Source of the DNA: Oscarella lobularis | Taxonomy: Eukaryota | Reading direction: 5' to 3' | Assembly (NCBI RefSeq): GCF_947507565.1 | Contig: NC_089179.1 | Location: forward strand, 926,681 to 990,680 | DNA: 64,000 bases | Shown here: positions 1 to 64,000 of the stretch, piece after piece | How the letters are laid out: each line of letters begins with the position of its first letter | Numbering within the stretch: position 1 is the stretch's first letter | Made by a program: the position numbers and the translations under genes | The notes under the pieces: model-generated | Databases searched by the model: none | Told to the model about the DNA's origin: nothing | What the model saw: the letters and a program-made list of their open reading frames with translations, nothing else

Positions 1-1232
1 ACCAAGTCAAGATCTTTGCTATGTCAAAACTGATAAAGGTAGGACTAGTGACTGATTTCTATTCTGTAATTATGGCGGGGTGCAGGCGAATGGACGAAAT
101 GTCAGAATGAATTGCTGCCATTAATTGCGACTCGGTATGGCCCAGCGAGGCGAGTGGCCGAGGCTCCTTTCATGATAGTACTGGGTAATGCTAAGGAAAC
201 GAAATTCTCACGCTAATCTTCATCGACCGCAGGAAATTCGAAGTCTTCCACCCTTCTTAACTACGCCGTATACATAGCCAATTTATTTCATCTCACGTCC
301 GACACTCGGACTCAGATCGTGAAGCATACAGAAGTTGACAACAGTACCCTAGGTCTGTAGATAATAGCGCTGTTTGAAAGGCTACCGCATTGTCGTCTAC
401 GCAGAGAATTTCAACTTGATTCTTCTGGGGCAGCCGGAGGAAAATCCCCTTCTGGCGAGGCTTTTAGGGGAGCTGCCAATAAAGTACGGCGAAGGAGGTA
501 TCTACGACCGCGTACGTCACACGAATATTCCTCAAAGGTAAATTCGTCTCCAGTTTTCGAATTTGGTCATTGCAAGTTCGGACGCAATTCCGATTCCGTG
601 GGATTATCTGCACTGGCTATTCACGCGTCGCGCAGAATGGCCTTGATTCTGACAGGAAATACTCCCCAGGCAATAAACGACGTGGTTTACCTGGCCACCC
701 CAACGATACCTCCAATGACCCGTTCACCCGTTAGTCTTACACTTTCTCGCACATTAGTGAACACATGGGAGTTCTCTTTGATTATAGTTTTCGAATCTCG
801 TTCCCGACTTCTTATTCATTGGGCCCGATTTTCAGTCGACTGGCTCTGGGTCCTACCTTTGTGCTGGCTACTGGGATCACGTTTGGACAAGTCGTGGTTA
901 CCAGGTGGCATTGAATCGGCAAAGCATGTCGTGTCCTTGTTAGCTCGTTTAACCAAATAGTTACCCTGTTCTAATCTACAGCACGAGTTAGTCTAGTGTA
1001 CTATCCGTTTTCGTGAAGGCCGGCTAAGTCTGGGCCGAGTCCGTGAGCTTGCTGCATGTGCTGTGCATACCTAATCAGAGAGAAGAGCACATATCGTCAA
1101 GTGCTGGCGACTGCGAGGTCTACGCACTTGTTCATCCAATCGTGAGCGACATCTCTTTTGCAAGCAGAAGTTGTAGCCAATTTATAGAGTACCTACAAAA
1201 ACGGTTCTATAATGAAATGATTGGTTTCTTAT

Positions 1233-4200
1233 TTAAAAGGCAACTGACGCCGAAGACAAGCAAATGCAGAAAAACCGTGTAGAAGAATATGAACAGGCGG
1301 GCAAATTTGCTGGACAGAATGAAACGCCCCTATAAAAGACAAAAAGCGAAAAGTAAAGGCGACGAATTGCGCCGCTTCGCGGTAAGACCATGTTAAGCGT
1401 TGCTTTTTCCGGTCCACTCAGGTCTACTATTCGTCTTTCTCGTTCCTGCAGCAGATCAATCTTGAGGTCAGTCGATATGTACCACACTACTTAGAATACC
1501 AACGCACTCGTCTGCTAAAGACCGAAAAGGGATCCATTCTTGCTTCGTACTCTCCCGAGTACTTGCTGATCGTTTCGTCGTGGCGAGTGCCACCGGTCTA
1601 TAAACACCGCGTCTGCTACTTGAAAAATCAATAGGAAACAGCGTATATGTATACTGATGATTGGTAGCCTTGAAGAAATTTGATCTTTTCGTAGAGCTTA
1701 ACGTTGTCCGAGCGAAGCGAATCGACTTCTGTTTTCAAACTTGCAACGAGCTGCTCTTTGTGCTTGTTCGTCTGTGACGCGCGGCCGCGTGAAAGCGAGC
1801 GGAAAACAAGAGACATCGGCGAAACTCACCGCTTCGAGCTCCAAATTCCTCATTCGGAATCGTTCCCTTTGGCTTGAAATGATAGGAAGCAACGACGCCT
1901 CTGTCGTCGTAGCCGACGAATCAACTGCGAGATTGAAATATTCTACGTCAAGACATACATCATCCAATCGATTGTGTCTTCTCTCGCCTTCGCTGACTGC
2001 ATCTTGAGCTGCCTTCGCCAGCACTGTGACGCCAGTGTCTCGGCAATCTTCTCCCTATCGGGATCGACGCTGTAGATATGCCGGCCACATGCAAGCTGTT
2101 CCTACCTCTCCTTCGGTGCGTGCGGGAAGAAAATTGCGAACGTTTGCCAAATCCGACTCCAGCTGCTGAATCAGTGTCGTCTGTTTATCTCTGTCTTCTT
2201 TTGATTCGGACAGCTCGGATTGGAGAGCAGCAGCTTGGGCTTGGCATAAGCTCTGAGAAGCAATCAAGGTGAGAAAATAGCAAATAGCTTACTTTGTAGC
2301 TCTGTTTGGGAGAGTCGAAGTTTTGTGTTCTCAGACTGAAGTTCTGGAGCGGAAATTGATTTTAGAAAGTGGAAAAATTGAACGAGCGTACTTCTATTCT
2401 TTGCTATCAGCAACGCTTCAAGAGTCTTGGCTTTTCCCTACAACAATTGCGTGATCGATGTTGCCACTTGCCAGTACAAAGCTCCTACTTCTTTTTCTTC
2501 TTCTTCAGATGACGAGAACTCCATAGACTTCAATATGCTGATGAACAAAAAAAACGTGAGCACTTTCCGACAGTATTGTCGGTAAAGCAACCTTAATTCT
2601 CTTTTCATTTCTTCGTAGTCTTGCTGCTCAACAAGCTTTCCTTCCTAGTCAAAAAAAGAGTCGCAAAGCCTCTAAAACAGTCCGATTTTCAACACACCAG
2701 GCTCTCTATGACGGCAGCCTGGGCGCCGAGTCTTTCTTCCAACACAACAACCTAAGAAACGTCAGTATTTCGGCACAAGGTAAAAAGAAACGACTTACTT
2801 TATTAGCCTCGCCGTCTTTTAATTTCGTCATAGCTCCTTGCAAACGCTGGACATCAGAGACAAGTTGGGCTATCTGCAGAAACGATTGCGACAAAAGTAA
2901 GTTCAACTCTCTAACGGCTCACCTCGCGTTCTTTGGCGGCAAGCTCAAGCTCCATGGTCGTTTGCGACATGCTGGCCATGCTCGTTTGCATGCTCGAACT
3001 CATCAACGCTTCCTCGCGTTGCGCCTGCTGATCCATTTTGACGCTCTCCTGAAGCAACTCGAGTTCTTTTTCGGCAACCAGCGCCCTATGATTCGACCGC
3101 TCGAGATCGGTTATGACAATAGAGACCTCGGACGTCCTGGACAACGCAAGAGACTAAGTAAGTATACGAGCTATGTATGGTTCACCGCTCACTTTGCAGC
3201 TAGATCTTCGTCGTATTTCGATTTGAGGTCGAGCACTTCCGACTGGGCGGCGTTGAGAGCTGAATGGGAAAAGAAGCCGGTGTCGATCCATCGCGTTTCT
3301 TCCGAGTTGGCTTACCCGTTTGCAAGGCAACGATCCTCTGCTCTGCCTCGCCCAACTTTGTGGCAACGGCGACTTGCGTCTCCTGCAAAGCCCTGTAAGT
3401 GCAAAATTGACAAGAAACGATGATTGGATAAAACTCTTTCCGCGCCTTTCAGCAGCCGTGTGTTCAAGTTGAAGCTCTTTCACTTTTTCTTGCACCAGAG
3501 CCTTTCCGGGAATTCTTTCATCAAGTATGACAATCTACCTGTTTTGGTCGCATTACCGCCATATCTTCTTCTCGCCTGTCCTCCATCTCTCTAATCTTTT
3601 CTTTTAGACAACCAATAGTAACCTCTACACAAGGGCTACGATGGACGTGTGCAAGTGACGTTGTCATATGAGCTTGCCTTGATTCTTCACTTGGGCAAAC
3701 TCGCTATTGTACTCAGCAAGAGTCTCTTTCAGCTTCTTATTCTCAATCTCAAAAGCCTGCAGCAATCATCTCTCTCTCACAAACACAATAAACGATACTG
3801 GGTCAACCTGTAAAGAATCTATCCTCCTTTGTTGGGACGCCACCTGCTCCAATGCAGCAGTGGGATCTGCCATGAACATCAGAAAAACAAGCACAAGCAC
3901 GCACAGTCCAGACTTCACCTGGAGCATCAGCAACTTTTCTGTATATATTCAAAAATGCTGTCTCGGCCGCTTTACTTCGCCGTGACAACGAGTCAACCTA
4001 CATCAGCTTGCCCCACTCAAAAAACGACAGTACCACGCCCCCCAACGAACTTCTGCCTGAAAACTTTTCAGCAATGGTGCCACCTGCTTTCTCGAATCCT
4101 GTTTTAATCCGATTAATTCATTAATTTTTTTCTACTGTAGGTGCGCGCGCATTGAGGCACACCTCAGGCACTGTTTTCTTGAACTCTCGACTCAATTCGA

Positions 4201-4372
4201 CGAGGCGTCGGCGCGACGTTTCCGATTCGTCTTGACGCGTCGCTATTTCGCTTGCCGTCACGTCGAGGTCATTCTGACGAGAAACACGGCACTGAAAAGG
4301 TTTTCTCGTCTATTTGTTCCTCACCTGCAGACGAGGCAAGTCGAAAACTCTCCAGTAATCGAGCACGGACAT
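1233..4372 (-). CDS. CASP: Golgin CASP (CUX1 alternatively spliced product homologue; coiled-coil Golgi tether with C-terminal TM), multi-exon
   Basis: First exon MSVLDYWRVFDLPRLQ followed by a gt donor matches the CASP N-terminus (FQYWKRFDLQQLQ). Further exons contain AAETAFLNIYRKV, IVITDLERSNHRALVAEKE, LLPIISSQRERFRMRNLELEA, and SLKTEVDSLRSDNVKLYEKIKFLQGYQ (the CASP C-terminal signature KLYEKIKFLQSY). After that come PEKATLNM and a hydrophobic tail. All exons are on the minus strand, separated by ~50-70 bp GT-AG introns. Confidence 0.8.
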
Positions 4373-5546
4373 CCTTTTGTTGTGTATTCTAACGTACGCT
4401 AAAGGTAAATATGCTGCCAAATCGATTGAACGCGTTCAAAGCGAAAGGTCTGCCCTTCAAGGAGGCAGTCAGACAGGTAGAAGCATATTTTTAATTCTTG
4501 CGTTGGAGCTCTAAACGCTAGAGATGCTTGGAACGCGTTCGAAGGAGTCGAGACAGGAGGATGAGTCAAAATCGTGATCTTACTAGCGACGATAATGTGA
4601 TTCAATTGATCAGAGAAGAAGCGCTACAGCTGAAAGAAGAAATAATGGAAGAAGAGGTAGAGTAGAAAATTAAATAGCTCCTTCTGTATCAATACTAATT
4701 ATAAGAATTTTTTTCAAGGGTATTGGACATTCATTTACTGATTGGCCTTGTGACGATATTGATAGACTGATATGTAGTGACGTAGCACTGCAGGCAGAAA
4801 TACAGGAAGCAGGCACGCTCTCTAACGAACGATATGACTCTTATAAAGAGTGGCTTACTGTGTAGCTGTTCTTCTGTTGGAGGAGGAGCTGACTCGTAGT
4901 TCAGTAGAAGAAGAAGAGGCGGCGGCACGTTTAAATGTAGTAGAAAAAGATTTGGTGGTTTGTCCACTGTGCAGAACGTATGCCCTAATAAGGAACGAAG
5001 GATCTTGATTGCTTATGTACTTTGCCTGCAACACGTAGGAACTATCTTTATCAAGTAGGATCAGTGATAAAATGCTCGTGCGGGGTTGCCATAGACACAG
5101 AGGTACAGAAGAAAAACGTTTAGCTAATACTATGTATTCTATTTCTATTCATTTTGTAGCAGGACTGTATTGGACTGTCGTACGTTAGGACTCAGCTTGA
5201 AGACCTCCACAGCGAACATAGGTAACTCCCGAGCACGGGTGTACACGCTGCTATCCTAATCTTCTTATGTCTTAGCTCTCAGTGTCTGCTTCAGCTAGAG
5301 TTTTCTTTGCAAACATTGCCAAATATGTCTAGAATTCATCTTTTGGTGAAGTGCAATGTGAGCACGGTCTCTTTTCTTCTCTACGCTAATCTTTCTCTTT
5401 TAGAATTGCAACTTTGTAGGAATTGTTGTCTAAGCTGAATGGATTTGTGGGAATTTATTGTAGACCATAGCAGGGAGACCATAGATTACTCCATAGCTCC
5501 ATAGATTATTTATAGTAGGCCTAGCGCACGTGGTCCTTTTGGAGAC

Positions 5547-7397
5547 ATGGCGTGCAGTCGCGTCTGTGGCGTAGTTTCCTCCGCCCTGTTGGACTACAAC
5601 ACGTCGAAGCTCGTGCACATTCGTAATCAAAAGATCGGACTCATCTACAGACTCGTGCAACTGGGAGTCATCGTCTACATCATCGGGTAGACAGTAAGGC
5701 CCCGGCCCCGGTCCGGCAAAGACTATTCGTTCTCTTGATCCTGTGTCAACGCCAGATACGTCATCGTTATAAAAAAAGGCTACCAAGAGACGGACACCGT
5801 CCTAAGTTCGGTGACGGCGAAAATGAAAGGAATGGCGCTGGTGAAAGGAAATCATACGGATGCGATTTGGGACGTTGCCGACTACGTTGTGCCTCCTCAA
5901 GTAGGAAAAAAAATGACAGGTTTACCTTTCTGATACGTTATGCACACTGCGTCTCTAGCAAACGGACTCCGTCTTCGTCACTACAAATGCCATTATAACG
6001 GAAAATCAGACATACGGTGTTTGTCCTGAGGTGAACCTACTTGTAGTGGGGCTCTACTGTACAGTAGGTGACGGACTCGCTTTTCCAGGATTCATATGTT
6101 GCTGCCGGTTCCTGTGACTTTGACGCTGATTGCCCAGCTGACACTCCAGTTCGAAATGGAAACGGTAGAAGTTTCACGACGTTTGCAACTTTCTTTATCT
6201 CTTTTTCTTCAGGTTGGAGAAACGGCACGTGTGATAATTCGACTCACACGTGTTTTATCTATGCTTGGTGTCCCACGGAGACTGATGTGGGCCCGTCAAC
6301 GTCTGTACTTTATAGCACAATGCTATTCTTTCCTGTATCGACTTGTTTTTAGGCCTCTGCTTGGAGATGATCCAAAGAATTTTACTCTTTTTATCAAGAA
6401 TAACGTTCAGTTTGAAAAATTTCATTTTCACAAGTAGCCATATTAATTTGTCAAGTAGATTATGTAGACGGAAGTTTTTAGGAGCAACGTACTGGAAGCT
6501 ACAAGCGGCGTAAACATATCGTTTCTTCGAAACTGCACATATAATGCCTCGGATCCTCAATTTCAATATTGTCCCATCTTTCGACTTGGAACCATTTTAG
6601 ATGAAGCAAACGAAGACTACGAACCGATAGCCCTTAAGGCATGCTACGTGACGCAAATAGAAATTCAAAAAAAATCGATAAATGTGTGCTAGGGTGGCAT
6701 CATGGGCATTTTCATCACGTGGAATTGTAACTTGGACTACTCCACCTCTCACTGTGAACCTAAATACAAATTCAAAAGGTGCTCTTAGATTAGAGGACTT
6801 AGTGTTTAGGAACGAGTCTCGTTTCTGCGTAGGCTTGATAATGCAAAAGCTGCCATTGCACCGGGCTACAGTTTCCGGTATCATCTCTGATTTTCTGTTG
6901 TCAATCATAATTAGTTTGATTCAGCTACCCAATCTATTATTTTGTGAACGGGGTAAAGTATCGACAGCTTGTCAAAGCGTATGGCATACGATTTCAGATA
7001 CTTGTCAGTGGGACGGTAAGTAATCTCTAGGAGGAACAAACGCATGAAGCGAGGAGATGGGATTCTTTTAGGCTGGAAGATTTAGCGTCGTTCCACTATT
7101 TCTAAACATTGGCTCTGGAATAGCTCTTTTGGGAATAGTGAGCGAGATTTCCTGCGGAAACGTTATCATACTATTATATCTGTTCATTGACAGAGTACGG
7201 TGTTGTGTGATCTGCTTGTTCTGTACGTCGTAAAGAGAAGGAAATACTACAAGGACAACAAGTACGAAACAATCGAAGACGAAGAAGCACTGGTGAGTGT
7301 CTCTTGTTGCTTAGCTTCGTAAGAAAAAGAGTTTGTTTGCGAGTAGTTTGGGCCCAAAGAAAAGAACTTGCAAGATTATAAGAAGGTTGAAGAATGA
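5547..7397 (+). CDS. P2X purinoceptor (ATP-gated cation channel), paralog A, multi-exon
   Basis: N-terminus MACSRVCGVVSSALLDYNTSKLVHIRNQKIGLIYRLVQLGVIVYIIG (P2X TM1 region). Ectodomain exons: EKGYQETD-like, SVTTKMKGVA, GSCDFDADCPADTPVRNGNG, CFIYAWCPTE, NFTLFIKNNVQFEKFHF, GGIMGIFITWNCNLDY, YGIRFQILVSG. TM2: AGRFSVVPLFLNIGSGIALLGI. Tail: YYKDNKYETIEDEEAL. Probable last exon FGPKEKNLQDYKKVEE*. Confidence 0.85.
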
Positions 7398-7575
7398 CGC
7401 AATTTTTGTGCAAGTAAGCGCTGGTCTCTGTGGCGCTAATCTCGTTATTATTTAGCCTTTGTAGTTCTCCCGCAGATACATTACGTATTGACAGTGCGTA
7501 ATACGGGAAAGAATTTAGCCCACATTGTGCACTCGCGCTACACTTTCGCAGTTCGGCGGTGCAATCACAAATCGA

Positions 7576-9430
7576 ATGGCGTGTCGTCGTTGCTGCGAGT
7601 CCACGTCGGGCGCTCTCTTCGAATACGATACGTCCAAATTGATTCACATACGCAATCAGAAAATCGGCTTCATTTACCGACTCGTACAGCTCGTCGTCAT
7701 CGTCTACATCATCGGGTTAGAACGAGAGCAAGAGCAAGAGAGAGCCTTCGAACGATAAGACCGACCTCGTGCCGGGGCAGATATGTCATCGTTCTAGAGA
7801 AAGGCTATCAGGAAACGGACACCGTGCTCAGTTCAGTGACAACGAAGATGAAAGGGGTCGCTCTCGTGCAAGAAGAAGGTCAAGAAACTCCGAACGTGTG
7901 GGACGTCGCCGACTACGTCGTGCCGCCCGAAGTAGGAGAGAAATTGGGTAGTATTTAATTGGAATCTAGCGGTGTCCGCGCGACGATAGCAAACCGACGC
8001 CGTTTTTGTCACGACGAATGCTCTCGTAACGAGGAATCAGACTCGCGGTGTCTGTCCTGAGGTAATCGCAAAGATCTGCCTACTATGGATGGGTGGTTGG
8101 GTGGTTGTATCTAATAGAATCTTTAGGATTACAATGTGGCTGCTGGTCGTTGTACAGTTGATTCTGATTGTCCGGCAGATACTCCAGTTCCAAATGGGAA
8201 TGGTTCGACTCTGGCTACTTGTATCTGCGCTTTCTCATCGTTGTTTTCTTCTAAGGTTGGAGAACTGGCACTTGTGATCTAACAACAGAGACTTGTCTTG
8301 TTTATGCTTGGTGCCCAGTGGAAAATGATAGTAACAGGTTGGAGCAATCTCGTGCAAAAGACGCGTAAGTTGTATTCGATTTTTTTTCTAGTGATACTGT
8401 TCCATCGCTTGGTAACTATCCATTGAATTTTACTCTCTTGATTAAGAACAACATCCAGTTTGAGAAATTCGGTTTCTATAAGTAGGTGATTGTCTGGTGA
8501 AACTTTTTAGTTTTGACGATTCTTCCCTTCCGTGCGTACAGAAGCAACATTCTAAATGCCACCAATAGCACGTTCTTGCAAAACTGCACATATGACAGTC
8601 ACGATCCGCTTCGACGATTTTGTCCAATATTTCGGCTCGATACGATGCTCGAAGAGGCAAAAGTGGACTACAATGATATCGCCCTAAAAGTAGGCTTGTA
8701 GAATCATAAACCATCATTGAAATGGCATGTTAGGGAGGAGTCATGGGCATTTTCATCAAGTGGGAATGCAATTTGGACTACTCTTCATCCAACTGTCGTC
8801 CGCAGTACGAGTTCAAAAGGTTATTTATACTAGTATACTTGCATGCTCAGTAATCAAAAAAGCCATTGCAGACTTGACAACGCAAATTCCTCTGTTGCAC
8901 CAGGCTACAGTTTTCGGTTGGTTAATTAAACGGTAGCTGATCTTCGTAACGTGCCTTCCTCAGGCACGCAATAAACTATGTGGTTGATGGAGTAATGCAT
9001 CGTCAGCTAACTAAAGCGTACGGAATACGATTCCAAATACTTGTTAGTGGAGAGGTAGGCGATTGATTGTTTGCTTTGTGTGCCCACTACAGTGTGTTTA
9101 CTAGGCAGGAAAATTTAGCGTTGTACCGCTCTTTCTCAACATCGGTTCAGGCATAGCTCTGTTGGGAATTGTAAGGGAGGAAGGGGACGTAAGGAGTGAT
9201 TCACTTTCGTTTTCTATTTATCTAGAGCACTGTGCTGTGCGATCTGCTTGTCTTGTATGTCGTAAAGCGAAGACAGTACTACAGGGACAACAAGTACCAG
9301 ATGATTGAAGACGAAGAGTCTCTGGTACGCTAATCTTTTGCTTACACGTGCATTGCGTTGTCATCGTATCTTGCGCACGTGTAGCTTGGCTTTGTCGAAA
9401 TCAAAGCTAGCAAGAAAGATGAAGACTGAC
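7576..9430 (+). CDS. P2X purinoceptor, paralog B (tandem duplicate of paralog A), multi-exon
   Basis: MACRRCCESTSGALFEYDTSKLIHIRNQKIGFIYRLVQLVVIVYIIG; VLEKGYQETDTVLSSVTTKMKGVALV..TPNVWDVADYVVPPE; CIVDSDCPADTPVPNGNG; GGVMGIFIKWECNLDY; YGIRFQILVSGE; AGKFSVVPLFLNIGSGIALLGI; YYRDNKYQMIEDEESL. Probable last exon LGFVEIKASKKDED*. Same exon order as paralog A. Confidence 0.85.
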
Positions 9431-9641
9431 GTTGCAGTCTCTGATGACCCTTTTTTTGTACTCTTTCTCCTATGCAATAGTGCCCAGCAGCGGGAGCAGC
9501 TTCCGTACGAAAAATGAAAAAAGAAGAATTGCTATCACGTATGTAATAAGTAATCCTATCTTCCCCTTACACGTACATCTCATCAAGGCTACAACAAAAA
9601 AAACGTAGAAATGCACGTAATGTACTATCACCGTTTTCTTT

Positions 9642-10710
9642 CTAATACAAAACAGCATCGTCGTCTTCGGCGAATCGTCGCAGCGCCATCTTGCTGTTTG
9701 GCGGCATCGTCGACATGGTCGCCAATCGTCGTCCGTGCGCGTTGTGCGCCGCCGACGCTCGATCGATGTCGCGGGAGCGCTCCTCGAACAGCATCAAATT
9801 CAACGACTCCTCATAGATTTTCGTCTCGGGAAATTCGATTTTCGTCTGCTTCTTCTCCGTCGCGTAAACAATTGATTCGCAACAAATCTCAGCGACTTTT
9901 TTCCCGTGCCCATAGAATGTCCAGCAGCAGATTTCGGACGTGCCGACAACGTCTTTGACGAACATGACGCGACTGGCAAACTTGACGCAGAGCCGATCGA
10001 ATAGCTCAATGTTTTTTAACAAATTTTCGTCGGAGTTGCTACGGCAAGAATTTACCACAACTATTCGCACATTCACACAGTATCAATACCTCGTATAGGA
10101 GTACTTGTTATTGCTTCGGTTGTACATGAGACGAACGACAGGCTACGTCACAAAGCGTGTAAGCCAATATTTATTTATTAAGTATTCACGATTTTTTCTA
10201 CTTTGCGAGAATTTTCCAGTATCTTCTGGAGTTGACCTGATGCTGTGAGCACGGGAACGTACGTCATCGGCGGACACGGATCGCGCAGCATCATCAATCT
10301 CGTTTGAATCTGCCTTTCAAGATCTTCAATGAGGTAATACTTTGCCTCGGCGAGCAATTCTTCCAAATCTTGTTGCGCCTCGGGCAGCGGCGTCGAACTG
10401 TCTCGAAAATAGTTCAAAATCTTCGCGAAGTGCTTGCCGCACCGATCGATGAGAACCCATCCTTGAGAAAGGGGTAAGATTTTTTTGACGTCACTGTTAG
10501 CGCACGCCGCGGAGACTCGCCTTCGGAATCGAGCAGCACGTCCATTCGACCGCTGAACATGGCCTTGAGCATGCTGTCGTGCTTCGTGAGCGTTCCCGTC
10601 GTCGTGTAGAAGAGCGTGCCGCCGATGTTGAGACGGACGTACTCGCCGTGCGTCGACGAGTAGCGAACGAGTTGAGCCGACGAGACGGCTGGAGGCGGCA
10701 GGTCGGACAT
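9642..10710 (-). CDS. BTB/POZ KCTD protein of the BACURD family (KCTD10/KCTD13/TNFAIP1-like Cul3 substrate adaptor)
   Basis: BTB region: [40 protein letters not shown], then [42 protein letters not shown]-terminal block: [86 protein letters not shown]. This is near-identical in pattern to KCTD10 ([50 protein letters not shown]). The apparent stop after ..KIVNT at 10178 lies in an intron. Confidence 0.8.
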
Positions 10711-10885
10711 TTCGTTCTCCGCTCCTCTCAGGTACGAGAGCGCGTCTGTGGCTATATTTAGAAGTTGTGCCCCTGGTTGATACTCCTAATGACGTAACGT
10801 AATTCACGTGCTCGACGGGGCGCGCCCCAAACAACACATTTCTTTGCATTTCGTTAGTTGTGCGATGCGAATCTCTACAACGTGT

Positions 10886-11104
10886 CTAGGCTTTTTTGTT
10901 TCTTGCTCGCTGCATGGCTCTGTCTCTGTTGAGCTTTTGCTGAAGCGTTTTGTAGACTGTCCAGCAGTTGCCGCAGGCTAGTATGAGAAACAAAATTCCC
11001 GTGGTGAACAACTGTAGGGGCAGAAAAAGTTTAGCTAATTTCTTTATGAAAGCATCACTTGCCTCCCACTGTCCTTTGGGTTTTCCACTGTTCCACAGAG
11101 CCAA
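10886..11104 (-). CDS. Small ORF with a C-terminal hydrophobic helix (possible terminal exon of the neighbouring coiled-coil membrane protein, or an independent small TM protein)
   Basis: 72-aa ORF ..LAKLFLPLQLFTTGILFLILACGNCWTVYKTLQQKL..; no recognisable family. Weak resemblance to the last TM of WRB/GET1 (GGVGITCWILVCNKV). Confidence 0.2.
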   Translation of the reverse strand: MALWNSGKPKGQWEASDAFIKKLAKLFLPLQLFTTGILFLILACGNCWTVYKTLQQKLNRDRAMQRARNKKA

Positions 11105-11631
11105 GAGTTGATAGGCGTTATAGAATTGCCAAGACTAGATATCGCAATTATAAATGAAACTGCCGAGATACTGATCGTTTGATTACATAGCCAAATATGA
11201 GTAAAGGAAGAAGAAATGTTAGTTCAGCCCACGTTTTTACTCTTGGCCCATCTAAAAACCGAATTTCGTTTATATCCTCGTTTTTGAGCATGCATTTATA
11301 CCTCTAGTGATGTCAAGTTCATGAACTTTGCCTAGCGTTACCAGTCGATACAAGCTACCTCTTTGATAATAGTATTGGACGTACTGAACAAAATCTGCGC
11401 GGAAATTAGATATAAGGAGCGACAGAGAAAACGCACTCACTCAGATACAATGAATAGGCCATCAAGTTAGTTCTGAACGAATAGTAGTTGGAACCAGCAT
11501 GCCTAGTAGACAATGTACTGTGACATCAATCCGCTGTGTATCTGAGTTACCACATCAACAGGCAGCATGAAACTACTATGGAGAGGTAGTGATGAAGCAC
11601 CCACCATCTGCGAATTCTGTTGAGAAATTTT

Positions 11632-12403
11632 AATTAAGATATTCGCTGCTAGTGTGCGGTTTTGCATTTTTGCACCTCGACCCGTTTTGTCTGAGAATTG
11701 TTTCTCGTATAGTAAGCGTGCAGTAGTACCAGACCAAGAGAAACTGTAGTGCAGCATCAGTCAATCTGCAATGGGGAAAATCCCAATACATTCCTATATA
11801 CAGCTGATATGTTTACCTATTGTGAAACACAAAAAGATTGGCCAGCGACAGAACGCCGGCTACAACCGTAACAAGAAGCTTAAATTTTTCATATTGCTGT
11901 TTATAAGAAGACCTAAACATAAAGTAGCTCTTTAAGCAAATCCTTTGCAAGGAAGAGGCTCGATAATTTTAATTGCTGTGTGTGGAAGGGGAGGAGGGAT
12001 TACCTACCGATCTTTCTTTGTCAGTAGCGTCACGTCCAAGTTGCCGAGTGTCAACAGTAAGAACCAACTATAGAAAGGTGCCCTACATTGTTCTATCTGA
12101 TATTTTTTTCATTTACTGGTTTGCTCTGGGTAGAGTGGCTTCGATTTCCTCGATCTTCCGCTTTCTATCGCTATACTGCTCGAGACTCGCATCGCTGTAT
12201 TTTTTAGCTCTATCATTTGTCGTCGTTGTCTTCGATTGGCTTGCTTACCTTCGCAAGGACTCGAGAGTCGCCTTGTGCTGCTTCGCCCTTTTACGACATT
12301 CGTCCTGAAGATCTCTGACCTCTTCTAATTTTCCCTGGATGCGTCGATACGTCTCCTGGAGGCTCGCGAACTCCGTTTCGGCTTTCTGCCACGTTTCGGT
12401 CAT
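11632..12403 (-). CDS. Small coiled-coil protein with predicted TM helix (unassigned family)
   Basis: Exon 1: [51 protein letters not shown], then a gtaagc donor. Exon 2: [27 protein letters not shown]. Its TAA stop overlaps a CAG|GTAAAT donor. A possible downstream exon encodes [27 protein letters not shown] (TM). Splicing and protein family are uncertain. Confidence 0.4.
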
Positions 12404-12685
12404 CGTGCTATCTCGCTAGCGCGCGTTAGTCAAAAAACTGTACTGAAATTGCGCTGAAATTCTGCAAAAATGAACTCAAACGACTTCAAAGACTCGACGT
12501 TAGCAGCAGGAGGAATCCCCAAGAGAGCCGGCGAACCGAAAAGCCGATTAGAAACATATCTACGACGACGTGCAATTGAACAATTCGCATTGCTCATTCG
12601 GCGAGACCTAACACTCGTCCAAAGTGTTGACAATTGACGCAGAAAACCCCCGAATCAAATCGAGACGAAGGCAAACTCCTTGCGC

Positions 12686-15600
12686 CATGCCCGCTCGTCC
12701 CGCAGACCCAGGAGACGTCGCAAACGCGCGAAAAGACAACGAATCGCAAAAACAGTCGATCGGCAACGGAATCGCCGCCGATTCAATGACGACGACGTCG
12801 ATCGGCGGCGTAGTCAACTTGTCGTGCCACGGCGCCAACGTCGGACTGACGCTCGATCGTCGAACGTTCAAAATCACGTCGATCGAGCCGTCGAGCGCGG
12901 CGGGAAAGAGCGATCTCGTTCACGTCGGCGACGTCGTCTTACGCGTCAACGGTCACTGCACGGCGGCGCTCGAATACGAACGCGTCGTCGATCTGCTCGC
13001 GAACGTCGCCGCCGGCAGAATCGATCTCAAAATTATGCGAAACGTGCCGAAGGCGGAGCCAGCGACGTCGCTCGAGTATAATATCCCGCCACTTTGGGTC
13101 GAGAGCGATCATCGGTGCGGTGGCCCTCTAGCGGAGAAGGTCGACCGATTTTTTTTCTGTTTTCTTAGTCACAATCACGGCGAGATGAACGGTCAGGCAC
13201 CGTCGGCGTCCGGAGGAGGCGGAGGCGGCGGGAGAATGCCTCGACGAGCGATGAGCTTGGCTAACGACGGGCGACCGGGAAGTCCGTTGGCGCGGCGGAG
13301 CTATGTTCAGTTGAAAAATTGGTCTACTGAGAAACGGATGACCGATACGCTTCACAGTCGAGTCAAATCGGTGAGTAGGTGGAGTTCTCGTTCTCGATGG
13401 CTTTTCTCTCTTCGAGGAAAGGAGGGCGAGGCAGGTGTCGCGAGAAGGCAGGCGCGCTTACATCGGTTCTAGTAGAGAGTCCGGTTGACTCTATAAATGG
13501 TCTTTATTTTTCTAAGGTCTAGCTCATGCATACGTATGTCGAACAAAGCCTGGTGGGGCTTTTCTAGGCACCGGTGGAGCATTCGTGCCCGGTTTTTGAC
13601 CCGTTCTTTTTGTAACTGGCTGATCCTCCGTTTTTCCTCCTCCGTGCCCTCTCCGTGCCTCTTTCGCGTATCGTGTTTCATCTGCCTTTTTCACCTCTCC
13701 AAACGAGATCGCTCGAGACTTTTTCGCACACGCCTCGCAATGTTGTGTCTCGTTCGCGGTTTCTGCAATAAATGCGCTCGTTCGATTGACTCCCTGACAT
13801 CGGTGGCGCGCTCTTGTTTGGGGCGTTCTTCAGTCAATAAAGCCGGAATTCAAGCGAACCAGTTGCGTTGGGTTCTAGACTTTCACAACGTCGCTACACG
13901 ATACACTAGGGGCGTAGACTTTCCTCAGGGAGCGCGTACGCATGTTTTCTTTTCAAGAATGCACACGTTTTGCAAGAATAGTTCACCAACAAGTCGTATA
14001 GCTCCGCGACTCGCGCACCTGCTCGCTTTCTTCCATGCGGTGGTGGCGTTTTTTATCTCAAGTCAAAATGCCGCCCACCGCGGAAATGGAGGGGGGAGGG
14101 CCGGCCCGTCGCGCGATCTCATCCCTCTTCCCTCCTGCAGGTTCACGATACGTGGTGCAATCCGAATCATTGCCAAGGATCGATCATGTATCCGCTCGGC
14201 GCCGAAGTGAAACGCTTGCCGGGCGAATCTCGTTCGAAGGATGACGTCATCGATCAGGCGGAGGCATTCCTGAGCGAATATTTTCAATCGCTAAAAAAGT
14301 AGATTATTTTTCGTTCTCACTTCCTTGCTATTTTTCGTAAATCGATATTCAGACGAAGCGACAGTCAGAGCACGAAGAAGAAATTGGAGGAAATGGAAGC
14401 GAAGCGAATGCGCGAAGTCGTCGCCGAAGTCGAATTGAAAGGCACGTACGAATTAGACGAAAAAGAATTGGTGTTCGGCGCCAAACTTGCGTGGAGAAAC
14501 TCGCCGCGATGCATCGGACGCATTCAGTGGAACAAGCTTCAGGTACCGGCCGCGCGAACGTGACTGGGAGGCGGGGCGGGGCGGGGCGACGACGACGTCG
14601 ATGTTTTTTAGGTATTCGACTGTCGACACATTTCGAGTGGCGAGGAAATGGAACAGGCGATACGTCATCACATCAAATTTGCAACGAATGGAGGAAACAT
14701 CAGGTAGGAGGAGTATGCAAATTGGCGTGTCTTCTCGCCCAATCCCCGTGGCGGCGGCGATGTTTTCTTCCCAAGGTCGGCTATCACCGTGTTTCCTCAG
14801 CGAACGAGCAAACGAGACGACTTCCGTATATGGAGTCCCCAATACTTCCGCTACGCCGGCTACAAAATGGAGGACGGCACGATATTGGGCGACCCGGCAA
14901 CGGTCGACTTCACCGAAGTGAGTGCGCAACGAACGTGTTCACTGAGCAAAAATGCGACGTGTTTTATATAGATAGTCATCGGTTTGGGATGGAAGCCGCC
15001 GGAGGAGAAGACCATGTTCGATTTGATGCCCATTGTCATTCAAGCGCCGAGAGAAAAACCTCGTCTCGTCGACGTATCCGATCTCATTCTCGAAGTCGAG
15101 GTCTGGCATCCGCAGTAAGTCCATTCGATAAGGGGAGGGGAAAAGAAAAAAAAGTTGTGAATTCTAGGTATCCGTTTATGAAAGATTTGGGCCTAAAATG
15201 GTACGGATTGCCCGCTGTTTCGAACATGATGTTCGACGTCGGCGGCCTCGAGTTTCCCGCCTCTCCATTCAACGGATGGTGAGTCCCACTCGCCGCAGAG
15301 AGTTTCATTGAGATTCACGTTCCTTCTCAAAGGTACATGGCCCCCGAGGTGGCGGCGCGCAACTTCGGCGACACGTATCGTTTCAACATGCTCGAACCGG
15401 TTGCCAAGGGCATGGGACTCGATACGAGTTCGCTGTCGACTTTGTGGAAAGACAAGGCGCTCGTCGAGCTCAACGTTGCCGTGCTGCACAGCTTTCAGGT
15501 GAGAGATCGGTCCGGACGGGAGGAAACCGTATACATCATTGAAATATTTCCTAGGAAGCTAAAGTGACGATTAATGATCACCATTCGGCGGCCGCTTCCT

Positions 15601-18600
15601 TTATGCAACATTTGGAGAAAGAGGTGTGGATCAATATTATCTATTGATTTGATGATATATGACTCTTCATCTTAGGTATCTCTTCGCGGAGGTTGTCCTG
15701 CTGATTGGGTGTGGATTGTTCCTCCTTTGTCAGGGAGTGCGACTCCGGTATTTCATCAGGTCAGCAACCCGGAAGAGATGTCTAATTAATTATTTATTTT
15801 TTATTGTATACAAGGAAATGCTCAATTACAAGATGAAACCGTCTTTCGAATACCAGGTTTGCTAGATAACGAATCGGCGTCCTCCTTATTACGCGCGACG
15901 CGCCTCTATAGGAGGCCGCTTGGCTCACTCAACGCTCGATCGACAAACAGGCGAAGAAGCAGAAGAAGAGGGGCATCAAGACGCTCGTCAGCGCGGCGCG
16001 AGTCGTCATGATGTCGATGCAGCTCTTTCAGCACCAGCTCATGAAACGAGTGCGCGTGACGATACTCTACGCGACGGAAACGGGCAAATCCGAGCGCTAC
16101 GCAAAGGACGTCGCCAGTCTGTTCAGTCACGCCTTCGCCGTAAAGGTAGAATAAAAAATCGTCGAGAAACGTTCTATTTTGATGCGTTTTTTCTTTTTTC
16201 TTTTTTTTTTCGAGGTCGTCTGCATGGAAGACTACACGTTCTCTGATATCGAATACGAGCAACTACTGCTGACCGTTACGAGCACGTTTGGCAACGGCGA
16301 TCCGCCCGACAACGGCGAGGTGTTCGGTCGCGAGCTCTACGAAATGCGTCATCCGCCGCCGCTCGAGGAGGAGAACAAGAACAAGCGAAAAATCAGCAGC
16401 ATACACTTGGCCATGTCGAGCAAACACTATCAAGGAAATCGGGACGATTCGCAGCCGTTGGCCAACGTTCGGTGAGTTATAATAATAATAAGACCGCGCC
16501 GTTGATAAATACTCGGCGACCTTTCGGCTAGATTTTCTGTCTTTGGGCTGGGCTCGCGCGCCTATCCCAACTTCTGCGCCTTTGCGCGATCCGTCGATCG
16601 CTTGCTCGGCGAACTCGGCGCCGAGCGCGTCTACGAGAAAGGCGAAGGCGACGAGCTGTGCGGGCAGGAGGAGTCGTTTCGCAAATGGGTCACCGGATGC
16701 TACGAGGCCGCCTGCAAGACGTTCTTCTTGGACACGAATCTGAAGGACTATTCGGACGCTTTGTCGACGTCGTCGAAGGAATGGCAACCGGATAAGTTTC
16801 GCGTGTCCGTTCAGACGGGCAAAGTTCCTGTTACCGATCTGTGCAAGAGTACGCCGGCGCGTGCGAGAGAGATTTAGATTGATTTACTTTTTCTGCGTAG
16901 ATCTTTCGGATCTTCACAAGAAGAACGTCTATCCGTGTCGCATGCTGTCGCGCACCAATCTCCAGAATGAGGAATCGCCGTACGTCGCCGGCTGGATAGA
17001 TAGGCGGCGGTCTCTTTGTGACGTTCGTCGTTTTTTTCTTTGTTTCAGACGTTCGACTATCTTGGTCAAAGTCGACATTCAGAACGAGCCCATGCTCGTG
17101 CACGAACCCGGCGATCATTTGGCTATCTTTCCGCAAAACCAACCATCGCTCGTGAATCAGCTCATCAAGCATTTGATTGACGCAACGCCGCCAGACGAAC
17201 CTGTGCTCGTGGAGTACAACAAAGGAAAGAAAGGTGAAAGCAGAGGGGGGGGGGGGGGGGGGGGGGGGGGATGAAACAATTTTTAATTCTAAATTCGTTT
17301 TAACGGCAGGCGACGACTGGAAACCTTTTGAGAGGCTTCCACCTGGCTGCACTCTCCGCCAGGCACTCCAGCAGTATTTGGATATTACTACGCCTCCAGC
17401 TCCTCAGTTCCTTGCCATTCTTGCTACACTGGTACGCCGGCGAGGGAGAGGGGGGAAAGGAGCTCTAAAAGCACCCCTGTTCTTCTTTTAGACGGCCGAT
17501 CCAAAAGAGAAAGAGAAACTGTTAGAGCTTTCTAAAGTCGGTGTCTGGAGAGCCACGCTTTTGCAGCGATAGTTAAATGTTTTTCTTTAGGGAACAACCG
17601 CTTATGAGGACTGGAAATTTGACAAGTGTCCGAACATGGTTGAAGTTCTCGAGGAGTTTTCCTCTCTCGAAGTGCCCACTTCTCTCTTTTTGGCCAAGTT
17701 GCCCTTGCTTCAGTCGGTAAGTTCGATCGATCGATCGAGAGTCTCGTCGCAACGACGATTATGTTTGCGTAGAGATACTATTCTATTTCGTCTTCGAGAG
17801 AATACGTTGGCGGAGAAATTCACTGCACTGTTGCCGTCGTCTCGTTTCGAACTCAGGGAGGAAGTGGTTCGCTCCACCACGGCGTCTGCTCCTCGTGGCT
17901 GAATCGAATTACGAAAAATACAATAGTGCCCTGCTTCGTGCGAAAGTATAGCAAAAGTGGAAATCGTTGGCGACACACGTAAAAGTAAAAGTCTCATCGT
18001 CATTTTTTTTTCAGAGCGAGCTCGTTCTATTTGCCGGAATCAAAGAAATCGCCCGTACTCATGGTTGGTCCCGGCACCGGCATCGCTCCTTTCCGTAGTT
18101 TCTGGCAGCAACGCAAAATCGAAATGGAGCTCAAATTTACCGTTCAATCGAGTGGCAAACTTGATGCCATAGCGGAGGATCAAGAGGGTCCCATGTGGGG
18201 CGACATGGCCCTGTTTTTCGGCTGTCGTCATCCCAAATTGGATCACATCTACAAGAAGGACATGGAAGAGCTCGTCAACGAAGGCGTTCTGGCCAAAGTG
18301 GGCTGCGCCTACTCGAGAGACCCCAATCAGCCGAAAGTAAGACGAGCTATCTTATTGCGAAGTTAATCTCCATACATTGGCTACGTCTTTTAGCAATACG
18401 TGCAGGATCAGTTGAAGCAGGAGGGCGAGTATATCATGCGGAAACTGCGAAAGGAGAACGGGCACTTTTACGTGTGCGGCGACGTTTCCATGGCTGCCGA
18501 CGTGGGCAAGACGCTCGAGGTGCATTAGAGTTCGCAATTGTTTGATCAATTTCCAACGACGTTACGTTGCTCTTTTCCCTAGGTCATATTCGAGCAGCAC

Positions 18601-19048
18601 GGCGGAATGTCGTCGACTGAAGCGAGAGCGACCGTCGAAAAGATGAGAGTAAGATTCGCGTGTGTCCGCTTTTGTTGCTTCAATTTGATTTGATCCTGGT
18701 TGCTATTGTCTACCTTTCGCTTCTTTTGTTTGTCGCGAACCCCGCTCTCCTTTGTTTGCTTTGTCCGTATAAAGCGTGCGAACCTTTCTAAATGCATACC
18801 TGTTCGTTTGCGCTAAGGCTATGGGACACTACCACGAAGACATCTTCGGCGTGACGCTGAGAACAGCAGAAGTGACCGATCGTGTCCGAAACGCGGCAAA
18901 GAAGTACGTAAACAGCGGTCTTTGTATAGTAGCGGTTTGTCACGAAACGAACGTAGGGCATGGAAAATTATCGCAGATGCTTCAGGGCAAGAAGAAGTGG
19001 TACGACTATTCGACTTCTATCTTTTGTCATCTACCAAAAATTGTCTAG
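12686..19048 (+). CDS. NOS: Nitric oxide synthase, nNOS-like (PDZ + oxygenase + CaM-binding + FMN with autoinhibitory insert + FAD/NADPH reductase), about 20 exons
   Basis: PDZ: [68 protein letters not shown] (nNOS KNWETD..TDTLH). Zn site [13 protein letters not shown]. Heme Cys: [41 protein letters not shown]; [25 protein letters not shown]; [40 protein letters not shown]. CaM site [23 protein letters not shown]: [31 protein letters not shown]. Autoinhibitory insert [21 protein letters not shown].., then [23 protein letters not shown]: [82 protein letters not shown]. The 3' end lies somewhere in 18905-19056 and is uncertain. Confidence 0.9.
13372..14140 (+). other. Unusually long (~770 bp) intron between the NOS PDZ exons and the oxygenase exons; candidate internal regulatory or alternative-promoter region
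   Basis: Exon ..HSRVKS|gtgagt at ~13371. Next coding exon (T)[18 protein letters not shown] follows ..ctcctgcag at ~14140. All other introns in the window are 45-70 bp. The ORFs inside this interval are low-complexity or in alternative frames. Confidence 0.3.
17244..17272. repeat. Poly-G homopolymer tract (~29 nt) in a NOS intron (G-quadruplex-capable, or an assembly artefact)
   Basis: agcagag + ~29 g residues + atgaaac directly after exon ..YNKGKKGE. Confidence 0.6.
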
Positions 19049-19540
19049 TCTATGCCGGAGATGAAGCCCATGATGAAGACGTCGAAAAAGAAGCTAATGG
19101 GGGTAGGTTAAGAACTCGGAAATGTTCTAGTCTCTTCATTCGGAGTGCCTCAATGTCTCGCAGCTTGAGCGCGGACACAGCGGCACGCGTCCGAAACTCC
19201 CGGTCCGCTCGACTTCAAAAGACGTTCCGGACGAGACAAAAAATAGCGAATCGGAGCCGCCGTCGTCAGAGTACGGACGCGGTAGCGTCGAAGGCGACTC
19301 CTTCATTGTTATTTTCGTTTGTAGGTCAAATGGCAGTGACGGTAAACGAAGCAAGCCTCGTCCGCCGCTGCAGAGAAGAGAGAAGACGCTCAAAGAAGAG
19401 CCCGAAGACCTGTCTTCTCAGAGCTGAAAAAGGATTTCGAGTTCTCTTTCCATGTGCTGCCTAGCTATTTCTCTATGTTTCTTGTTTTTGTCTCAAGGCT
19501 ACGAATTTCAGCTGTGCGTGTGCTCTGTGCAAACTCTGTG

Positions 19541-20765
<1,225 letters not shown>

Positions 20766-20767
<2 letters not shown>

Positions 20768-21896
20768 GCGACTTTTCCGTACCTTTTTGCTTTGCGTGAG
20801 GCCACACTCGCGTCGCCTTTCAACGAAAATCGTCGTATCTGCGCACGGCGCCGCCTTCAATCCTAGCCAGACTGGCGACGCGACGACGCTGTACGGTCAC
20901 GACGCTTACTTTGTGACGCGAACAGCCGCCTGCACGGCCGCGGGTAAGCAGAAAAAATGCAGCGCCCTCGAAATAATCGTAGGATCACGCCCACAGGCGT
21001 CGCTGATGGGATCGGCAGTTGGGCAAAAGACGGAATCAATCCTTCGGAATTTCCTTCCCTACTCATGACTCGCTGCAGAGAAGCGATTGTGTCGGGTCTC
21101 GTAGCACCCAACGACGTGTTAGAACAGGCCTTTGAATCCATGAAGAACGATTCCCGTCCAGTAGCCGGTAAGTCTCTTCAAGAGCTGTTTGTATAGCAAG
21201 CCACGTATATGACTGGTTCTGTTGTTAGGAAGCAGTACGGCCTGTTTGGCCGTCGTTTCGGGCACCACGTTGCACGCGACGAATCTGGGCGACTCCGGTT
21301 TTGTTGTCGTGAGAAGAGGCAGCATCGTGTCCTCGTCCGCGGCCCAGATGCACGCACTCAACTACCCCTACCAGTTGACAATACTACCGGAGAAAATTCG
21401 CAGTAAGGGCATATCACTTCTGAGGTAAGAGCAGAGAGAGGAGGAGTATATATATAGAGACGCACTACTCTCGAGGCCCCGTTCACTCTTTCGCTAAGCC
21501 TACATGTAGCTTTCTACTATAGTCCCGCTGCTGCGGATTCAAGTTCGTTTCAACTTGAATCCGGTGATATCGTCGTTGTCGCAACCGACGGTCTGTATAA
21601 TAATTTGCATCGTGAGCAAATTGAGAATTACGCGTCTCTCGTAGAGGTATGCTCTTTTAGAAGAATAATATATAGACTACGAGAACGATCGTATTCTCCT
21701 AATCAAGGTTGTCGACGACGATTCCCTAAAACGGTTAGCAAAAATTTTAGTTACTGAAGCAAGGACACTTTCGTTTGACTCGAAATACTTTTCTCCCTTT
21801 GCGGAGGAGTCGACGAGAGTTTATTCGCAAAGATGTCTCGGTGGGAAACCAGACGATGTCACGGTTATAGTGCTGGGCATTGCAATTGACACGTAG
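20766..21896 (+). CDS. PPTC7: PPTC7 / PTC7-type mitochondrial PP2C phosphatase (the CoQ-biosynthesis regulator that dephosphorylates COQ7), multi-exon
   Basis: Presequence MRLFRTFLLCVRPHSRRLSTK; GHDAYFVTRTAA; ITPTGVADGIGSWAKDGINPSEFPSLLMTRCREAI (PPTC7 GVADGVGGW..GVDPSQFS); MLGSSTACLAVVSGTTLHATNLGDSGFVVVRRGSIV..QMHALNYPYQLTI; SGDIVVVATDGLYNNL; FSPFAEES..GGKPDDVTVIVLGIAIDT*. Confidence 0.85.
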
Positions 21897-22109
21897 TGTT
21901 CTTAGACATGCTGGTGCGTCGCGAGTGTATTGCTGCGTATAGTGGGACTAGACTAATACAAGACATACGCTAGACAGCACGGAAAACCGGTGAACGCGCA
22001 GCAATGGGTTTTCAATTTTGTTCAGTCATCTCCCGATCCTGTTCCCTCTACGGTCCAGCCTGGTCAATTTTTTTTTTATTATTAGAAGGCGGGTTGAAAA
22101 ACAGGCTTC

Positions 22110-22165
22110 GTACCTTCTCCTTTTTCTCCTTTTTCTCCCTTTTCTCCCTTTTCTCCTTTCATGTT
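22110..22165. repeat. TC-rich microsatellite (tccttttc-type units) between PPTC7 and the TIL gene
   Basis: ccttctcctttttctcctttttctcccttttctcccttttctcctttc. Confidence 0.7.
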
Positions 22166-22250
22166 GCCCTTCTTTTTGCAATCGTGTTCTTCCTCATCGA
22201 AAGCGTTACCTTTGTCTGTAAAGAACTCCGTTTTACAACTGAGGGGATAA

Positions 22251-23610
22251 TTAGAGGAAAGCTATGGTACCACCTTTCTCGGGTTTTTCAAACCAATCAT
22301 CGAGTGGTTTGAACAGATCATCTTTGAGATCTGACAGATTTTGACGTGGTGGACAGTTTTTGCGTTGAACGCAACGATCAGTGCCGTTGATACTGTAAAG
22401 ACCTGGCGGACACTGACATCCCTTGACGCAGACGAGCGGACACGGCCCCGGCGCCGTTCCACACGTCAGCGGACACATAGTTCCACACGACGTATAAATT
22501 TTGTCTCCGGTGCACGTTTGACCTGCAAATCAAAAATAGTACCGTAAACGCTAAAGATTCGAAAGAGACCGGTTGGGGGGCATTCTTCCGGTCGGACGCA
22601 TTGCTTAGTGGCGTTGTTTTCGACGAGTCCTTGTGGACACTGACATCCCGCATGGCATATCTTTGGGCACGGTACGAAAGGCAGCTTTGCATTCTTGCAC
22701 GTGCGGCGACACGGGCTTCCGCATTCGAGGAATACTTTACCGCCCGTGCAAACAGGTTTTGGTTCTAAAACGCTCTTATAGAAACCGCTCGCACGCACTG
22801 GGACGCATACTTGGTGTAGGTTTCGGACACTCTTCGAGTCTTATGCATCTTGTGACGCCGTTCCTGTCGGTGTGCTCTGTTTGCCCTCGAGGACACTGAC
22901 AGCCTCTGACACAATGAAAAATGCATTTTCGACCGGTGAGACGATCGCACGTAGGCGGGCACGGACTTCCGCATCCTCGAAAGATTTTACCTCCGGTGCA
23001 TTTGGCCCAAACTAGAAAATTTGTTTCCGAGCGCAAATCTCAGATGTACAGTAGGAGAAACGTTCGTACTTTGAATACGGCATTGACTCAGTGGCATGCA
23101 CTGTCCTGTCATCTTGTTCTCGACCGTGCCTTTGGGGCACTGACATCCAGGCAAGCAGGGCTGGGTGCGGGCACACACGCGGTTGGGGTAGACGCACGTA
23201 TTAGGACAGGCACTGCGGCAAAGTTGAAATACTTTTCCGCCTGTGCATCGTGCCGCGAATGGGTTGAAAGGGATTCCTACACACGAGCGCGCAAAATTTT
23301 AATGAATTGGTCTGGCGCTTCGTCGGCCGTTAGACAGGTGTGAGACGATAGCAGTGGAATGCTTCTCACCGCAGCAGTGGAACGCGCGAAAACGCTGCTT
23401 CGCGAAGTAGTCGGAGAGTCAGATTTACATGCAAAACGTTAAAAGTAGAATAGGGCAAAGGACTGATTGGTCCCAATTTTGTTGTTTGAAGGCTCGTTTG
23501 CCTCTGCGCAAAGAGCGACGGCTTTAGAAGCCGTATCACTTGCACTTACCGTAGGCTTGCGGCGAAAAGTAGCAGAGAGCGAGGAGAAGCGTCACGCAGG
23601 TTGCAAGCAT
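22251..23610 (-). CDS. Secreted cysteine-rich protein with four TIL (trypsin-inhibitor-like) domains; putative serine-protease inhibitor
   Basis: Signal peptide MLATCVTLLLALCYFSPQAY, then a gtaagt donor. Four repeats of the TIL pattern C..G..F..CGS.C..TC...C...C..GCQCP.G...C: CTGGKVFQLCRSACPNTCVY..CLPGCQCPKGTVEN..CMPLSQC; CTGGKIFRGCGSPCPPTCDR..CVRGCQCPRGQTEH..CIRLEECP; CTGGKVFLECGSPCRRTCKN..CHAGCQCPQGLVEN..CVRPEECP; CGTMCPLTCGT..CVKGCQCPPGLYSI..CVQRKNCP. Confidence 0.75.
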
Positions 23611-23854
23611 TGTCAGGTTCTTGCAGAAAGTGAGCGCCTGCTAGCAGAGCTGCTAGTTTAGTATAGGGGACTTGGCAAATTTTTTTGATAAGGTGCACAG
23701 CCTCTCTGCACCGCATACTGCGCTAGGATTGATGTAGTTCATCCAAGCGTGACCCCCAAACCCGAATTTCTTTATTTTCACCCCAAACCGCTTGATCAAT
23801 AGAACGTGAATGCGCATGCAGGAGACAAAACGTTGCACAGTTGTACAAAAAGCA

Positions 23855-25194
23855 CTACTTCAGTCCAACTGAAAGGCCGACAATCAAAGCAATGAGACCC
23901 AAGAGAACCAGACAGAGAATGGCACATAAGACCTTTTTCTAATGAAAACGCGAATGAATCCCAACGATACACTGAACTCAAAGGGACTCACTCGTCTCGC
24001 CTTCTTCTGATAGACGGCCGCCTTCCTCGTTGCCTGTTTAGCTTCGGTAACGTGACCAGCTGCACTGTCCACATTAGCTTCAATGTTATCAATCAGTTCT
24101 CCCTAAAAATTGAAATTGAAAGCGCGTAATTAGAGAAACTAGATTAGCTTTACTTGCTCTTGAACCATAGTCGCCATGTCCATGAACAAATCGTAGAGTT
24201 CCTGTTGGTCAAAGACAAAGTAACAGATCGTATTACTAAGGGAAATGCGAATTCATGTACTTTCATGCTTTTCTCTAGCCGTATGATGTCACTGTGTCGC
24301 GTCTCGATTTCTCCTAACGCTCGTCTCATCTGCTCATTGTCAACCAAAATCTAAAAAGAAGTATTTTTCATTAGTAAGTGTCAAAGATTTCCTCTATTCA
24401 TATGTGTAGGAGACACACTCACCCCTTGACTGAATACATTGAAATTTCCTTCATCCAACATGTCTTCCACTTCTTCGGGCGACTTCTGTTTGTCGGCTAC
24501 GAAAAAACGGGTATGCCATACATTATCTATACGGCTTCCATTAACTGACTTATGGTCAATTGACGTCGTATCCTGTTCTTGCACTTTTCCCTATAGTCCA
24601 TCTGCACGGCGTTGTAGTCTTCCAAAACGGACGTAAACTTGCGAACGAGTGTAGCATGCTAATAGACGCCTTCGCGACACGTTTGCACCCGACACCGCTA
24701 ATGTGTTTACCTGAGCCTTATATATCCTTAGGTCAGCTGAATGCCTGCTATCGCCCTTCTGCTCCTCCTCAATTTTCTTCTCCATCGCTACAAAGAAAAA
24801 ATAAAAAAAAAGATGCCTGAAACGAGATTTCATCTCGTCACCTTTCAGTCGAAGACGCACGGTATTAGATTGGCTCTTCACATCGTCCATCATCGACTCA
24901 AGTCTTTCTCTCTGAGCTGTCGAGACAGCGTCCTGAATTTTTTATATTTCTAGGTCCTGTGTAATTCGTGTACCATCTCCGCCACCGGCTCCCGACGCGT
25001 GAAGCGGATTATTCACAATGTCGTCCTCGAGACGTCGAATCTCGTAGACGGTCGTCTGGATTCTGCCTATAGCGTCGCGAAGGTCGTCAACCTGCAAAGA
25101 AGACGCTACGGACTCGGCGAATTGTTTTATCTTTATATCTCACTTGGCCGAAGAGGTCCGACAAATAGGCCTCTTGTTGATCGTCGCCGCCCAT
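23855..25194 (-). CDS. Syntaxin-1-like Qa-SNARE (plasma-membrane syntaxin), multi-exon
   Basis: [24 protein letters not shown] (syntaxin DDDVAVTVDRDRFMDEFFEQV); [26 protein letters not shown]; [20 protein letters not shown]; [26 protein letters not shown]; [25 protein letters not shown] motif [20 protein letters not shown], then ..[38 protein letters not shown] followed by [27 protein letters not shown] short 5' exon probably lies upstream of 25194, because an in-frame stop precedes that ATG and is flanked by an ag acceptor. Confidence 0.85.
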
Positions 25195-25463
25195 GTCGAC
25201 GACGATATCGTCCGGACGAACGTCACCCTATTAGGTATCGCTAGCGATTTTTTGGGGTTCGCCATTGCCTTACCTCGTGCTGCAAAGCGAGGAGAAGGTC
25301 TTTCATTTTTCTCTTTCGGCAGTGAAAGCTCCTCTGCAGCCGGGCAACTTCGTCGCGTGATCCACAACCGCCTTCGATATCGTCGTCGCGTCGCGTCTCC
25401 CTGCTTCATTGTTTGATCTATCCGGGGAAGCGTCATCACACGTCACTGCTCAGCGCGTGATCG

Positions 25464-26110
25464 ATGGCCACATTCGCGATCTTCTCCGTGTTGGTAGCAT
25501 TTCTCGTCGCCGTTCGAGCTCATCCGACTTACTACGAAGTCGACGAGCGCTACTTGCAACCTGGAGCGCTGCCTCCTTTCAATTCCTACCACATCCACGT
25601 CATGTTCGTCAACGGCAACAACGAATCCATCAAAGCAGCCATGGAATTTCACGACGAGTTTGTCGAAAAGTTTAATCTAACTGGAACGAAGCCGTGCACC
25701 GGAAATCTTCATCAGGGTCGCCTCTGCATGTTCGGTAAGAAAAGCGTCCAAGACGAGCCATTTGTCACGTCACGTCTTTGCGCAGAGGTTGAAGTGCAGC
25801 CGTCGTCCGACTCTCCCTTTATCTCCGGACAGTGGGCTGCATTCGTTCCACTGGAAGACTTTCAACGATGTAAGTGTTCATGAACTTGATCAAGGAAACT
25901 TGATCTGCCTCTCGTTTAGGCGTTCCTTGGACCATGCAAAACCGAAAGGGCCTCGACATCTTTGTTCATCCCAACTCCGGCAAGGGACTCGATGACCACA
26001 CGCTTTGGCCGCTGTGGTAAGATGGAATTTCAATTATTAAAAAAAAGTCAATTCTTTTTTCTAGGGGTGGCATGCCTTGGCCAATCAACGTGGCAGCATT
26101 TTCTACCTAA
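25464..26110 (+). CDS. Secreted DOPA 4,5-dioxygenase-family (DODA/YgiD-like) protein, 3 exons
   Basis: Signal peptide MATFAIFSVLVAFLVAVRA; YHIHVMFVNGNNESIKAAMEFHDEFVEKF (family YH.H.YF..), then a gtaagt donor; next exon VPWTMQNRKGLDIFVHPNSGKGLDDHTLWPLW; short last exon GGMPWPINVAAF. The family assignment rests on the motif pattern only. Confidence 0.55.
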
Positions 26111-26418
26111 AAAAGAGGCAACGAAGCTGGTGAATCGCGATTGATGATGCTTGCTGCGTCTTTTGTCTGCTGGCTGAGCGTCCTATCTGTAGTTGCCGTG
26201 CTCGCATTTTCGGTTGCACGAAGGGTAGAATTCTATTTATCTATATATCACTTTTCTTCTGGAGCAAATTCGGGAGAGAAAACGTTCTCCTCGACGTAGT
26301 CGTCGCAGTGTCTTTCTATTTCGTCGGCAACGTCACGGAGGCAACCAGTCAACAATCCGTCACTAATTCTAGACAAACAGTGTGTCCGCACGTACGTACG
26401 TACACGAAGCGTTTTCTC

Positions 26419-27100
26419 TTACTTCTCGACGACGGCCGATGGATCGAATCGTCCCAAAGGACGAGCAGCGCCGTCTCGCAGGTATTCGTCGTATGCACGC
26501 TGACTCTTCAGTAGTCGATCGCGCGTCTCTTCTAGCACGCAAAGCTCCGTTTCCCTACGCGTCGACGCTTTCGCTTTCTTTTGCCGACTGGACGAAGTGA
26601 AGCGACACGCGAAACCGGACGATTCGACGTCGTCTGCATCTTCGTATTCTATTGTACGCCATTTGCGTCGAATTTCTTCTTCCTCCGCCTGCAATTTTGA
26701 CGTCATCGAGCGAAATTGCGACTGCGTTCTTCTCTCTACCTCGAATGCATCTAAATGCTGTCCGATTGCTTCGAGCGTCGGTCGACTCAATTCTTCGACT
26801 GCCTGCTCTTCTGATTTCGTTTCAGCGTCAATTCTTTATAGACATTTTCGTTCTAATGCAGAGCTATGTCTCGTCAGATGCTCTACCTTGACAATTCTTG
26901 CGCAGTTTCGATTAGCAAGTCGTTCAAGAGACGTTCGGCAACAAAGTCCGCGTGGGAAGATGTCTACAGGGCAACAACGTAAATGAAGTGATTCGAATAC
27001 GCGGTACATACAGCTGCAACGGCTTTTTCTGACAGTTGATAACGCAGTGAAGACATCTTTCCCTCTTCAGGCTAAGGTATGACGTTTTTGCATTACGCGA
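26419..27100 (-). CDS. Hypothetical coiled-coil protein (unassigned)
   Basis: 123-aa minus ORF (..QAEEEEIRRKWRTIEYEDADD..LLKSQRAYDEYLRDG..) plus a possible upstream exon VALSTSSHADFVAERLLNDLLIETAQELSR. No recognisable domain. Confidence 0.3.
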
Positions 27101-27791
27101 GGCAGGCTCTTTAGCTAGGCGCAGTGTACTACCTTTCTACGACTTCTTGTTCTCTGTGTTGAATGTGATCGGATTGCCGCGAGCCTTTCTTTCTCAACGC
27201 GTCTTAGCGCGGCAATTTCTTCCATCTATAAAATTCAAAGCGCGTTGACCGTTAAATAATTAATTAATTAATCTGGTTTTTTTCTCGCCTGTTTTTGAGT
27301 CTCTTGATCTAGCCAGACTTGCCTGAATTTGAATTTTAAAGATTTAGGCGACATGGTCCTATGTGATGATGACCTTGCCGCTTCTTTTCCCATCATTTCT
27401 TGAAAAGCAGCTCTTAGTGATTTGAGCTGGTTTTCTTTCTCCGCGATTTCTTCGTCTTTTCGCTTTTCTACTAAAGTTTCCTTTCTCACAGTCGTTCTTT
27501 TCTTTTTCTTCTTTTTCTAAACAAAACTGCAAGCAACACTTGAATTTTAGCGCCCATAACGACTACAGTTTTTGCCGGCGGCTCAGCTTTCTTTTCAGTT
27601 AAATTTCTACTAGGAAATCGGTGAGTGCTCTTTCCAACGGGTCTCGAAACAACAGCATCCCGTTGATGCAGAATCTATAAGAACGACAATAAGGCACAAC
27701 AATCAGGTAAAAATTCAATAACCTGCTTTCGCCGCTCTCCTTCTAGAGGTTGACTTCGTTTAGTTGATCGTCTCTTCAAAACGATTTTGCT

Positions 27792-28106
27792 CTATAGGCG
27801 GAATATCAGCCTTTGTCGGATATGAAGAACGCGTGCAAATACCTTTTCCTGTTTTCCTGAAACGAGGCCCACACCATCTTTGTCACGACGAGCCACAACG
27901 TCGTCTCTGTCACCTTCAACAGACTCAAGTACGTCTGCCATTACCTTTGGCCCGTCAATGTCCATCTGCGTGCAGCACGCCGACAATTGCTGTATCAAAT
28001 AGCCTAGCTCTTTCTGTATTCCGCCGAGCGACGCGTAGCCGCGCGGCTGACCGCATTGAACGAACGTCTGAATTGCTCGAACGGCAGCGCGATGAGCGGC
28101 AGCCAA
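27792..28106 (-). CDS. Hypothetical small protein (104 aa), unassigned
   Basis: ORF MAAAHRAAVRAIQTFVQCGQ..GGIQKELGYLIQQLSACCTQMDIDGPKVMADVLESVEGD.. The plus-strand ORF overlapping it is low-complexity. Confidence 0.25.
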   Translation of the reverse strand: MAAAHRAAVRAIQTFVQCGQPRGYASLGGIQKELGYLIQQLSACCTQMDIDGPKVMADVLESVEGDRDDVVARRDKDGVGLVSGKQEKVFARVLHIRQRLIFRL

Positions 28107-28230
28107 GCGAGACAGAGTCTGACTCTAAATTAACAAGAAAACGGTAAATACATTACCCAGAAGCAATCAAATGAAACCAACTTTCTTAGTGTGTCTGACT
28201 GACAAAGGCTGTCTCTCTCGCCTTCCCAGT

Positions 28231-28968
28231 TCATCCTGTATGTCGTGCACCTGGCAAATATTTATGAGGTATCTGTCTCTCAACGTAGATATTTCCTACT
28301 TGTCTCTGCAAAACGTAGAGCATTCGAGCTGATCTAGCTGCTTGCTCTTCAGCCTTTACAACTGCTCGAACACTGGCTGCATTTTGATGCTGATCAAACA
28401 GTGTTTCCCTGAATCGATGTCTCGTAGGAGGAGACGGCATCAAGACGCCGCCACTTCCTGGCGTTTTCTTTATTTTCTTGAGCTGATCGTTCAACTGCCG
28501 ACGCAATCTATATATCTCAATAACCTCTTTCTCATCTCGAGTCAATGTCTCTTTGTCTTTGGCAGCATATTGACGACGTGTCACCGTTGAACCAGACACA
28601 GGTGTCTCTAAAGGAAACCTTGGCTGACGTCTTGCTGTTCGAAGCAGCACGGAAGAGCGAGGAGGAGAAGGAGGCGGTGATGACTGTTGATGTGATTGAA
28701 TAGGAAGGGAATGATCACTGATTGAAGGTGGAGCCACTAGGACACCTCTGCGTACGTCTCGGCGAGCAAGAATGATTGCCTGTTGAAGGCGTTTTGATAT
28801 TGGTCTCGTAGACTGAGGTGAGTCGTCGCTTTGGTGAGTTGATGTCTCCTTGATTTGTTCAATTATTATTGGACCGGGTTTTGCTGGTTTGAATGTTGGC
28901 CGACGACGGTCAAAGGTAGAATTCAAGTTAAAATGAAGTTGATTTCGCAAATATTTGCTCTGTTCCAT
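28231..28968 (-). CDS. Hypothetical Ser/Pro-rich protein with C-terminal coiled-coil (unassigned)
   Basis: 245-aa ORF; ..SSPPPSPPRSS..; EVIEIYRLRRQLNDQLKKIKK; AVVKAEEQAARSARMLYVLQRQ. Confidence 0.35.
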   Translation of the reverse strand: MEQSKYLRNQLHFNLNSTFDRRRPTFKPAKPGPIIIEQIKETSTHQSDDSPQSTRPISKRLQQAIILARRDVRRGVLVAPPSISDHSLPIQSHQQSSPPPSPPRSSVLLRTARRQPRFPLETPVSGSTVTRRQYAAKDKETLTRDEKEVIEIYRLRRQLNDQLKKIKKTPGSGGVLMPSPPTRHRFRETLFDQHQNAASVRAVVKAEEQAARSARMLYVLQRQVGNIYVERQIPHKYLPGARHTG

Positions 28969-29092
28969 AGACTGAAGCGGATAGGAATTCGAATTGGTTC
29001 AGTTAGAGCGCGTTAGCGTAAGAAAGCAGTGTGCTGTCGCCTTTACTTTGGGAACTTCAGCGAAGCGGGGCAGCGACAAGACAGATTGACGA

Positions 29093-30078
29093 ATGGAAGA
29101 AAAGACCACGGACAAAAAAGAAAAGCGGGGGCCCCAATCGGGAAAAAGACGGGAAAGCGGCGACGAATCATTAATTCCTCGATCAGCCAGCATCCTCATC
29201 ATGCTAATATCTGCCGCGGTGGCTCTAGGAGCCATCGCGATGCTTCAAACGCAATCGAACGAACCAGAAGCAGAGCAACGAGACGAAAGAACGGAAGAGA
29301 AAACAATCCCAGCGCCTCCAGCGGCCGAAAAACGTCTCTTTCCCGTCTCGCCGACCGATCGACGCTTCACCGTCGACGAATTACGCGCGCACGGCCCGAC
29401 GGCGAGCACAATTTATCTCGCAATCTTCGGTCGCGTTTACGACGTAACAAAAGGCAAGCAACACTACGGCAAAAAGGGCGGCTACTCGTTTTTCGCCGGA
29501 CGCGACGCGACGCGATCGTTCGTCTCGGGCGACTTCACCGACGCGGGCCTGACCGACGATCTGACGGGGCTCTCGCCCGATCTCATGCTCGGCATCGAGG
29601 ATTGGGTTCGGACGTACGAGAAGGATTACACGTACGTCGGAATTCTCGTCGGACGCTTCTACGATGCGAACGGGAGAGCGACCGAAGCGCTGCGCGATGC
29701 GGAGAGACGAATCGGCGACGGTCACGCGGCGAGGGCGAAGGAGAACGATTTGAAGCGGCTCTTTCCGCCGTGCAATTCGCGTTGGGCCGCCGGCAGCGGC
29801 GAAGTGTGGTGCACGACGAAAAGGTCAGAATTCCGACCGCCGGAAAAATTGTCTATGAATTCCTATTCTTCAGTGGGGGTATTGCACGCGACTGGGTCGG
29901 CGTACCGCGGCGGTTTTTTCAAGCGGGCAGGAAAGAGTCTCGGTGTGCGTGCGTGAAAAAGTCCGGTAAGAGGTCCGATGGGTCGGATAGCGGTAACCGG
30001 GGCGATTTGGATGATCCGCGTTTAAAATTGTACACCGATTGCCCTGTCAGCGCGGATACGTGTAAAATAGTAGATTAG
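29093..30078 (+). CDS. CYB5D2: Neuferricin (CYB5D2; membrane-anchored cytochrome b5-like heme/steroid-binding protein), 2 exons
   Basis: N-terminal TM ILIMLISAAVALGAIAML; FTVDELRAHGPTASTIYLAIFGRVYDVTKGKQHYGKKGGYSFFAGRDATRSFVSGDFTDAGLTDDLTGLSPDLMLGIEDWVRTYEKDYTYVGILVGRFYDANG; FPPCNSRWAAGSGEVWCTTK, then a gtcaga..cag intron (54 bp); SGGIARDWVGVPRRFFQAGRKESRCACVK. These match neuferricin FPPCNAEW..LWCS.KSGGVSRDWIGVPRKLY..PRCVCV. Confidence 0.8.
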
Positions 30079-30372
30079 GTGACCCAAACACGGAAAGATT
30101 TTATATTGAAAAGCAACACCAAATGACGGCAGCAACAGCAAAAACGCAAGTCCATTGCATGGTTCAACGTTTTTCCCCTTTTGATCTGGGGCTACTAGTC
30201 TTCATTGGGATTGGTTGGCGGTGCCGCTATTGCGGACGAGCCAAGCAATCCATGGGCCGTGTTGAACAAATTGATGGGACTGTTTCCGTCAGTGATCAGC
30301 GTTGACTTCAGTCCCAGAGACTGCAGCAATTTGACCTGGCAGACACAACCGTCCAGTTGGCTCTGATCTCTA

Positions 30373-33300
30373 CTACAACTCTCTCTTTACCTGCATCTCT
30401 GGTCCTGCCGTGGCAATGGCTTGGATCGTCTGAGAACCGATGGCATCGACCATCAGTTTGAATTTCTCCGTTTCAATTCCGGCCATTTCACGCGATTTGT
30501 TAATCTCCAAGTCATTCTGCTCGCGGATGTACTTGGTCTCCGCTTCGCGAGCGCTTGTCAACCTATCGAGCTCTGATTCCTGAAAGAAAAAGGCACTGAC
30601 GAGGGTGAAAACTTATATACACGTAGCACTAACAGCCTCGATTTTAGATGCTTCTGCTTTTAGTTTGGCCTGCTGAACAGCAGCCTCTCCTTCAATTCTC
30701 GCCGCTTCCGCGCGAGACTGTGCTTCCGCTTTCGCTTGACCTGTAGACTCCACAGCAGCACTATCCCACAAAATTGCTCAAGGTTAGCTGCACATATATC
30801 CTCCTATACGCTGTACCTGTTCGCCTGCAATTCAAGCAAGTTTCTCCTTGCTTTCTCAGCTTCAGCTTCATCCTGAATCTTCTGCCTCTCAAGACGACCT
30901 CTAGCCTCTTGTTCAACGCGTTCAGCTTCGTGCCTACGCGTAACAAATCATCGTTCGTTTTCTCCGTTGGATTTTTACTGCTTCTCACTTGGCTGTTGCC
31001 TCTTGGGAAGCGGTGGTAATCTCAATGGCCAATTGGACGGACTTTTGCAACGCGTCTCTCGTCCTCTGATCAACCGGCTCCACCGATTGAATGTCAATGC
31101 TCGTAATCACCAGATTGTTGGCTGGGAACTTGAATCGCTCGCGCACTTTGTTTTTCTCGTCCAATCCGAAAACGGACGATCGAATAATGCGAGCAGAATT
31201 CTACAAGAAAAGGATTTTCAATTGGCTCAAAAATAACCAATTTTTGGACCTTGTGAAAATCGTCAAACTGAACTTGAGCCACAGCGCCACGAACGCGTGA
31301 CGCAATTGCTTTGCAAGCATCGCCGACGAAATCAGGAACAGAGAAGAGTTTGAACGCCTCCGCTTCAGTCATGCCTTCGTGATCAAAATGCCTGGATGGA
31401 AGCAAAAGATATATATTATGCTAGTGCTTCACCTTTTTCCTTACCAGTTGTACGAGAGCTGGAGTTGAAGACGAGCGTGATCGGCTGTTTCTATGGTGAT
31501 GATGTCAGTGAAGAAGTCGGGTCCCAGAAGAAGACAAAGCGCTTTGATGACGTTTGGCTTTTTGGGCTTGCCTCCAGACAAGCTCAACTGGGTAAATTGT
31601 TCGTCGGGAAGCAACATGACCAAATCGGGACCGAAGACGACTCTAGTAAGAAAAGGTTCACCTACACGCGTGCACAAAGTAGGGGAGCCCCTTACCTTGC
31701 TTTCTTCTCCTTGTAGTCGTATATTTGGACGGCAGCGTTGTGCGGAACGCGAAACGTGACCACTCTCGTTTTCTCGCGAAGTCTCGGCGGACCAGTGGGT
31801 CCCGAACGGTCGCTTCGATCCGCCAGCGGATCTCTCGCCATTTGAAGCAGCTGCTCGACGGCCGGCGGCAATTCTTTCACCCACAATTCTTCGTCTTGCG
31901 ACATCATGTACGTCTCGCCGCACACAGCGCGAACCTATGAGAGGCAAGTGTGTACGCAGAGAAAGAAGACTCCTTTCTTCCAACTGACTCGTCCTGTCTT
32001 TGTATCTCGAACGTAGATGCCTTCGTTCTCGTCTAACGCAATTGCCTTTCGTTTCGTCACCACGTCAACTTCAACCGGAGGAACATACTCAGCCGGACCA
32101 CGAATCATCCACCTGTCACCCGGTTTTCTCTGCTATGTGTGCGGCAGACGTTCGTATAGCCGGCATTAAGTATTAACTCGGTCCCCTTACCGTTTTCTTG
32201 CCGTCTTCTGTGTCCATGAAGGCCTCGTTGGCTTTGAGTATCACGCCTTCGTCTTCACCAAGGATATAGATGTTCTGAATGCCTTTCTCCAGTTTCTCGC
32301 CTGGCTGCAAAAAGAAGGATCTCTCTCCCTGCATCAGGAAACGAAGTTGAGCATTAAGAACACGGAATGCAACTCAGACATACCCGAACAAGCCTTTTCT
32401 GACCTAGCTGCGGCTTTCCGTCGTCCCCGACCGGATCAAGAATGACGCAGTATTGCCTGTTGGTCAACGTGTTGATGTTCACCACGCCAACAACCTTTGG
32501 AAGAGCAGATACTGAACACGCTCGTCTGTGACTGTATCTCTGGCAGTCCTACCCTCTCATAAACATCGGGGATGTGAGTTTCAGTGTCTTCGAACGTAAT
32601 CAGCCACTCTTCTCCGTTCTTTCGAACGATTCCCTTGCCGTCCTTGAAGGTGCGCGTGGCAGACATGTGCAATGCAGTCTACGCAAGGAAACCCGGTGAG
32701 CGGAAAAAAAATCTCGCCTACTAATTAGATTGTTCTCACTTTCTCCGTCAAAACGTAGGCTTTCACAATTTCAACCACTTCCTCATACGCGCTGGGCAAA
32801 TAGGCACCGACTTGCTTGACAAGCCACTCCTCGCCTGTCACTCGATCATTCCCCTGACGATCCTAGAAAATCAAAAAGAAAGAGACTAAGATGACTAAAA
32901 AGAGGTACGATTCATATATATCACTTACCTGAGTCTCTTTTCGAGCTCTAAGTTTGATAGCCTGATTGGGCATGATGACAGTCGCTCGGATCGTCTCGTC
33001 GACTTCGACCTCCTTTCTCGGTATGTACGTCCCTAAGCAGCAAAAGCACGTGCAACTCGGTTTCCGTGCACTCATTCAGTCTAGAATACCGGGTCCCTCG
33101 AACAGCCACTCGTCGCCGGCGACGCGTCGCACTTCGGCGTCGTCGTCGTCGAAATCGAGAACGGCTTTGAGTCGCAGCGCCGTGTTAGCGAGCACGACTT
33201 TGAGCTTCGTGACGGGCTGCTTGAGCGCTTCGCCCGGATAGAGCGGAAAGGGATCCTGCGCGAGACGTATCTCCTGATCGGCGAAGCGCAACTTCACTTG

Positions 33301-33573
33301 ACCGGACTCGTCGAAGACGGGTTTCGAGTCGGCGTCGCGCACGACCGGGCTCTCGATGACGCAGAAGCTGCGCGGCGGCACCGTGATCATCTTTTCCGGT
33401 CCGACGAGGACTTTTTCGTTGTCCTGACGAATGAACGTCTTCGGACCGACTTCGATGCGCGTCACGTTCGTGTTTTGGTCGAGAACGTGGATGTAGTAGT
33501 AGGGCGGGATGCGATAGAGGCTCTGCGGCTCGTCGGACGCCGCGCTCGGGCCTGGACGACTGCGACGATCCAT
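30373..33573 (-). CDS. MVP: Major vault protein (MVP), multi-exon
   Basis: N-terminus [87 protein letters not shown] ([18 protein letters not shown]..). [19 protein letters not shown]; [20 protein letters not shown]; [47 protein letters not shown]; [33 protein letters not shown]; [34 protein letters not shown]-terminal tail [34 protein letters not shown]. Confidence 0.9.
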
Positions 33574-34075
33574 TTAGAAGAGCTAGACAGAGACGCCTTT
33601 TCACGAGGGGCGTGGATGGGGGATGGGAAAGGGAGCCCCGGCCATCTACGACGTCTTTTCTAGCTTGCACGAGGGTTTGGTGCAATGCTGCAGTGTGAAT
33701 GTGCGCCGGTGCATTACGAAAAAAACGATAAAAACGATCGTAAGCACCCGAGCAAACAACCCGGGCCACAACCGGTTCTCGCCTGATTTGGGGAGTCTCG
33801 AAAGAAGCTCTCTATCAGCCGGACTTACTGTGTACGGGCGAAGGACGTTCAAGCAAGAAAGAGACGAGCTCGTGTAAGTTTACGCCGTCACGACACCTCC
33901 AATGATTGGTTGCTTCCCTACTAATTTGATTGGATCGCGCACGTGGATTTTCGGCTTAGCTCAGTAGATCCCCTATTTTAGGAAACAGCCATATCGCTTA
34001 CTCATTGCTTCGCTCGTTGCACAACGAACGAGCAATTTCGGGGGAAAAAAGAGAGGCGGGGCTCCTTCCGAGGAA

Positions 34076-35442
34076 ATGGCTGGTATTGCTCCAACGTAAG
34101 GCGCTGCAACGCCTGATTGACGACTTTCTGTCTTCAGGCGAACGGCCTTCTCAATTGGTTCTAGTCGTCGATGTTAGTCCTGTGCACTGGGGAAGGCTAA
34201 ACGCCGCTGCGGAGGAGGTACGGAAAATGGAACTTGCTTTTCTTTTCGTCTCACAACCAACACTGTCAGTCACTGTCGTTTACTCGGTGCGTGGAGAATG
34301 TCTGCGTCTTTCTCAACGCTTTCATGATGATAAACGATGGGAACAAGATAGCTGTTCTTGCCTCTCATCCTCTTGAAAAGTTTGTGCAGTATGATCTTCC
34401 CAAAATACAGGAAAATTTCATTTTGCTCCTTAGCCGATTCGTCTATCCAACGTCAAATGTTCCAAGTGACGGCGTGAGATATGAACTCTTTGCTGCCCTC
34501 GATAAGGCAGTCGTCGACGGAATGAAAGCGATGGCACAAAAACTGACCTTACATGGTTACAATAGATAAAGACTTAAAAAAAATTATCAATAGAGTCTGT
34601 TTTAGAAAACGTTATCGCTGATGGGTCTCCTTCTTTGATGGCTGGCAGTTTGGCCAAGGCCCTTTGCTGTAAGAGAGACCACCAACACTTTTATCTATAT
34701 TAATTTTTTTTCATCTGCAGACATTAACAGGACTACTCAAGGTAGCCGGTTAGTAACTCTAGCGCCTGCTAATTTTGTATACAATAGCTGGGGGTCAACT
34801 TCAATCGAGAATTCTGGTATAGTTACATGTCCAGTGGATGGCAGTCTTATCAAAAAACGACTCTTTATTAGATAGTCAAAGTGTCACCTGACGCTCCGGC
34901 TCAATACATGGCCACAATGAATTGCATATTTGGAGCTCAGAAAAATGTACCTATGTACTACACTATTAAGTGATGAATTTTTGACTGGCATTTAGGGAAT
35001 ACCTATTGATGCTTGCATCATTGGTCCGGACTCTGGTTTTCTGCAACAGGTACTTATGAAAACATTTTTTCTCTATTTCTATTCTCTTTCCAGGCATCTG
35101 ACTTGACTGGTGGAATGTACCTTAGAGTTCCTGAACCGAAGGCGTTGCTACAGTATCTTATGGTATATTCAGCTTCGTCATATTTTTCCGTGCTCATGTC
35201 TTGGTATATTGCAGTGGGTGTTTCTTCCGGATGCTTCAATAAGGAATACATTGGTTTTTCCGTCTCGAGCACTTGTCGACTACAGAGCGGCCTGTTTTTG
35301 TCACAGAAAACTTGTAGAAGTTGGATTCGTCTGCTCCGTTTGTCTTTCAAGTAAGAGTAGTGGACATTTGGGATTGGGGGAAAGGCGAGTTTCTTTCTTG
35401 CAGTTTTTTGTCAATTTAATCCCGTCTGCCTGACCTGCAAGT
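34076..35442 (+). CDS. GTF2H3: General transcription factor IIH subunit 3 (p34 / Tfb4), multi-exon
   Basis: [16 protein letters not shown] (p34 LLVIVVDANPIWWGK); [35 protein letters not shown]; [23 protein letters not shown]; [45 protein letters not shown] followed by an intron; [13 protein letters not shown] (p34 CSVCLSIFCNFSPICTTCE). Confidence 0.8.
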
Positions 35443-35646
35443 AAAGTGCAAACAGCTGGAGTCCTTTCTCTATTACGTACAAATTTATTGATTTGTAGTT
35501 CACGGTTCAGAGTGCCTGGCCTGGGTGCGGCGAAGGGAAAAAAGAAGAATGTCACTTAAAAGTTAAATTATTTAGCGTATTTAATTAATTAATTAATAAT
35601 AGACGACTTCATTATTCGCCCAACATGGAGCCATCAGCATGAGTCA

Positions 35647-37077
35647 TTGACATCCGTATTTATTTATACGGGAGCAACAGATAGAACATGCCACGGAAGT
35701 AGCCGTACACGTTCAACAGGTTTCATGGACGCTATCGAGAGCGAAGAAGAGGAGGAACGGCAGCCGCTCGTTCTCTCGACGGAGAAAGAGCAGTCTAGCA
35801 CTTGTCGAAAGAAAGCCAACTTCAAAAGAAGACGGCGTATCGACGTCTGTCTGGCGCTAATCGTGTCAGCGACGCTTGGTTTGGGAAGCGGAGTTTCGTA
35901 CGCACTCAGCTATCTTATACGACCCGTACAAAGGGCCTGTCCTGCATGGTCCCCTTCATCTACTGTCTACGGGTTCTCTGGTTCGATGGCTGTCGCGGTA
36001 ATATTCGGCGTCTTTGTGCCCAGTCTCTCGGCGAAGTTATCGGCGCGGACTGCTGTCGTTGCGATCACTTTGCTTTCTGGTCTTTCGTACGGTCTATCGG
36101 GACTCGGAACTCAGTTATGTCAGACAGCTGGCGTATCGCCTGTTATTACGGAGATTCTCTACGTCGTCGGATTGTCGGCTACTGGACTGCCTATTATCTG
36201 GGCTTACATCTTATGTTTTCAGCTTCTGGTTCAACTGATTCCGCACAGAGTGGGGCTGGCTGGGAGTACGTTTAGTGCAGGCATTACTGTTGGGGCGGAA
36301 ATCTTTGGCCAATTGATACTGGCGCTCATTAAGATTGACGGCATGACGACTGCATCTATTCAATTTATCGTTGGAATTATAGTCGTCCTGCTGTACACTG
36401 TATGCATATTTCTCACTCCTGATAAGAAAGTAAAGAGCGGTGCTGACAGCAAAAGCGACGTGCAAGGAGCTTCTTTACGAGAGGTCATGCCATTTTCTTT
36501 ACTTATCCGTCGTTCTGCATCTATTCTGACGTCTTTTTTTGTAACTGTAGCAGTGGCTCTAGCCATCGGCGTGGTAGCTCATCTTGCCTTGATTCTCGAT
36601 GCACTTTGGAATGCAGACGCTCCTCCGAGAGCAGCATTGGCTGGATTTGCATTCGCTTTTTATCTTGCCGGTAGATTGACTTGGACTGTAACGTCAGATT
36701 GTATTGGAATCAAAAGACTGTGTCTAATATCAGTGGCTCTGCAAGGCTTCATATTTGGATTTCTAGCTTGGCTCTCATGGAAACCTTCAACCGATGACTG
36801 GTCCAGATATTTGGGAGAAGTCATGATCTGTCTTTATTTGTTCATTTGCAGTGTCTGCAAATCGCACTGCATGAGCCTATTCTACGTTATGTTGGGAAAG
36901 GAGAATGAAAAGAACGCTTTGCGTTTGAGCAACATTGCTGGACTCGGAGCCATTGGCGGCCCCTTACTCATCGACGCCATGTACAACACGTTCAAGAGCT
37001 ACTTTCAATTCTACGTAATGTCAAGCTGTCTTTGTCTCGTTTCACTCATCTTTGTTTTCGCAAAGCCTTTGACCTGA
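35647..37077 (+). CDS. MFS-like 12-TM transporter, tandem copy 1 (intronless)
   Basis: Single 476-aa ORF. The start is probably ATG 35725 (MDAIESEEEEERQPLVL). ~12 hydrophobic helices. MFS motif-A-like AGRLTWTVTSDCIGIKR in the second half. C-terminus ..LIFVFAKPLT*. 85-90% identical at nt level to copy 2. Confidence 0.7.
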   Translation: MTSVFIYTGATDRTCHGSSRTRSTGFMDAIESEEEEERQPLVLSTEKEQSSTCRKKANFKRRRRIDVCLALIVSATLGLGSGVSYALSYLIRPVQRACPAWSPSSTVYGFSGSMAVAVIFGVFVPSLSAKLSARTAVVAITLLSGLSYGLSGLGTQLCQTAGVSPVITEILYVVGLSATGLPIIWAYILCFQLLVQLIPHRVGLAGSTFSAGITVGAEIFGQLILALIKIDGMTTASIQFIVGIIVVLLYTVCIFLTPDKKVKSGADSKSDVQGASLREVMPFSLLIRRSASILTSFFVTVAVALAIGVVAHLALILDALWNADAPPRAALAGFAFAFYLAGRLTWTVTSDCIGIKRLCLISVALQGFIFGFLAWLSWKPSTDDWSRYLGEVMICLYLFICSVCKSHCMSLFYVMLGKENEKNALRLSNIAGLGAIGGPLLIDAMYNTFKSYFQFYVMSSCLCLVSLIFVFAKPLT

Positions 37078-37254
37078 TTAAAGGCTCTTCACTCGGGGGA
37101 AGAAGAAGACTACATAGCCATTTGTGAACTCTAGCTTGTGCGCGCTTTCAGATAAGAGGGGCACAGCATTTCACTTGGGATCCTTTTTAATTAAATCACG
37201 CATTTCTCATTCTGAAAATGCAATTTATTAATCGAACTTGAATCTACTAAAAAC

Positions 37255-37395
37255 TCCATATGTTTCCATCCAATTTCAATCTCTATGACAAATTCGCTTC
37301 ACTTTATAATTTCTCTCTGTTCCATCGGCAAGCAATCGCTCGTCAGTCATGATAACAATGTCATCGACCGGCCTTAGCAGCTTATTTATTGATTC
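37255..37395 (-). pseudogene. Decayed duplicate of the last ~40 codons of the gene at 38986..39786, carried along by the tandem MFS duplication
   Basis: Minus-strand translation ..LLRPVDDIVIMTDERLLADGTERNYKVKRI.. compares with the intact gene end ..LLRPVDDIVLMSDERVLADGEKIGRLKPREIITWSEFVIEIETR*. The copy carries an internal deletion and frameshift. The flank sequence ttaaaggctcttcactcgggg..aatctactaaaaac..caatctctatgacaaattcgc is shared after both MFS copies. Confidence 0.5.
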
Positions 37396-37442
37396 GTTTA
37401 CCATACATGTAGATATCTATGATGCAACGGAAGTAGCCGTAT

Positions 37443-38795
37443 GTGTACATGCACGGGAACAAAGGAGAGGAAGAACGGCAGCCGCTCGTTCTTTCGACGG
37501 AGAAAGAGCAGTCTAGCACTTGTCGAAAGAAGGCCCCCTTCAAAAGAAGACGACGTCTCGACGTCTGTCTAAGAATGATCGCGTCAGCGACGCTTGGTTT
37601 GGGAAGCGGGGTTTGTTTCGCATTCAGCTATCTTATTCGACCCGTACAAATGGCTTGTCCTGCATGGTCGTCTTCGTCTACCGTCTACGGGTTCTCTGGT
37701 GCGATGGCTGTATCGGCAATATTCGGCCTCTTTGTGCCCAGTCTAACGGCCAAGTTATCGGCACGAACTGTCGTTGTTGCTGTTACTTTGACTTTTGGTC
37801 TTTCGTTCGGCCTATCGGGACTCGGAACTCAGTTATGTCAGACAGCCGGATCACCTGTCATTACAGAAATTCTCTACGTCGTCGGATTGTCTACTGTTGG
37901 ATTACCGTCTTTCTGGGCGTTTCTCTTTAGTTTTCAGCTTCTGGTTGAAGTGATTCCGCGCAGAGTGGGACTGGCTGGGGGTACGTTCGCTACAGGTTAT
38001 ACCGCTGGCGCGCAAGTCTTCAGCCAATTGATACTGGCGCTCACTAAGATTGACGGCATGACGGCTGGATCTGTTCAATTTGTTATTGGAATTATCGTCG
38101 TTCTGCTGTGCACTTTATCCATATTTTTCGTTCCTGATAAGAAAGTAGAGAGCGGTGCTGAGAGCAAAAGCAGCGTGGAAGCGGCTCCTTTACAAAAGGC
38201 TATGCCATTGCCTTTACTTCTCCGACGTTGTTCATCTATTCTGACGTCTTTTTTTTTAACTATAGCATTGGCTCTATCCTGCGGCGTGGTAGCTCATCTT
38301 GCCTTGATTCTCGATGCACTTTGGAATACAGACACTCCTCCGAGAGCAGCATTGACCGGATTTGCATTCGCTTTTTATCTTGCCGGCAGATTGACTTGGA
38401 CGGTAGCGTCAGATTGCATTGGCATCAAAAGAATCTGTCTAATATCAGTGGCTCTGCAAGGCTGCACATTTGGATTTCTAGCTTGGCTCTCATGGAAGCC
38501 GCCAGTCGATGACTGGTCCGGATATTTGGGAGAAATTCTGATCTTCTTTTATTTGTTCATTTGTAGTGTCTGTAAATCAAACAGCTTGAGCATATTCTAC
38601 GTTATGCTGGGAAAGGAGAATGAAAAGAACGCTTTACGTTTGAGCAGCATTGCCGGAGGAATTGGATGCTTCGTCGGTCCCCTATTCATCGACGCCATGT
38701 ACAACGCATTCAAGAGCTACTTTCCATTCTACGTAACGTCAAGCTGCCTTTGTCTCGTTTCACTCATCTTTGTTTTCGCAAAGCCTTTGACCTAA
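37443..38795 (+). CDS. MFS-like 12-TM transporter, tandem copy 2 (intronless)
   Basis: Single 450-aa ORF collinear with copy 1 (..EEERQPLVLSTEKEQSSTCRKKA.., ..AGRLTWTVASDCIGIKR.., ..LIFVFAKPLT*). Duplication unit ~1.74 kb (about 35690-37430 and 37428-39130). Confidence 0.7.
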   Translation: MYMHGNKGEEERQPLVLSTEKEQSSTCRKKAPFKRRRRLDVCLRMIASATLGLGSGVCFAFSYLIRPVQMACPAWSSSSTVYGFSGAMAVSAIFGLFVPSLTAKLSARTVVVAVTLTFGLSFGLSGLGTQLCQTAGSPVITEILYVVGLSTVGLPSFWAFLFSFQLLVEVIPRRVGLAGGTFATGYTAGAQVFSQLILALTKIDGMTAGSVQFVIGIIVVLLCTLSIFFVPDKKVESGAESKSSVEAAPLQKAMPLPLLLRRCSSILTSFFLTIALALSCGVVAHLALILDALWNTDTPPRAALTGFAFAFYLAGRLTWTVASDCIGIKRICLISVALQGCTFGFLAWLSWKPPVDDWSGYLGEILIFFYLFICSVCKSNSLSIFYVMLGKENEKNALRLSSIAGGIGCFVGPLFIDAMYNAFKSYFPFYVTSSCLCLVSLIFVFAKPLT

Positions 38796-38985
38796 TTAAA
38801 GGCTCTTCACTCGGGGAAGAAAGAAGACTGCATAGCAATCGGTGAACTCTAGCTTTCAGGTAAGAGGGGTACAGCACTTCACTCGGATCCTTTTTAATTA
38901 AATCACACATTTCTAATTCTAAAAATGCAATCTATTAATAATCAAACCTGAATCTACTAAAAACCCCCATGGTACATAAATGCTT

Positions 38986-39786
38986 CTATCTAGTTTCAAT
39001 CTCTATGACAAATTCGCTCCACGTTATAATTTCTCTCGGTTTCAGTCGACCGATTTTCTCCCCATCGGCAAGCACTCGCTCGTCACTCATGAGAACGATG
39101 TCATCGACCGGCCTCAGGAGCTTCTCGGAAACCCGTTCTCGTATCTTCCGAACCAGATCCGAATCGCGGACGTCCAATTGAAATGTGTCTTCTCTGCTCG
39201 AATCGTCTGACAATTGGATTTGATCTGACGGAACTCGGACGTCGCAGACAATTCCCTGGTATCTTTTGGGCCATACGTAACCTTTCCCTTGAGGCCGATA
39301 GGGTAGGGTCTGTAAACCGTTGTCGTGGTGATCAAATCCGAGCCCCTTTCCGTAGACGTAGAAGAGTTTCTTGTTTCGGTCCTTTTTCGGTCCCTTGAAG
39401 ACGTAGTGTAGCTTGTAGTCGTCTTCCGGCTGCACGCGAGTGAAGTCGTTTAGTTTCGCGTGATAAAAGTAGCCGGTTTTGACGTTTGGATTGTGATTGC
39501 CCGGCTGCCGATAACGAATCGTGCCGTGTGAGAGATTGAGGAGAGCGGGCGAGTCGACGGCATTCTCGTCGACGCCAGGCGTCGAGACTCTGCGCGACGA
39601 CGAGGAGTCGGGCTTGTTTGCCGAAAGGGAAGTCGCTGTTCCCATAGAGAGAGATCTGGCATTGCGCCTGCGCGAGTGTACATTCTCTTCTCCCAGCGCC
39701 CCTACAGTTTGAAGCAAGTTACCGACCAGCTGGCAAGCGGCTTTGCAGAATGCGTCTACGGAACAGCTAGCAGACCTCGTGGCCAC
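38986..39786 (-). CDS. Hypothetical protein with predicted C-terminal ubiquitin-like (beta-grasp) region, intronless
   Basis: Single 266-aa ORF; ..KLFYVYGKGLGFDHHDNGLQTLPYRPQGKGYVWPKRYQG..; C-terminus TFQLDVRDSDLVRKIRERVSEKLLRPVDDIVLMSDERVLADGEKIGRLKPREIITWSEFVIEIE. The family assignment is tentative. Confidence 0.45.
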   Translation of the reverse strand: MATRSASCSVDAFCKAACQLVGNLLQTVGALGEENVHSRRRNARSLSMGTATSLSANKPDSSSSRRVSTPGVDENAVDSPALLNLSHGTIRYRQPGNHNPNVKTGYFYHAKLNDFTRVQPEDDYKLHYVFKGPKKDRNKKLFYVYGKGLGFDHHDNGLQTLPYRPQGKGYVWPKRYQGIVCDVRVPSDQIQLSDDSSREDTFQLDVRDSDLVRKIRERVSEKLLRPVDDIVLMSDERVLADGEKIGRLKPREIITWSEFVIEIETR

Positions 39787-40379
39787 CGTTTTGGCAAAAG
39801 GAGACCCCCGAAGGATGCTCGTACCATAGATATATGAGAGATCTATGCTCGTACGAAGAGATGTGTACGCGTAATGTGAGACTACGGTCAGACGCAGGCT
39901 CTCTTTCCCAAATAACCCCCGTCACGCGCTCGATTCTCCATACAACACGTCTAATCCTGGCCCCTGTTACTGGAAGCGTTCGTTGCAACGCACTGGCTTT
40001 TTCTCCAGCCGCTAAAGAAGCGGCGTCATTGCACGCCTCTTTTCAGGTAATTGACTCTTGGGGTGTTCATATTAGCGACAAATCTGCAGCTTGATGCGTG
40101 CTGATATAAATACAGGGTATTTATTTTGAAGACGATAATGCAATTTTTCCTATTCACGTTTTCTCCTATTCACGTGTTGGAAAATCGGCGACCTGTGGGT
40201 TTGTCTATTGAGGATGCGCCTTACGGAAATACATGAGAGGGTGCGTTCAGAAAGTACAAAACTATTGGTATTTTTTTATCACTAGCCAGCTTTGGGGATT
40301 GACTGAAAAGTGACGATGGAAAAATGGGAAGTCGGAAGAGACATTGACAGTAGATGTACTTTTTTCTTTTTGTTTGAGT

Positions 40380-40900
40380 TAGGTAGATAGACGCATGGGG
40401 TCCTAAGCATGACCCTGTTGACAAAAAACTGCTGTTCCGGGGTCCTGGGCAAGACCCCGTCACCAAAAACTGCCCGCACATGCACAGTAGAGGATCTGCG
40501 TTATTTTTTTATTTAATAAACCCGGAAATAACCCGGAAGTGGCAAAAAACAAAAACGAACGTCCTCCCGGTCTTTTTCTAAGAGGGGGCTTTCACCCAAG
40601 CCCCCGTCGGGGGGACAGCGACCCTCTGTCCCGGGGGTGCCTTTATATACCAAGGCACAGGTGGACCGCTATTGTAACCCACCGCGTCTTGCCCAAGTGG
40701 GGTGGCAGTTTATCACTCATGCCACTGGAGTAGGGGATTGAATCCCCTGCGCTTGCGCCGCGTTTAACCTCTCTGGCTCGAGTTGGGCCGGTTTATTTAG
40801 TCACCTCGGGGCCCGGAGGTGAATGGCGACATCGGAAAGCTCTTCATCTGCCTCGTCTGATTGTCCTTGGGTTTAGCCTAGGAAAGCAAAGCAGCTCCAA
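40380..40900. repeat. Composite repetitive element (MITE/SINE-like): 42-bp tandem palindromic repeats, a G/C hairpin, and a tRNA-like T-arm segment
   Basis: Two adjacent copies of ggggtcct..gaccc.gt..acaaaaaactgc; inverted repeat ggggggacagcgaccctctgtcccggggg; segment AGGGGATTGAATCCCCT resembling a tRNA T-stem-loop (GGTTCGAATCC); no ORF. Upstream direct repeat tcctattcacgt x2 at ~40150-40185. Confidence 0.35.
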
Positions 40901-41054
40901 TACTGTAATAGAGTAAGAGGGAGTTACCTTTGTTGGTATGTCCGTTCAATGGCGTTGATCGGGTAAAGGCCCCTCCCCTGGGTAACCGTGGGAACGCATG
41001 CGCTGCGCGAGTCATTCATTTACGTTACTCTATACGTTATTTCTTTTGCCCGTC

Positions 41055-43175
41055 ATGTTGGATCTGTCCGTCGCTCCCGAACGATCTCTAGGCAACGAAC
41101 AATGGGAAATCATTCTCGGTGCGTCTCGGGCACGAGAAGGGATGACGCCACATTTGGTCACACCTCGTCTTTGTTCTCAGGAATGACCGTCTGCCAGGCA
41201 ATTCAGACTCTCAAGGGGCACAGCCAGACAGTAAACGGCATCGAAATCCAATACTGCAAGGACGTGAGTCAAATGGGAGAGAAGTGGTCGAGGAAGAAAC
41301 CGTACCAACTTCAGTGGGCTCCTTTCTCCTCTGCTAGGATCCGCTGTCTTTTGACATGGTCATCGACCTCGTCGACAATGGCGTCAAGTTCATTTTCGAC
41401 AGCATAACACAACGACTAAAGGCGAGACAACTAGTTACGCACTCGCCAGAGAGGATATCCAATACCACTGTCGTCTATTTATAGCTCATCGTTGTTTATG
41501 ACCTGACAATAGTAAAACTTCGATACGGGTATATTAGGACGCAAAACGTGAACGAACCTTTTTCTTTTCACGATCGTCTTGCAGCGGAACGCACTTCAAC
41601 GTCCCAGAAAACATCCCGCCCACGTATCGAAAAATAGAGGAATCATTTGGTGCCACATTTCTAGGAGGTACGATATCAGATTCGATTGAAACAGAGCAAT
41701 CATATCTTTCCTCGTCGTTAGATTATGATCGAGGACGCCAACAGTTGATTTTGTCATATCGAGGAATATCGTTCTTATTTCCTGCGGATGATGATGATGA
41801 CTCTCAGGTGCCTTGTCATATTGCACTCACTCACTCACTCACTCACTTCGTTCTGATTTCTGTTCGTCAGGCGCAGATATCCGAGCAAAATCTCTCCCGT
41901 GTCGTATCCCGTCTCTATATTTACAGTGGAACGAATTGGAAGTTACCCAGGTGAGAAGACTCTGTGTAGAATAGCCACTATTTTTCTCATCGGGTCTTAG
42001 CTCACCTGAAATTCCTCTCTGTCGCTACAACAGTCACTGCTTTGCTGACAAGATTGAAGTGATGGCCTGCGATGGTCGACTGGAAGGACTGCGAGTTACT
42101 CTGCTCTCTGGCGTGCCAATAGGAAGTGGCATCGAGTTGACGAAAGGGGTTAGCGAGGTCGACGTTAAGTTCGGCTCCACGTGTCAGGAGGTTATGCGAA
42201 TGCTGGGATCTCCATCTAAAGTCTATTATAAAGATGATAAGAGAGTGAGTGCACTTTTGGAGAAGCGAATCCCGCGGTCACCGTGCCGTGTTCTTTCTTT
42301 TGAAGATGGCAAAGATTCACAGTCCTAGTCCTTGTAAGCTGAAGCGGTCTCAGCACTCTGACTACTTTTTTAACTACTTCACGCTGGGCGTGGTAATGAT
42401 TTTGGGGCCCAGTTTGCAAAGGATATGTGCGAGGATCCGTTCTATGTAGGATGTACTTTTTGATGCCGTTCGTCACACCGTTAAGAAATTCGTGCTACAT
42501 ACGAATTTTCCCGGACATTACGACTTTGAAATGTGAGGAGTTTAATTTTACTGCCCGCGGCCTTCTTACCTTCCTCTTCCAGTTATTATCGATGCAACTT
42601 CCTGATCAGGTTGAGGCCGATGTTTGACGGTAGGCACCAAATGCGCAGAAAAAGATACCTTGCAAATCCGTGTAGATACGACTGGATCACTTTACAGCGA
42701 CGAGCTGGAAGTTACTCCTTGCACAAAGGTAAGCAATCGCCGCGCCATTCAACTCTTCTTATACGTGTCGCCGTTTTAGTGGGACGATATCCAGAGGGCA
42801 ATGGCTGTTCCGGATATGCGGCCTGTCGTGCTGAACAGGAAAGGCGAACGATTAGATTAATTAGAGAACCCCTTTCTCTATCTTTTCCTGATCCTTTTTG
42901 ATTTGGTGCACCACGTGCACAATCAAAGAGGATGAACCAGAGAAAAGGTAGAGAAATCCCAATTTTTCCTGTCTATCCGAATTTACGTGCAGGCCTTCGT
43001 CAACGAACACGGTCAATCCCTTCGGCGCGACCTTTTGCTACAGCGTTCAAGATATTATATTCGAAGTGAGACATCCCCCTTTGCCGACCCTCTAATCTTT
43101 TTCAATTCCATCTTCACTGCACCAGGTGATGGCTAACCGGCACATAGCGTCGGTGACACTCCATCGGGCTGAATA
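41055..43175 (+). CDS. PHAF1: PHAF1 (phagosome assembly factor 1; UPF0183 / C16orf70 homologue), multi-exon
   Basis: [22 protein letters not shown] (human [22 protein letters not shown]); GMTVCQAIQTLKGH..IEIQYCKD followed by an intron; [155 protein letters not shown]. Confidence 0.8.
41826..41846. repeat. (CACT)n microsatellite in a PHAF1 intron
   Basis: cactcactcactcactcactc. Confidence 0.7.
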
Positions 43176-43788
43176 ACGAAGCTCTAATGTTTGACGGGAA
43201 TCTCTAATATAACGTAAACAGATTGACAGACGGTCTATTTTCTTCTAAGTATCATTGCACGATTTGTTTGCTGCCCAGCGTTGTACATCTTTCAGCGAGC
43301 ATTCTCTAGCACAGAGCGAAGTACGTTTTATTAGTGCTTCTGCCTCACTACGCTGTTCCGTAATAAATAGTTGTCAAGTGCACGTACCAACCTTCAGCTG
43401 ACGAATTCCGATCCCACACTTTGTTCTAAGTATTCTTTGTACAAAGCCTATCAAAGAGAAAAGTTTTCAACTGGGTTTCCGCGTCACATTTTCGTTTGCA
43501 GGCACCTTTTTTCGCTTGCCAATGTCTTCGACGTAATCGCGTATTTCCTCTAGAGACCGCTTGCTCCGTTTCGACAGCGTCGGACGCGTCCTACACGACA
43601 CGCAGTCCTAATAAACGCGCGCGAGAGCAGAAACAGAATGCACTGACTTGGAAACGCATCGTCCCAGCAGAAACAGAAGGACGCAGAGAGCTGCTTGACA
43701 GACAAGAAATCCAACCTGATACCTTTCAGGCACTAGTCCAAATAGCCCCTCGATAAAATTCTACGACATTCCCAAAGCGAGTCGCGAC

Positions 43789-45440
43789 TTAGAATGGATA
43801 CGCAACGTTGCTTACCTGTAGCTGTTCTGCTACCTCTTTGCCTTGCTCGTAGCCAAGCATCTCCACTATGCCCACGCCACTTGTAAGTAAACTGAGCAGT
43901 AGCATCAGAGGAAAGAAGAAGGCCAACGAATAGAACACTAAGCCTCGAAAGCGAGCCTTCCAGTTGAACGCCCGATCAGCTCTGTGCAACTCATCATAAT
44001 CATCAAAAAAACTCCATCAGCAAAACTCACTGATCTTTTTCTTTCTTCTTTTGAGCCAAACTGGCTATCGCCTGGCAATCTTTCTCTAGTGCGTTTAACG
44101 TCGTCTGTATCATCTGATCGATAGCCTTGGATATTTCCTTAGCAGTGTTTTCAAGTTGATTTTCGCATTTGGCTGTCTGGATAGGACTGGGAATGAGTTT
44201 CTCGCCCCGCGCACGTCCACCCCTCTCTCACACCTTTCCAGTGAGCGTCGGAATATAGATGGTCGGCATTTCAAACGCCGCCTTGTTTAAACCCGGCCTC
44301 TTGCACAATTCCTGAACAATTTGCATCATGACCCGCTAGAAAAAACAAGCAGCAACGCCGTTACCCATAAAAAACACATTCCAATGCCATCCTTCATACC
44401 TGCCTATCACTCTCTGTTCCAGCAGTGTCGGCTTTTGATAAATAAAAGCGAATCCTATCGGGATGTTTGCTATTGAGTTTTTCTATAACAAAGGATGCCG
44501 GCAATGACTTGTTTCTTGACCATAGGCTCACTGACCGACAATGTTTAGGGTCCTCTTACACAGAGCTTGGCCAATTGGATCGAAAAATACAAAGATCAAG
44601 TCGGCAACATCTCCTGTAGAAGACGACGATTTGCAAATGAAAATGCTCCAAAGAAAGAAAGATATTTATTACCTAGCCAAAGAATGGTATCGTCCACATT
44701 GAAAGCATAGATCATGTCTCCGTCGACCAATCCGGGAGTATCGACAAATGTGACCAGACTAAATTTATTCTCTTTCGACGTCGAAATTTCTGTCGTCAAA
44801 TATTCGACGACGCCTTCGCGCGAAAGAAAATCGAAATATTCAAAACGACAAAATTTCGAAATTACCTCGATGCTTTCGCAATTCGTCGAAATGAGGATAC
44901 AAATGCAGCGTCGCATTTCCCTGCGCATAGAAAAAAAAACTTTAGCCCCTCTGGTCACGCCTTCTTCTCTCCTTTTACTGTAAGCGACTCCCTCTTCTTG
45001 CCGCTCGTCACGAACGTAAATCCCTGCGTCTCCATCGCAACGCCCGTCTTCTGTACATGCTCGCCAACGTACCTAGAAAAAACAAACGCGTTCTACACCG
45101 GGTCCCCCCCGAAAGGGAGCGCGATCTCGCTCGACCAATTGATGAAGGAACTCTTTCCAGCCGAGTGATTTCCAATCAGTAGGACGTTAATCTTTTTTTT
45201 CGGAGCGAACAGGGTTAATCCGAGCTGCTGCGCGATGCCTATGAGCCCTGCACGCCAAAACAAAGAAGGCGTTCGAGCGTGGGTGAGTCAATGGGACATG
45301 CTCGCCTCGGTCTTCGTCGATGTAAAACGAGTGGCAGTCTCTGAGAATTCGTTCGTTGGTGCTCAACGTTACGTTCTCGGTCGAACTGGCCGCCGCCGTC
45401 GCAGAGCGCGTTCGTCTCGTCATAATGGGCCACACGTGAA
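43789..45440 (-). CDS. P-loop GTPase with EHD/sarcalumenin/dynamin-like G domain, coiled-coil and predicted C-terminal TM (family tentative)
   Basis: G1 INVLLIGNHSAGKSSFINW (EHD GQYSTGKTSFI; also IRG-like GKSSFIN). YVGEHVQKTGVAMETQGFTFVTSG. G3 NKFSLVTFVDTPGLVDGDMIYAFNVDDTILWLGNKY (EHD SISIIDTPGILSG..YDF.AVL.WFAERVD). Coiled-coil exon ..AKCENQLENTAKEISKAIDQMIQTTLNALEKDCQAIASLAQKKKEKDQ. Possible last exon with TM GLVFYSLAFFFPLMLLLSLL. Confidence 0.35.
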
Positions 45441-45551
45441 GAGGGCAGGGCGTGGAAGGATATCCGATAGAGCGCGCGATTACGTGACGTAATCGCGTCC
45501 ACCCCCTTTGTCATAGAGGCGCGTTCATTTTCCTCCTTGTCGATCATCGTC

Positions 45552-48018
<2,467 letters not shown>

Positions 48019-48125
48019 CGAGAAATCGCTGAATGAAAGATCTTCTAATAATATTGAAATTGAGTGCAATTTTAGACTTTTTGATTTTTTCATCAAGCAA
48101 GACTTTAAACTTACTTGGCTGTATT

Positions 48126-50190
48126 CTATTTAAAATACGATGCGAATGCAAGCTGACTCGGGCTAAATTTGTAGATATTGTGCATACTCGGCGAATATGC
48201 TTGCTTTTTTGATGGCAGTCCAGCAGCGGCCAGCGTAGTGAAACCTACGAAAGAAAATCGTACGCTGATGAAATGAGAGAGCTTCTGCTCTGACCAATGT
48301 GATTCGGTGAACGAAGTGTTTCGCTGGAATGATCTGCGTGGCAAATGAAACAAGTTATTTCGAAGTGCTTCACCGAGGAGATGATAGCTAGGATAGCCGA
48401 TATATCCCGGCAAAAGCGACGACGAAGTCAAGACCGAATCTAGACCTGCGGAAACAAAGATTCTATATGCAAACATCTCAAGTGACGTTGCGTACTTCTC
48501 TCCTCCTTTTCGTGGCTAGAGTGAGGCAAGAGAAATAGGTTGCAGTCGATTTCTTTTCCTGACAACTCGCTCGTTAGATCTTCTTTGGCAAATGTAAGGG
48601 TGCCACTGTTCAGCAAAGAGACGCCGGAGCACCATTTTAGCTTGCTTTGATCATTGTCTTCGTCGTCCTCTTCGGCCATTTGGCCGTAGATGAACTTGTG
48701 GAGACGCGTCAAGCCGGTTGGACGGAAGAGCTCCCGCCCGGCGTTATTGTACAGAAACACTAAGACAAGAGGAAATGAGCGGACCGTTGAGCGGATATCT
48801 AATCATACGTATATGTGGTGCCACTTTCTCTCCTGGCTCACTTCAGCAGAAAGTAGTACAAAAGCGAAGACTAGATGAACTGTGCAGTTACTCACTTTGT
48901 TGACTGACGAACTGACTGCGGCACGAAATTATCCGAGACGCAATTCATCATCTGCACTGCTCTCAGCAGACGAAACGTTGAGACGTCCATGTTATCGATG
49001 ACTACTATAACCACGTGGCAAACTGACATGAGAAAAGTAGCAAGTTGAAGAGACTAAAACAAAGAGAACAAGACTACAGCCTAGCATTAGTCGTACAGAG
49101 CGCAGTGCTGTACCTCTATTTGAATCTGATCTTCAGCTAGCATATCTGAAGGTAGCCATCTCTCCTTATAAAAGAAGTCTTTTAGAATAGAAGGGCTCAT
49201 TGTGGGCTGTCGCAACAGAAAAGAGACACTAAAGGAGACCTACGACAGCAAAGTAAACGATACCTCCGTATCCAACAAAATGACTCTTTCCGTAGTTACA
49301 AGCATGTCAATGCCGACAGTCTCGTGACAGGCCTTCGTCTATTTATTCCAACGCATTTTCCTTACGTGCATCTCCGTCAATATCGTGGCCTCACCTGCGC
49401 TTCATCAGACTGAACTCGAAAAAATCTACGAAACCAAACGTTGCAGCAGAGAGCACTTCTCTCGCACAACGGATTCAATCATACTTTGTACTACTCGTAG
49501 TTCGTGAACCAGCCAGCAATGACATGACGGTAGACTTTCCAACTCCTTGGTTCCCAAGAACGCCGACAACAAGAAAATCCGACTGCTCCAGGAGACACTG
49601 ATAAAAACAATCAACCCAACGAAATAAGCACGACATTTTTTTTCAATTCACCTCGCCTGCCCTGTCGTCCCAATGCAACGCATCGTTGACGAGTTTTGCC
49701 GGCTTGGCTTCGACCTGATGAGGCATTCTATGCCGACTTCCGCCTGGCGATCCCTTTCCTCCGCCGCTGCCGCCGCCGCCGCCGCCGCCCCCTCCGCCTC
49801 GATCCAAAGCAGACGGCAGAGCGAAACCAACCGTTCTGAAACCGCCGACGGAGAGAGACTGTCCCTTGACGGGAGACGACGAAAACGCACTACCGCCGCC
49901 GCCGCCGCCAGTGTGAGCTCGTCTCGGCGTGCGTTTATCGCCGCCACCTGCCCCATCGGCTCGCGGATTCTTCAACGGGCGAAATAGGCTCCCTTCGCTT
50001 CTCGTGTTGTACGATGCGAATCGTTTGGAGCCCCTCCACGATCCTCTTTCCGGCGGTGCGGCGTAGATTTCTCTCGGAACTCTGACTGAAGACGACGATG
50101 GCGGACTCGAGACGGCATTGTCCGAAGACGGGGGAACTTCGTCGTTTTCGGCTGTGAAAGCGAGTGGAGGTGACGGAAGAGTTGCCTCTT
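48126..50190 (-). CDS. SMG9: SMG9 (nonsense-mediated mRNA decay factor; SMG1-complex subunit with degenerate P-loop NTPase fold), multi-exon
   Basis: AKPAKLVNDALHWDDRAGEV (SMG9 PIKLVDDQMNWCDSA). LLEQSDFLVVGVLGNQGVGKSTVMSLLAG (SMG9 DFLVVGVLGLQGTGKS.VMSLLSA). GIDMLVTTERVILLDTE (GIDFFITQERIVFLDTQ). LYNNAGRELFRPTGLTRLHKFIYGQMAE (FLQNKARREDFCPRKLRQMHLMIDQL). C-terminus SLLPGYIGYPSYHLLGEALRNNLF..TESHWSEQKL (SLLPGYRGHPSFQSL..TEKNWFHYA). The Gly-rich low-complexity N-terminal region is encoded by GCC/GGC repeats at ~49750-49920. The 5' boundary is approximate. Confidence 0.8.
49745..49915. repeat. GCC/GGC trinucleotide microsatellites encoding poly-Gly runs in the SMG9 N-terminal exon
   Basis: ccgccgctgccgccgccgccgccgccccctccgcc and ccgccgccgccgccgcc; minus-strand translation [16 protein letters not shown]. 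Confidence 0.7.
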
Positions 50191-50320
50191 CGGATTTAGG
50201 CGATTCTGTCTTGTCTGGTCTAAATAGACTTGATTTAGTGGGCTATCATACTGAATATGCCAACTAAAGAGGCTTCTGTCGCTTCCCTATACAAATGCAT
50301 TTTGGAAACAAGCCCCCTTT

Positions 50321-51162
50321 CTATTGATGTGGCCCAGAACTGTTTATCTGCGCTCTAGCTACCTCGTTTTGATCATTATGCTTCCTGGAACCAAGGTAGG
50401 CCCGCTTTCCGCTTCGGTCGAGGTCGCACCGAAGCGTCGGGTCGCGCTTCCCGACGCGAGACGGACTCCTGCTCGTCCTCGACCTCTTCCGCCGTCGAAA
50501 CGATCCTAAACGACCATCCAAGGATCTCGACGATCAATTTTAGACGTCGGGCTAACCTTGGATCGTCCACGTCCTCTTCTTCCACCGCCTCTATGGAAGG
50601 AATCGCCCATCGCTTGAGGATTTACAACGCGACAATTCCCGGACGCGTCTTAACACTATTTCTTCAATAAAAAATAAAAGTGCTCTGTCTGTCGCCGCAC
50701 TACTAACAGTAGTAAATAGTTACGATCTAAAAGTAGTGACTGTCCCAATAAAAGATCTACAGTAGAACTCTGAAGCGCTCTCTATATCTTAGTACTGTTT
50801 TACAAAACTCCAAATCCAGTCCATGCCACGTCACCTTCTGAATCAGAAGAGCTTGAACCATCGTTATCCCAATCACCCGAAACCCAGGACGATCGTTGTT
50901 TCGACGGATTCTTGTGATGCCCGGCGTGCCAATGCTGTGGCAACGGAGGAAAACGTCCGTGCTGAATCTCGCCTAGAGTAACGGCTCTCGTGGAGCCATG
51001 CAACGCCGGCTTCGCTTCCTTTCGATGCTGGCGATGATGGTGATGATGATGACGGTGATGATGCTGGTGTTGATGTTGATGTTGATGCTGATGCTGATGT
51101 TGATGACGGTGGTCGTGGGTTGGACGATGAACGGGAGGGTATTTCGGGTGTACGTGATTCAT
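50321..51162 (-). CDS. Hypothetical His/Gln-repeat protein; may be the C-terminal tail of the upstream AGC-type kinase rather than a separate gene
   Basis: ORF ..HRPTHDHRHQHQHQHQHQHQHQHHHRHHHHHHRQHRK.. encoded by an imperfect (CAGCAT)n/(CATCAA)n repeat at ~50996-51130. C-terminus ..NDGSSSSDSEGDVAWTGFGVL. A further small ORF at 50376..50585 is acidic. No known domain. Confidence 0.3.
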
Positions 51163-52029
51163 ACCGCCAGCAGACTTTACACTCGGTAGAGTTTGAAGAC
51201 TTGGTGCCGGACGAACGAATGAAAAGTCTCTGAACTAAAAGAAAGGCGTCTACCCCCGTCGAATAAAGTACAACTGTGTAGAACGCTTACGTGGCCAGCG
51301 TCTGAATCGAGGTCAGTAACAACTGAAGGTGCCACAGACGATCTTGAAAAAAGACCGATATGCGAGACAATTTTCTACGCTGTACTGCGTTTTTACCGTA
51401 TTCTCGACGACAATCGAGCGTCCAGCGAAAGTTTGTCCGAGTTTGAATTAATATTATATCCGCTTCCCCAATGTCGAGGTTTGTACTAAATTTTGACTGA
51501 GTGGTTTACTGAGGCGGCACGTTGCTGACGAACAAACCTTGACTGTTTCAGGAGGCGACGATTCTCTTACTTTAGAGCCCTTTTTCTTTCTAAACAAAAC
51601 CCTTGAGAACCAGGCTCTCTTCCCGTGGTCTCATTTTTTACCCTTTGTCTTTGTGCTTTTCCTTCTTGCTCTCATGATGATTATCCCTCATTATTGTCAC
51701 GTTCTAAATCAAAATGTTCAGTGTTCTTAGCTGACTACACGTGACTGCTATTACTTTCGCAGATTTCTTCACTTCGTCGACTTTCTTAGCGTTCTTTAGC
51801 GACGTTTTTGACGCCCAATTGGCCGTCTTTTTCAGCTGAGAGAATAAAGCGCACTTGAAGTGGACAAACTCTTACTGGAAGTCCATTGACAAACTTTCAA
51901 TTTGGCTCTCTGTATCAGCTCATCAAAATTGATTCTCGCAAAAAACGACTCGGCACGTATTTGAGACAGAGACGTCAAACGCTTTCGAGGATCGACGCAC
52001 AAAAACTATTATAAAGCATTCGCAAACGT

Positions 52030-53300
<1,271 letters not shown>

Positions 53301-54058
53301 CGCGAGCGTAATCGAATCTAAGCTCGTCGGGGCCCAATTCGTCCAACGAGCGCCTCGGGGAAAATTGATCGATCGCAGACGCTTTCAGTCGCAACCGCGC
53401 AACCGCAAAACGAGCGAAAAAACAACGAACGCGCGTCGAACGCGAGCCGCGCGCATTTTAACGCTAAAACGAGACCACCGCCGCTTCGCTTCGTCGACGA
53501 GCGACGGCGGCGGCCGCGTTCTAAGAATAAAATAAGAATCGATAGAGTGTGAGTCGGTCGAGTGGGCGGAGTCGGCGGTGGCGGCGGATTCGTTCGATTG
53601 GAGAAGAACCAGTTGGCGCGCGTGTACACTGTGTTCTACCTGAATTTTAATCTCGTCCTTGCACTGCTGCACTGCCTTGTGTCGAAATATTTCCAATTTG
53701 TCTAAGACCTAGAGACGGGGACGAGAATTAAGGGGGTCTCTCTCGACGACGACGACGGCGGCGGCGAATGGATTCGATCGCCGGCGGATCCATTAGGGAA
53801 AAAGATAATTCTAATGGAGGCGAAATGGGGCGGCGGGCGGGTGGGTGGCACGAACCTTCATCGCGTAGATTTCGCCCGTTCCTTTGCTCTGCACCTTCAA
53901 GACCTGCGTACGCGTGGGAGAAACATCGTCGGTCTCGTTCGCTTTGCGAATCGATCGCTATTCTTCGCTTACGTGGCCGAATGCGCCGCGTCCGATGTGT
54001 CCCAGAACCTAAACACAAATACGAGTCGCCGTTATTGAAAAGGAAAAAGGGGTAACGA

Positions 54059-54340
54059 TTATCGGCGTCGGCGACGACGACCCCCTATTACGCGAAAGTC
54101 CGTAAAATCGACGAGCGGCTTCGATGGGTACTCCGGCAGGAAGACGCCCTCGCGTTGGGGCACGGGCCAGCCGGTTTTCGACGCGCCGCTCAGTCGCGAG
54201 AGAGTCGGCTCGACGCCGCGCGCCGAGACGAAACTGTTCGTAACGTTCGGTTTCATCGGTAATTTCGCCGTCATAGACGACGAGCGTCGCCTGATCGGCC
54301 GGTCGGGACCGTGCGCCGAGGCGACTGGACGGTTACCCAT
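54059..54340 (-). CDS. Hypothetical ORF starting MGN.. (possible N-myristoylation); could be a 5' exon of the kinase gene
   Basis: 93-aa ORF MGNRPVASAHGPDRPIRRRSSSMTAKLPMKPNVTN..GVFLPEYPSKPLVDFTDF; it lies downstream of a GC/CpG-rich stretch (53300-54060). No family match. Confidence 0.2.
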   Translation of the reverse strand: MGNRPVASAHGPDRPIRRRSSSMTAKLPMKPNVTNSFVSARGVEPTLSRLSGASKTGWPVPQREGVFLPEYPSKPLVDFTDFRVIGGRRRRRR

Positions 54341-54593
54341 TCACGGCGCGAGAGGAAGGGCTATCGGTGCGGCATTCGAGTGCAAAGTGGAAACTGGAAA
54401 GTCAGGGCAGTGCATCTACGGCTAGCGCGCGCGATTCGTAACGACCGATAGTAATTAGGAGCCGAAAAATAAAAGGCGACTAATAATGTCTCCCTTTTCG
54501 GTGCATTTGCGGTGTATAATTCTGATTGTTGTAACAATGCTTTGCTAGTAGGCTAACACTACCATAGTAGGCGCCTTTAGCGCACGCGGAAAG

Positions 54594-55450
54594 ATGGCGG
54601 CACTCGTTAGCTATTGCTCGAGCGATTCTTCAGATGGAGACGGAGACGGAGTGGTCGCCGATAAGGTCAGACCAAGGATAATTAATTTGTCACACTTTGT
54701 GAGAGAATTTCGTTACAGAATTCTTCACCAGAAGAGAACAAAGTCGAAAGGCGACATCGCTCGAGATCTCGGCGACAATCGCCGTCATCTCCGTCGTCGA
54801 AACGACGAAGGAGAAGCCGAAGTTCGTCGCGGCATCGTCGTCGTAGTCGTCGTCGATCCCGATCGAGCTCGAGAGATCGCGAACGACGACGACGAAGGCG
54901 ACGAACGCCGTCGAAATCGCGATCGCGATCGAGAGAGCGTCGCCGACGAAGATCGGGCTCGAGAGAGCGTCGTCGGCGAAGATCGAGATCGAGAGAGCGT
55001 CGCCGGCACGACGACGACGATAACATTCGCGATCGTCGTCATCGTCCGGAGAACCAACGTAAAACCCAAGAGGAGAAGCGTAAGCTTCTGTGGGCTCACA
55101 AAAAGAACGAGGCAACGAATCAATTTTTAATTAATTAATTAAAATTCATTTTTAATTTTCAGACGTCAAGTGTTACGAAAGAATGGGCGGAAGCCGCTTT
55201 CTCCGGAAACGCGGCGGCCAAGTATAGACGGATGATGGGACTTTCAGAAACCGAGGAGGGAGATTCGGGTGCAGGCGACATTGTTAGAGCCAAGCAAATG
55301 GCGACTACAAAAAAACTCATGGACGATTTAGACAAACAGTACGAAGTTTGCCGACTCATTACTCATCGAGATCAGTACAAAGGATTGGGACTGGGATTTG
55401 GGTTGGGTGCTGCCATGGCAACAAATAATGAAAAATTGCCAGGGCAGTAA
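54594..55450 (+). CDS. Arg/Ser-rich coiled-coil protein with C-terminal SMAP domain (RSRC2-like), at least 2 exons
   Basis: N-terminus MAALVSYCSSDSSDGDGDG. RS/RD-rich repetitive exon (cgtcgtcg-type repeats at 54780-55030) ending ..EEKRKLLWAHKKNE, then an intron. C-terminal exon TSSVTKEWAEAAFSGNAAAKYRRMMGLSETEEGDSGAGDIVRAKQMATTKKLMDDLDKQYEVCRLITHRDQYKGLGLGFG* matches the SMAP-domain pattern (..W....KF.RLMG...QYE.AR...H...GLGF). Confidence 0.55.
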
Positions 55451-55468
55451 GAGATAAAATAAGGTCTC

Positions 55469-56589
55469 TCAGGGAGGTAGTTCTGTTTGAGAGCAGGGAA
55501 TTGAAGCCCTGTATCGATAAATGCTAATGCATGAGTAATACCACCAGATGAATGAGACCGCTATGAGTACATGCCACACCTGATGACTGGCACCAATAAA
55601 ATTGAACTTGCCTAGATAAGGAGGAGCCAGTGACATTGAGTTAGCAACGGTCGACTTGCGGTACCTGGCCACAGTTTCTCGGGAGTACGACTCACGTAAA
55701 AGGAGACACCAAGCAAGGCCACAGCGTAGAACACAATGACTTTTGGTGCAAAAAACTATACTCCAAATTAGCCATTCTGCAGTGCATGATGCGCCTTCGT
55801 TTGCCTTACTGATATGATTTCACTACTGCTAATCAGGATCCAATGAACGAAAGGAATAAAGCCAAACGCAGCGGCTAAGGAATACATGAAAACGAGTTGG
55901 CAGTTGTGATGCAAGGAGGCTTGAGTTCGAAATTGAGCAAGGAAGCAGAATAGCACAACCAGAAGAACAGCCCCAACGTACACGCGTCTCCACACCTGAA
56001 ACGAGCCTTATAGCACGTGTTGTCAGACTAAATACGTACCATGTTACAGTAGAATCCGTAGTACAGTCCTGGTATATAGCAGCCACAGACGGCTATTGCA
56101 ATTCCAATTATGTCGAGCCTGTACCAGATAATAGAAACCGACGGATCACTTGAACACTTGAATAGGTGATAGCCGGTCGAAGCGAAAAGGCAAAACTATA
56201 TATAGTAGGCATTGTCATAGATCATTTCTAGCATCATGTCAGATTTACCTCGATGCAGAGGAGAAAGAAGGTTATAACGGCGTGGTCAATCAGCGACGAT
56301 TCTAAGCTCGCATTGGGTATCGTAATAAAGTTGACCCACAGCAGGACACCGAAAAAGAATAAAAAGGAAACTAGATGACTCCAAATGTTGACGGATTCAT
56401 TGGAGAAGACGAACAGGCTACGGAAAACACTGATGAATGGACTACGTGGGCTTTCCTATGCACGCCAAACCTTTTTATGCATGCACTTTGTGATAGATTT
56501 CGTCGGTATCCACCTGTTATATAAAGACATCGTCGCCAGTCGGACGGAACTTCGTCGTAGCGAAACAGGTCCATCTTAGCCCTTCCCAT
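55469..56589 (-). CDS. PAQR-family (progestin/adipoQ receptor, hemolysin-III-like) 7-TM protein, multi-exon
   Basis: N-terminal motif MDLFRYDEVPSDWRRCLYITGGYRRNLSQSACIKRFGVH (PAQR L..YDELP.WLKDN.YI.TGYR). TM exons VYVGAVLLVVLFCFLAQF, LAAAFGFIPFVHWILI; C-terminal IGASHQVWHVLIAVSFIWWYY (PAQR GHSHQ.FH). Confidence 0.75.
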
Positions 56590-56629
56590 CTTAGCGCACG
56601 TGAGCCAAACCCACGCCATCCGCTACACA

Positions 56630-58977
56630 ATGAGAATTGGAATAGGACGAGCTTTCTCTGCCAGACGAGCTTCTACGGCTGCGAGCGCATCCCGAATTGG
56701 CACCTTCTTCCAGGACGCTCCGACTCTAGGCAATCAATACAAAGAGGATGCCTTTCTGCAGGCCTATCTAAAGCGAACTCTACCATCAGACGTATTGACA
56801 GATATAGAGACTGCTGCCTCGTCTGCACGATTTCTTCTCAGGTGCTGGCAGACGTCTCGAGGGATTTGTCCTCGTTCGGACGACGAGTCGTCTTCGAGGT
56901 GATGCACCTCGGTCGTCGAGTCGAACTTGATCCGCCTCGACTCGAGCAGTACGACGCGTGGGGAAAACGCGTCGATCGAGTGATCGTGAATCCCGCTTGG
57001 AATCGTCTGCACGATATTGCTGCCGAAGAGGGGCTCATCGAAATCGCTTACACGAGACTCCACGGCCCTTGGAGGTATCCATGGTGTCAATTGTCCGAAT
57101 TTCGATATCGTGTCACGACTCTCTAGTCGATTGCATCAGATGAGTAAACTGTATCTGTTTGGGCCCTCTTCTGGACTCTATTCTTGCCCCTTGGCTATGA
57201 CTGATGGGGCAGCCAAAGTTATCGAGGTTGACAAGACTTTTGTCTCCATGTGAACGGAAACGACCTTTGATTTTTTAGTCGTCTGGCAACATGTCTTTAT
57301 TTCATCGGGCCTATCCCCATCTGACGTCTCGTTTGCCCGAGAATTTCTGGACGTCAGGACAGTGGATGACAGAAAGGAAAGGCGGTTCTGACGTCGGCAA
57401 GTGAACTTACTCTCTAATGCATCATTCCTCACCTGCCTTTTTTTAGCGTCTGGTACTGAAACGGTGGCTGTTTCTCATGAAGATGGCTCGTATCGTCTCT
57501 ATGGATACAAATGGTTTACTTCAGCTTCAGATGCTGACATGTCTCTTACACTGGCAAGAATACAAGATGAAGGGGGACAAGTCGTTGATGTTCGTTGAGT
57601 CTCGTTTGCATATTTGATACATCTGATTCTTTTTTGTAGGGAACCAAAGGTTTGACTCTGTTTTATCTAGAAACGAGAGATAAACAGGGGCAACTAAATG
57701 GTATTGAGATACAGGTGAATATTAGTTCTTATGTAATAGGTTGACTAAATTTGACCCTTCTTCAGAAATTGAAAAACAAACTTGGAACTAGGCAACTTCC
57801 TACAGCAGAAATGCTACTTGATGGCAGCGTCGCCCATAAAGTAAATAATCTAAACTGTTTAGCGAGTTGTTTCCTACTGAGTTTGCTGTGCAGCTATCTG
57901 ATGTTGGACGCGGGGTGGCAGCTATTTCAGACATGCTCACTATAACTCGCCTCCACAATTCTATTGCAGCAGTTGGAGGAATAAGACGGTGAGAAAAGCC
58001 AATGGAAGACGTGCAGCTTCTAATGACACAGTGGGCTTTACAGTATAGTTCATCTAGCTCGTGACTACGCCAAACGCCGATCTGCATTCGGGGGAAAACT
58101 AATCAATCATCCACTACACGTGCAAACGTTGGCTAGACTTGAGGTACGTTTACACGTAAGGAGTTTTTGTACGTCACGGCAAACTTTTAGCTTGAAACTC
58201 GCGGGGGGCTGATTCTTACCATGGAAATAGCAAAGTTGCTTGGCATGGAAGAAAATGGCAAAGGAGACAATGACCATCAACTTCTCATGCGATTATTGAC
58301 CCCACTGGCAAAGCTCTACACAGCAAAGCAGGTAGTCAGTTTAGACCATTGATAATATTGTACATTGTACTGGGCTCAGGCTGTCAGTGTAACGTCAGAA
58401 GGGCTGGAATGTTTTGGAGGCCAGGGTTATATAGAAGACACAGGCTTGCCAGGAATGCTTCGCGACGCTCAGGTACACTAAATTCTATTGTGTGAGAAAT
58501 TAATCTCATTTTTCCTCATTCAGGTTTTACCTATCTGGGAAGGCACAACGAACGTGCTCTCTTTGGACGTACTTCGAGCTTTCAGCAAGTCAAAAGGCGA
58601 CGTGTATCGAGCCTATTGCGCGGACGTGAACAAACGCTTGGCCTTGGCCAAAAGCGTTGATCCGCTTCAGGCTTCGTGTAGACGCGTTCAAAACGCCTTG
58701 GATACTTTGACTGCTTTTATCAGCCAGGCGGCCTCCGAACACCCCAGCGTTTTTGAAAGTGCAGCTCGCGACCTCGCATACAGCTTGGCTAGGGTTTACA
58801 TCGGTAGAAATGATGAACACTTTGTTTCAGTGCTTATCCGCAATATGTGTAGGTTCGCTTCTCATTGAACATGCAGCTTGGAGTGAAGCTGAAAAAGATG
58901 ACATTGCTGCAGCCGAAAGGTTGGCAAATCTTTGTCTTGAGGAGATAGGCAACTGTAGCATCTTATACGTGTAGATG
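56630..58977 (+). CDS. Acyl-CoA dehydrogenase, AidB-like (ACAD family), mitochondrial presequence, multi-exon
   Basis: [18 protein letters not shown]; [29 protein letters not shown]; [44 protein letters not shown] (AidB NVNPPELLRYDAQGRRLDDVRFHPAWHLL); [34 protein letters not shown]; [44 protein letters not shown] (AidB SNTTRAERLEDGSYRLVGHKWFFS); [23 protein letters not shown]; [30 protein letters not shown]; [42 protein letters not shown]. Confidence 0.8.
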
Positions 58978-59699
58978 GTGCCGTCGACGGCTTGCAATAG
59001 TCGTCTCGGTCAATGACTACGGAGACGACGCGCAATCAATAGACAAAAACATGGTTTTTAGTTAGTTTATTTACAAAGACGCCTGTCTAAATCCCTGCTA
59101 CAACGATATACGTTTCCTGAGGCTCTTACCCTGTCTATTGCAACGCTGCTACGTCAATAATTGCCAAGGCCTCCAGCTGAGATAATGCAAAAGCCTCGTG
59201 AGAAGAGAGTTTTGAAGGTTTCTTGTGGCGATATAACGGACTGCCATTCCTCACGCCATTTCTGCAAAATCACACCTCAATAGTTCACGCGATGAATAGT
59301 GACATTTTTACCTGAAAACAGAATGCACGGTGCGTTAGTCATGCCAGCGCTTCGCAATTAACGTAAAGGCGATGGAAAGAGAAATTTCGGGGGACCCAGT
59401 TCTCGTTTTCCACTGCTACGAGGCTCGATCGAAGTCGTTCGTTACTTCGTGTTGTTCGAGTGGCGAACGAATTCCAAGGCCGTCTGCGACGAGCACGAAT
59501 CGCATGACCGATCAAGTTACGAGTTGCGCCGGGGATTTGATTCACGCGCGCTCGCCGCGCGTAAAAACGATCCTACATAGAAAAACAATGTCAGCAAACC
59601 TTAGAATCCCAAGCGAAACACGCGTACAATGGCCGATCGAACACGAGGGATCGTCCACCATTTTGAATTGTAGCGCCTAAAACCGGTCGGCAAACCGGC

Positions 59700-60650
59700 G
59701 TGACGGGCTCGTGAGGACCACGTGAAAAATTGGCGCGAACTTTCTCGGCGAACCAGCGATTCGTTGCCTTGGTGAATTGAACACAATGAGGTCATGGTGG
59801 GGTCACCAGCGGATGTTACATCATCTTCGGTATAAAAGCGAGGGGCCAACGCCCCAATCTTCAGTCTTGCGCTAGGGTGGGGGATGCCAACGGGCTGAAC
59901 CCTTGAGGCTGATCGTGAGCTGGGGAAGCTGGTCGTTGGTCATCAAAGCGTTTTTGTCATCTGTCGATCCTCACTGAAACTGCTAGGCACAGTGGATGGG
60001 CGTCGCTCTAATGCGGCGCTAAGATCGGCACTGGGGGTCACAAAGGGTCGTTGGACGGCTTCAGTTGCGAAGTCAGGCGTTCCGCGCTAAAGCCGAGTGG
60101 GCGTCTGACTAAGGTTTGCCACTTACTGCCAAAGAAACGTGTGGGGGCCCAGTGTCTCGTGGTATTTCCTCACTCGGATTAGTAACTTATACCCGGAAGA
60201 TGACCCGACCCCCAGGACAATAAACGCTTGGCCCTCGATTGGTGAACTCGGCAATCGCTTCGTAAGTCCTCTCCCGACACGGTAGTCTCGGTTCTTGTGA
60301 AAAAATTCCATCATTCCTCCCGAAAGACTACGGCCTCTATGAGGCCCCGGTACGACGCGGTCGGGGGGACGGTGTGGGAGAGCCGTTCTCGATCCAGGCC
60401 GTACCGGTCGTGATTGGGCCTATGAAGCAAGGTCTCGCTTCCAATATTTTTGGGCCACAAACTGCGTTCGAACCTCCACGTGGTGTGGCCTGGATAACGC
60501 CAATACGAACGCACCGCAAAAAGGTACGTACTCGGACAAATCGAACAGTTTTATCCTTCTCTTTTTTAGGTGATCGATCGGCCGATCAGCAGCTGGCCTC
60601 CGACGCGCGATGAAGCTAGAAGATGGATCTCTTATTATTGAACGTAGTTA
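59700..60650. other. ORF-poor, relatively GC-rich segment with multiple short self-complementary stretches; candidate structured ncRNA gene or degenerate repeat (unclassified)
   Basis: No convincing protein-like ORF on either strand. Stem-capable motifs, e.g. gggccaacgccccaatcttcagtcttgcgctagggtggggg and cccggaagatgacccgacccccagg. No match to rRNA, U-snRNA, SRP RNA or RNase P consensus elements that I could recognise by eye. Confidence 0.2.
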
Positions 60651-60758
60651 ATTAATAGCGTAAATTAGCGTAGATGGATAGAATTTTCATCAAAAAAAAA
60701 GAATAAAACGGTTTACCTGCTCACGTGGCAGATCACGTGTTCATCAGTCTCGTGCAAA

Positions 60759-62648
60759 ATGAGTTCGCTGCTGGTGGCGATTCTTGCCGCTCTCTGTTGG
60801 AATGGCCGCGCTGACGAGTTAGAGAAACCCACGTTGCAAGTCTTTTTGCAGTCCAATGGCATCGCTGAAATCCGGCGCATCGTCAATCCAATTCTCGTCA
60901 AAACCGTCACCTCTACGCTCATTCCCGACCAGTCCTTCGGTTTCGCCGGCATCGACATCGACATATCCGAGATAAAATTGACCGAATTTACGCTCGGCGA
61001 ACAAGAAGTGCTCAATGTTCCTCCCAGCGCCGTCTACATCGTTTCTTCGAACATGACGGCGCACGCTACGATGGCGTGGCGGTACAAAGACGGCGCAATA
61101 GACATCAGCGGTAACGCGACCGATCTGATGTCTGACATGTCGCTCGGAATCGTTCTCGACATCACCTCTCTTGAACATCGGCTCATTCTCGACATAATAG
61201 AATGCACCGTCAAGATTGGCACTTTGAAAATTCAATTGTCGGGAACGAGCAGTTTTTATGAAAAACTCGTCGAACTTCTCAACAGCCCCATCACCAATCT
61301 CTTTGAATCTCAAATTGGATCCGAGATCAAGACCCTCGCTAATCAGATAATTGCAAAGTATTTGCCCGATGTGCCACTTCAAGTCAACGTCAGCGTTGAA
61401 TCGGCTACTGTGCACGCCTACTTTGGCCTCGTTTCATTTGGGAACGTGCACGGGTTGTACGGCAAGAAATATGGCAACAACCACTTTTCCGGCAGCGGAT
61501 CGTCCTATCAGACAGCGTCACTCAGTTTCGGTGTAAGCGCATACGACAGCATCAGCATAACAGGTTATTTCTCGCCCCAAAACACGGGCAATTACAGCAT
61601 CCGAATGCACTACAAACAGCGAAGCAGAGTGACGTTTGTCGGCAAGTCCGAAGGCGGCTTGGAGATGCACAATCCAGGCATGTGCTGGCCGGAATATCAT
61701 ACCGACTACACCGAAGCGGTGCCGTTGCTCGCTCACGCCTTCTATCCCCTTCAACTGGAGTACCAGTCCGGCTGCGGCGGCGGTCACGTCGAATTGACCG
61801 CCTGCTTCGAATCGACGAACAACTGCACTGCCATCGATTCACTGAGTCTGTACGCCGAGCCGACTTCGCTCGGCATTCCCGTCGTCGTGCATTCGGACGC
61901 GATAGTCGCTTCGTCGGCTTTCAACGTCTTCTACCAAACGCAAACGATACCGTCGAACAACTCCGTTCACTCTCTACCGAATACCCTGCCGTCGAGCTTT
62001 GATTTGGCCTCCGATATGATCGCCGTCTACGTGGACGAATACGTATTCAATTCTGCTCTCACAGCCTTCTCCGAGGCCGGTCTCTTTACCGTCCTCGTCA
62101 ATAACAGTGTCATTCCGCCGTCGCTGAAAAGCTTCTTCCAGTTCAATACGACCTTTTTCAAGTCCTATGTTCCCTCGCTCTATGAAAAGTATCCCAACAT
62201 GGCCATGACAATTGACGTAGGGCCGTTCGTTCATCCGACACTCGTCGTCTTGCCCAGTCCCGTTGGTCTCCTTGGCAGTTTTTCGTTCGTTCTCGACGTG
62301 TACGTGGCGGAGGAACAGAAGCTGATACCGGCATTTGGTTTGATAGCGAATCTTACGGTTTCGGGGATGGCCAAGATGAACGGTAGCAATATAACGGCGA
62401 ACGTTGAAATGAAAGGGTTCAACGTCACTCTGAGCTGGGCGAAGATTGACGTGAATCAAACTAGCGTGGACAATTTGAAATCGTTTATGGGTTCCATGAT
62501 CAATTTGGTCGCCCTGCCAGCAATCAATTTCAAATTGAATCAGGGTATTCCTATTCCTGCGTTTGACGGATTAACGATTGTCAATCCTCGATTCACCTAC
62601 TATAACGGATACATCGGCGTTACTGCCGCTTTCAAGATAGAAATCTAG
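60759..62648 (+). CDS. Secreted BPI/LBP/CETP-fold lipid-binding protein carrying a PA14/GLEYA-like insertion between the two BPI barrels; intronless
   Basis: Single 629-aa ORF. Signal peptide MSSLLVAILAALCWNGRA. N-terminal barrel ..TLKIQLSGTSSFYEKLVELLNSPITNLFESQIGSEIKTLANQ..LQVNVSVESATVHAYFGLV.. C-terminal barrel ..KSYVPSLYEKYPNMAMTIDVGPFVHPTLVV.. (BPI [28 protein letters not shown]) and ..LVALPAINFKLNQGIPIPAFDGLTIVNPRFTYYNGYIGVTAAFKI (BPI [43 protein letters not shown]). Central segment YFSPQNTGNYSIRMHYKQRSRVTFVGKSEGGLEMHN..AHAFYPLQLEYQSGCGGGHVELTA is PA14-like. aataaa at 62712. Confidence 0.7.
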   Translation: MSSLLVAILAALCWNGRADELEKPTLQVFLQSNGIAEIRRIVNPILVKTVTSTLIPDQSFGFAGIDIDISEIKLTEFTLGEQEVLNVPPSAVYIVSSNMTAHATMAWRYKDGAIDISGNATDLMSDMSLGIVLDITSLEHRLILDIIECTVKIGTLKIQLSGTSSFYEKLVELLNSPITNLFESQIGSEIKTLANQIIAKYLPDVPLQVNVSVESATVHAYFGLVSFGNVHGLYGKKYGNNHFSGSGSSYQTASLSFGVSAYDSISITGYFSPQNTGNYSIRMHYKQRSRVTFVGKSEGGLEMHNPGMCWPEYHTDYTEAVPLLAHAFYPLQLEYQSGCGGGHVELTACFESTNNCTAIDSLSLYAEPTSLGIPVVVHSDAIVASSAFNVFYQTQTIPSNNSVHSLPNTLPSSFDLASDMIAVYVDEYVFNSALTAFSEAGLFTVLVNNSVIPPSLKSFFQFNTTFFKSYVPSLYEKYPNMAMTIDVGPFVHPTLVVLPSPVGLLGSFSFVLDVYVAEEQKLIPAFGLIANLTVSGMAKMNGSNITANVEMKGFNVTLSWAKIDVNQTSVDNLKSFMGSMINLVALPAINFKLNQGIPIPAFDGLTIVNPRFTYYNGYIGVTAAFKIEI

Positions 62649-62711
62649 AAACTTGGAATGTGTGTCTGTCGGTTTGCTTTACGTGTGCTAAGTACTTTGT
62701 TGTTTGTATCT

Positions 62712-62717
62712 AATAAA
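62712..62717 (+). terminator. Candidate polyadenylation signal (AATAAA) for the BPI-PA14 gene
   Basis: taataaattt 64 nt after the TAG stop at 62648. It sits in the short spacer before the convergent HECT gene stop at 62745. Confidence 0.3.
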
Positions 62718-62744
62718 TTTACCTGGTAGTCTTCATTTAGAACC

Positions 62745-64000
62745 TTACGAAAGCTCAAAGCCAGCTCCTGATGATATGGCAAAGCGAAGCTTCTCTTGCA
62801 GGATTGACTTGCTACGGTAGTTGGGTAGCTTAAGTAGATTGAAACAGGTCGACGCCGTTGGAAGCCGGTCGGCAAATCCTCGACGAGACTGACGAAAAAA
62901 TCCGCGTATCACTCGTCCCACGGTGTCTCCCTCGTCCTAAGAAAAAAAAACGTGTAGAAATGAACTGTGTGAGGTTTTCTGTTGGGCATACCCTGTCGTC
63001 TTCAACTTGAACGCATCGAACTGCGAACGGAGGCTGCAAATAGGAGAAGCCCAAAATTGGAGGCTTTGAGCAGCTCGTCACGAACTGAGCAAAAAAGATA
63101 TGATACCTCCTGTCTGTTATTTTTGATATTGTACCTTCAAAAAGAGAGCCTTTTCTTTGGAATTAAAGTCATTAGCGACGGTGTCCCACAGCCATCTCAC
63201 GACCTTGTGAGCAGGATGAAATCCGCCGAAATACTGAACGTGTTTCCTAAAAAGCAGGCACTGAATAACTCCTCCAAACGACATTTTCCCTCTCACTTTA
63301 GGTCCTCGACGTCCAGTTCGACGTTATCGCCGGAGATCAACTTTTGGATTTCTCGAGGAGAGAAAAGGCCCAACCATTCGGGGTTAATAATCGAATGAAA
63401 GCCTCGCACGAACTCCGCGGTCTGCTTTCGAAGCTGAGTGTGCATGCGAAAATGCGCAACGCGGTGAATATAACTCATCCTGAAAAAATTACAAAAATGA
63501 CGCGGCTGTCGATATTATTTTGAGGCACGCCTCACTTGTTTTCGTTGGTTACCGGAATCGCACTTCCACCCGGCACTAGATCGTGCGTCAAAAGCTTTCC
63601 GAAAAAATCTTCGTTGAGAGAGAACGTCAGGTCGAGATCGGCAATGTCGTCATCGTAATGCTAATTAAGTACATATAGACTAATATATCCACAAGGACGA
63701 CGATACCTTAACATAATTTAAATTCCTGTACAGATCTTGATCAAACGAGGACAGTTCGTCAAACGGGCTATACGCGGCGCTGTACGTCGTTCCTTTGAGA
63801 TGGACGAGAAAGAAATCAGCAAAAGGCACGTCGACTAAAATACCCTAAATATACAAGACCCTTCAAAAGGAAGGGTTCAATTTAAACGAGATACGCTGCA
63901 CCTCGTACACGGCTTTTCCGAGCATGCGGCCCATGAAATTGAAGAGAGCCCCAAAATTGCCCTGCGCCACGCTGGTCGGAGACGGGTAGAGCGTCTCGTC
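62745..64000 (-). CDS. HECT-domain E3 ubiquitin ligase, C-terminal HECT exons (gene continues beyond the window end)
   Basis: Minus-strand exons: [33 protein letters not shown]; [32 protein letters not shown]; [40 protein letters not shown]; [37 protein letters not shown]; [13 protein letters not shown]; [42 protein letters not shown] (HECT ..[37 protein letters not shown]). Confidence 0.75.

What the first reader, a model, noticed from the sequence alone, without database searches (positions are those of the whole stretch)
5547..9430. Two tandem, collinear P2X ATP-gated channel paralogs immediately upstream region of a full nNOS gene
Two complete P2X genes, 5547-7397 and 7576-9430, share exon order and 70-80% protein identity. 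Their N-termini differ only slightly (MACSRVCGVVSSALLDYNTSKLVHIRNQKIGLIYRLVQLGVIVYIIG versus MACRRCCESTSGALFEYDTSKLIHIRNQKIGFIYRLVQLVVIVYIIG). P2X channels are missing from several major invertebrate lineages such as insects and C. elegans, so a lineage-specific tandem duplicate is informative for taxon assignment and for channel-diversity studies. Ca2+-permeable P2X channels sit 3 kb from a Ca2+/calmodulin-dependent NOS and 5 kb from a syntaxin-1-like SNARE. This adjacency may be coincidental, but it could reflect shared chromatin domain regulation in excitable cells.
Basis: partly seen in the sequence, partly recalled or inferred. Interest (0 to 1): 0.5.

Follow-up and report, generated by a model that had tools for sequence, protein, structure and literature searches.

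The report
Two tandem sponge P2X channel genes
These are two intact, neighbouring genes for ATP-gated (P2X) ion channels in the sponge Oscarella lobularis: a real and ancient tandem duplicate, but one already annotated in RefSeq and belonging to a well-known family, so it is ordinary.

Summary
Window 5547-7397 (+) and 7576-9429 (+) each hold a complete 13-exon P2X gene with 44-69 bp introns. They encode 398 and 396 aa proteins that are 72% identical.

Both translations are letter-for-letter identical to RefSeq proteins named "P2X purinoceptor 4-like [Oscarella lobularis]": XP_065830397/8 and XP_065830399. The genes are therefore already annotated.

Both match Pfam P2X_receptor end to end (E about 1e-134), and human P2X4 is the closest solved structure. 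They keep all ten ectodomain cysteines, the ATP-contact Lys/Thr/Arg/Lys residues and the YxxxK motif.

The duplication is old. dS is about 1.8 (saturated), omega is about 0.11, and the introns cannot be aligned. This rules out a pseudogene and an assembly artefact.

One deviation: the Asn of the NFR ATP-contact motif is Ser in both copies. This is a minority natural variant, seen in 6% of divergent P2X clusters.

The proposed link to NOS is not supported:
- A BTB/KCTD-type gene on the opposite strand lies between P2X-B and the PDZ-NOS gene.
- The syntaxin-like gene is 14.6 kb away, not 5 kb.
- Neither Corticium nor Trichoplax has NOS within 10 kb of its P2X genes.

Interest is low.

The parts
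5547..7397 (+). P2X gene A, 398 aa. It has 13 coding exons: 5547-5686, 5756-5900, 5959-6030, 6089-6164, 6213-6300, 6353-6433, 6482-6638, 6693-6778, 6833-6877, 6925-7015, 7072-7137, 7194-7292, 7347-7397. Introns are 47-69 bp.
   Evidence: Manual splice model. The translation is 100% identical over its full length to RefSeq XP_065830397.1/XP_065830398.1, 'P2X purinoceptor 4-like [Oscarella lobularis]'. Pfam PF00864 E = 2.4e-134. Human P2X4 structure 9bqh E = 6e-113.
7576..9429 (+). P2X gene B, 396 aa. It has 13 coding exons: 7576-7715, 7781-7931, 7990-8061, 8127-8202, 8256-8337, 8392-8481, 8542-8689, 8734-8819, 8872-8916, 8964-9054, 9105-9170, 9226-9324, 9385-9429. Introns are 44-65 bp.
   Evidence: Manual splice model. 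The translation is found exactly in the protein collection as XP_065830399.1, 'P2X purinoceptor 4-like [Oscarella lobularis]'. Pfam PF00864 E = 3.1e-136. It is 72% identical to A.
7398..7575 (+). A 178-bp spacer between the stop codon of A and the start codon of B. It must hold the 3' UTR of A and the promoter and 5' UTR of B.
   Evidence: Coordinates. None of 13 common poly(A)-signal hexamers occurs in it. It shares no repeat with the region upstream of A.
6870..6872 (+). Codon AGT = Ser295 of A, at the position of the conserved Asn of the NFR ATP-contact motif (human P2X4 N293, zebrafish P2X4 N296).
   Evidence: Alignment to human P2X4 and the multiple alignment. This column is N in 117 of 121 close homologues and in 119 of 133 divergent cluster representatives.
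8909..8911 (+). Codon AGT = Ser295 of B, the same Asn-to-Ser replacement in the NFR motif.
6639..6692 (+). Intron 7 of gene A, which has a GC-AG boundary (donor GCATGC). An in-frame GT donor 9 nt further downstream would add three residues (ACY).
   Evidence: Only the GC donor gives the 398 aa product, which is identical to the RefSeq protein.
9642..10849 (-). Intervening gene of the BTB_2 (KCTD-type) family. It runs convergent to P2X-B and divergent from NOS.
   Evidence: ORFs. Pfam PF02214 BTB_2 E = 1.5e-9. The extent is approximate because I built no full gene model.
12687..18898 (+). Neighbouring NOS gene with an N-terminal PDZ domain, given for context and not part of the P2X pair. Its domains are PDZ, NO_synthase oxygenase, flavodoxin-like, FAD_binding_1 and NAD_binding_1.
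   Evidence: Pfam hits on exon ORFs. Exon translations are readable. The oxygenase part is 60-61% identical to insect NOS and to the human eNOS oxygenase domain. The limits are approximate.

Best explanation
The window is nuclear DNA of the homoscleromorph sponge Oscarella lobularis. The feature is a head-to-tail pair of paralogous genes. Each encodes a complete subunit of a P2X4-like, trimeric, ATP-gated cation channel of the animal 'Branch 2' P2X type.

The pair arose by an ancient tandem duplication of a roughly 2.03 kb unit. Both copies have since been kept under purifying selection, so both most likely make working subunits.

By homology, extracellular ATP binds at the interfaces between subunits. 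The contacts are K69/K71 and T185/K189 from one side and S295/R297/K314 from the other. Binding opens the pore lined by TM2 and lets Na+, K+ and Ca2+ through.

The pore, TM2 and juxtamembrane C-terminal region are 85-95% identical between A and B, whereas ectodomain segments are 60-70% identical. The inferred division of labour is a difference in ligand or modulator sensitivity rather than in permeation. Co-assembly into heterotrimers is possible.

Both copies carry Ser in place of the Asn that contacts the beta-phosphate of ATP. This predicts lower ATP potency than in canonical P2X4 unless other residues compensate.

Shown here: gene structure, family membership, residue conservation, age of the duplication and selection. 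Inferred: channel activity, heteromerisation, the effect of the Ser, and expression.
For: - Both models have exact RefSeq protein matches.
- Both give full-length Pfam P2X_receptor matches.
- The best solved relatives are human and zebrafish P2X4, E = 1e-113 to 1e-99 over residues 6-381.
- The following are invariant in an 11-sequence alignment and in 121 homologues: ten ectodomain Cys, K69, K71, F184, T185, K189, F296, R297, K314, the N-terminal Y-x-T-x-K, TM2 N339/G343/D355, and Y368-xxx-K372.
- Divergence: dN = 0.196, dS about 1.8, omega about 0.11. pS is 0.5-0.84 in every 40-codon window.
- Eleven of 12 intron positions and phases are shared, and intron sequences are no more alike than shuffled controls.
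- Relative-rate tests with Corticium outgroups are not significant, chi2 = 2.4 and 0.2.
- DNA similarity is confined to the exons.
- Published context: sponge P2X receptors and ATP-evoked, PPADS-sensitive contractions are described in Ephydatia (PMC11883242). Tandem P2X arrays are described in Clytia (PMC10620158).
Against: - I could obtain no direct expression or electrophysiological evidence.
- The Asn of the NFR motif is Ser in both copies. Asn-to-Cys or Asn-to-Ala changes at this position lower ATP potency 60-fold to more than 300-fold in P2X1, P2X2 and P2X4 (PMC2459275; PMC3874471). ATP sensitivity might therefore be low.
- The 178-bp spacer has no recognisable poly(A) signal, so how the two transcription units are separated is unclear.
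- Omega is a pairwise average. It cannot exclude a very recent loss of function in one copy.
Confidence: 0.9

Rival explanations
1. The pair is ancestral to Homoscleromorpha, and the copies look species-specific only because gene conversion homogenised them within each lineage. On this view it is not an Oscarella-lineage duplication.
For: Corticium candelabrum also has two P2X4-like genes on the same strand of one chromosome, 13 kb apart. Ser in the NFR motif is shared by Oscarella A, Oscarella B and Corticium copy 1.
Against: - Species-specific clades have 100% bootstrap support.
- There are 39 informative sites for (A,B | C1,C2) against 5 and 6 for the alternatives. They are spread evenly, with no unconverted block.
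- Synonymous divergence is uniformly saturated, with no conversion tract.
- The flanking genes differ completely, and two unrelated genes sit between the Corticium copies.
Confidence: 0.25
2. One of the two copies is an unexpressed or decaying pseudogene.
For: There is no expression data in hand. Copy A has slightly more unique substitutions than B (31 against 20 with outgroup P0002) and uses one non-canonical GC donor.
Against: - Both have 13 intact exons, no frameshift or stop, and usable splice sites throughout.
- Omega is about 0.11.
- The rate difference is not significant.
- Every residue that is invariant in the family is kept in both copies.
- RefSeq models both as protein-coding.
Confidence: 0.05
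3. The two copies are haplotypes, or an assembly duplication, of a single gene.
For: None beyond their adjacency and equal length.
Against: - CDS nucleotide identity is only 71%, and third codon positions are 49% identical.
- dS is saturated and the introns cannot be aligned.
- The longest exact shared stretch is 23 nt.
Confidence: 0.01
4. The P2X pair, NOS and syntaxin form a co-regulated neighbourhood. This would be an ATP to Ca2+ to NO signalling cassette kept together by selection.
For: - P2X-B ends 3.26 kb from a PDZ-NOS gene, and a syntaxin-1-like gene lies 5 kb beyond NOS.
- A functional ATP-NO link in sponge contraction has been proposed (PMC11883242).
Against: - A complete BTB/KCTD-type gene on the other strand separates them. 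NOS shares its 5' intergenic region with that gene, not with P2X.
- At least nine gene-like units lie in the first 25 kb, so proximity is cheap.
- There is no NOS within 10 kb of either Corticium P2X or of the Trichoplax sp. H2 P2X, and no shared flanking genes.
Confidence: 0.05

Closest known systems
Vertebrate P2X4 (human 9bqh, zebrafish 4dw1/3h9v structures)
   Same: About 46-47% identity over the whole subunit. Shared features are two TM helices, ten ectodomain Cys, K67/K69/T186/R295/K313 (P2X4 numbering), the N-terminal YxTxK/R and the C-terminal YxxxK.
   Different: Ser replaces N293 of the NFR motif. The cytoplasmic tail is short and differs from that of P2X4. The genes have 13 tiny-intron exons in a compact sponge genome. 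No functional data exist.
Corticium candelabrum P2X4-like pair (XP_062503812, XP_062502254)
   Same: These are the closest relatives, at 56-61% identity. They come from the same sponge class. The two genes lie on the same strand of one chromosome, the exon matches are collinear, and one copy also has SFR.
   Different: The copies are 13 kb apart with two intervening genes. The genes are longer (3.9 and 7 kb). The flanks differ (MutL-like and Rab3GAP). The paralogues cluster by species.
Tandem P2X array ChP2X2-4 of the hydrozoan Clytia hemisphaerica (PMC10620158)
   Same: A lineage-specific tandem expansion of Branch 2 P2X genes in a non-bilaterian animal.
   Different: Three copies in a cnidarian, with a reported role for eATP in wound closure. 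I made no sequence-level comparison here.
Demosponge P2X (Ephydatia muelleri Em0004g77a; PMC11883242)
   Same: A sponge P2X described as sharing the characteristic conserved P2X motifs, set in a physiological context of ATP-triggered, PPADS-blocked contractions.
   Different: A different sponge class. According to that paper the canonical NFR motif is retained. The paper does not report a tandem arrangement.

Membership tests
P2X receptor family (Pfam PF00864) | Full-length match to the family profile above the curated threshold | tested here: met
   A scores 448 bits and B 455 bits against a cut-off of 27. Both cover profile positions 1-360 of 361.
P2X receptor family (Pfam PF00864) | Ten conserved ectodomain cysteines (five disulphides) | tested here: met
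   C117, C128, C134, C151, C158, C164, C219, C231, C265 and C274 are present in A and B and invariant in the alignment.
P2X receptor family (Pfam PF00864) | ATP-contact residues K-x-K-G, F-T, K190-equivalent, R of NFR, and K313-equivalent | tested here: met
   K69, K71, F184, T185, K189, R297 and K314 are conserved in both copies.
P2X receptor family (Pfam PF00864) | Asn of the NFR motif (contacts the beta-phosphate of ATP) | tested here: not met
   It is Ser295 (codon AGT) in both A and B. The column is N in 117/121 close homologues and 119/133 divergent representatives, and S in 4 and 8 respectively. This is a minority natural variant and does not exclude membership.
P2X receptor family (Pfam PF00864) | Two transmembrane segments with conserved TM2 residues, the N-terminal Y-x-T-x-K/R site and the C-terminal Y-x-x-x-K motif | tested here: met
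   By alignment to P2X4: Y17/T19/K21, N339/G343/D355 and Y368/K372. I ran no separate TM prediction.
P2X receptor family (Pfam PF00864) | ATP-gated cation current as a trimer | not testable with these tools
   This needs heterologous expression and electrophysiology.
Tandem gene duplicates | Same strand, adjacent with no gene between, shared exon-intron structure, and the copies being each other's closest relatives | tested here: met
   The spacer is 178 bp. Eleven of 12 intron positions and phases are shared. The (A,B) clade has 100% bootstrap support.
Conserved co-regulated gene cluster (P2X-NOS-syntaxin) | The adjacency is conserved in related genomes | tested here: not met
   There is no NOS and no shared flanking gene within 10 kb of the Corticium or Trichoplax sp. 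H2 P2X genes. I could not examine longer-range linkage.
Conserved co-regulated gene cluster (P2X-NOS-syntaxin) | Co-expression or a shared regulatory domain | not testable with these tools
   No expression or chromatin data are available here. An opposite-strand BTB/KCTD-type gene intervenes.

The most novel reading that the evidence does not exclude
The Asn-to-Ser change in the NFR ATP-contact motif is shared by both Oscarella copies, one Corticium copy and a related metagenomic sequence. It may make these homoscleromorph channels naturally low-affinity ATP sensors, or sensors with shifted agonist preference. They would then respond to damage-level ATP in a range like that of P2X7, or to a different nucleotide. 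The two tandem subunits might co-assemble into heteromers that feed Ca2+ to the neighbouring Ca2+/calmodulin-type NOS in the sponge contraction pathway.
Probability: 0.15. Interest if true: 0.4.

Novelty: already known. Interest (0 to 1): 0.15.

Why it matters
The finding matters little beyond bookkeeping. It confirms that a homoscleromorph sponge keeps two selected, P2X4-like ATP-gated channel genes side by side. It also adds one more example of lineage-specific tandem expansion of P2X genes in non-bilaterian animals.

The only point worth an experiment is the natural Ser at the Asn of the NFR motif. Expressing A, B and A+B would show how much ATP sensitivity a native P2X retains without that Asn. 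That bears on how sponges, which have no nerves, use extracellular ATP to coordinate contraction.

The proximity to NOS should not be read as functional linkage.

Tried and rejected
- Contig look-ups. Exact-product look-ups for A and B found nothing on record. I therefore obtained no transcript contigs or expression evidence. Look-ups for the Nematostella and Hypsibius P2X also failed.
- Metagenome scan. A scan with the four homoscleromorph proteins returned only distant P2X genes, 27-56% identical on the best segment, and no sister Oscarella locus.
- Related partial P2X proteins. Three partial proteins, 57-61% identical, exist in JGI and Logan data. The one set of contigs I looked up (P0391, from the P0302 cluster) is short, of unknown organism, and shows no second complete copy.
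- Locating the Corticium NOS. A homologue search with the Oscarella NOS oxygenase domain returned only short proteins under about 500 aa. It returned neither the Oscarella nor the Corticium full-length NOS. Chromosome-scale P2X-NOS linkage in Corticium therefore remains untested.
- Synteny. tblastx of both Corticium loci against the whole window found only the P2X exons. The remaining hits, at 22-26 bits, are noise.
- Bacterial-type promoter and terminator scan of the spacer. It found nothing, and in any case it does not apply to a eukaryote.
- Gene conversion. I looked for conversion tracts and for mosaic phylogenetic signal and found none.
- Upstream coiled-coil gene. I rejected the idea that it is the SNARE; it is CASP/CUX1-like. 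The syntaxin-like gene is at 24-25 kb.
- Structure prediction. I did not run it, because sequence similarity to solved P2X4 structures is already decisive.
Full report
**What is there.**

ORF listing and direct reading of 5400-9600 show short coding blocks separated by GT-AG introns of about 50 bp on the + strand. I assembled two gene models by hand.
- Gene A has 13 exons at 5547-7397 and encodes 398 aa.
- Gene B has 13 exons at 7576-9429 and encodes 396 aa.
- The quoted N-terminal peptides are exact.
- All introns are 44-69 bp. All have AG acceptors and GT donors, except intron 7 of A, which uses a GC donor.
- tblastn with protein A finds only these two copies in the 64 kb window.
- Direct-repeat analysis finds eleven repeat families of 71-83% identity spaced 2025-2051 bp apart. 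All coincide with exons.

**Identity and source.**

A search of the large protein collection returned a 398 aa protein, 100% identical over 100% of A, named "P2X purinoceptor 4-like [Oscarella lobularis]". An exact-sequence look-up showed two things:
- Model A is XP_065830397.1/XP_065830398.1.
- Model B is XP_065830399.1, from the same 3.6 Mb record.

B was missing from the first hit list only because its 90% cluster is represented by an unrelated 31 aa fragment. The window is therefore nuclear DNA of the homoscleromorph sponge O. lobularis. Both genes are already annotated with the correct family name. The identity of my model with RefSeq also means that the GC-AG intron in A is the annotated one.

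**Family membership.**
- Both proteins match Pfam P2X_receptor over essentially the whole profile (E = 2e-134 and 3e-136).
- The closest solved structures are human and zebrafish P2X4 (E = 6e-113 to 1e-99, residues 6-381).
- An alignment with sponge, placozoan, cnidarian, tardigrade and vertebrate P2X was made, and 121 homologues were surveyed.
- Both copies keep all ten ectodomain cysteines.
- They keep the two ATP-binding lysines of KxKG (K69, K71), the FT motif (F184, T185), K189, the Phe and Arg of NFR (F296, R297) and K314.
- They keep the N-terminal YxTxK site, TM2 residues N339/G343/D355 and the YxxxK motif (Y368, K372).

**The one deviation.**

The Asn of the NFR motif (human P2X4 N293, zebrafish N296) is Ser295 in both A and B, encoded by AGT in each. 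This was read from the alignment to human P2X4 and confirmed in the multiple alignments.

How common the variant is:
- The column is N in 117 of 121 close homologues. The four S cases are A, B, Corticium copy 1 and a shrew P2X5.
- Among 133 divergent cluster representatives that cover the site, N occurs 119 times and S eight times.
- Ser is thus a recurrent minority state, not a unique one.

What is known about the residue:
- In the ATP-bound zebrafish P2X4 structure this Asn coordinates the beta-phosphate (review PMC3874471).
- N290A and N290C in P2X1 lower ATP potency 60- to 71-fold.
- N288C in P2X2 and N293C in P2X4 push the EC50 above 3 mM (PMC2459275).
- The inference, not shown here, is that these sponge channels are less ATP-sensitive than canonical P2X4 unless other residues compensate.

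**Age and selection.**
- A and B are 72% identical in protein and 71% identical in coding DNA.
- dN = 0.196 and dS is about 1.8, which is saturated. Omega is about 0.11.
- Intron sequences align no better than shuffled controls.
- Eleven of 12 intron positions and phases are identical.
- pS is 0.5-0.84 in every 40-codon window, and the longest exact shared stretch is 23 nt. There is therefore no recent gene-conversion tract.
- Relative-rate tests with either Corticium protein as outgroup are not significant.

These results exclude a haplotypic or assembly duplicate and argue strongly against a pseudogene. The C-terminal third (TM2 and its flanks) is 85-95% identical, whereas several ectodomain windows are 60-70% identical. 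This fits conserved pore and assembly surfaces with diverged ligand or modulator surfaces.

**Sister lineage.**

Corticium candelabrum is the only other homoscleromorph in the collection. It has two P2X4-like proteins 56-61% identical to A and B.
- Both genes lie on the + strand of chromosome record OY729831.1, at 6,156,922-6,160,828 and 6,173,933-6,180,892.
- Two small unrelated genes lie between them. The outer neighbours are a MutL-like gene and a Rab3GAP gene.
- A neighbour-joining tree groups A with B and the two Corticium copies with each other, each at 100% bootstrap.
- Informative sites split 39: 5: 6 in favour of that topology, with no regional clustering.

I favour independent tandem duplications in the two lineages. 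An ancestral pair homogenised long ago by conversion remains possible, at about 0.25.

**Neighbourhood.**

On the minus strand upstream lies a CASP/CUX1-type coiled-coil gene at about 1.6-4.3 kb (Pfam CASP_C E = 7e-23). It is followed by a small + strand gene with no family match at 4.5-5.1 kb.

Downstream of B:
- A BTB_2/KCTD-type gene lies on the minus strand at about 9.64-10.85 kb. Its 3' end faces B and its 5' end faces NOS.
- The NOS gene follows at about 12.69-18.9 kb on the + strand. It has PDZ, NO_synthase, FAD_binding_1 and NAD_binding_1 hits and readable haem-site, calmodulin-region and flavodoxin exons. Its oxygenase part is 60-61% identical to animal NOS.
- A COQ5-type methyltransferase gene (minus strand, about 19.8-20.4 kb) and a TIL-domain gene (minus strand, about 22.5 kb) come next.
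- A syntaxin-1-like gene lies at about 23.99-24.91 kb on the minus strand.

So NOS is 3.26 kb from B but not adjacent to it. The syntaxin-like gene is 14.6 kb from B and about 5 kb from NOS. At roughly one gene per 2.5-3 kb, such proximity is expected by chance.

tblastx of both Corticium loci (plus or minus 10 kb) against the whole window matches only P2X exons. The Trichoplax sp. H2 P2X gene has HEAT-repeat, Cox20 and acyl-CoA synthetase neighbours. Neither species has NOS within 10 kb of its P2X genes. The suggested shared chromatin domain is therefore unsupported, although chromosome-scale linkage could not be tested (one search failed to retrieve the Corticium NOS).

**What is already known.**
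- P2X receptors are documented in sponges. PPADS-sensitive ATP-evoked contractions, with a proposed downstream role for NO, have been shown in Ephydatia (PMC11883242).
- A deep two-branch P2X phylogeny, with sponges in both branches and a tandem array of three Branch 2 genes in Clytia, has been published (PMC10620158).
- Oscarella P2X homologues already appear in a published tree (PMC10133484).
- I found no paper on the O. lobularis pair itself or on the SFR variant.

**Verdict.**

The core interpretation, two complete tandem P2X paralogues, is correct. The functional linkage to NOS and syntaxin is not supported. The feature is an ordinary, already annotated member pair of a well-known channel family. 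The only mildly interesting detail is the natural Ser at the ATP-contact Asn. Interest is 0.15.

Noticed in passing
window 6639-6692: Intron 7 of P2X gene A has a GC-AG boundary (donor GCATGC), while the paralogous intron in B is GT-AG. An in-frame GT donor 9 nt downstream would add ACY. The RefSeq protein corresponds to the GC donor.
   Followed up: partly
window 7398-7575: Only 178 bp separate the stop codon of A from the start codon of B, and none of 13 common poly(A)-signal hexamers occurs there. RefSeq lists two accessions with the same protein for A. Read-through or overlapping transcription units are possible.
   Followed up: partly
window 12624-13472 (+): The NOS gene begins with a PDZ domain (Pfam PDZ E = 7e-7), an nNOS-like architecture in a sponge. 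It also contains two poly-Gly runs, near 13.3 kb and 17.25 kb. I did not examine how widespread PDZ-NOS is outside bilaterians.
   Followed up: no
window 9642-10849 (-): A BTB_2 (KCTD-type) gene sits tail-to-tail with P2X-B, with about 210 bp between the stop codon of B and the end of the ORF nearest it. It sits head-to-head with NOS. I built no full gene model.
   Followed up: partly
The hit covers the Habc region, the SNARE motif and the KARRKK juxtamembrane stretch (E = 9e-23).
   Followed up: partly
window 1600-4300 (-): A CASP/CUX1-type golgin gene (Pfam CASP_C E = 7e-23, CUX1_N E = 5e-6) lies just upstream of the P2X pair. A small + strand gene at 4528-5123, with a CxxC...CxC pattern, has no Pfam match.
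   Followed up: partly
window 19814-20356 (-), 22466-22798 (-), 25464-25883 (+): These are a COQ5/UbiE-type methyltransferase exon (E = 2e-25), a TIL cysteine-rich domain ORF (E = 2e-11) and a 139 aa ORF with a signal-peptide-like start that I did not classify.
   Followed up: no
L016 978-1694 and cluster of P0302/P0391; P0389; P0261/P0395: JGI and Logan environmental data hold partial P2X proteins 57-61% identical to A. They resemble the two Corticium types: one has SFR (P0302) and one has NFR (P0389). This suggests that the SFR/NFR split is older than Corticium itself. The source organism is unknown.
   Followed up: partly
protein cluster of XP_065830399.1: In the 90% clustered protein collection, gene B's product is represented by an unrelated 31 aa metagenomic fragment (P0122). 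That hid it from the homologue search. This is a database artefact, not biology.
   Followed up: yes

Follow-up and report, generated by a model that had tools for sequence, protein, structure and literature searches.

A PDZ-bearing nitric oxide synthase of constitutive type in the homoscleromorph sponge Oscarella lobularis and its long second intron

Gene structure

The window (the whole 64-kb stretch of DNA analysed here) contains the nitric oxide synthase (NOS) gene of the homoscleromorph sponge O. lobularis, which had been annotated before. The gene model comprises 29 coding exons and 28 GT-AG introns, and its 1423-aa translation is identical residue for residue to the RefSeq protein XP_065830378.1 (1423 aa). 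RefSeq holds one product for the gene, with no isoform label. A preliminary description of this DNA placed the gene at 12686-19048, and both ends had to be moved: the ATG lies at 12687 and the stop codon at 19425-19427. The earlier 3' end resulted from reading through intron 25 into a false stop, and four small exons that follow had been overlooked (Table 1).

The gene spans 6.7 kb, compared with more than 240 kb for human NOS1 (PMC7235643). Its introns have a median length of 56 bp (n=28), and 26 of the 28 fall between 49 and 76 bp. Intron 24 (18649-18817, 169 bp) is a second, lesser length outlier after intron 2. In the exons, 4 segregating sites were found in 4272 nt and all indels were of 3 nt, while the short introns carry 0.020 segregating sites per site. 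Intron 1 is 55 bp long in the other haplotype owing to a 1-nt indel; read-through would shift the frame there, so the intron must be spliced. Regardless of splicing, a single uninterrupted ORF of 282 codons (12624-13472) holds both the PDZ domain and the N-terminal hook. The room available to the NOS promoter is 283 bp, which is shared with a divergent neighbour gene.

Table 1. Features of the O. lobularis NOS gene (positions in the window)
Feature	Position	Strand	Basis or remark
NOS coding region	12687..19427	+	spliced translation equals RefSeq XP_065830378.1
Exon 1, with PDZ	12687-13114	+	
PDZ domain, aa 38-119, in exon 1	12798..13043	+	Pfam, AF2, Foldseek
Intron 1, 54 bp, phase 2	13115..13168	+	reading frame kept, no stop in this haplotype
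Exon 2, disordered linker with poly-Gly tract and N-terminal hook	13169..13370	+	hook aligns across NOSs
N-terminal hook LKNW...TDTLH	13311-13355	+	aligned to starfish, squirrel, cnidarian and limpet NOS
Intron 2, 770 bp, phase 0, GTGAGT...CTGCAG	13371..14140	+	gene model
Exon 3	14141-14298	+	
Zn-thiolate site C216-NPNH-C221 (C-x4-C, CNPNHC)	14156..14173	+	exon 3; aligns with C-x4-C of other NOSs
M226, first in-frame ATG beyond intron 2	14186..14188	+	aligns with nNOS GSIM Met
NOS oxygenase domain, aa 243-613, exons 3-13	14237..15923	+	PF02898, 518.9 bits
Heme-thiolate C316 in PRCIGRIQW	14510-14512	+	motif in oxygenase domain
Calmodulin-binding helix region, aa 629-655 (quoted motif aa 629-648, 15969-16028)	15969..16049	+	aligns with nNOS 726-750
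FMN (flavodoxin) domain, aa 660-825	16062..16688	+	PF00258, 120.3 bits
Autoinhibitory insert in FMN domain, aa 733-767	16350..16454	+	aligned to nNOS, unaligned to iNOS
FAD-binding (aa 883-1106) and NADPH-binding (aa 1138-1266) domains	16912..18504	+	PF00667, 204.4 bits; PF00175, 57.4 bits
C-terminal tail, 119 aa beyond HEDIFG	18851..19424	+	translated model
Last four exons, overlooked earlier	18957-18999, 19049-19102, 19164-19270, 19325-19427	+	match to RefSeq protein

Catalytic and regulatory modules

All the modules that had been listed from the DNA letters (PDZ, Zn site, heme cysteine, calmodulin site, FMN domain with its insert, FAD and NADPH) were found, in the order claimed. Both the hook and the cysteines C216 and C221 of the Zn(Cys)4 dimer site align with their counterparts in starfish, squirrel, cnidarian and limpet NOS. 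The heme-cysteine motif WRN..RC.GRIQW is present, with C316 at the position of the thiolate ligand. The FMN, FAD and NADPH domains follow in that order, each scoring over its Pfam cut-off. In the calmodulin-binding helix, the hydrophobic residues form a 1-5-8-14 pattern (L/A/V/L) when an ungapped alignment is read by eye.

The autoinhibitory insert, described beforehand as about 40 aa long, is real: depending on how its borders are drawn it measures 35-39 aa, and 39 residues have no counterpart in the FMN domain of human iNOS (3HR4). Rat and human nNOS (1TLL and 8T1J) match the same 39 residues without a break, including the EMRHP...EE.K start. The C-terminal tail is much longer than that of nNOS, which has roughly 33 aa after HEDIFG. 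No RxRxxS (Akt-type) phosphorylation site was found in this tail; the homologous position reads RVRNAA and has no Ser, where nNOS carries RLRSES, a point against the constitutive type. O. lobularis NOS possesses both control elements of constitutive NOSs, the autoinhibitory insert of the FMN domain and an extended C-terminal tail. The RefSeq name 'inducible-like' is a misnomer, misleading for XP_065830378.1. As to architecture, the assignment to the nNOS type was borne out by the PDZ domain, the insert, the calmodulin site and the tail.

By homology with characterized NOSs, the enzyme would act as a homodimer in which electrons pass from NADPH through FAD and FMN to the heme of the partner subunit. 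This flow would be gated by Ca2+/calmodulin displacing the autoinhibitory insert. The PDZ domain may tether the enzyme to partner proteins through ordinary binding of C-terminal peptides.

Comparison with other NOSs

Vertebrate NOS1 (nNOS-alpha) has the same domain order, from PDZ through NADPH, with about 50% identity over 86% of the length, and it shares the homologous autoinhibitory insert and calmodulin helix. The linker between PDZ and catalytic core is much shorter in O. lobularis (about 70 residues, of low complexity) than in vertebrate nNOS. Since the NOS1, NOS2 and NOS3 paralogues arose within vertebrates, the sponge gene has all three as co-orthologues and not NOS1 alone.

Among named sequences, the closest full-length relatives are the cnidarian PDZ-NOSs (Nematostella and Acropora), which have the same architecture (44-52% identity across cnidarians). 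We also recovered unnamed relatives: L002 (ENA ERZ25072854), L008/L009 (ENA ERZ21742408, Logan ERR11641160), L005-7 (Logan SRR31358904-6) and L001 (JGI 3300046527). These share the Oscarella-type PDZ, linker and hook with 38-53% identity, and have genes of the same short-intron style. The NOS of L002 is the nearest to that of O. lobularis (56.5% identity), every other NOS reaching at most 47%. The relatives are probably other homoscleromorph sponges. Intron 1 occurs in none of them. Intron 3, of 54 bp in O. lobularis, is 1.8-2.4 kb long in L002 and L008.

A PDZ-bearing NOS is not new to sponges or to other early-branching animals. Demosponge NOSs (Amphimedon queenslandica Aqu2.35699, Spongilla lacustris and Halisarca) have an N-terminal PDZ and all NOS domains, and PDZ-NOSs have been reported from placozoans and cnidarians as well (PMC7400543, PMC10073611). 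In our own similarity search they were common in molluscs, echinoderms, amphioxus and corals. The preliminary description had regarded this architecture as a neuronal-type animal feature, which is not supported by its occurrence in these groups or in O. lobularis, a sponge that has no neurons, unlike the vertebrate hosts of nNOS. The present gene adds Homoscleromorpha, as a third sponge lineage, to the range of the PDZ-bearing, autoinhibited (constitutive-type) NOS and strengthens the view that the PDZ-NOS architecture is older than nervous systems. The finding is real but ordinary and holds no surprise for a specialist.

The PDZ domain and its origin

The PDZ domain matches PF00595 at aa 58-117 with 27.2 bits (cut-off 23.2). 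An AF2 model, built with an alignment of 19 PDZ segments, has the canonical beta1-6/alphaA-B topology with pLDDT values of 81-94, and the best Foldseek matches to it were all PDZ domains (e.g. MUPP1, MPP7 and PALS1). The segment past the PDZ is predicted to be disordered, with pLDDT below 50.

Per-domain profiles served to assess membership of the nNOS PDZ subfamily, with 968 PDZ domains from outside NOS as the null and a positive control that was held out of the profile. On the bilaterian NOS-PDZ profile, the null had a mean of 26 bits and a maximum of 54 bits. The Oscarella PDZ scored 29.5-31.8 bits, a level equalled or exceeded by 28-38% of the null. Cnidarian NOS PDZs, held out of the profile, scored 64-103 bits, exceeding 968 of 968 non-NOS domains, and are thus clearly of nNOS type, unlike that of Oscarella. 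The earlier label 'nNOS-like' therefore stands for the domain architecture but not for the PDZ itself, whose score of about 30 bits lies inside the null range. By these profiles and the predicted model, the domain is canonical in fold but lacks the sequence signature of the nNOS subfamily.

In nNOS, the PDZ bears this signature together with a beta-finger that docks into PSD-95 and syntrophin; the Oscarella PDZ has neither. A beta-finger (GPEGF.THLETTF) after the PDZ was not detected by profile, by alignment or in the AF2 model, and on the beta-finger profile Oscarella scored -3.6 bits versus +26.6 bits for Acropora. The nNOS style of PDZ-PDZ docking would accordingly not be used in O. lobularis, because its structural element is absent. 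One residue does recall nNOS: O. lobularis and all four relatives have a Tyr at alphaB1 (Tyr77 in nNOS), a residue also present in nNOS and Acropora and found in 6.5% of the 968 other PDZ domains. By analogy with nNOS, it may favour peptides that carry an acidic residue at position -2.

These results raise the question of whether sponges acquired their NOS PDZ in a separate fusion from the one that gave cnidarians and bilaterians the nNOS-type PDZ, so that the common architecture would be convergent. The bilaterian NOS-PDZ profile gave 30-38 bits for the Oscarella clade, 27.7 for Amphimedon, 30.2 for Spongilla, 26.4 for Trichoplax and 31.0 for Hoilungia, so that by profile score the demosponge PDZs are as generic as that of Oscarella, and all sponge and placozoan scores fall within the null that the held-out cnidarians exceed. 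The three sponge and placozoan PDZ types resemble one another no more than any pair of PDZ domains does. Demosponges belong to a different sponge class, and their PDZs are just 26-32% identical to that of Oscarella, score 17.5 and 22.1 bits on the Oscarella-type PDZ profile (inside the null) and have Ser or Pro at alphaB1 where Oscarella has Tyr. The missing beta-finger would also agree with convergence, as would a phmmer search of the whole library that had only the PDZ as query and returned generic multi-PDZ proteins instead of NOSs. That search was set aside for PDZ orthology in favour of the per-domain profile tests, since multi-PDZ proteins dominate its ranking by summing the scores of their repeats and the ranking could not settle orthology.

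Several observations nevertheless argue for a common origin. The PDZ has the same N-terminal placement across NOSs, and a single exon, bounded downstream by the same phase-0 intron, encodes PDZ, linker and hook in the Oscarella clade as well as in Asterias, which is what one ancestral fusion predicts. The alphaB1 Tyr common to Oscarella, nNOS and Acropora also speaks against convergence, and fast divergence on the long sponge and placozoan branches would suffice to explain the low scores. NOS PDZ domains have been stated to 'appear to be homologous' (PMC7400543). We therefore regard an independent sponge fusion as unlikely. Equally doubtful is the broader proposition that PDZ-NOS arose more than once, homoscleromorph, demosponge and placozoan NOSs each having acquired a different generic PDZ. 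If multiple origins were true, the 'neuronal' N-terminus would have originated in planulozoans, with the sponge fusions as convergent ways to anchor NO synthesis. Among the sequences tested, a recognizable nNOS-type PDZ was found only in Cnidaria and Bilateria, with Acropora also having the beta-finger. This limit of the signature provides a testable constraint on how NO signalling came to be wired to synaptic scaffolds.

The long second intron

Intron 2 divides the PDZ and linker exons from the catalytic exons and is 13.8 times as long as the median intron of the gene. The preliminary description was right about its size of about 770 bp, its excess of more than 10 times over the local norm and its place between PDZ and catalytic parts; its start is at 13371 and not 13372. 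The intron lies five codons past TDTLH in phase 0. An intron of 8,067 bp occupies the same position and phase in the NOS of the starfish Asterias, and fish NOS1 has one of 10,542 bp there. These matching junctions support the join of exons 2 and 3, as does L001, where introns 1 and 2 are missing and the genomic sequence runs straight through the same point. The other three relatives have the intron at this site, and it is long (317 bp in L002, 1126 bp in L008 and at least 205 bp in L005). Conservation of position and phase from sponge to starfish to fish indicates that intron 2 is an ancient phase-0 intron. It offers a clean case of such conservation between sponge and vertebrate, as a long intron amid introns of about 55 bp.

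The sequence of the intron, on the other hand, appears to evolve freely. In the other O. lobularis haplotype it is 783 bp long, and its polymorphism, with 0.034 segregating sites per site and 7 indels, is the highest in the locus. One of the indels is a 15-nt difference in a (GTG)n tract at 14036, the other six being small. A blastn comparison with the homologous introns of L002, L008 and L005 found no shared blocks. At 52.7%, its GC content resembles the exons (54.1%) more than the short introns (44.4%), which sits less well with an ordinary intron.

Two candidates for content within the intron were rejected. No Rfam family matched at the gathering threshold in the whole window or at E<=1 in 13300-14200, which leaves an intron-hosted non-coding RNA without a match. 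An ATG ORF of 237 codons (13497-14210), whose stop-free run has a P of about 0.01 under dinucleotide shuffling, has no Pfam match and contains frameshifts and stops in the other haplotype.

In mammals, alternative promoters and splicing of NOS1 give rise to isoforms without the PDZ (PMC7235643), and the preliminary description proposed that intron 2 might likewise house an internal promoter. Such a promoter could yield either an unspliced read-in transcript translated from M226, as in nNOS-gamma/TnNOS, or one in which a short alternative first exon is joined to 14141, as in nNOS-beta. Intron 2 is the only sizeable non-coding stretch within the gene, and its homologue is long wherever it is present. 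It contains a TATAAA at 13493-13498, of which about 0.13 would be expected by chance in the intron on a rough base-composition estimate. M226 is part of a GSIM motif and aligns with the methionine of that motif in mammalian nNOS, from which the truncated nNOS-gamma/TnNOS isoform starts. However, the frame of exon 3 is open upstream just to 13982, there is no ATG in that frame between 13982 and 14140, and out-of-frame ATGs at 14035, 14068 and 14086 precede M226. A start at M226 falls downstream of both Zn-ligand cysteines, and the product would have neither hook nor Zn site; nNOS-gamma has been described as lacking activity (PMC7235643). For the second type of isoform, none of the 44 ATG...GT first-exon candidates in intron 2 has a strong donor. 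The intron is the most polymorphic stretch of the locus, with no within-species constraint, it has no conserved non-coding blocks across three relatives and is missing from the fourth, and the single RefSeq product bears no isoform label. Lack of conservation was among the findings that the preliminary description had named as speaking against its proposal, and it is what the comparison shows. An internal promoter in intron 2 is, on this evidence, improbable. An argument from CpG islands was dropped as uninformative, because the CpG observed/expected ratio exceeds 1 over the whole window.

The length of the intron could also be functionless, the result of a transposon or repeat insertion or of microsatellite expansion. 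The (GTG)n difference and the six other small indels would be consistent with this, as would the complete turnover of the sequence between relatives and a GC content unlike that of the short introns. Against it, intron 2 is free of internal repeats, direct or inverted, from 12 nt upwards, tandem repeats are at a trivial level only, no second copy occurs in the 64-kb window, no ORF in the intron matches a transposase or reverse transcriptase, and neither a poly-A tail nor terminal repeats were found at the intron. The intron has moreover been kept long in independent lineages, so a single insertion would not explain its length. Inflation by repeats, which the preliminary description had named as the finding that would undo its promoter proposal, thus has a low probability too.

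We consider it very probable that the locus encodes the PDZ-bearing, constitutive-type NOS of O. lobularis and that its second intron is ancient and most likely an ordinary long 5' intron. Lineage-specific regulatory DNA possibly lies inside it, since the gene's own promoter is confined to the short interval shared with the divergent neighbour. Its length has been kept in four lineages with compact genomes without conserved sequence, an observation that 'ordinary intron' does not explain and that would fit a length or regulatory requirement.

Gene structure and exon joins

The NOS gene was modelled by stitching open frames into 29 exons, and its translation is an exact match to P0001 (RefSeq XP_065830378.1), which is titled 'nitric oxide synthase, inducible-like [Oscarella lobularis]'; this places the window in a homoscleromorph sponge. 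The gene with this structure was previously annotated. Introns across the region are very short, GT-AG and of eukaryotic style. The preliminary description started the gene one base off and, having run on through intron 25, ended it on a spurious stop at 19048. The gene has four additional small exons, up to 19427; the rest of what was observed is real. In particular, the description correctly singled out one exceptionally long intron, as 26 of the 28 introns measure 49–76 bp (median 56 bp), intron 24 measures 169 bp and intron 2 measures 770 bp.

A 282-codon uninterrupted ORF contains both the PDZ domain and the NOS hook, irrespective of the splicing of intron 1. In this haplotype, intron 1 has 54 bp and stays in frame, but in the other it has 55 bp, so it must be spliced. 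The join between exons 2 and 3 across intron 2 has canonical splice sites and compatible phases. The same phase-0 junction lies five codons past TDTLH in Asterias rubens NOS (TDTLHQKAKI|PLQCSESRC), fish NOS1 has a matching phase-0 junction (SDVLHHNSSK|MPICTENVC), and both sides of the junction are contiguous in the genomic DNA of L001 (JGI 3300046527), a relative of O. lobularis ([28 protein letters not shown]). All of these support the join.

Coordinates of the NOS gene, its protein domains (aa) and neighbouring features (window positions)
Feature	Position	Strand	Remarks
P2X-receptor fragment	about 7488-7958	+	flagged on haplotype contig L003, 5207-5341
BTB_2 (KCTD-like) exon	10178-10849	-	further along same strand as divergent ORF
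Divergent ORF	12101-12403	-	start 12403 ([12 protein letters not shown]...)
Uninterrupted ORF, PDZ and hook	12624-13472	+	282 codons
NOS CDS	12687-19427	+	4272 nt including stop
Poly-Gly tract, exon 2	13226	+	one in-frame GGA/GGC codon difference between haplotypes
Intron 2	13371-14140	+
(GTG)n microsatellite, intron 2	14036		15-nt length difference between haplotypes
G run, intron 17 (76 bp)	17245-17270		perfect, 26 G; 5-nt haplotype indel just upstream
Intron 24	18649-18817	+	second outlier, about 3x gene norm; no Rfam match in whole-window scan
COQ5/UbiE-type methyltransferase exon	19814-20356	-	convergent, about 400 bp past NOS stop
'Moonraker' (MNR) family exon	28231-28968	-
Tandem MFS_1-like ORFs	35647-37077, 37443-38795	+	476 and 450 aa
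LBP/BPI/CETP ORF	60759-62648	+	629 aa
PDZ	aa 58-117		Pfam, 27.2 bits (cut-off 23.2)
NO_synthase	aa 243-613		Pfam, 518.9 bits
Flavodoxin	aa 660-825		Pfam
FAD_binding_1	aa 883-1106		Pfam
NAD_binding_1	aa 1138-1266		Pfam

Domain architecture and NOS type

The nNOS-like architecture proposed from the sequence is borne out by the modules detected with Pfam and by alignment. NOS proteins of starfish, squirrel, cnidarians and limpet align with it at the hook LKNW..TDTLH, at the Zn motif C216-NPNH-C221 and at the heme Cys316. Among solved structures, human and rat nNOS (8T1J, 1TLL) aligned over the full length of the CaM and FMN region, whereas the alignment with human iNOS (3HR4) was split into two stretches, leaving 39 residues unmatched. 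These residues are the autoinhibitory insert, and they start with EMRHP..EE.K as in nNOS. Because this insert and the CaM region match nNOS and not iNOS, the sequence identifies the O. lobularis protein as a constitutive, CaM-gated NOS rather than an 'inducible-like' one. The C-terminal tail beyond HEDIFG is 119 aa long. Where cNOS proteins carry the Akt site, the protein reads RVRNAA, without Ser.

The PDZ domain

PDZ-bearing NOS is known from Amphimedon, Spongilla, placozoans and corals, and it has been asked whether the PDZ form is ancestral (PMC7400543). Halisarca was later added, Sycon lacks the PDZ and PDZ-NOS was termed an animal innovation (PMC10073611); neither paper mentions Oscarella. 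Our own homology search retrieved PDZ-NOS in molluscs, echinoderms, amphioxus, cnidarians and vertebrates. The view of the PDZ as a neuronal-type feature is thus outdated, given its presence in sponges, placozoans, cnidarians and many bilaterians. The present gene, although already annotated, adds Homoscleromorpha to the known PDZ-NOS.

An AF2 model from a 19-sequence PDZ alignment showed a canonical PDZ fold with high confidence (pLDDT 81-94 over model residues 11-90, roughly aa 38-119), followed by a segment predicted to be disordered. Its best structural matches were ordinary PDZ domains, such as those of MUPP1, MPP7, PALS1 and LNX1, and the nNOS PDZ was not among the best 50. PDZ domains were additionally scored against a bilaterian NOS-PDZ profile, with the demosponge and placozoan sequences taken from the supplement of PMC7400543.

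Scores against a profile of 79 bilaterian NOS PDZ domains
PDZ domains	Bits
Held-out cnidarian NOS	64-103
968 non-NOS PDZ domains (null)	mean 26, maximum 54
O. lobularis	29.5-31.8
O. lobularis relatives	34-38
Amphimedon	27.7
Spongilla	30.2
Trichoplax	26.4
Hoilungia	31.0

Every sponge and placozoan score falls within the null range. The beta-finger was not detected in Oscarella (profile score -3.6 bits vs +26.6 in Acropora), where the motif GPEGF.THLETTF is visibly absent. O. lobularis and nNOS both have Tyr at alphaB1, a residue seen there in only 6.5% of the null domains. The protein is therefore nNOS-like in architecture, but its PDZ lies outside the nNOS PDZ subfamily, because its scores are inside the null and the beta-finger is absent. 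A sponge PDZ could have been fused to NOS independently. However, a single old PDZ-NOS fusion followed by fast divergence is the more economical reading, since the PDZ is N-terminal in all of these proteins and the exon running from the PDZ to the phase-0 intron is common to the Oscarella relatives and Asterias.

Age, length and constraint of intron 2

Intron 2 is old, and long wherever it is present. The homologous intron measures 8,067 bp in Asterias (vs 811-3,369 bp in the next five introns) and 10,542 bp in fish NOS1, where it is one of three 5' introns of 5-11 kb, downstream introns being 1-2 kb. An Oscarella-type NOS N-terminus is common to the relatives L001, L002 (ENA ERZ25072854), L005 and L008; L002 has the NOS closest to that of O. 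lobularis (56.5% identity; all others 47% or less). The homologous intron is 317 bp in L002, 1,126 bp in L008 and at least 205 bp in L005, next to introns of about 50-60 bp, and it is missing from its site in L001.

Long non-coding space by the PDZ/oxygenase boundary shifts among neighbouring introns between species: intron 3 is 1.8-2.4 kb in L002 (11186-13628) and L008 (11912-13752), and its homologue in O. lobularis is 54 bp. In L001 (1-11285), a PDZ-linker-hook-Zn-motif exon that has lost introns 1 and 2 ends at the intron-3 donor; the next 10 kb hold no more NOS exons but do contain, on the other strand, a gene for a 1672-aa URGCP/GVIN-type GTPase. Possible causes are a very long intron 3 that hosts another gene, breakage of the NOS gene, or a PDZ-only gene in its own right.

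A repeat insertion probably does not account for the length of intron 2, as neither internal repeats nor a second copy within the 64-kb window were found. Rfam returned no RNA family match to the intron, even at E<=1, and its ORFs had no Pfam match. A 237-codon ATG ORF (P about 0.01) was rejected as coding, given the frameshifts and stops in the other haplotype. The window was compared with L003 and L004, two hifiasm contigs from O. lobularis itself that do not differ from each other across intron 2, so effectively two alleles were sampled. Segregating sites per site amounted to 0.0009 in exons and 0.020 in short introns; intron 2 had 0.034 and, in addition, 7 indels, its count being partly owed to one badly aligned patch. 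Even allowing for this patch, intron 2 is not conserved within the species. Nor did blastn (E<=0.01) detect conserved non-coding blocks between it and the homologous introns of the relatives, or among the latter, these relatives being distant (about 70-76% exon identity).

A proposed internal promoter in intron 2

The preliminary description proposed that intron 2 may hold an internal promoter for a PDZ-less isoform. This is unsupported by every test here. Upstream of exon 3, its frame stays open only to 13982 and contains no ATG; the first in-frame ATG is at 14186 (M226), downstream of both Zn cysteines and preceded by out-of-frame ATGs at 14035, 14068 and 14086. Among 44 formal ATG...GT 'alternative first exons', none had a good donor, and the lack of conservation, within the species or with distant relatives, also speaks against such a promoter. 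In its favour, the residue of mammalian nNOS that aligns with M226 is the methionine of GSIM, the start of nNOS-gamma/TnNOS. That isoform has been described as lacking activity (PMC7235643). CpG observed/expected exceeds 1 throughout the window and is uninformative about promoters; exons, introns and intergenic DNA all show values of about 1.2-1.6, without the depletion seen in heavily methylated genomes.

Several compact genomes keep intron 2 long without conserved sequence. Regulatory DNA within it is plausible, because of this retained length and because only 283 bp, from the divergent minus-strand ORF to the NOS ATG, are left for the promoter of the gene itself.

Neighbouring loci

With this 283-bp spacing, NOS and the divergent gene have a very compact bidirectional promoter region in common, and the convergent COQ5/UbiE-type exon leaves NOS little 3' intergenic space. 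The tandem MFS_1-like ORFs, whose Pfam matches are weak and below cut-off, are apparently intron-poor in an otherwise intron-rich genome. The single LBP/BPI/CETP ORF, also apparently intronless, carries both domains of this family and is a candidate lipid-binding or innate-immunity protein.

Follow-up and report, generated by a model that had tools for sequence, protein, structure and literature searches.

[quoted passage not shown] Copy 1 (35725..37077) is a single-exon CDS of 450 aa and copy 2 (37449..38795) a single-exon CDS of 448 aa; the ORFs are 100% identical to the O. lobularis RefSeq proteins XP_065830393.1 and XP_065830395.1, respectively, and share 345/446 residues (77%) with each other. 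The tblastn matches of all family members to copy 1 are colinear over one ORF. An earlier note on this DNA had described tandem ORFs of 450-476 aa; both are indeed present where it placed them, but its lengths of 476 and 450 aa stem from TTG/GTG starts of the bacterial code, and the eukaryotic CDS lengths of 450 and 448 aa are used here instead. The convergent gene (38986..39645, minus strand) is separated from copy 2 by a spacer of 190 bp and is a single-exon CDS of 219 aa. Its bacterial-code ORF reaches 39786; we placed the CDS start at the ATG at 39645 (MGTATS...), and the homologs from Owenia fusiformis and Plakobranchus ocellatus begin at the aligned MG. The C-terminal part of this protein is weakly ubiquitin-like (Pfam ubiquitin, E=0.013 and 15.7 bits, under the 25.4-bit cut-off; PDB UBL4A, E=0.16), and its AF2 model is confident at residues ~200-250 only (pLDDT 66-81). 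One mollusc homolog carries the name 'Ubiquitin-like domain-containing'.

Local alignment delimits two head-to-tail repeat units with a period of 1,734 bp, in agreement with the ~1.74 kb first proposed. Unit A (35688..37383) comprises a 37-nt leader, the CDS of copy 1 and 306 nt of 3' flank, while unit B (37422..39123) has its right end within the intact neighboring gene; 1457/1654 aligned nucleotides are identical (88%), which falls within the predicted 85-90% and fits an old tandem duplication whose copies have diverged. Chance similarity is excluded for a colinear tandem match of 1.65 kb at 88% identity. The homology does run on past the stop codon as had been claimed, for 306 nt in copy 1 and 328 nt in copy 2, the figure of ~350 bp being slightly high. 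It covers the spacer between the genes as well as 138 nt of coding sequence of the neighbor, on the opposite strand, and there is a single junction, as for a tandem segmental duplication at the DNA level. The right breakpoint, marked by the end of unit B at 39123, does lie in the 3' coding end of the neighboring gene, and the "frameshifted pseudo-copy" of this end between the transporters is real. Translation and alignment place this fragment at 37258..37383 on the minus strand, where it represents the last 46 codons of the neighbor and 8 nt of its 3' UTR; it aligns to 38978-39123 with 89% identity and a single 20-nt gap. This gap is a frame-shifting deletion and, together with a Trp-to-stop change (TGG>TGA), it indicates that the fragment is without function and decaying. 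The 38-nt junction between the units (37384..37421) weakly resembles the stretch of equal length that precedes unit A: their best local alignment scores 10, a value attained by 1.7% of 48-mers drawn at random from the genome and by 5.8% of shuffled sequences. The junction is filler or else a remnant of unit B's left edge, now decayed.

These observations are best explained as a whole by a tandem segmental duplication of DNA, both copies of which have been retained as constrained 12-TM carriers of the SfMCT/OFA/SLC16 branch, a reading that we regard as very probable. A chromosomal piece of ~1.73 kb was duplicated in tandem, containing the single-exon MFS gene, the 190-bp spacer and the neighbor's final 46 codons, with the left breakpoint 37 nt, or perhaps ~75 nt, before the transporter ATG and the right one inside the neighbor's CDS; the resulting order is copy 1, truncated neighbor fragment, copy 2 and intact neighbor. 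After a duplication of this kind, the ancestral flanks are divided between the copies, the upstream one staying with the left copy and the downstream one with the right. The proposal that copy 2 occupies the ancestral position must therefore be revised, neither copy being ancestral: the old upstream flank lies with copy 1 and the old downstream flank with copy 2. Since the repeat begins 37 nt before the ATG, copy 2 is the one that lacks the ancestral upstream region, and the position of the breakpoint implies that this downstream copy needed a new promoter. Unequal crossover, the mechanism put forward in the earlier note, finds no sign at either of the two breakpoints, where we detected neither a repeat nor extended homology; a non-homologous duplication, of the replication or end-joining type, would suit the data at least as well. 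The locus is real but ordinary, and illustrates a common route of gene-family growth. It is nevertheless a clean textbook case of a tandem duplication that left a datable scar, with the dead neighbor fragment as an internal neutral yardstick; its value lies in teaching and annotation, and it is not surprising and opens no long-standing question.

The MFS-like, 12-TM nature of the proteins is borne out by the AF2 model of copy 2 (pLDDT 88.7, pTM 0.86), which has 12 long TM helices in an MFS fold, and by Foldseek searches against the PDB, which gave 442 matches at E<=1e-3; among the matches listed, 50/50 are MFS carriers, with TM-scores up to 0.80 and with SfMCT (6zgs) and OxlT (8hpk) on top (0.71-0.80). 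The transporter family search suggested by the earlier note likewise places the pair nearest to SfMCT and OxlT. A profile built only from the sponge sequences recovers from the PDB SfMCT (3.8e-20, 75 bits), OxlT (4e-13, 52 bits), MCT8 (1e-6, 30 bits) and MCT10 (22 bits). With Pfam MFS_1 (PF07690) the two proteins score 25.9 and 24.4 bits, under the gathering score of 33.4, with a significant E-value of 6e-6; this sub-threshold score indicates a divergent transporter family. The NCBIfam SfMCT model (NF049980) is the only family matched by 19/19 members, and the window proteins reach 53 and 48 bits against its equivalog cut-off of 320 bits: they are relatives of SfMCT, not equivalogs. TIGR00890 is matched by 7/19 family members (best 7e-17), the window pair falling short of E<=1e-3. 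Taken together, sequence profiles and the structural model assign the pair to the 12-TM carriers of the SfMCT / oxalate:formate-antiporter / SLC16 branch.

SfMCT, a bacterial SLC16 homolog, is the L-lactate/H+ symporter of Syntrophobacter fumaroxidans (PDB 6G9X/6HCL; NF049980). Its carboxylate-binding arginine, R280 in TM8, is positioned by N276, and a tyrosine, Y119, lies in TM4 (PMC6573034). In an alignment of ~16% identity, Arg occupies the R280 position in both copies and in 16/19 family members, both copies have His where SfMCT has H250, and the Y119 position holds Tyr in copy 1, as in SfMCT, and Phe in copy 2; the N276 position is Tyr in both. SfMCT is also the best profile match, over the full length, and the best structural match (TM-score 0.71-0.78), whereas the low identity, the changes at N276 and (in copy 2) Y119, and the eukaryotic host set the pair apart. 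Two features of the sponge family are, moreover, missing from SfMCT, namely a YLIxPVxxACPxWSxS motif and a pair of conserved cysteines, which in copy 2 are C70 and C130. OxlT, of the oxalate:formate antiporter family (TC 2.A.1.11; TIGR00890), comes second in both profile and fold, and its arginine aligns with the TM8 Arg, although the pair itself stays outside E<=1e-3 with the model of that family. Animal SLC16 proteins (MCT1, MCT8, MCT10) belong to the same MFS branch and share the TM8 Arg, but they are clearly further off than SfMCT and OxlT (Foldseek TM-score 0.62-0.68); the window proteins are without the long SLC16-type TM6-TM7 loop and are not orthologs of any bilaterian SLC16 gene. By analogy, the pair may move a small organic carboxylate across the membrane by alternating access, the conserved TM8 Arg holding the carboxylate group. 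This substrate class, and likewise the coupling mode, is a prediction, which for the former draws on the ~16% identity to SfMCT and on Pfam and NCBIfam scores below their cut-offs, and against which the Tyr at the N276 position counts. The Tyr/Phe difference at the Y119 position hints at a diverging substrate preference.

Comparison of the two copies, as had been advised, gave dN 0.12-0.13, dS 0.20-0.25 and omega 0.5-0.7, with both ORFs open. Net length differences in the CDS are all in frame, while the flank has indels of 1, 10 and 20 nt; in a neutral simulation, the probability that the ORF remains open after 92 substitutions is 0.04, and the copies evolve at symmetrical rates (17 vs 24 unique changes, p=0.27). 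The divergence of the noncoding flank (K 0.095-0.12) is below dS, which we attribute to constraint on the UTRs and to the fact that the fragment is compared with a functional gene; the flank may also have undergone gene conversion. Judged from these substitution patterns, both copies have been retained as selectively constrained open genes. For a transporter, however, omega values of 0.5-0.7 are high, and loss may lie ahead for one of the copies.

An assembly artefact, either a mis-joined haplotype pair or an expanded repeat, can be considered excluded for practical purposes. Alternate haplotigs for this region do exist in the assembly, yet nothing was found in support of an artefact: the copies are 12% apart in DNA and 23% in protein, compared with 0.3-1.3% between haplotigs, and in the independent ENA assembly ERZ18545485 both copies are found in 4/4 contigs (100%, 99.7%, 99.7% and 98.7% identical to the window). 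These contigs represent three distinct haplotype-level sequences, each with the same order, junction and pseudo-fragment. This disposes of the collapse or expansion that the earlier note had listed among its refuting conditions. Less easily dismissed, if still unlikely in our view, is the idea that one copy is a transcriptionally silent young pseudogene as yet without a disabling mutation. Copy 2, deprived of the ancestral upstream region, would be the likelier candidate, the left breakpoint being 37 nt from its ATG; omega exceeds 1 in a central stretch, and differences at codon positions 1 and 3 are equal in number (72 vs 71). Against this, both ORFs have stayed intact through ~184 substitutions, at a neutral expectation of 0.04 for one copy, and indels are in frame in the CDS and out of frame in the flank. 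Departures from family-conserved residues are also balanced (3 vs 4 sites), as are the rates; both ORFs are open in all haplotigs, and RefSeq treats both as protein-coding. We thus favor two retained, constrained and presumably expressed genes.

The absence of introns raises the question of a foreign or retro-copied origin, which the earlier note had favored for the three consecutive intronless genes. All three CDSs are indeed uninterrupted and the surroundings intron-dense, Tfb4/GTF2H3, MVP, moonraker and NOS being split into many exons. Such a run is nonetheless not unusual: the same window contains a single-ORF BPI/LBP gene (629 aa), and single-exon genes are common in sponges, 31.9% of the canonical transcripts of another species being monoexonic (PMC13284214). 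For at least five O. lobularis paralogs, the RefSeq proteins match uninterrupted ORFs exactly in sequence or in length, and ORFs that are full-length and free of interruptions also group with proteins from Corticium candelabrum; these paralogs include no intron-bearing parent. Other paralogs from O. lobularis and C. candelabrum (e.g. XP_065845253.1 'L-lactate transporter-like', XP_065829966.1 'YhjX-like' and XP_062501756.1) share the family signature, a length of ~430-480 aa and uninterrupted CDSs with the window pair, but are only 23-31% identical to it. In the sequences compared, an intronless CDS is the family-wide state. An acquisition of the family or of the ancestral locus gene by horizontal transfer from a bacterium (e.g. 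a symbiont), or by retroposition, with the tandem pair as a later local duplication, would account for the missing introns in all family CDSs examined. It would also suit a profile that favors the bacterial SfMCT and OxlT (75 and 52 bits) over the animal MCT8 and MCT10 (30 and 22), and the distribution of the family: 1.84 billion representative proteins, searched exhaustively, yielded only 29 relatives, the named animal ones all from homoscleromorph sponges. We nevertheless judge this origin improbable. Bacterial MFS/SfMCT proteins score at most 73 bits with the sponge-only profile, whereas the best non-sponge relative, from the rhizarian protist Lapot gusevi and left out of that profile, reaches 213 bits and has the family's two conserved extracellular Cys, which SfMCT lacks; the close relatives that have names are all from homoscleromorph sponges, and the next is rhizarian rather than bacterial. 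No relative of the window pair exceeds ~41% identity in the databases searched, and since the paralogs are 23-41% identical, any transfer would be older than the Oscarella-Corticium split and not readable from this locus. As for retroposition, the homology extends beyond an mRNA into the antisense neighbor CDS, so that the copied unit, with its intergenic DNA, points to a DNA-based duplication, and neither a poly(A) at the unit end nor a target-site duplication was found. Nothing indicates that the genes were recently acquired from a foreign source or arose by retro-copying.

Mildly interesting is the small, uncharacterized MFS family itself, which resembles carboxylate transporters and is largely limited to homoscleromorph sponges, with at least 10 paralogs in O. 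lobularis; beyond sponges, it is represented by one rhizarian and by a handful of contigs from metagenomes. In one speculative scenario, which we hold to be improbable, the pair would be the most recent expansion within an as yet undescribed SfMCT/OFA-like MFS family, intronless and with a Cys pair, that entered the homoscleromorph stem long ago by lateral transfer, from either a microbe or a protist, and was kept and amplified for the exchange of organic acids (lactate, pyruvate or oxalate) with symbionts or the environment. If the family does handle lactate-like metabolites, it may have a bearing on host-symbiont metabolite exchange in homoscleromorph sponges.

The two transporter genes are already annotated and are the products of an ordinary lineage-specific tandem duplication. 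The long open reading frames recovered by ORF scan on the plus strand (35647-37077 for copy 1, 37443-38795 for copy 2) are real, but the 476 and 450 residues ascribed to them in the earlier note reflect TTG/GTG starts of the bacterial code; from the first ATG, the coding sequences (35725-37077 and 37449-38795) encode proteins of 450 and 448 residues, 100% identical to RefSeq XP_065830393.1 and XP_065830395.1, each named 'uncharacterized protein' of Oscarella lobularis. The two proteins are 77% identical. They lie in a direct repeat, 35688-37383 (unit A, carrying copy 1) versus 37422-39123 (unit B, carrying copy 2), with a period of 1,734 bp and 1457 of 1654 aligned nucleotides identical (88%). 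The left edge of the homology falls just 37 nt 5' of the copy 1 ATG, and on the right it continues past the stop codon for 306 nt in copy 1 and 328 nt in copy 2. The right end of unit A, its final 126 nt (37258-37383), corresponds to 38978-39123, the end of a convergent ORF (38986-39786, minus strand); read on the minus strand, it covers the last 46 codons of this neighbour gene and 8 nt of its 3' UTR, and is disabled by a frameshifting 20-nt deletion and a TGG>TGA change. Alignment thus bears out the first proposal of a tandem duplication that captured part of the neighbour. A 15-nt mini-ORF (ATG CCA/CAA CGG AAG TAG, M-P/Q-R-K-stop) opens both units (35688-35702 and 37422-37436); identical at 18 of 19 nt, it is the best-conserved part of the short leader, coincides with the left homology edge and might act as a uORF or else as a core promoter/5' UTR element.

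The order copy 1, fragment, copy 2 and neighbour is kept in four contigs of ENA assembly ERZ18545485 (two primary, two alternate haplotigs), which are 100%, 99.7%, 99.7% and 98.7% identical to the window; the 100% match is a 3.8-Mb contig, across the 3.8 kb compared. The RefSeq genome appears as ooOscLobu1.1 in the reference list of PMC13284214. An assembly artefact was rejected, as both copies occur in all four contigs and are 12% apart, far above haplotype differences. In the spacer between the copies, a 33-nt indel polymorphism (37121-37153) sets the 98.7% haplotype (ptg000374l; locus L001, ~9702) apart from the window, at a site that also carries a 10-nt indel between units A and B. The duplication had been read as an unequal crossover with copy 2 in the ancestral position, and this polarity is wrong or unsupported. 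The 38-nt junction (37384-37421) bears a marginal likeness to the 38 nt 5' of unit A, equalled by 1.7% of random genomic 48-mers, and could be either filler or a decayed left edge of unit B; beyond this, neither breakpoint shows a repeat or extended homology able to mediate unequal crossing-over, so that a non-homologous tandem duplication is no less likely than a repeat-mediated unequal crossover.

Divergence between the copies gave dN of 0.12-0.13, dS of 0.20-0.25 and omega of 0.5-0.7. Net length differences between the coding sequences are in frame, and the 3' flank carries 1-, 10- and 20-nt indels; under simulated neutral evolution, just 4% of trials left such an ORF stop-free after 92 substitutions. 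When P0031, the nearest paralogue (~40% identical), served as outgroup, no significant rate asymmetry appeared between the copies (17 versus 24 unique changes, p=0.27), and they depart from family-conserved residues at three and four positions. Taken together, the intact frames, the omega values, the in-frame indels and the symmetric rates show that purifying selection, relaxed but real, acts on both copies. Between the dead fragment and the live end of the neighbour gene, K is 0.12; if this is taken as about one neutral branch, the neutral pairwise distance would be about 0.2-0.24, matching dS. A sliding window between the copies gave a dN/dS of 1.7 (dN 0.195, dS 0.115) at codons ~201-275 of copy 1 (~36325-36549), a stretch spanning TM6 and the central cytoplasmic loop, and 0.3-0.4 elsewhere.

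The mild novelty of the locus is that it belongs to a small uncharacterised family for which homoscleromorph sponges are the only animals so far recorded. Pfam MFS_1 was matched at E 6e-6, under its gathering score, and the NCBIfam SfMCT model, named after the L-lactate/H+ symporter of Syntrophobacter fumaroxidans, at 2e-14, far under the equivalog cut-off. When 1.84 billion representatives were searched exhaustively with phmmer, just 29 proteins came up at E<=1e-3; all those bearing an organism name belonged to O. lobularis, O. pearsei and Corticium candelabrum, except one from the rhizarian protist Lapot gusevi. A word-indexed single-protein homologue search found nothing but the two window genes, and its profile counterpart, run from alignment A1, found mostly bacterial MFS proteins. 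These were drawn in by a probably bacterial row (P0026), and we therefore built a sponge-only alignment, A3, and redid the PDB and NCBIfam comparisons. Among the unnamed family members are JGI and Logan sequences; a search for the JGI metagenome contigs encoding such members confirmed no locus, A3 being too divergent and A4 and P0013 giving pattern matches only, and nothing relevant was found in the literature on this MFS family or on horizontal gene transfer in Oscarella. At least one further full-length member, P0016 (483 aa, ~0.45 Mb), adjoins a fibrinogen-C gene on the 3.8-Mb ENA contig ptg000012l (locus L005, 10001-11452). This contig also carries several short paralogue ORF fragments (P0023, P0027, P0122, P0123, P0125), including XP_065830436 'L-lactate transporter-like', some of which may be split genes or pseudogenes.

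With copy 2 as a single sequence, no PDB match was obtained at E<=1 and a profile was required; the sponge-only profile matched SfMCT (3.8e-20), OxlT (4e-13) and MCT8 (1e-6). The NCBIfam SfMCT model was matched by all 19 aligned members, every other model by fewer. With the family alignment, AlphaFold2 gave a confident 12-helix model (pLDDT 88.7, pTM 0.86) whose best PDB matches were SfMCT (6zgs) and OxlT (8hpk), at TM-scores of 0.71-0.80. In the profile alignment, the carboxylate-binding R280 of SfMCT corresponds to a conserved Arg that both copies and 16 of the 19 members carry, H250 to a His in both copies, N276 to Tyr in the copies, and Y119 to Tyr in copy 1 and Phe in copy 2; this mapping was used only to about position 300, past which it is unreliable because mafft --keeplength dropped insertions. 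In SfMCT, R280A, N276A and Y119F each abolish lactate transport (PMC6573034). From the fold, the SfMCT/OxlT matches and the conserved Arg we infer that both copies would be alternating-access carriers of a small organic carboxylate, at ~16% identity; their specificities may differ. The family shares the motifs YLIxPVxxACPxWSxSxTVYG and GR...SDxIG. Two near-invariant cysteines in A1 and A3, C70 and C130 (copy 2; window ~37656 and ~37836), lie in the predicted outward loops TM1-TM2 and TM3-TM4; they are kept throughout the sponge family and in the Lapot protein, whereas SfMCT and the bacterial-like P0026 lack them, and the pair may form an extracellular disulfide marking the eukaryotic family.

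The earlier note had seen in three consecutive intronless genes an unusual feature and a sign of retro-insertion or horizontal acquisition; for this locus, both readings are wrong or unsupported. The surroundings are indeed intron-dense: the multi-exon Tfb4/GTF2H3 gene (34005-35433, plus strand) lies upstream, and MVP, moonraker, NOS, a kinase and PHAF1 are likewise split into many short ORFs. The run of three is itself unremarkable, because two of the genes are copies of each other; a BPI/LBP gene is also a single ORF, and 31.9% of canonical transcripts are monoexonic in another sponge (PMC13284214). Each copy is matched colinearly, along a single uninterrupted ORF, by every family member. 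At least five O. lobularis paralogues (XP_065830393, XP_065830395, XP_065841092, XP_065846568, XP_065829966) have a RefSeq protein equal in sequence or length to an ORF that a prokaryote-style caller predicts on the ENA contigs, and full-length ENA ORFs cluster with Corticium proteins. The absence of coding introns is thus family-wide and predates the Oscarella-Corticium split; it does not mark a recent event at this locus. The sponge-only HMM scored the Lapot protein, which lay outside the profile, at 213 bits and an unnamed sequence at 121 bits, whereas bacterial MFS proteins, SfMCT included, reached at most 73 bits; these scores, with both cysteines in Lapot, lend no support to direct transfer from a bacterium to the sponge. 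A lateral event in the distant past is conceivable.

The last Tfb4-matching ORF ends at 35433, ~290 nt before the copy 1 ATG, so the ancestral promoter space was very small. Further upstream, the exons of the major vault protein (MVP) lie on the minus strand at 31.2-33.8 kb. On the other side, the neighbour coding sequence runs from 39645 to 38986 on the minus strand (219 aa), because its annelid (Owenia) and mollusc (Plakobranchus) homologues begin with an MG that aligns to ORF residue 48. This shared Met-Gly start (39645-39640) suggests N-myristoylation; two out-of-frame ATGs (39683, 39662) precede it. The ubiquitin-like tail is hinted at by Pfam (E 0.013) and PDB (E 0.16) matches, and an AlphaFold model from four sequences, whose low overall confidence (pLDDT 39) gives no confirmation of a beta-grasp fold, is confident only at residues ~200-250. 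An Rfam scan of the whole window gave no matches. The BPI/LBP gene (60759-62648, plus strand) is an apparently intronless, ATG-initiated ORF of 629 aa with N- and C-terminal LBP/BPI/CETP domains. Finally, a PDZ-domain ORF (12624-13472, plus strand) lies just upstream of a same-strand ORF (14491-15282) with a match to the oxygenase domain of nitric oxide synthase, and the two may belong to a PDZ-containing (nNOS-like) sponge NOS gene.

What the first reader, a model, noticed from the sequence alone, without database searches (positions are those of the whole stretch)
60759..62648. Intronless secreted BPI-fold protein with a PA14-like domain inserted between the two lipid-binding barrels
The single 1,890-bp ORF has a signal peptide and N- and C-terminal segments that follow BPI/LBP/CETP barrels, for example ..[20 protein letters not shown].. 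versus ..YPNMAMTIDVGPFVHPTLVV... A ~140-aa central segment (YFSPQNTGNYSIRMHYKQRSRVTFVGKSEGGLEMHN..AFYPLQLEYQSGCGGGHVELTA) follows the PA14/GLEYA carbohydrate-binding pattern. I do not know of a described BPI+PA14 architecture. It would couple glycan recognition to a lipid-binding tube, which makes it a candidate pattern-recognition or adhesion molecule. The gene has no introns, whereas essentially every neighbour carries 5-20. That suggests a retrogene, a recent acquisition, or a lineage-specific invention.
Basis: partly seen in the sequence, partly recalled or inferred. Interest (0 to 1): 0.7.

Follow-up and report, generated by a model that had tools for sequence, protein, structure and literature searches.

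The report
Sponge BPI protein with inserted PA14 domain
This single-exon sponge gene encodes a secreted lipid-binding protein of the antibacterial BPI/LBP type with a PA14 beta-sandwich domain inserted in its middle. The design is real and conserved but apparently undescribed, and it is shared with choanoflagellates and some anaerobic flagellates, so it is not a sponge invention.

Summary
Window 60759-62648 (+) is one 629-codon ORF identical to Oscarella lobularis XP_065830919.1. It has a signal-peptide-like N-terminus and both BPI/LBP/CETP halves (Pfam 3e-12 and 6e-27; human BPI 2e-16). A roughly 140-residue insert sits between the halves.

The architecture is not unique to the sponge. It occurs in three choanoflagellates, four metamonad taxa (five proteins) and several environmental sequences, always at the same site and with the same invariant motifs (LE-x-x-N-x-GMCW; GCGG). 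I found no paper describing it.

The Ca2+-binding DcisD-N motif of lectin-type PA14 domains is absent, so glycan binding is unproven.

The gene is truly intronless, whereas its choanoflagellate orthologs have 6 and 9 introns, 5 of them shared. It groups as sister to choanoflagellates and lacks a poly(A) remnant or target-site duplications. That indicates old vertical descent with complete intron loss, not recent acquisition.

Verdict: an undescribed variant of a known family, of moderate interest.

The parts
60759..62648 (+). Complete single-exon coding sequence (629 codons plus TAG) of the BPI_N-PA14-BPI_C protein, identical to Oscarella lobularis XP_065830919.1
   Evidence: ORF list. Identity to P0009/XP_065830919.1. 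End-to-end alignment with homologs.
60759..60812 (+). Probable signal peptide, residues 1-18 (MSSLLVAILAALCWNGRA|DE). It has a hydrophobic core and small residues at -1 and -3.
   Evidence: Read directly from the sequence. All full-length homologs start with a comparable hydrophobic segment. No signal-peptide predictor was available, so this is inference.
60834..61436 (+). BPI/LBP/CETP N-terminal barrel (about residues 26-226). It ends in the conserved 'Y-F-G-L-V' strand that immediately precedes the insert.
   Evidence: PF01273 E 3.3e-12 over residues 65-191. The model has pLDDT of about 80 in this region. Alignment with insert-less BPIs. Foldseek to 1bp1 E 6e-20.
61446..61856 (+). Inserted PA14 beta-sandwich domain (about residues 230-366)
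61617..61622 (+). K286-Q287, the position that aligns with the DcisD calcium-binding pair of lectin-type PA14 domains. Q is present in 14 of 16 family members, and no member has D-D.
   Evidence: HMM alignments to Epa9 and Flo5. Family alignment. The model shows a strand break exactly at this residue.
61659..61688 (+). Family-signature loop L301-E-M-H-N-P-G-M-C-W310. E302, N305 and G307-M-C-W310 are invariant in all 16 sequences.
   Evidence: Alignments A3/A4. It is a loop between strands in the domain model.
61764..61784 (+). Loop Q336-S-G-C-G-G-G342. It is equivalent to calcium-binding loop 2 (between strands 7 and 8) of lectin PA14 domains. G338-C-G-G341 are invariant. C339 is the likely disulfide partner of C309.
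   Evidence: Alignments. The position of CBL2 is described in PMC6852018. The disulfide is inferred from the invariance of both cysteines.
61803..61826 (+). C349...C356 pair. Both cysteines are present together in 11 family members and absent together in 5 (Paratrimastix and the Fornicata), as expected for a local disulfide.
   Evidence: Alignment A3. Cysteine positions.
61968..62636 (+). BPI/LBP/CETP C-terminal barrel (residues 404-626)
   Evidence: PF02886 E 6.1e-27. Human BPI residues 245-433 align to query residues 413-605. The model is low-confidence here because the alignment is shallow.
62712..62717 (+). AATAAA polyadenylation-type signal 64 nt after the stop codon. No A-tract follows it.
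   Evidence: Sequence read.

Best explanation
**What it is (shown).** The ORF encodes a secreted, probably heavily N-glycosylated (13 sequons) member of the BPI/LBP/CETP (TULIP) family. It belongs to an old, conserved and apparently undescribed subfamily. In this subfamily a PA14 beta-sandwich is spliced into the beta-hairpin turn that closes the N-terminal barrel.

**Where else it occurs (shown).** The subfamily is found in choanoflagellates, metamonads (Preaxostyla and Fornicata) and unidentified environmental eukaryotes. Oscarella lobularis is the only named animal the searches recovered.

**Ligand site (shown and inferred).**
- Shown: the family lacks the DcisD-N calcium site of lectin-type PA14 domains.
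- Shown: it has its own invariant loops at the equivalent positions, E302-x-x-N305-x-GMCW and Q336-x-GCGG.
- Inferred: these two loops are stapled by a C309-C339 disulfide.

**How it probably works (inferred).** The two barrels take up the acyl chains of an amphipathic microbial lipid such as LPS/lipid A or a phospholipid, as in BPI and LBP. The PA14 module supplies a second, family-specific binding surface for a polar head group, a saccharide or a partner protein. Every named organism carrying the family feeds on bacteria (general knowledge, not tested here). The most likely role is therefore recognition and permeabilisation of bacteria during feeding or defence, as shown for BpiC in Dictyostelium phagosomes.

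**Origin of the sponge gene (inferred).** It descends vertically from the common ancestor of animals and choanoflagellates. It has lost all introns, probably through an old reverse-transcript-mediated event.
For: **Architecture**
- Pfam hits to both BPI halves are above cutoff. Human BPI matches at 2e-16.
- Foldseek puts BPI, LBP and CETP first.
- Insertion point: insert-less BPIs align continuously across the site. In the exhaustive search they match the family profile in two stretches, whereas family members match in one.

**Conservation**
- The insert is the most conserved part of the protein, 31-46% identical across 16 sequences against 21-35% for the whole protein.
- 16 columns are invariant, concentrated in the two loops.

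**Distribution**.

**Vertical descent**
- The sponge is sister to monophyletic choanoflagellates, with bootstrap 95.5 and 100 on the full-length family alignment.

**Intron loss**
- Monosiga has 6 introns and S. rosetta has 9. Five are shared in column and phase, and the sponge has none.

**A real, maintained gene**
- It is embedded among sponge genes with fragmented exons.
- The ORF is intact in three further contigs.

**Functional analogy**
- bpiC knockout slows killing of Gram-negative bacteria in Dictyostelium phagosomes (PMC8545105).
Against: - No ligand, expression or localisation data exist for any member. No paper mentions the locus tags.
- Without DcisD-N, a saccharide ligand is uncertain. 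[quoted passage not shown]
- The full-length model has pTM 0.34 and a poor C-terminal half. The position of PA14 relative to the lipid pockets is therefore unknown.
- Support for sponge + choanoflagellates falls to 52.5, and for monophyly of all PA14-bearing proteins to 32.5, on BPI-only columns with more taxa. All trees are neighbour-joining only.
- Apparent absence from other animals may reflect database content.
- The first cysteine of the vertebrate BPI disulfide aligns with C149, but the partner position is a gap. Details of the barrel may therefore differ from BPI.
Confidence: 0.6

Rival explanations
1. The insert is a classical calcium-dependent PA14/GLEYA lectin like Flo5 or Epa1. The protein is then a pattern-recognition molecule that reads a glycan and a lipid at the same time.
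For: - The fold is PA14, and the closest sequence matches in the PDB are sugar-binding adhesins such as Epa9, Flo5 and Epa1.
- The conserved loops lie at the positions of the carbohydrate-binding loops.
- Per PMC6852018, a Gln (Q130) takes the place of the usual CBL2 Asn in C. thermocellum PA14-A. Q336 here could play that role.
Against: - The DcisD pair is replaced by [K/D/N/T]-Q in all 16 members, under either alignment register.
- The residue aligned to the CBL2 Asn is a variable S/G/A/V.
- The C. thermocellum PA14-B module, which lacks DcisD, binds no calcium and cannot bind pectin alone (PMC6852018).
Confidence: 0.15
2. The PA14 insert is a protein-protein or self-association module, or a regulatory module. 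For example, it could dock the BPI body onto a cell-surface receptor, the collar or mucus matrix, or a partner enzyme. It could also gate access to the lipid pockets. It would have no small-ligand site of its own.
For: - PA14 domains occur in non-lectin contexts: the protective-antigen-type toxins C2-II, Vip1 and Vip4 are among the top structural matches.
- The lectin motif is absent.
- The insert sits at the elbow between the barrels.
Against: - Invariance is concentrated in two short Gly/Cys-rich loops with polar E, N and Q residues. That pattern is more typical of a small-ligand or metal site than of a broad protein interface.
- No partner is suggested by the gene neighbourhood.
Confidence: 0.15
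3. The protein is a lipid shuttle rather than an antibacterial or recognition factor. Like CETP or PLTP, it would move host or dietary lipids between membranes or particles, with PA14 targeting it to a surface.
For: - CETP is among the top fold matches.
- The family as a whole includes lipid-transfer proteins (Pfam family description).
- The cationic LPS-binding tip of BPI/LBP was not examined.
Against: - The best sequence matches are BPI and LBP rather than CETP.
- The family is restricted to bacterivores, as far as the organisms are named.
- A BPI-like protein acts against Gram-negative prey in another phagotroph.
Confidence: 0.1
4. The gene is a recent horizontal acquisition, an assembly contaminant from a choanoflagellate or other protist, or a young retrocopy of an intron-bearing parent gene.
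For: - The gene is intronless in an intron-rich region.
- Its nearest relatives are protist proteins, and no other animal hit was found.
- Its GC3 of 0.64 is at the upper end of the window's coding ORFs.
Against: - It is flanked within about 150 bp by sponge genes on a multi-megabase scaffold, and it is present in three further contigs.
- It is only 30-36% identical to any relative and lies outside the choanoflagellate clade.
- There is no poly(A) tract or target-site duplication.
- Its GC3 is within the range of neighbouring ORFs (0.35-0.64).
- There is no second copy in the window.
Confidence: 0.05

Closest known systems
Human BPI and LBP (PDB 1bp1, 1ewf, 4m4d)
   Same: Secreted two-barrel TULIP proteins. 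Both Pfam halves match. The C-terminal barrel aligns over about 190 residues (E 2e-16). They are the best fold matches for the full-length model.
   Different: BPI and LBP have only a short turn where this protein carries a PA14 domain of about 140 residues. The partner cysteine of the BPI disulfide is missing. Overall identity is about 12-14% in the structural alignment.
Monosiga brevicollis A9VB91 (MONBRDRAFT_29494), Salpingoeca rosetta PTSG_07848 and the Barroeca monosierra ortholog
   Same: Same architecture, same insertion point, and the same invariant LEMHNPGMCW and QSGCGGG loops. They are 33-36% identical over the full length and are the sister group in the tree.
   Different: The two with genome loci examined, Monosiga and S. 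rosetta, have 6 and 9 introns, 5 of them shared. The sponge gene has none. All three are uncharacterised, and none appears in any paper searched.
Metamonad BPI-PA14 proteins (Paratrimastix pyriformis, Kipferlia bialata GIQ86150, Chilomastix cuspidata, Aduncisulcus paluster GKT26991 'BPI/LBP/Plunc family like protein')
   Same: Single-stretch full-length matches to the family profile, with PA14 at the same site and the GMCW and GCGG motifs.
   Different: They are 21-31% identical to the sponge protein. The C349/C356 pair is absent. The Fornicata form a separate, long-branched clade.
Kluyveromyces marxianus beta-glucosidase I (PDB 3abz), a PA14 domain inserted into another fold
   Different: The host is a GH3 glycosidase, not a lipid-binding protein. 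There PA14 shapes an enzyme's substrate site (general knowledge, not tested here).
Lectin-type PA14 domains: Flo5, Epa1/6/9, Cea1A, Marinomonas MpPA14, clostridial RsgI PA14
   Different: They depend on a DcisD-N calcium site (PMC6852018). This family has [K/D/N/T]-Q there, plus its own disulfide-linked loops.
Dictyostelium discoideum BpiC
   Same: A BPI-family protein of a bacterivorous phagotroph. Knockout slows killing of K. pneumoniae and E. coli in phagosomes, which is the functional model proposed here (PMC8545105).
   Different: Its sequence and architecture were not compared here, so the link is by analogy only.

Membership tests
BPI/LBP/CETP (TULIP) family | N-terminal domain PF01273 above the curated cutoff | tested here: met
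   46.9 bits against a cutoff of 28.8, residues 65-191.
BPI/LBP/CETP (TULIP) family | C-terminal domain PF02886 above the curated cutoff | tested here: met
   95 bits against a cutoff of 23, residues 404-626. Human BPI matches at E 2e-16.
BPI/LBP/CETP (TULIP) family | Two-barrel boomerang fold | tested here: inconclusive
   Foldseek ranks 1bp1, 1ewf, 4m4d and 2obd first (E 6e-20 to 2.5e-14). However, the model's C-terminal half has pLDDT below 50 and pTM is 0.34, so the overall shape is not reliably modelled.
BPI/LBP/CETP (TULIP) family | Conserved N-barrel disulfide of vertebrate BPI/LBP (Cys135-Cys175 of BPI; residue numbers recalled from general knowledge) | tested here: not met
   C149 aligns with the first cysteine, but the partner position aligns with a gap. 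This feature belongs to the vertebrate proteins rather than the whole family.
BPI/LBP/CETP (TULIP) family | Binding of LPS or other lipid in apolar pockets | not testable with these tools
   This needs recombinant protein and lipid-binding assays.
PA14 domain (PF07691 / GLEYA PF10528) | Profile match above the curated cutoff | tested here: inconclusive
   The window protein itself scores below cutoff (PA14 12.8 bits against 24; GLEYA 14.4 against 26.2). Clear homologs of the same insert pass the PA14 cutoff at 46.4, 33.8 and 34.3 bits. Two of them, plus the fragment P0014, also pass the GLEYA cutoff. Membership therefore rests on transitive homology and fold.
PA14 domain (PF07691 / GLEYA PF10528) | PA14 beta-sandwich fold | tested here: met
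Lectin-type (calcium-dependent) PA14 adhesin domains | DcisD pair on strand 5 plus Asn in CBL2, coordinating Ca2+ (PMC6852018) | tested here: not met
   The aligned positions are K286-Q287 (family-wide [K/D/N/T]-Q), with a variable S/G/A/V at the Asn position. No member has D-D.
Lectin-type (calcium-dependent) PA14 adhesin domains | Demonstrated saccharide binding | not testable with these tools
   This needs a glycan array or ITC.
Processed retrogene | No introns where orthologs or the parent gene have them | tested here: met
   0 introns against 6 in Monosiga and 9 in S. rosetta, 5 of them shared in position and phase.
Processed retrogene | Poly(A) remnant and flanking target-site duplications | tested here: not met
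   No A-tract follows the AATAAA at 62712, and there is no convincing flanking direct repeat. An old event would have lost these marks.
Processed retrogene | Intron-bearing parental copy elsewhere in the genome | not testable with these tools
   There is no second copy in the 64-kb window. The rest of the Oscarella genome could not be searched.

The most novel reading that the evidence does not exclude
The BPI-PA14 protein is an ancestral choanozoan tool for handling bacterial prey. Among the animals represented in the searched databases it has been retained only in a homoscleromorph sponge. Its PA14 module carries a previously unrecognised ligand site that does not use DcisD. That site is built from the invariant E-x-x-N-x-GMCW and Q-x-GCGG loops, joined by a disulfide, and it reads the polar part of a microbial glycolipid while the barrels take the acyl chains. 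This would be a molecular link between choanoflagellate feeding and sponge choanocyte bacterivory or immunity, and a new binding mode for the PA14 fold.
Probability: 0.25. Interest if true: 0.65.

Novelty: new variant of a known kind. Interest (0 to 1): 0.45.

Why it matters
BPI and LBP are central to how animals sense and kill Gram-negative bacteria, and their pre-animal history is poorly charted. This finding defines a conserved subfamily, apparently never discussed in the literature, in which the BPI body carries an extra PA14 module with its own invariant, non-canonical loops.

- **Distribution.** The subfamily is shared by choanoflagellates, several free-living or commensal anaerobic flagellates and one sponge. 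All of these feed on bacteria (general knowledge).
- **Testability.** The hypothesis is testable in a genetically tractable organism, for example by knocking out PTSG_07848 in Salpingoeca rosetta.
- **Possible payoffs.** The work could reveal a new ligand-binding mode for the PA14 fold. It also offers a marker for asking whether sponge choanocytes and choanoflagellates use homologous machinery on their prey.
- **Limits.** No function is shown. The sponge gene itself is one ordinary member of the family, apart from its complete intron loss.

Tried and rejected
1. **Paralogs or tandem copies in the window.** tblastn found only the gene itself.
2. **Recent retrocopy.** I looked for a poly(A) tract and target-site duplications in the flanks and found none. 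The direct repeats reported are short chance matches.
3. **Compositional oddity.** The gene's GC3 of 0.64 lies at the top of, but within, the range of other coding ORFs in the window (0.35-0.64). It is not informative.
4. **Possible pseudogene allele.** A 149-aa fragment (P0010) was called on other contigs. The DNA shows intact full-length ORFs there, so the short call is a gene-caller artefact.
5. **Full-length structure.** With only 7 sequences the C-terminal half and the inter-domain geometry were unreliable. I therefore could not say where PA14 sits relative to the lipid pockets.
6. **AlphaFold database fold search.** The library was unavailable.
8. **Literature.** Searches pairing BPI/TULIP with PA14, and searches for the locus tags, returned nothing relevant. 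'PA14' mostly finds the Pseudomonas strain of that name.
9. **Giardia BPI-like proteins.** They are mentioned in papers without any PA14 context and were not pursued.
10. **Identity of the unnamed relatives.** P0005, P0006, P0025, P0027 and P0028 could not be assigned to organisms. P0005 and P0006 lie on intron-poor contigs as single ORFs.
Full report
**1. The observation**

The window contains a single uninterrupted ORF at 60759..62648 on the + strand. It is 629 codons from ATG to TAG and sits in the longest stop-free stretch of the 64-kb window. Its translation is identical to NCBI XP_065830919.1, an 'uncharacterized protein' of the homoscleromorph sponge Oscarella lobularis.

An independent ENA assembly carries the locus on three contigs with 0, 2 and 5 nucleotide differences. 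All three have the ORF intact. One of these differences causes the amino-acid change N278K, which removes an N-glycosylation sequon. The other variant contig was not translated.

The N-terminus (MSSLLVAILAALCWNGRA|DE) reads as a signal peptide. There is no C-terminal hydrophobic tail, and the protein has 13 N-x-S/T sequons. Secretion is inferred, because no predictor was available.

**2. The BPI halves**

- Pfam places LBP_BPI_CETP (N) at residues 65-191 (46.9 bits, cutoff 28.8).
- Pfam places LBP_BPI_CETP_C at residues 404-626 (95 bits, cutoff 23).
- phmmer against PDB sequences finds human BPI (2e-16) and LBP (5e-9).
- The full-length model's best Foldseek matches are BPI, LBP and CETP (6e-20 to 2.5e-14).

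**3. The insert is a PA14 domain**

On this protein alone, the PA14 and GLEYA hits are below threshold (E 0.11 and 0.047). Three further lines of evidence settle the question:

- **Homologs.** Among homologs with the same insert, PA14 reaches 46.4, 33.8 and 34.3 bits against a cutoff of 24.
- **Profile search.** A profile of the insert searched against PDB sequences returns only PA14/GLEYA lectins at the top: Epa9 at 0.004, then Flo5, Epa1 and Flo1.
  - the protective-antigen-type toxins C2-II, Vip4 and Vip1
  - two further glycosidases

No solved structure combines the BPI and PA14 folds.

**4. Where it is inserted**

I aligned family members with insert-less BPI proteins. The latter run continuously from the conserved '[IL]-[DN]-[YF]-x-[LF]-[VI]' strand to the next strand ('..GEFY..'). 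In the sponge protein these two strands are separated by residues ~230-366.

In the exhaustive HMM search, canonical ~480-aa BPIs match the family profile in two stretches, because they skip the insert. Family members match in one stretch. The PA14 domain therefore replaces a beta-hairpin turn at the end of the N-terminal barrel, before the linker to the C-terminal barrel. 'Inserted between the two barrels' is a fair description.

**5. It is a family, not a sponge oddity**

The word-indexed search found full-length relatives in Monosiga brevicollis (A9VB91, 36% identity), Barroeca monosierra and Salpingoeca rosetta (PTSG_07848). It also found three unnamed sequences.

The exhaustive search of 1.84 billion representatives added several more:

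- Paratrimastix pyriformis
- Kipferlia bialata
- Chilomastix cuspidata
- two Aduncisulcus paluster proteins
- three environmental sequences

All are single-stretch, full-length matches. Many short metagenomic fragments join the PA14-type segment directly to BPI segments.

The insert is the best-conserved part of the protein. Sixteen columns are invariant across choanozoans and metamonads:

- L224, G235, Y238, Y262, S264
- E302, N305, G307-M-C-W310
- G338-C-G-G341
- P374

C349 and C356 are present together in 11 members and absent together in 5, as a disulfide pair would be. The same insertion site and the same idiosyncratic motifs argue for a single origin of the architecture. A tree on BPI-only columns recovers the PA14-bearing proteins as one group, but with weak support (32.5).

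The precomputed Pfam annotation in the searched collection already lists PA14 plus both BPI halves for the Monosiga protein. One UniRef entry for an Aduncisulcus member is named 'PA14 domain-containing protein'. The architecture therefore sits in databases. I found no paper that describes it.

**6. Is it a lectin?**

Lectin-type PA14 domains bind sugars through a calcium ion held by an Asp-cis-Asp pair and an Asn in calcium-binding loop 2. A clostridial PA14 module in which the pair is N-G binds no calcium and cannot bind pectin on its own (PMC6852018).

In HMM alignments to Epa9 and Flo5 the pair falls on K286-Q287 or Q287-R288 of the sponge protein. Across the family the positions read [K/D/N/T]-Q-x, and no member has D-D. 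The residue aligned to the loop-2 Asn is variable.

The canonical lectin site is therefore absent. The equivalent loops are nevertheless the most conserved elements of the family:

- Q287 sits at a strand break in the model.
- Q336-S-G-C-G-G-G lies between strands 7 and 8, where loop 2 lies.
- The 12-residue loop L-E-M-H-N-P-G-M-C-W-P-E contains invariant E, N and C residues.

I infer that C309 and C339 form a disulfide joining these loops. I also infer that the loops form a family-specific binding site, possibly a different metal site, at the usual ligand-binding end of the domain.

**7. Introns and origin**

I mapped exact exon structures onto genomic DNA. The Monosiga ortholog has 6 introns and the S. 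rosetta ortholog has 9. Five are at identical alignment columns and phases, equivalent to sponge residues 201, 254, 304, 518 and 557. The unnamed relative P0007 shows read-through insertions at roughly the same places. Two of the shared introns lie inside the PA14 domain and none lies at its borders, so there is no exon-shuffling signature.

The sponge gene has none of these introns. Its immediate neighbours (ACAD-like upstream, HECT downstream) appear only as short exon fragments. However, it is not the only uninterrupted gene in the window. Two tandem MFS-like ORFs of 494 and 452 aa are also single pieces.

The flanks show an AATAAA 64 nt after the stop codon. They show no A-tract and no target-site duplication.

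In a neighbour-joining tree of the family, the sponge protein is sister to a monophyletic choanoflagellate clade (bootstrap 95.5 and 100). That is the species-tree position. With more taxa and BPI-only columns the grouping is recovered at 52.5.

Taken together, these results favour vertical descent from the choanozoan ancestor with an old, complete intron loss. Reverse-transcript-mediated loss is the usual mechanism, but that is inference. They do not favour a recent retrocopy, a recent transfer or contamination. Transfer from an unsampled holozoan cannot be excluded. Apparent absence from other animals depends on what the databases hold.

**8. Mechanism proposed**

*Shown:* it is a secreted-type BPI-family protein with a conserved PA14 insert that lacks the lectin calcium motif.

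*Inferred:* the barrels bind acyl chains of a microbial amphipathic lipid, as in BPI and LBP. The PA14 loops bind a polar moiety or a partner. The protein acts on bacteria during feeding or defence. Two points support this:

- Every named organism carrying the family feeds on bacteria (general knowledge of these taxa).
- A BPI-family protein is required for normal killing of Gram-negative prey in Dictyostelium phagosomes (PMC8545105).

The rival explanations are a classical calcium lectin, a protein-docking module, a CETP-like lipid shuttle, and recent acquisition. They are listed separately with the results that would refute each.

**9. Verdict**

The evolutionary reading (lineage-specific or recent) is not supported, and the glycan-recognition claim is not established.

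This is an undescribed variant of a well-known family. It is conserved across distant bacterivorous eukaryotes, and the sponge copy is notable mainly for being the only animal member found and for having lost all introns. Interest is moderate.

Noticed in passing
window 35593-37074 (+) and 37437-38792 (+): Two tandem uninterrupted ORFs of 494 and 452 aa with weak Major Facilitator Superfamily matches (E 7e-6 and 2e-5, below the Pfam cutoff). They look like single-exon transporter genes, so the BPI-PA14 gene is not the only intronless gene in this intron-rich window.
   Followed up: partly
window 12612-13469 (+) and 14341-15279 (+): A PDZ-domain exon is followed by an exon matching the nitric-oxide-synthase oxygenase domain (E 3e-13). 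This suggests a PDZ-containing, neuronal-type NOS gene in a sponge.
   Followed up: no
window 28234-28998 (-) and 10181-10885 (-): There are exons matching the centriolar protein moonraker (KIAA0753-like, E 2e-11) and a BTB_2 (potassium-channel tetramerisation type) domain. Both are consistent with an animal genome context.
   Followed up: no
window 60819-61415 (-), 61518-61787 (-), 61974-62459 (-): Long antisense ORFs (198, 89 and 161 aa) lie inside the BPI-PA14 gene. A prokaryote-style gene caller reported two of them (198 and 89 aa) as genes on another contig and truncated the real gene to 149 aa (L006). They are artefacts of the caller, not genes.
   Followed up: yes
L001, L006, L007 (ENA ERZ18545485 contigs atg000977l, ptg000012l, ptg000374l): Three contigs of one assembly carry the locus with 5, 0 and 2 nucleotide differences in the ORF. 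The upstream 2 kb of two of them does not align without gaps to the window, which suggests haplotypic indels near the gene. One variant (N278K) removes an N-glycosylation sequon inside the PA14 domain.
   Followed up: partly
P0029 and P0031 (Anaeramoeba ignava and A. flamelloides, 481 and 472 aa): These insert-less BPI proteins score higher against the family profile than the Fornicata members that do carry PA14. They share the family's 'PHH-x-LP' linker motif. They could be the pre-insertion state or a secondary loss of the PA14 domain.
   Followed up: partly
P0167 (Aduncisulcus paluster GKT14446.1, 1535 aa): A 1535-aa database protein clusters at 90% identity or more with the 658-aa BPI-PA14 protein P0052. 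UniRef names it 'PA14 domain-containing protein'. It may be a fused gene model or a genuinely larger multi-domain version.
   Followed up: no
P0033 (Gigantopelta aegis XP_041375654.1, 1094 aa): A deep-sea snail protein contains two complete BPI units in tandem, with two hits each for the N and C domains. This is another length variant of the family, without PA14.
   Followed up: no
L004 (GCA_006365095.1 contig VFQP010012766.1) and L005 (JGI 3300045922): The unnamed relatives P0006 and P0005 are encoded as single ORFs on gene-dense, apparently intron-poor eukaryote-like contigs. Their neighbours include a purple-acid-phosphatase-like gene and a large ORF with a faint Notch-domain hit. The source organisms were not identified.
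   Followed up: no
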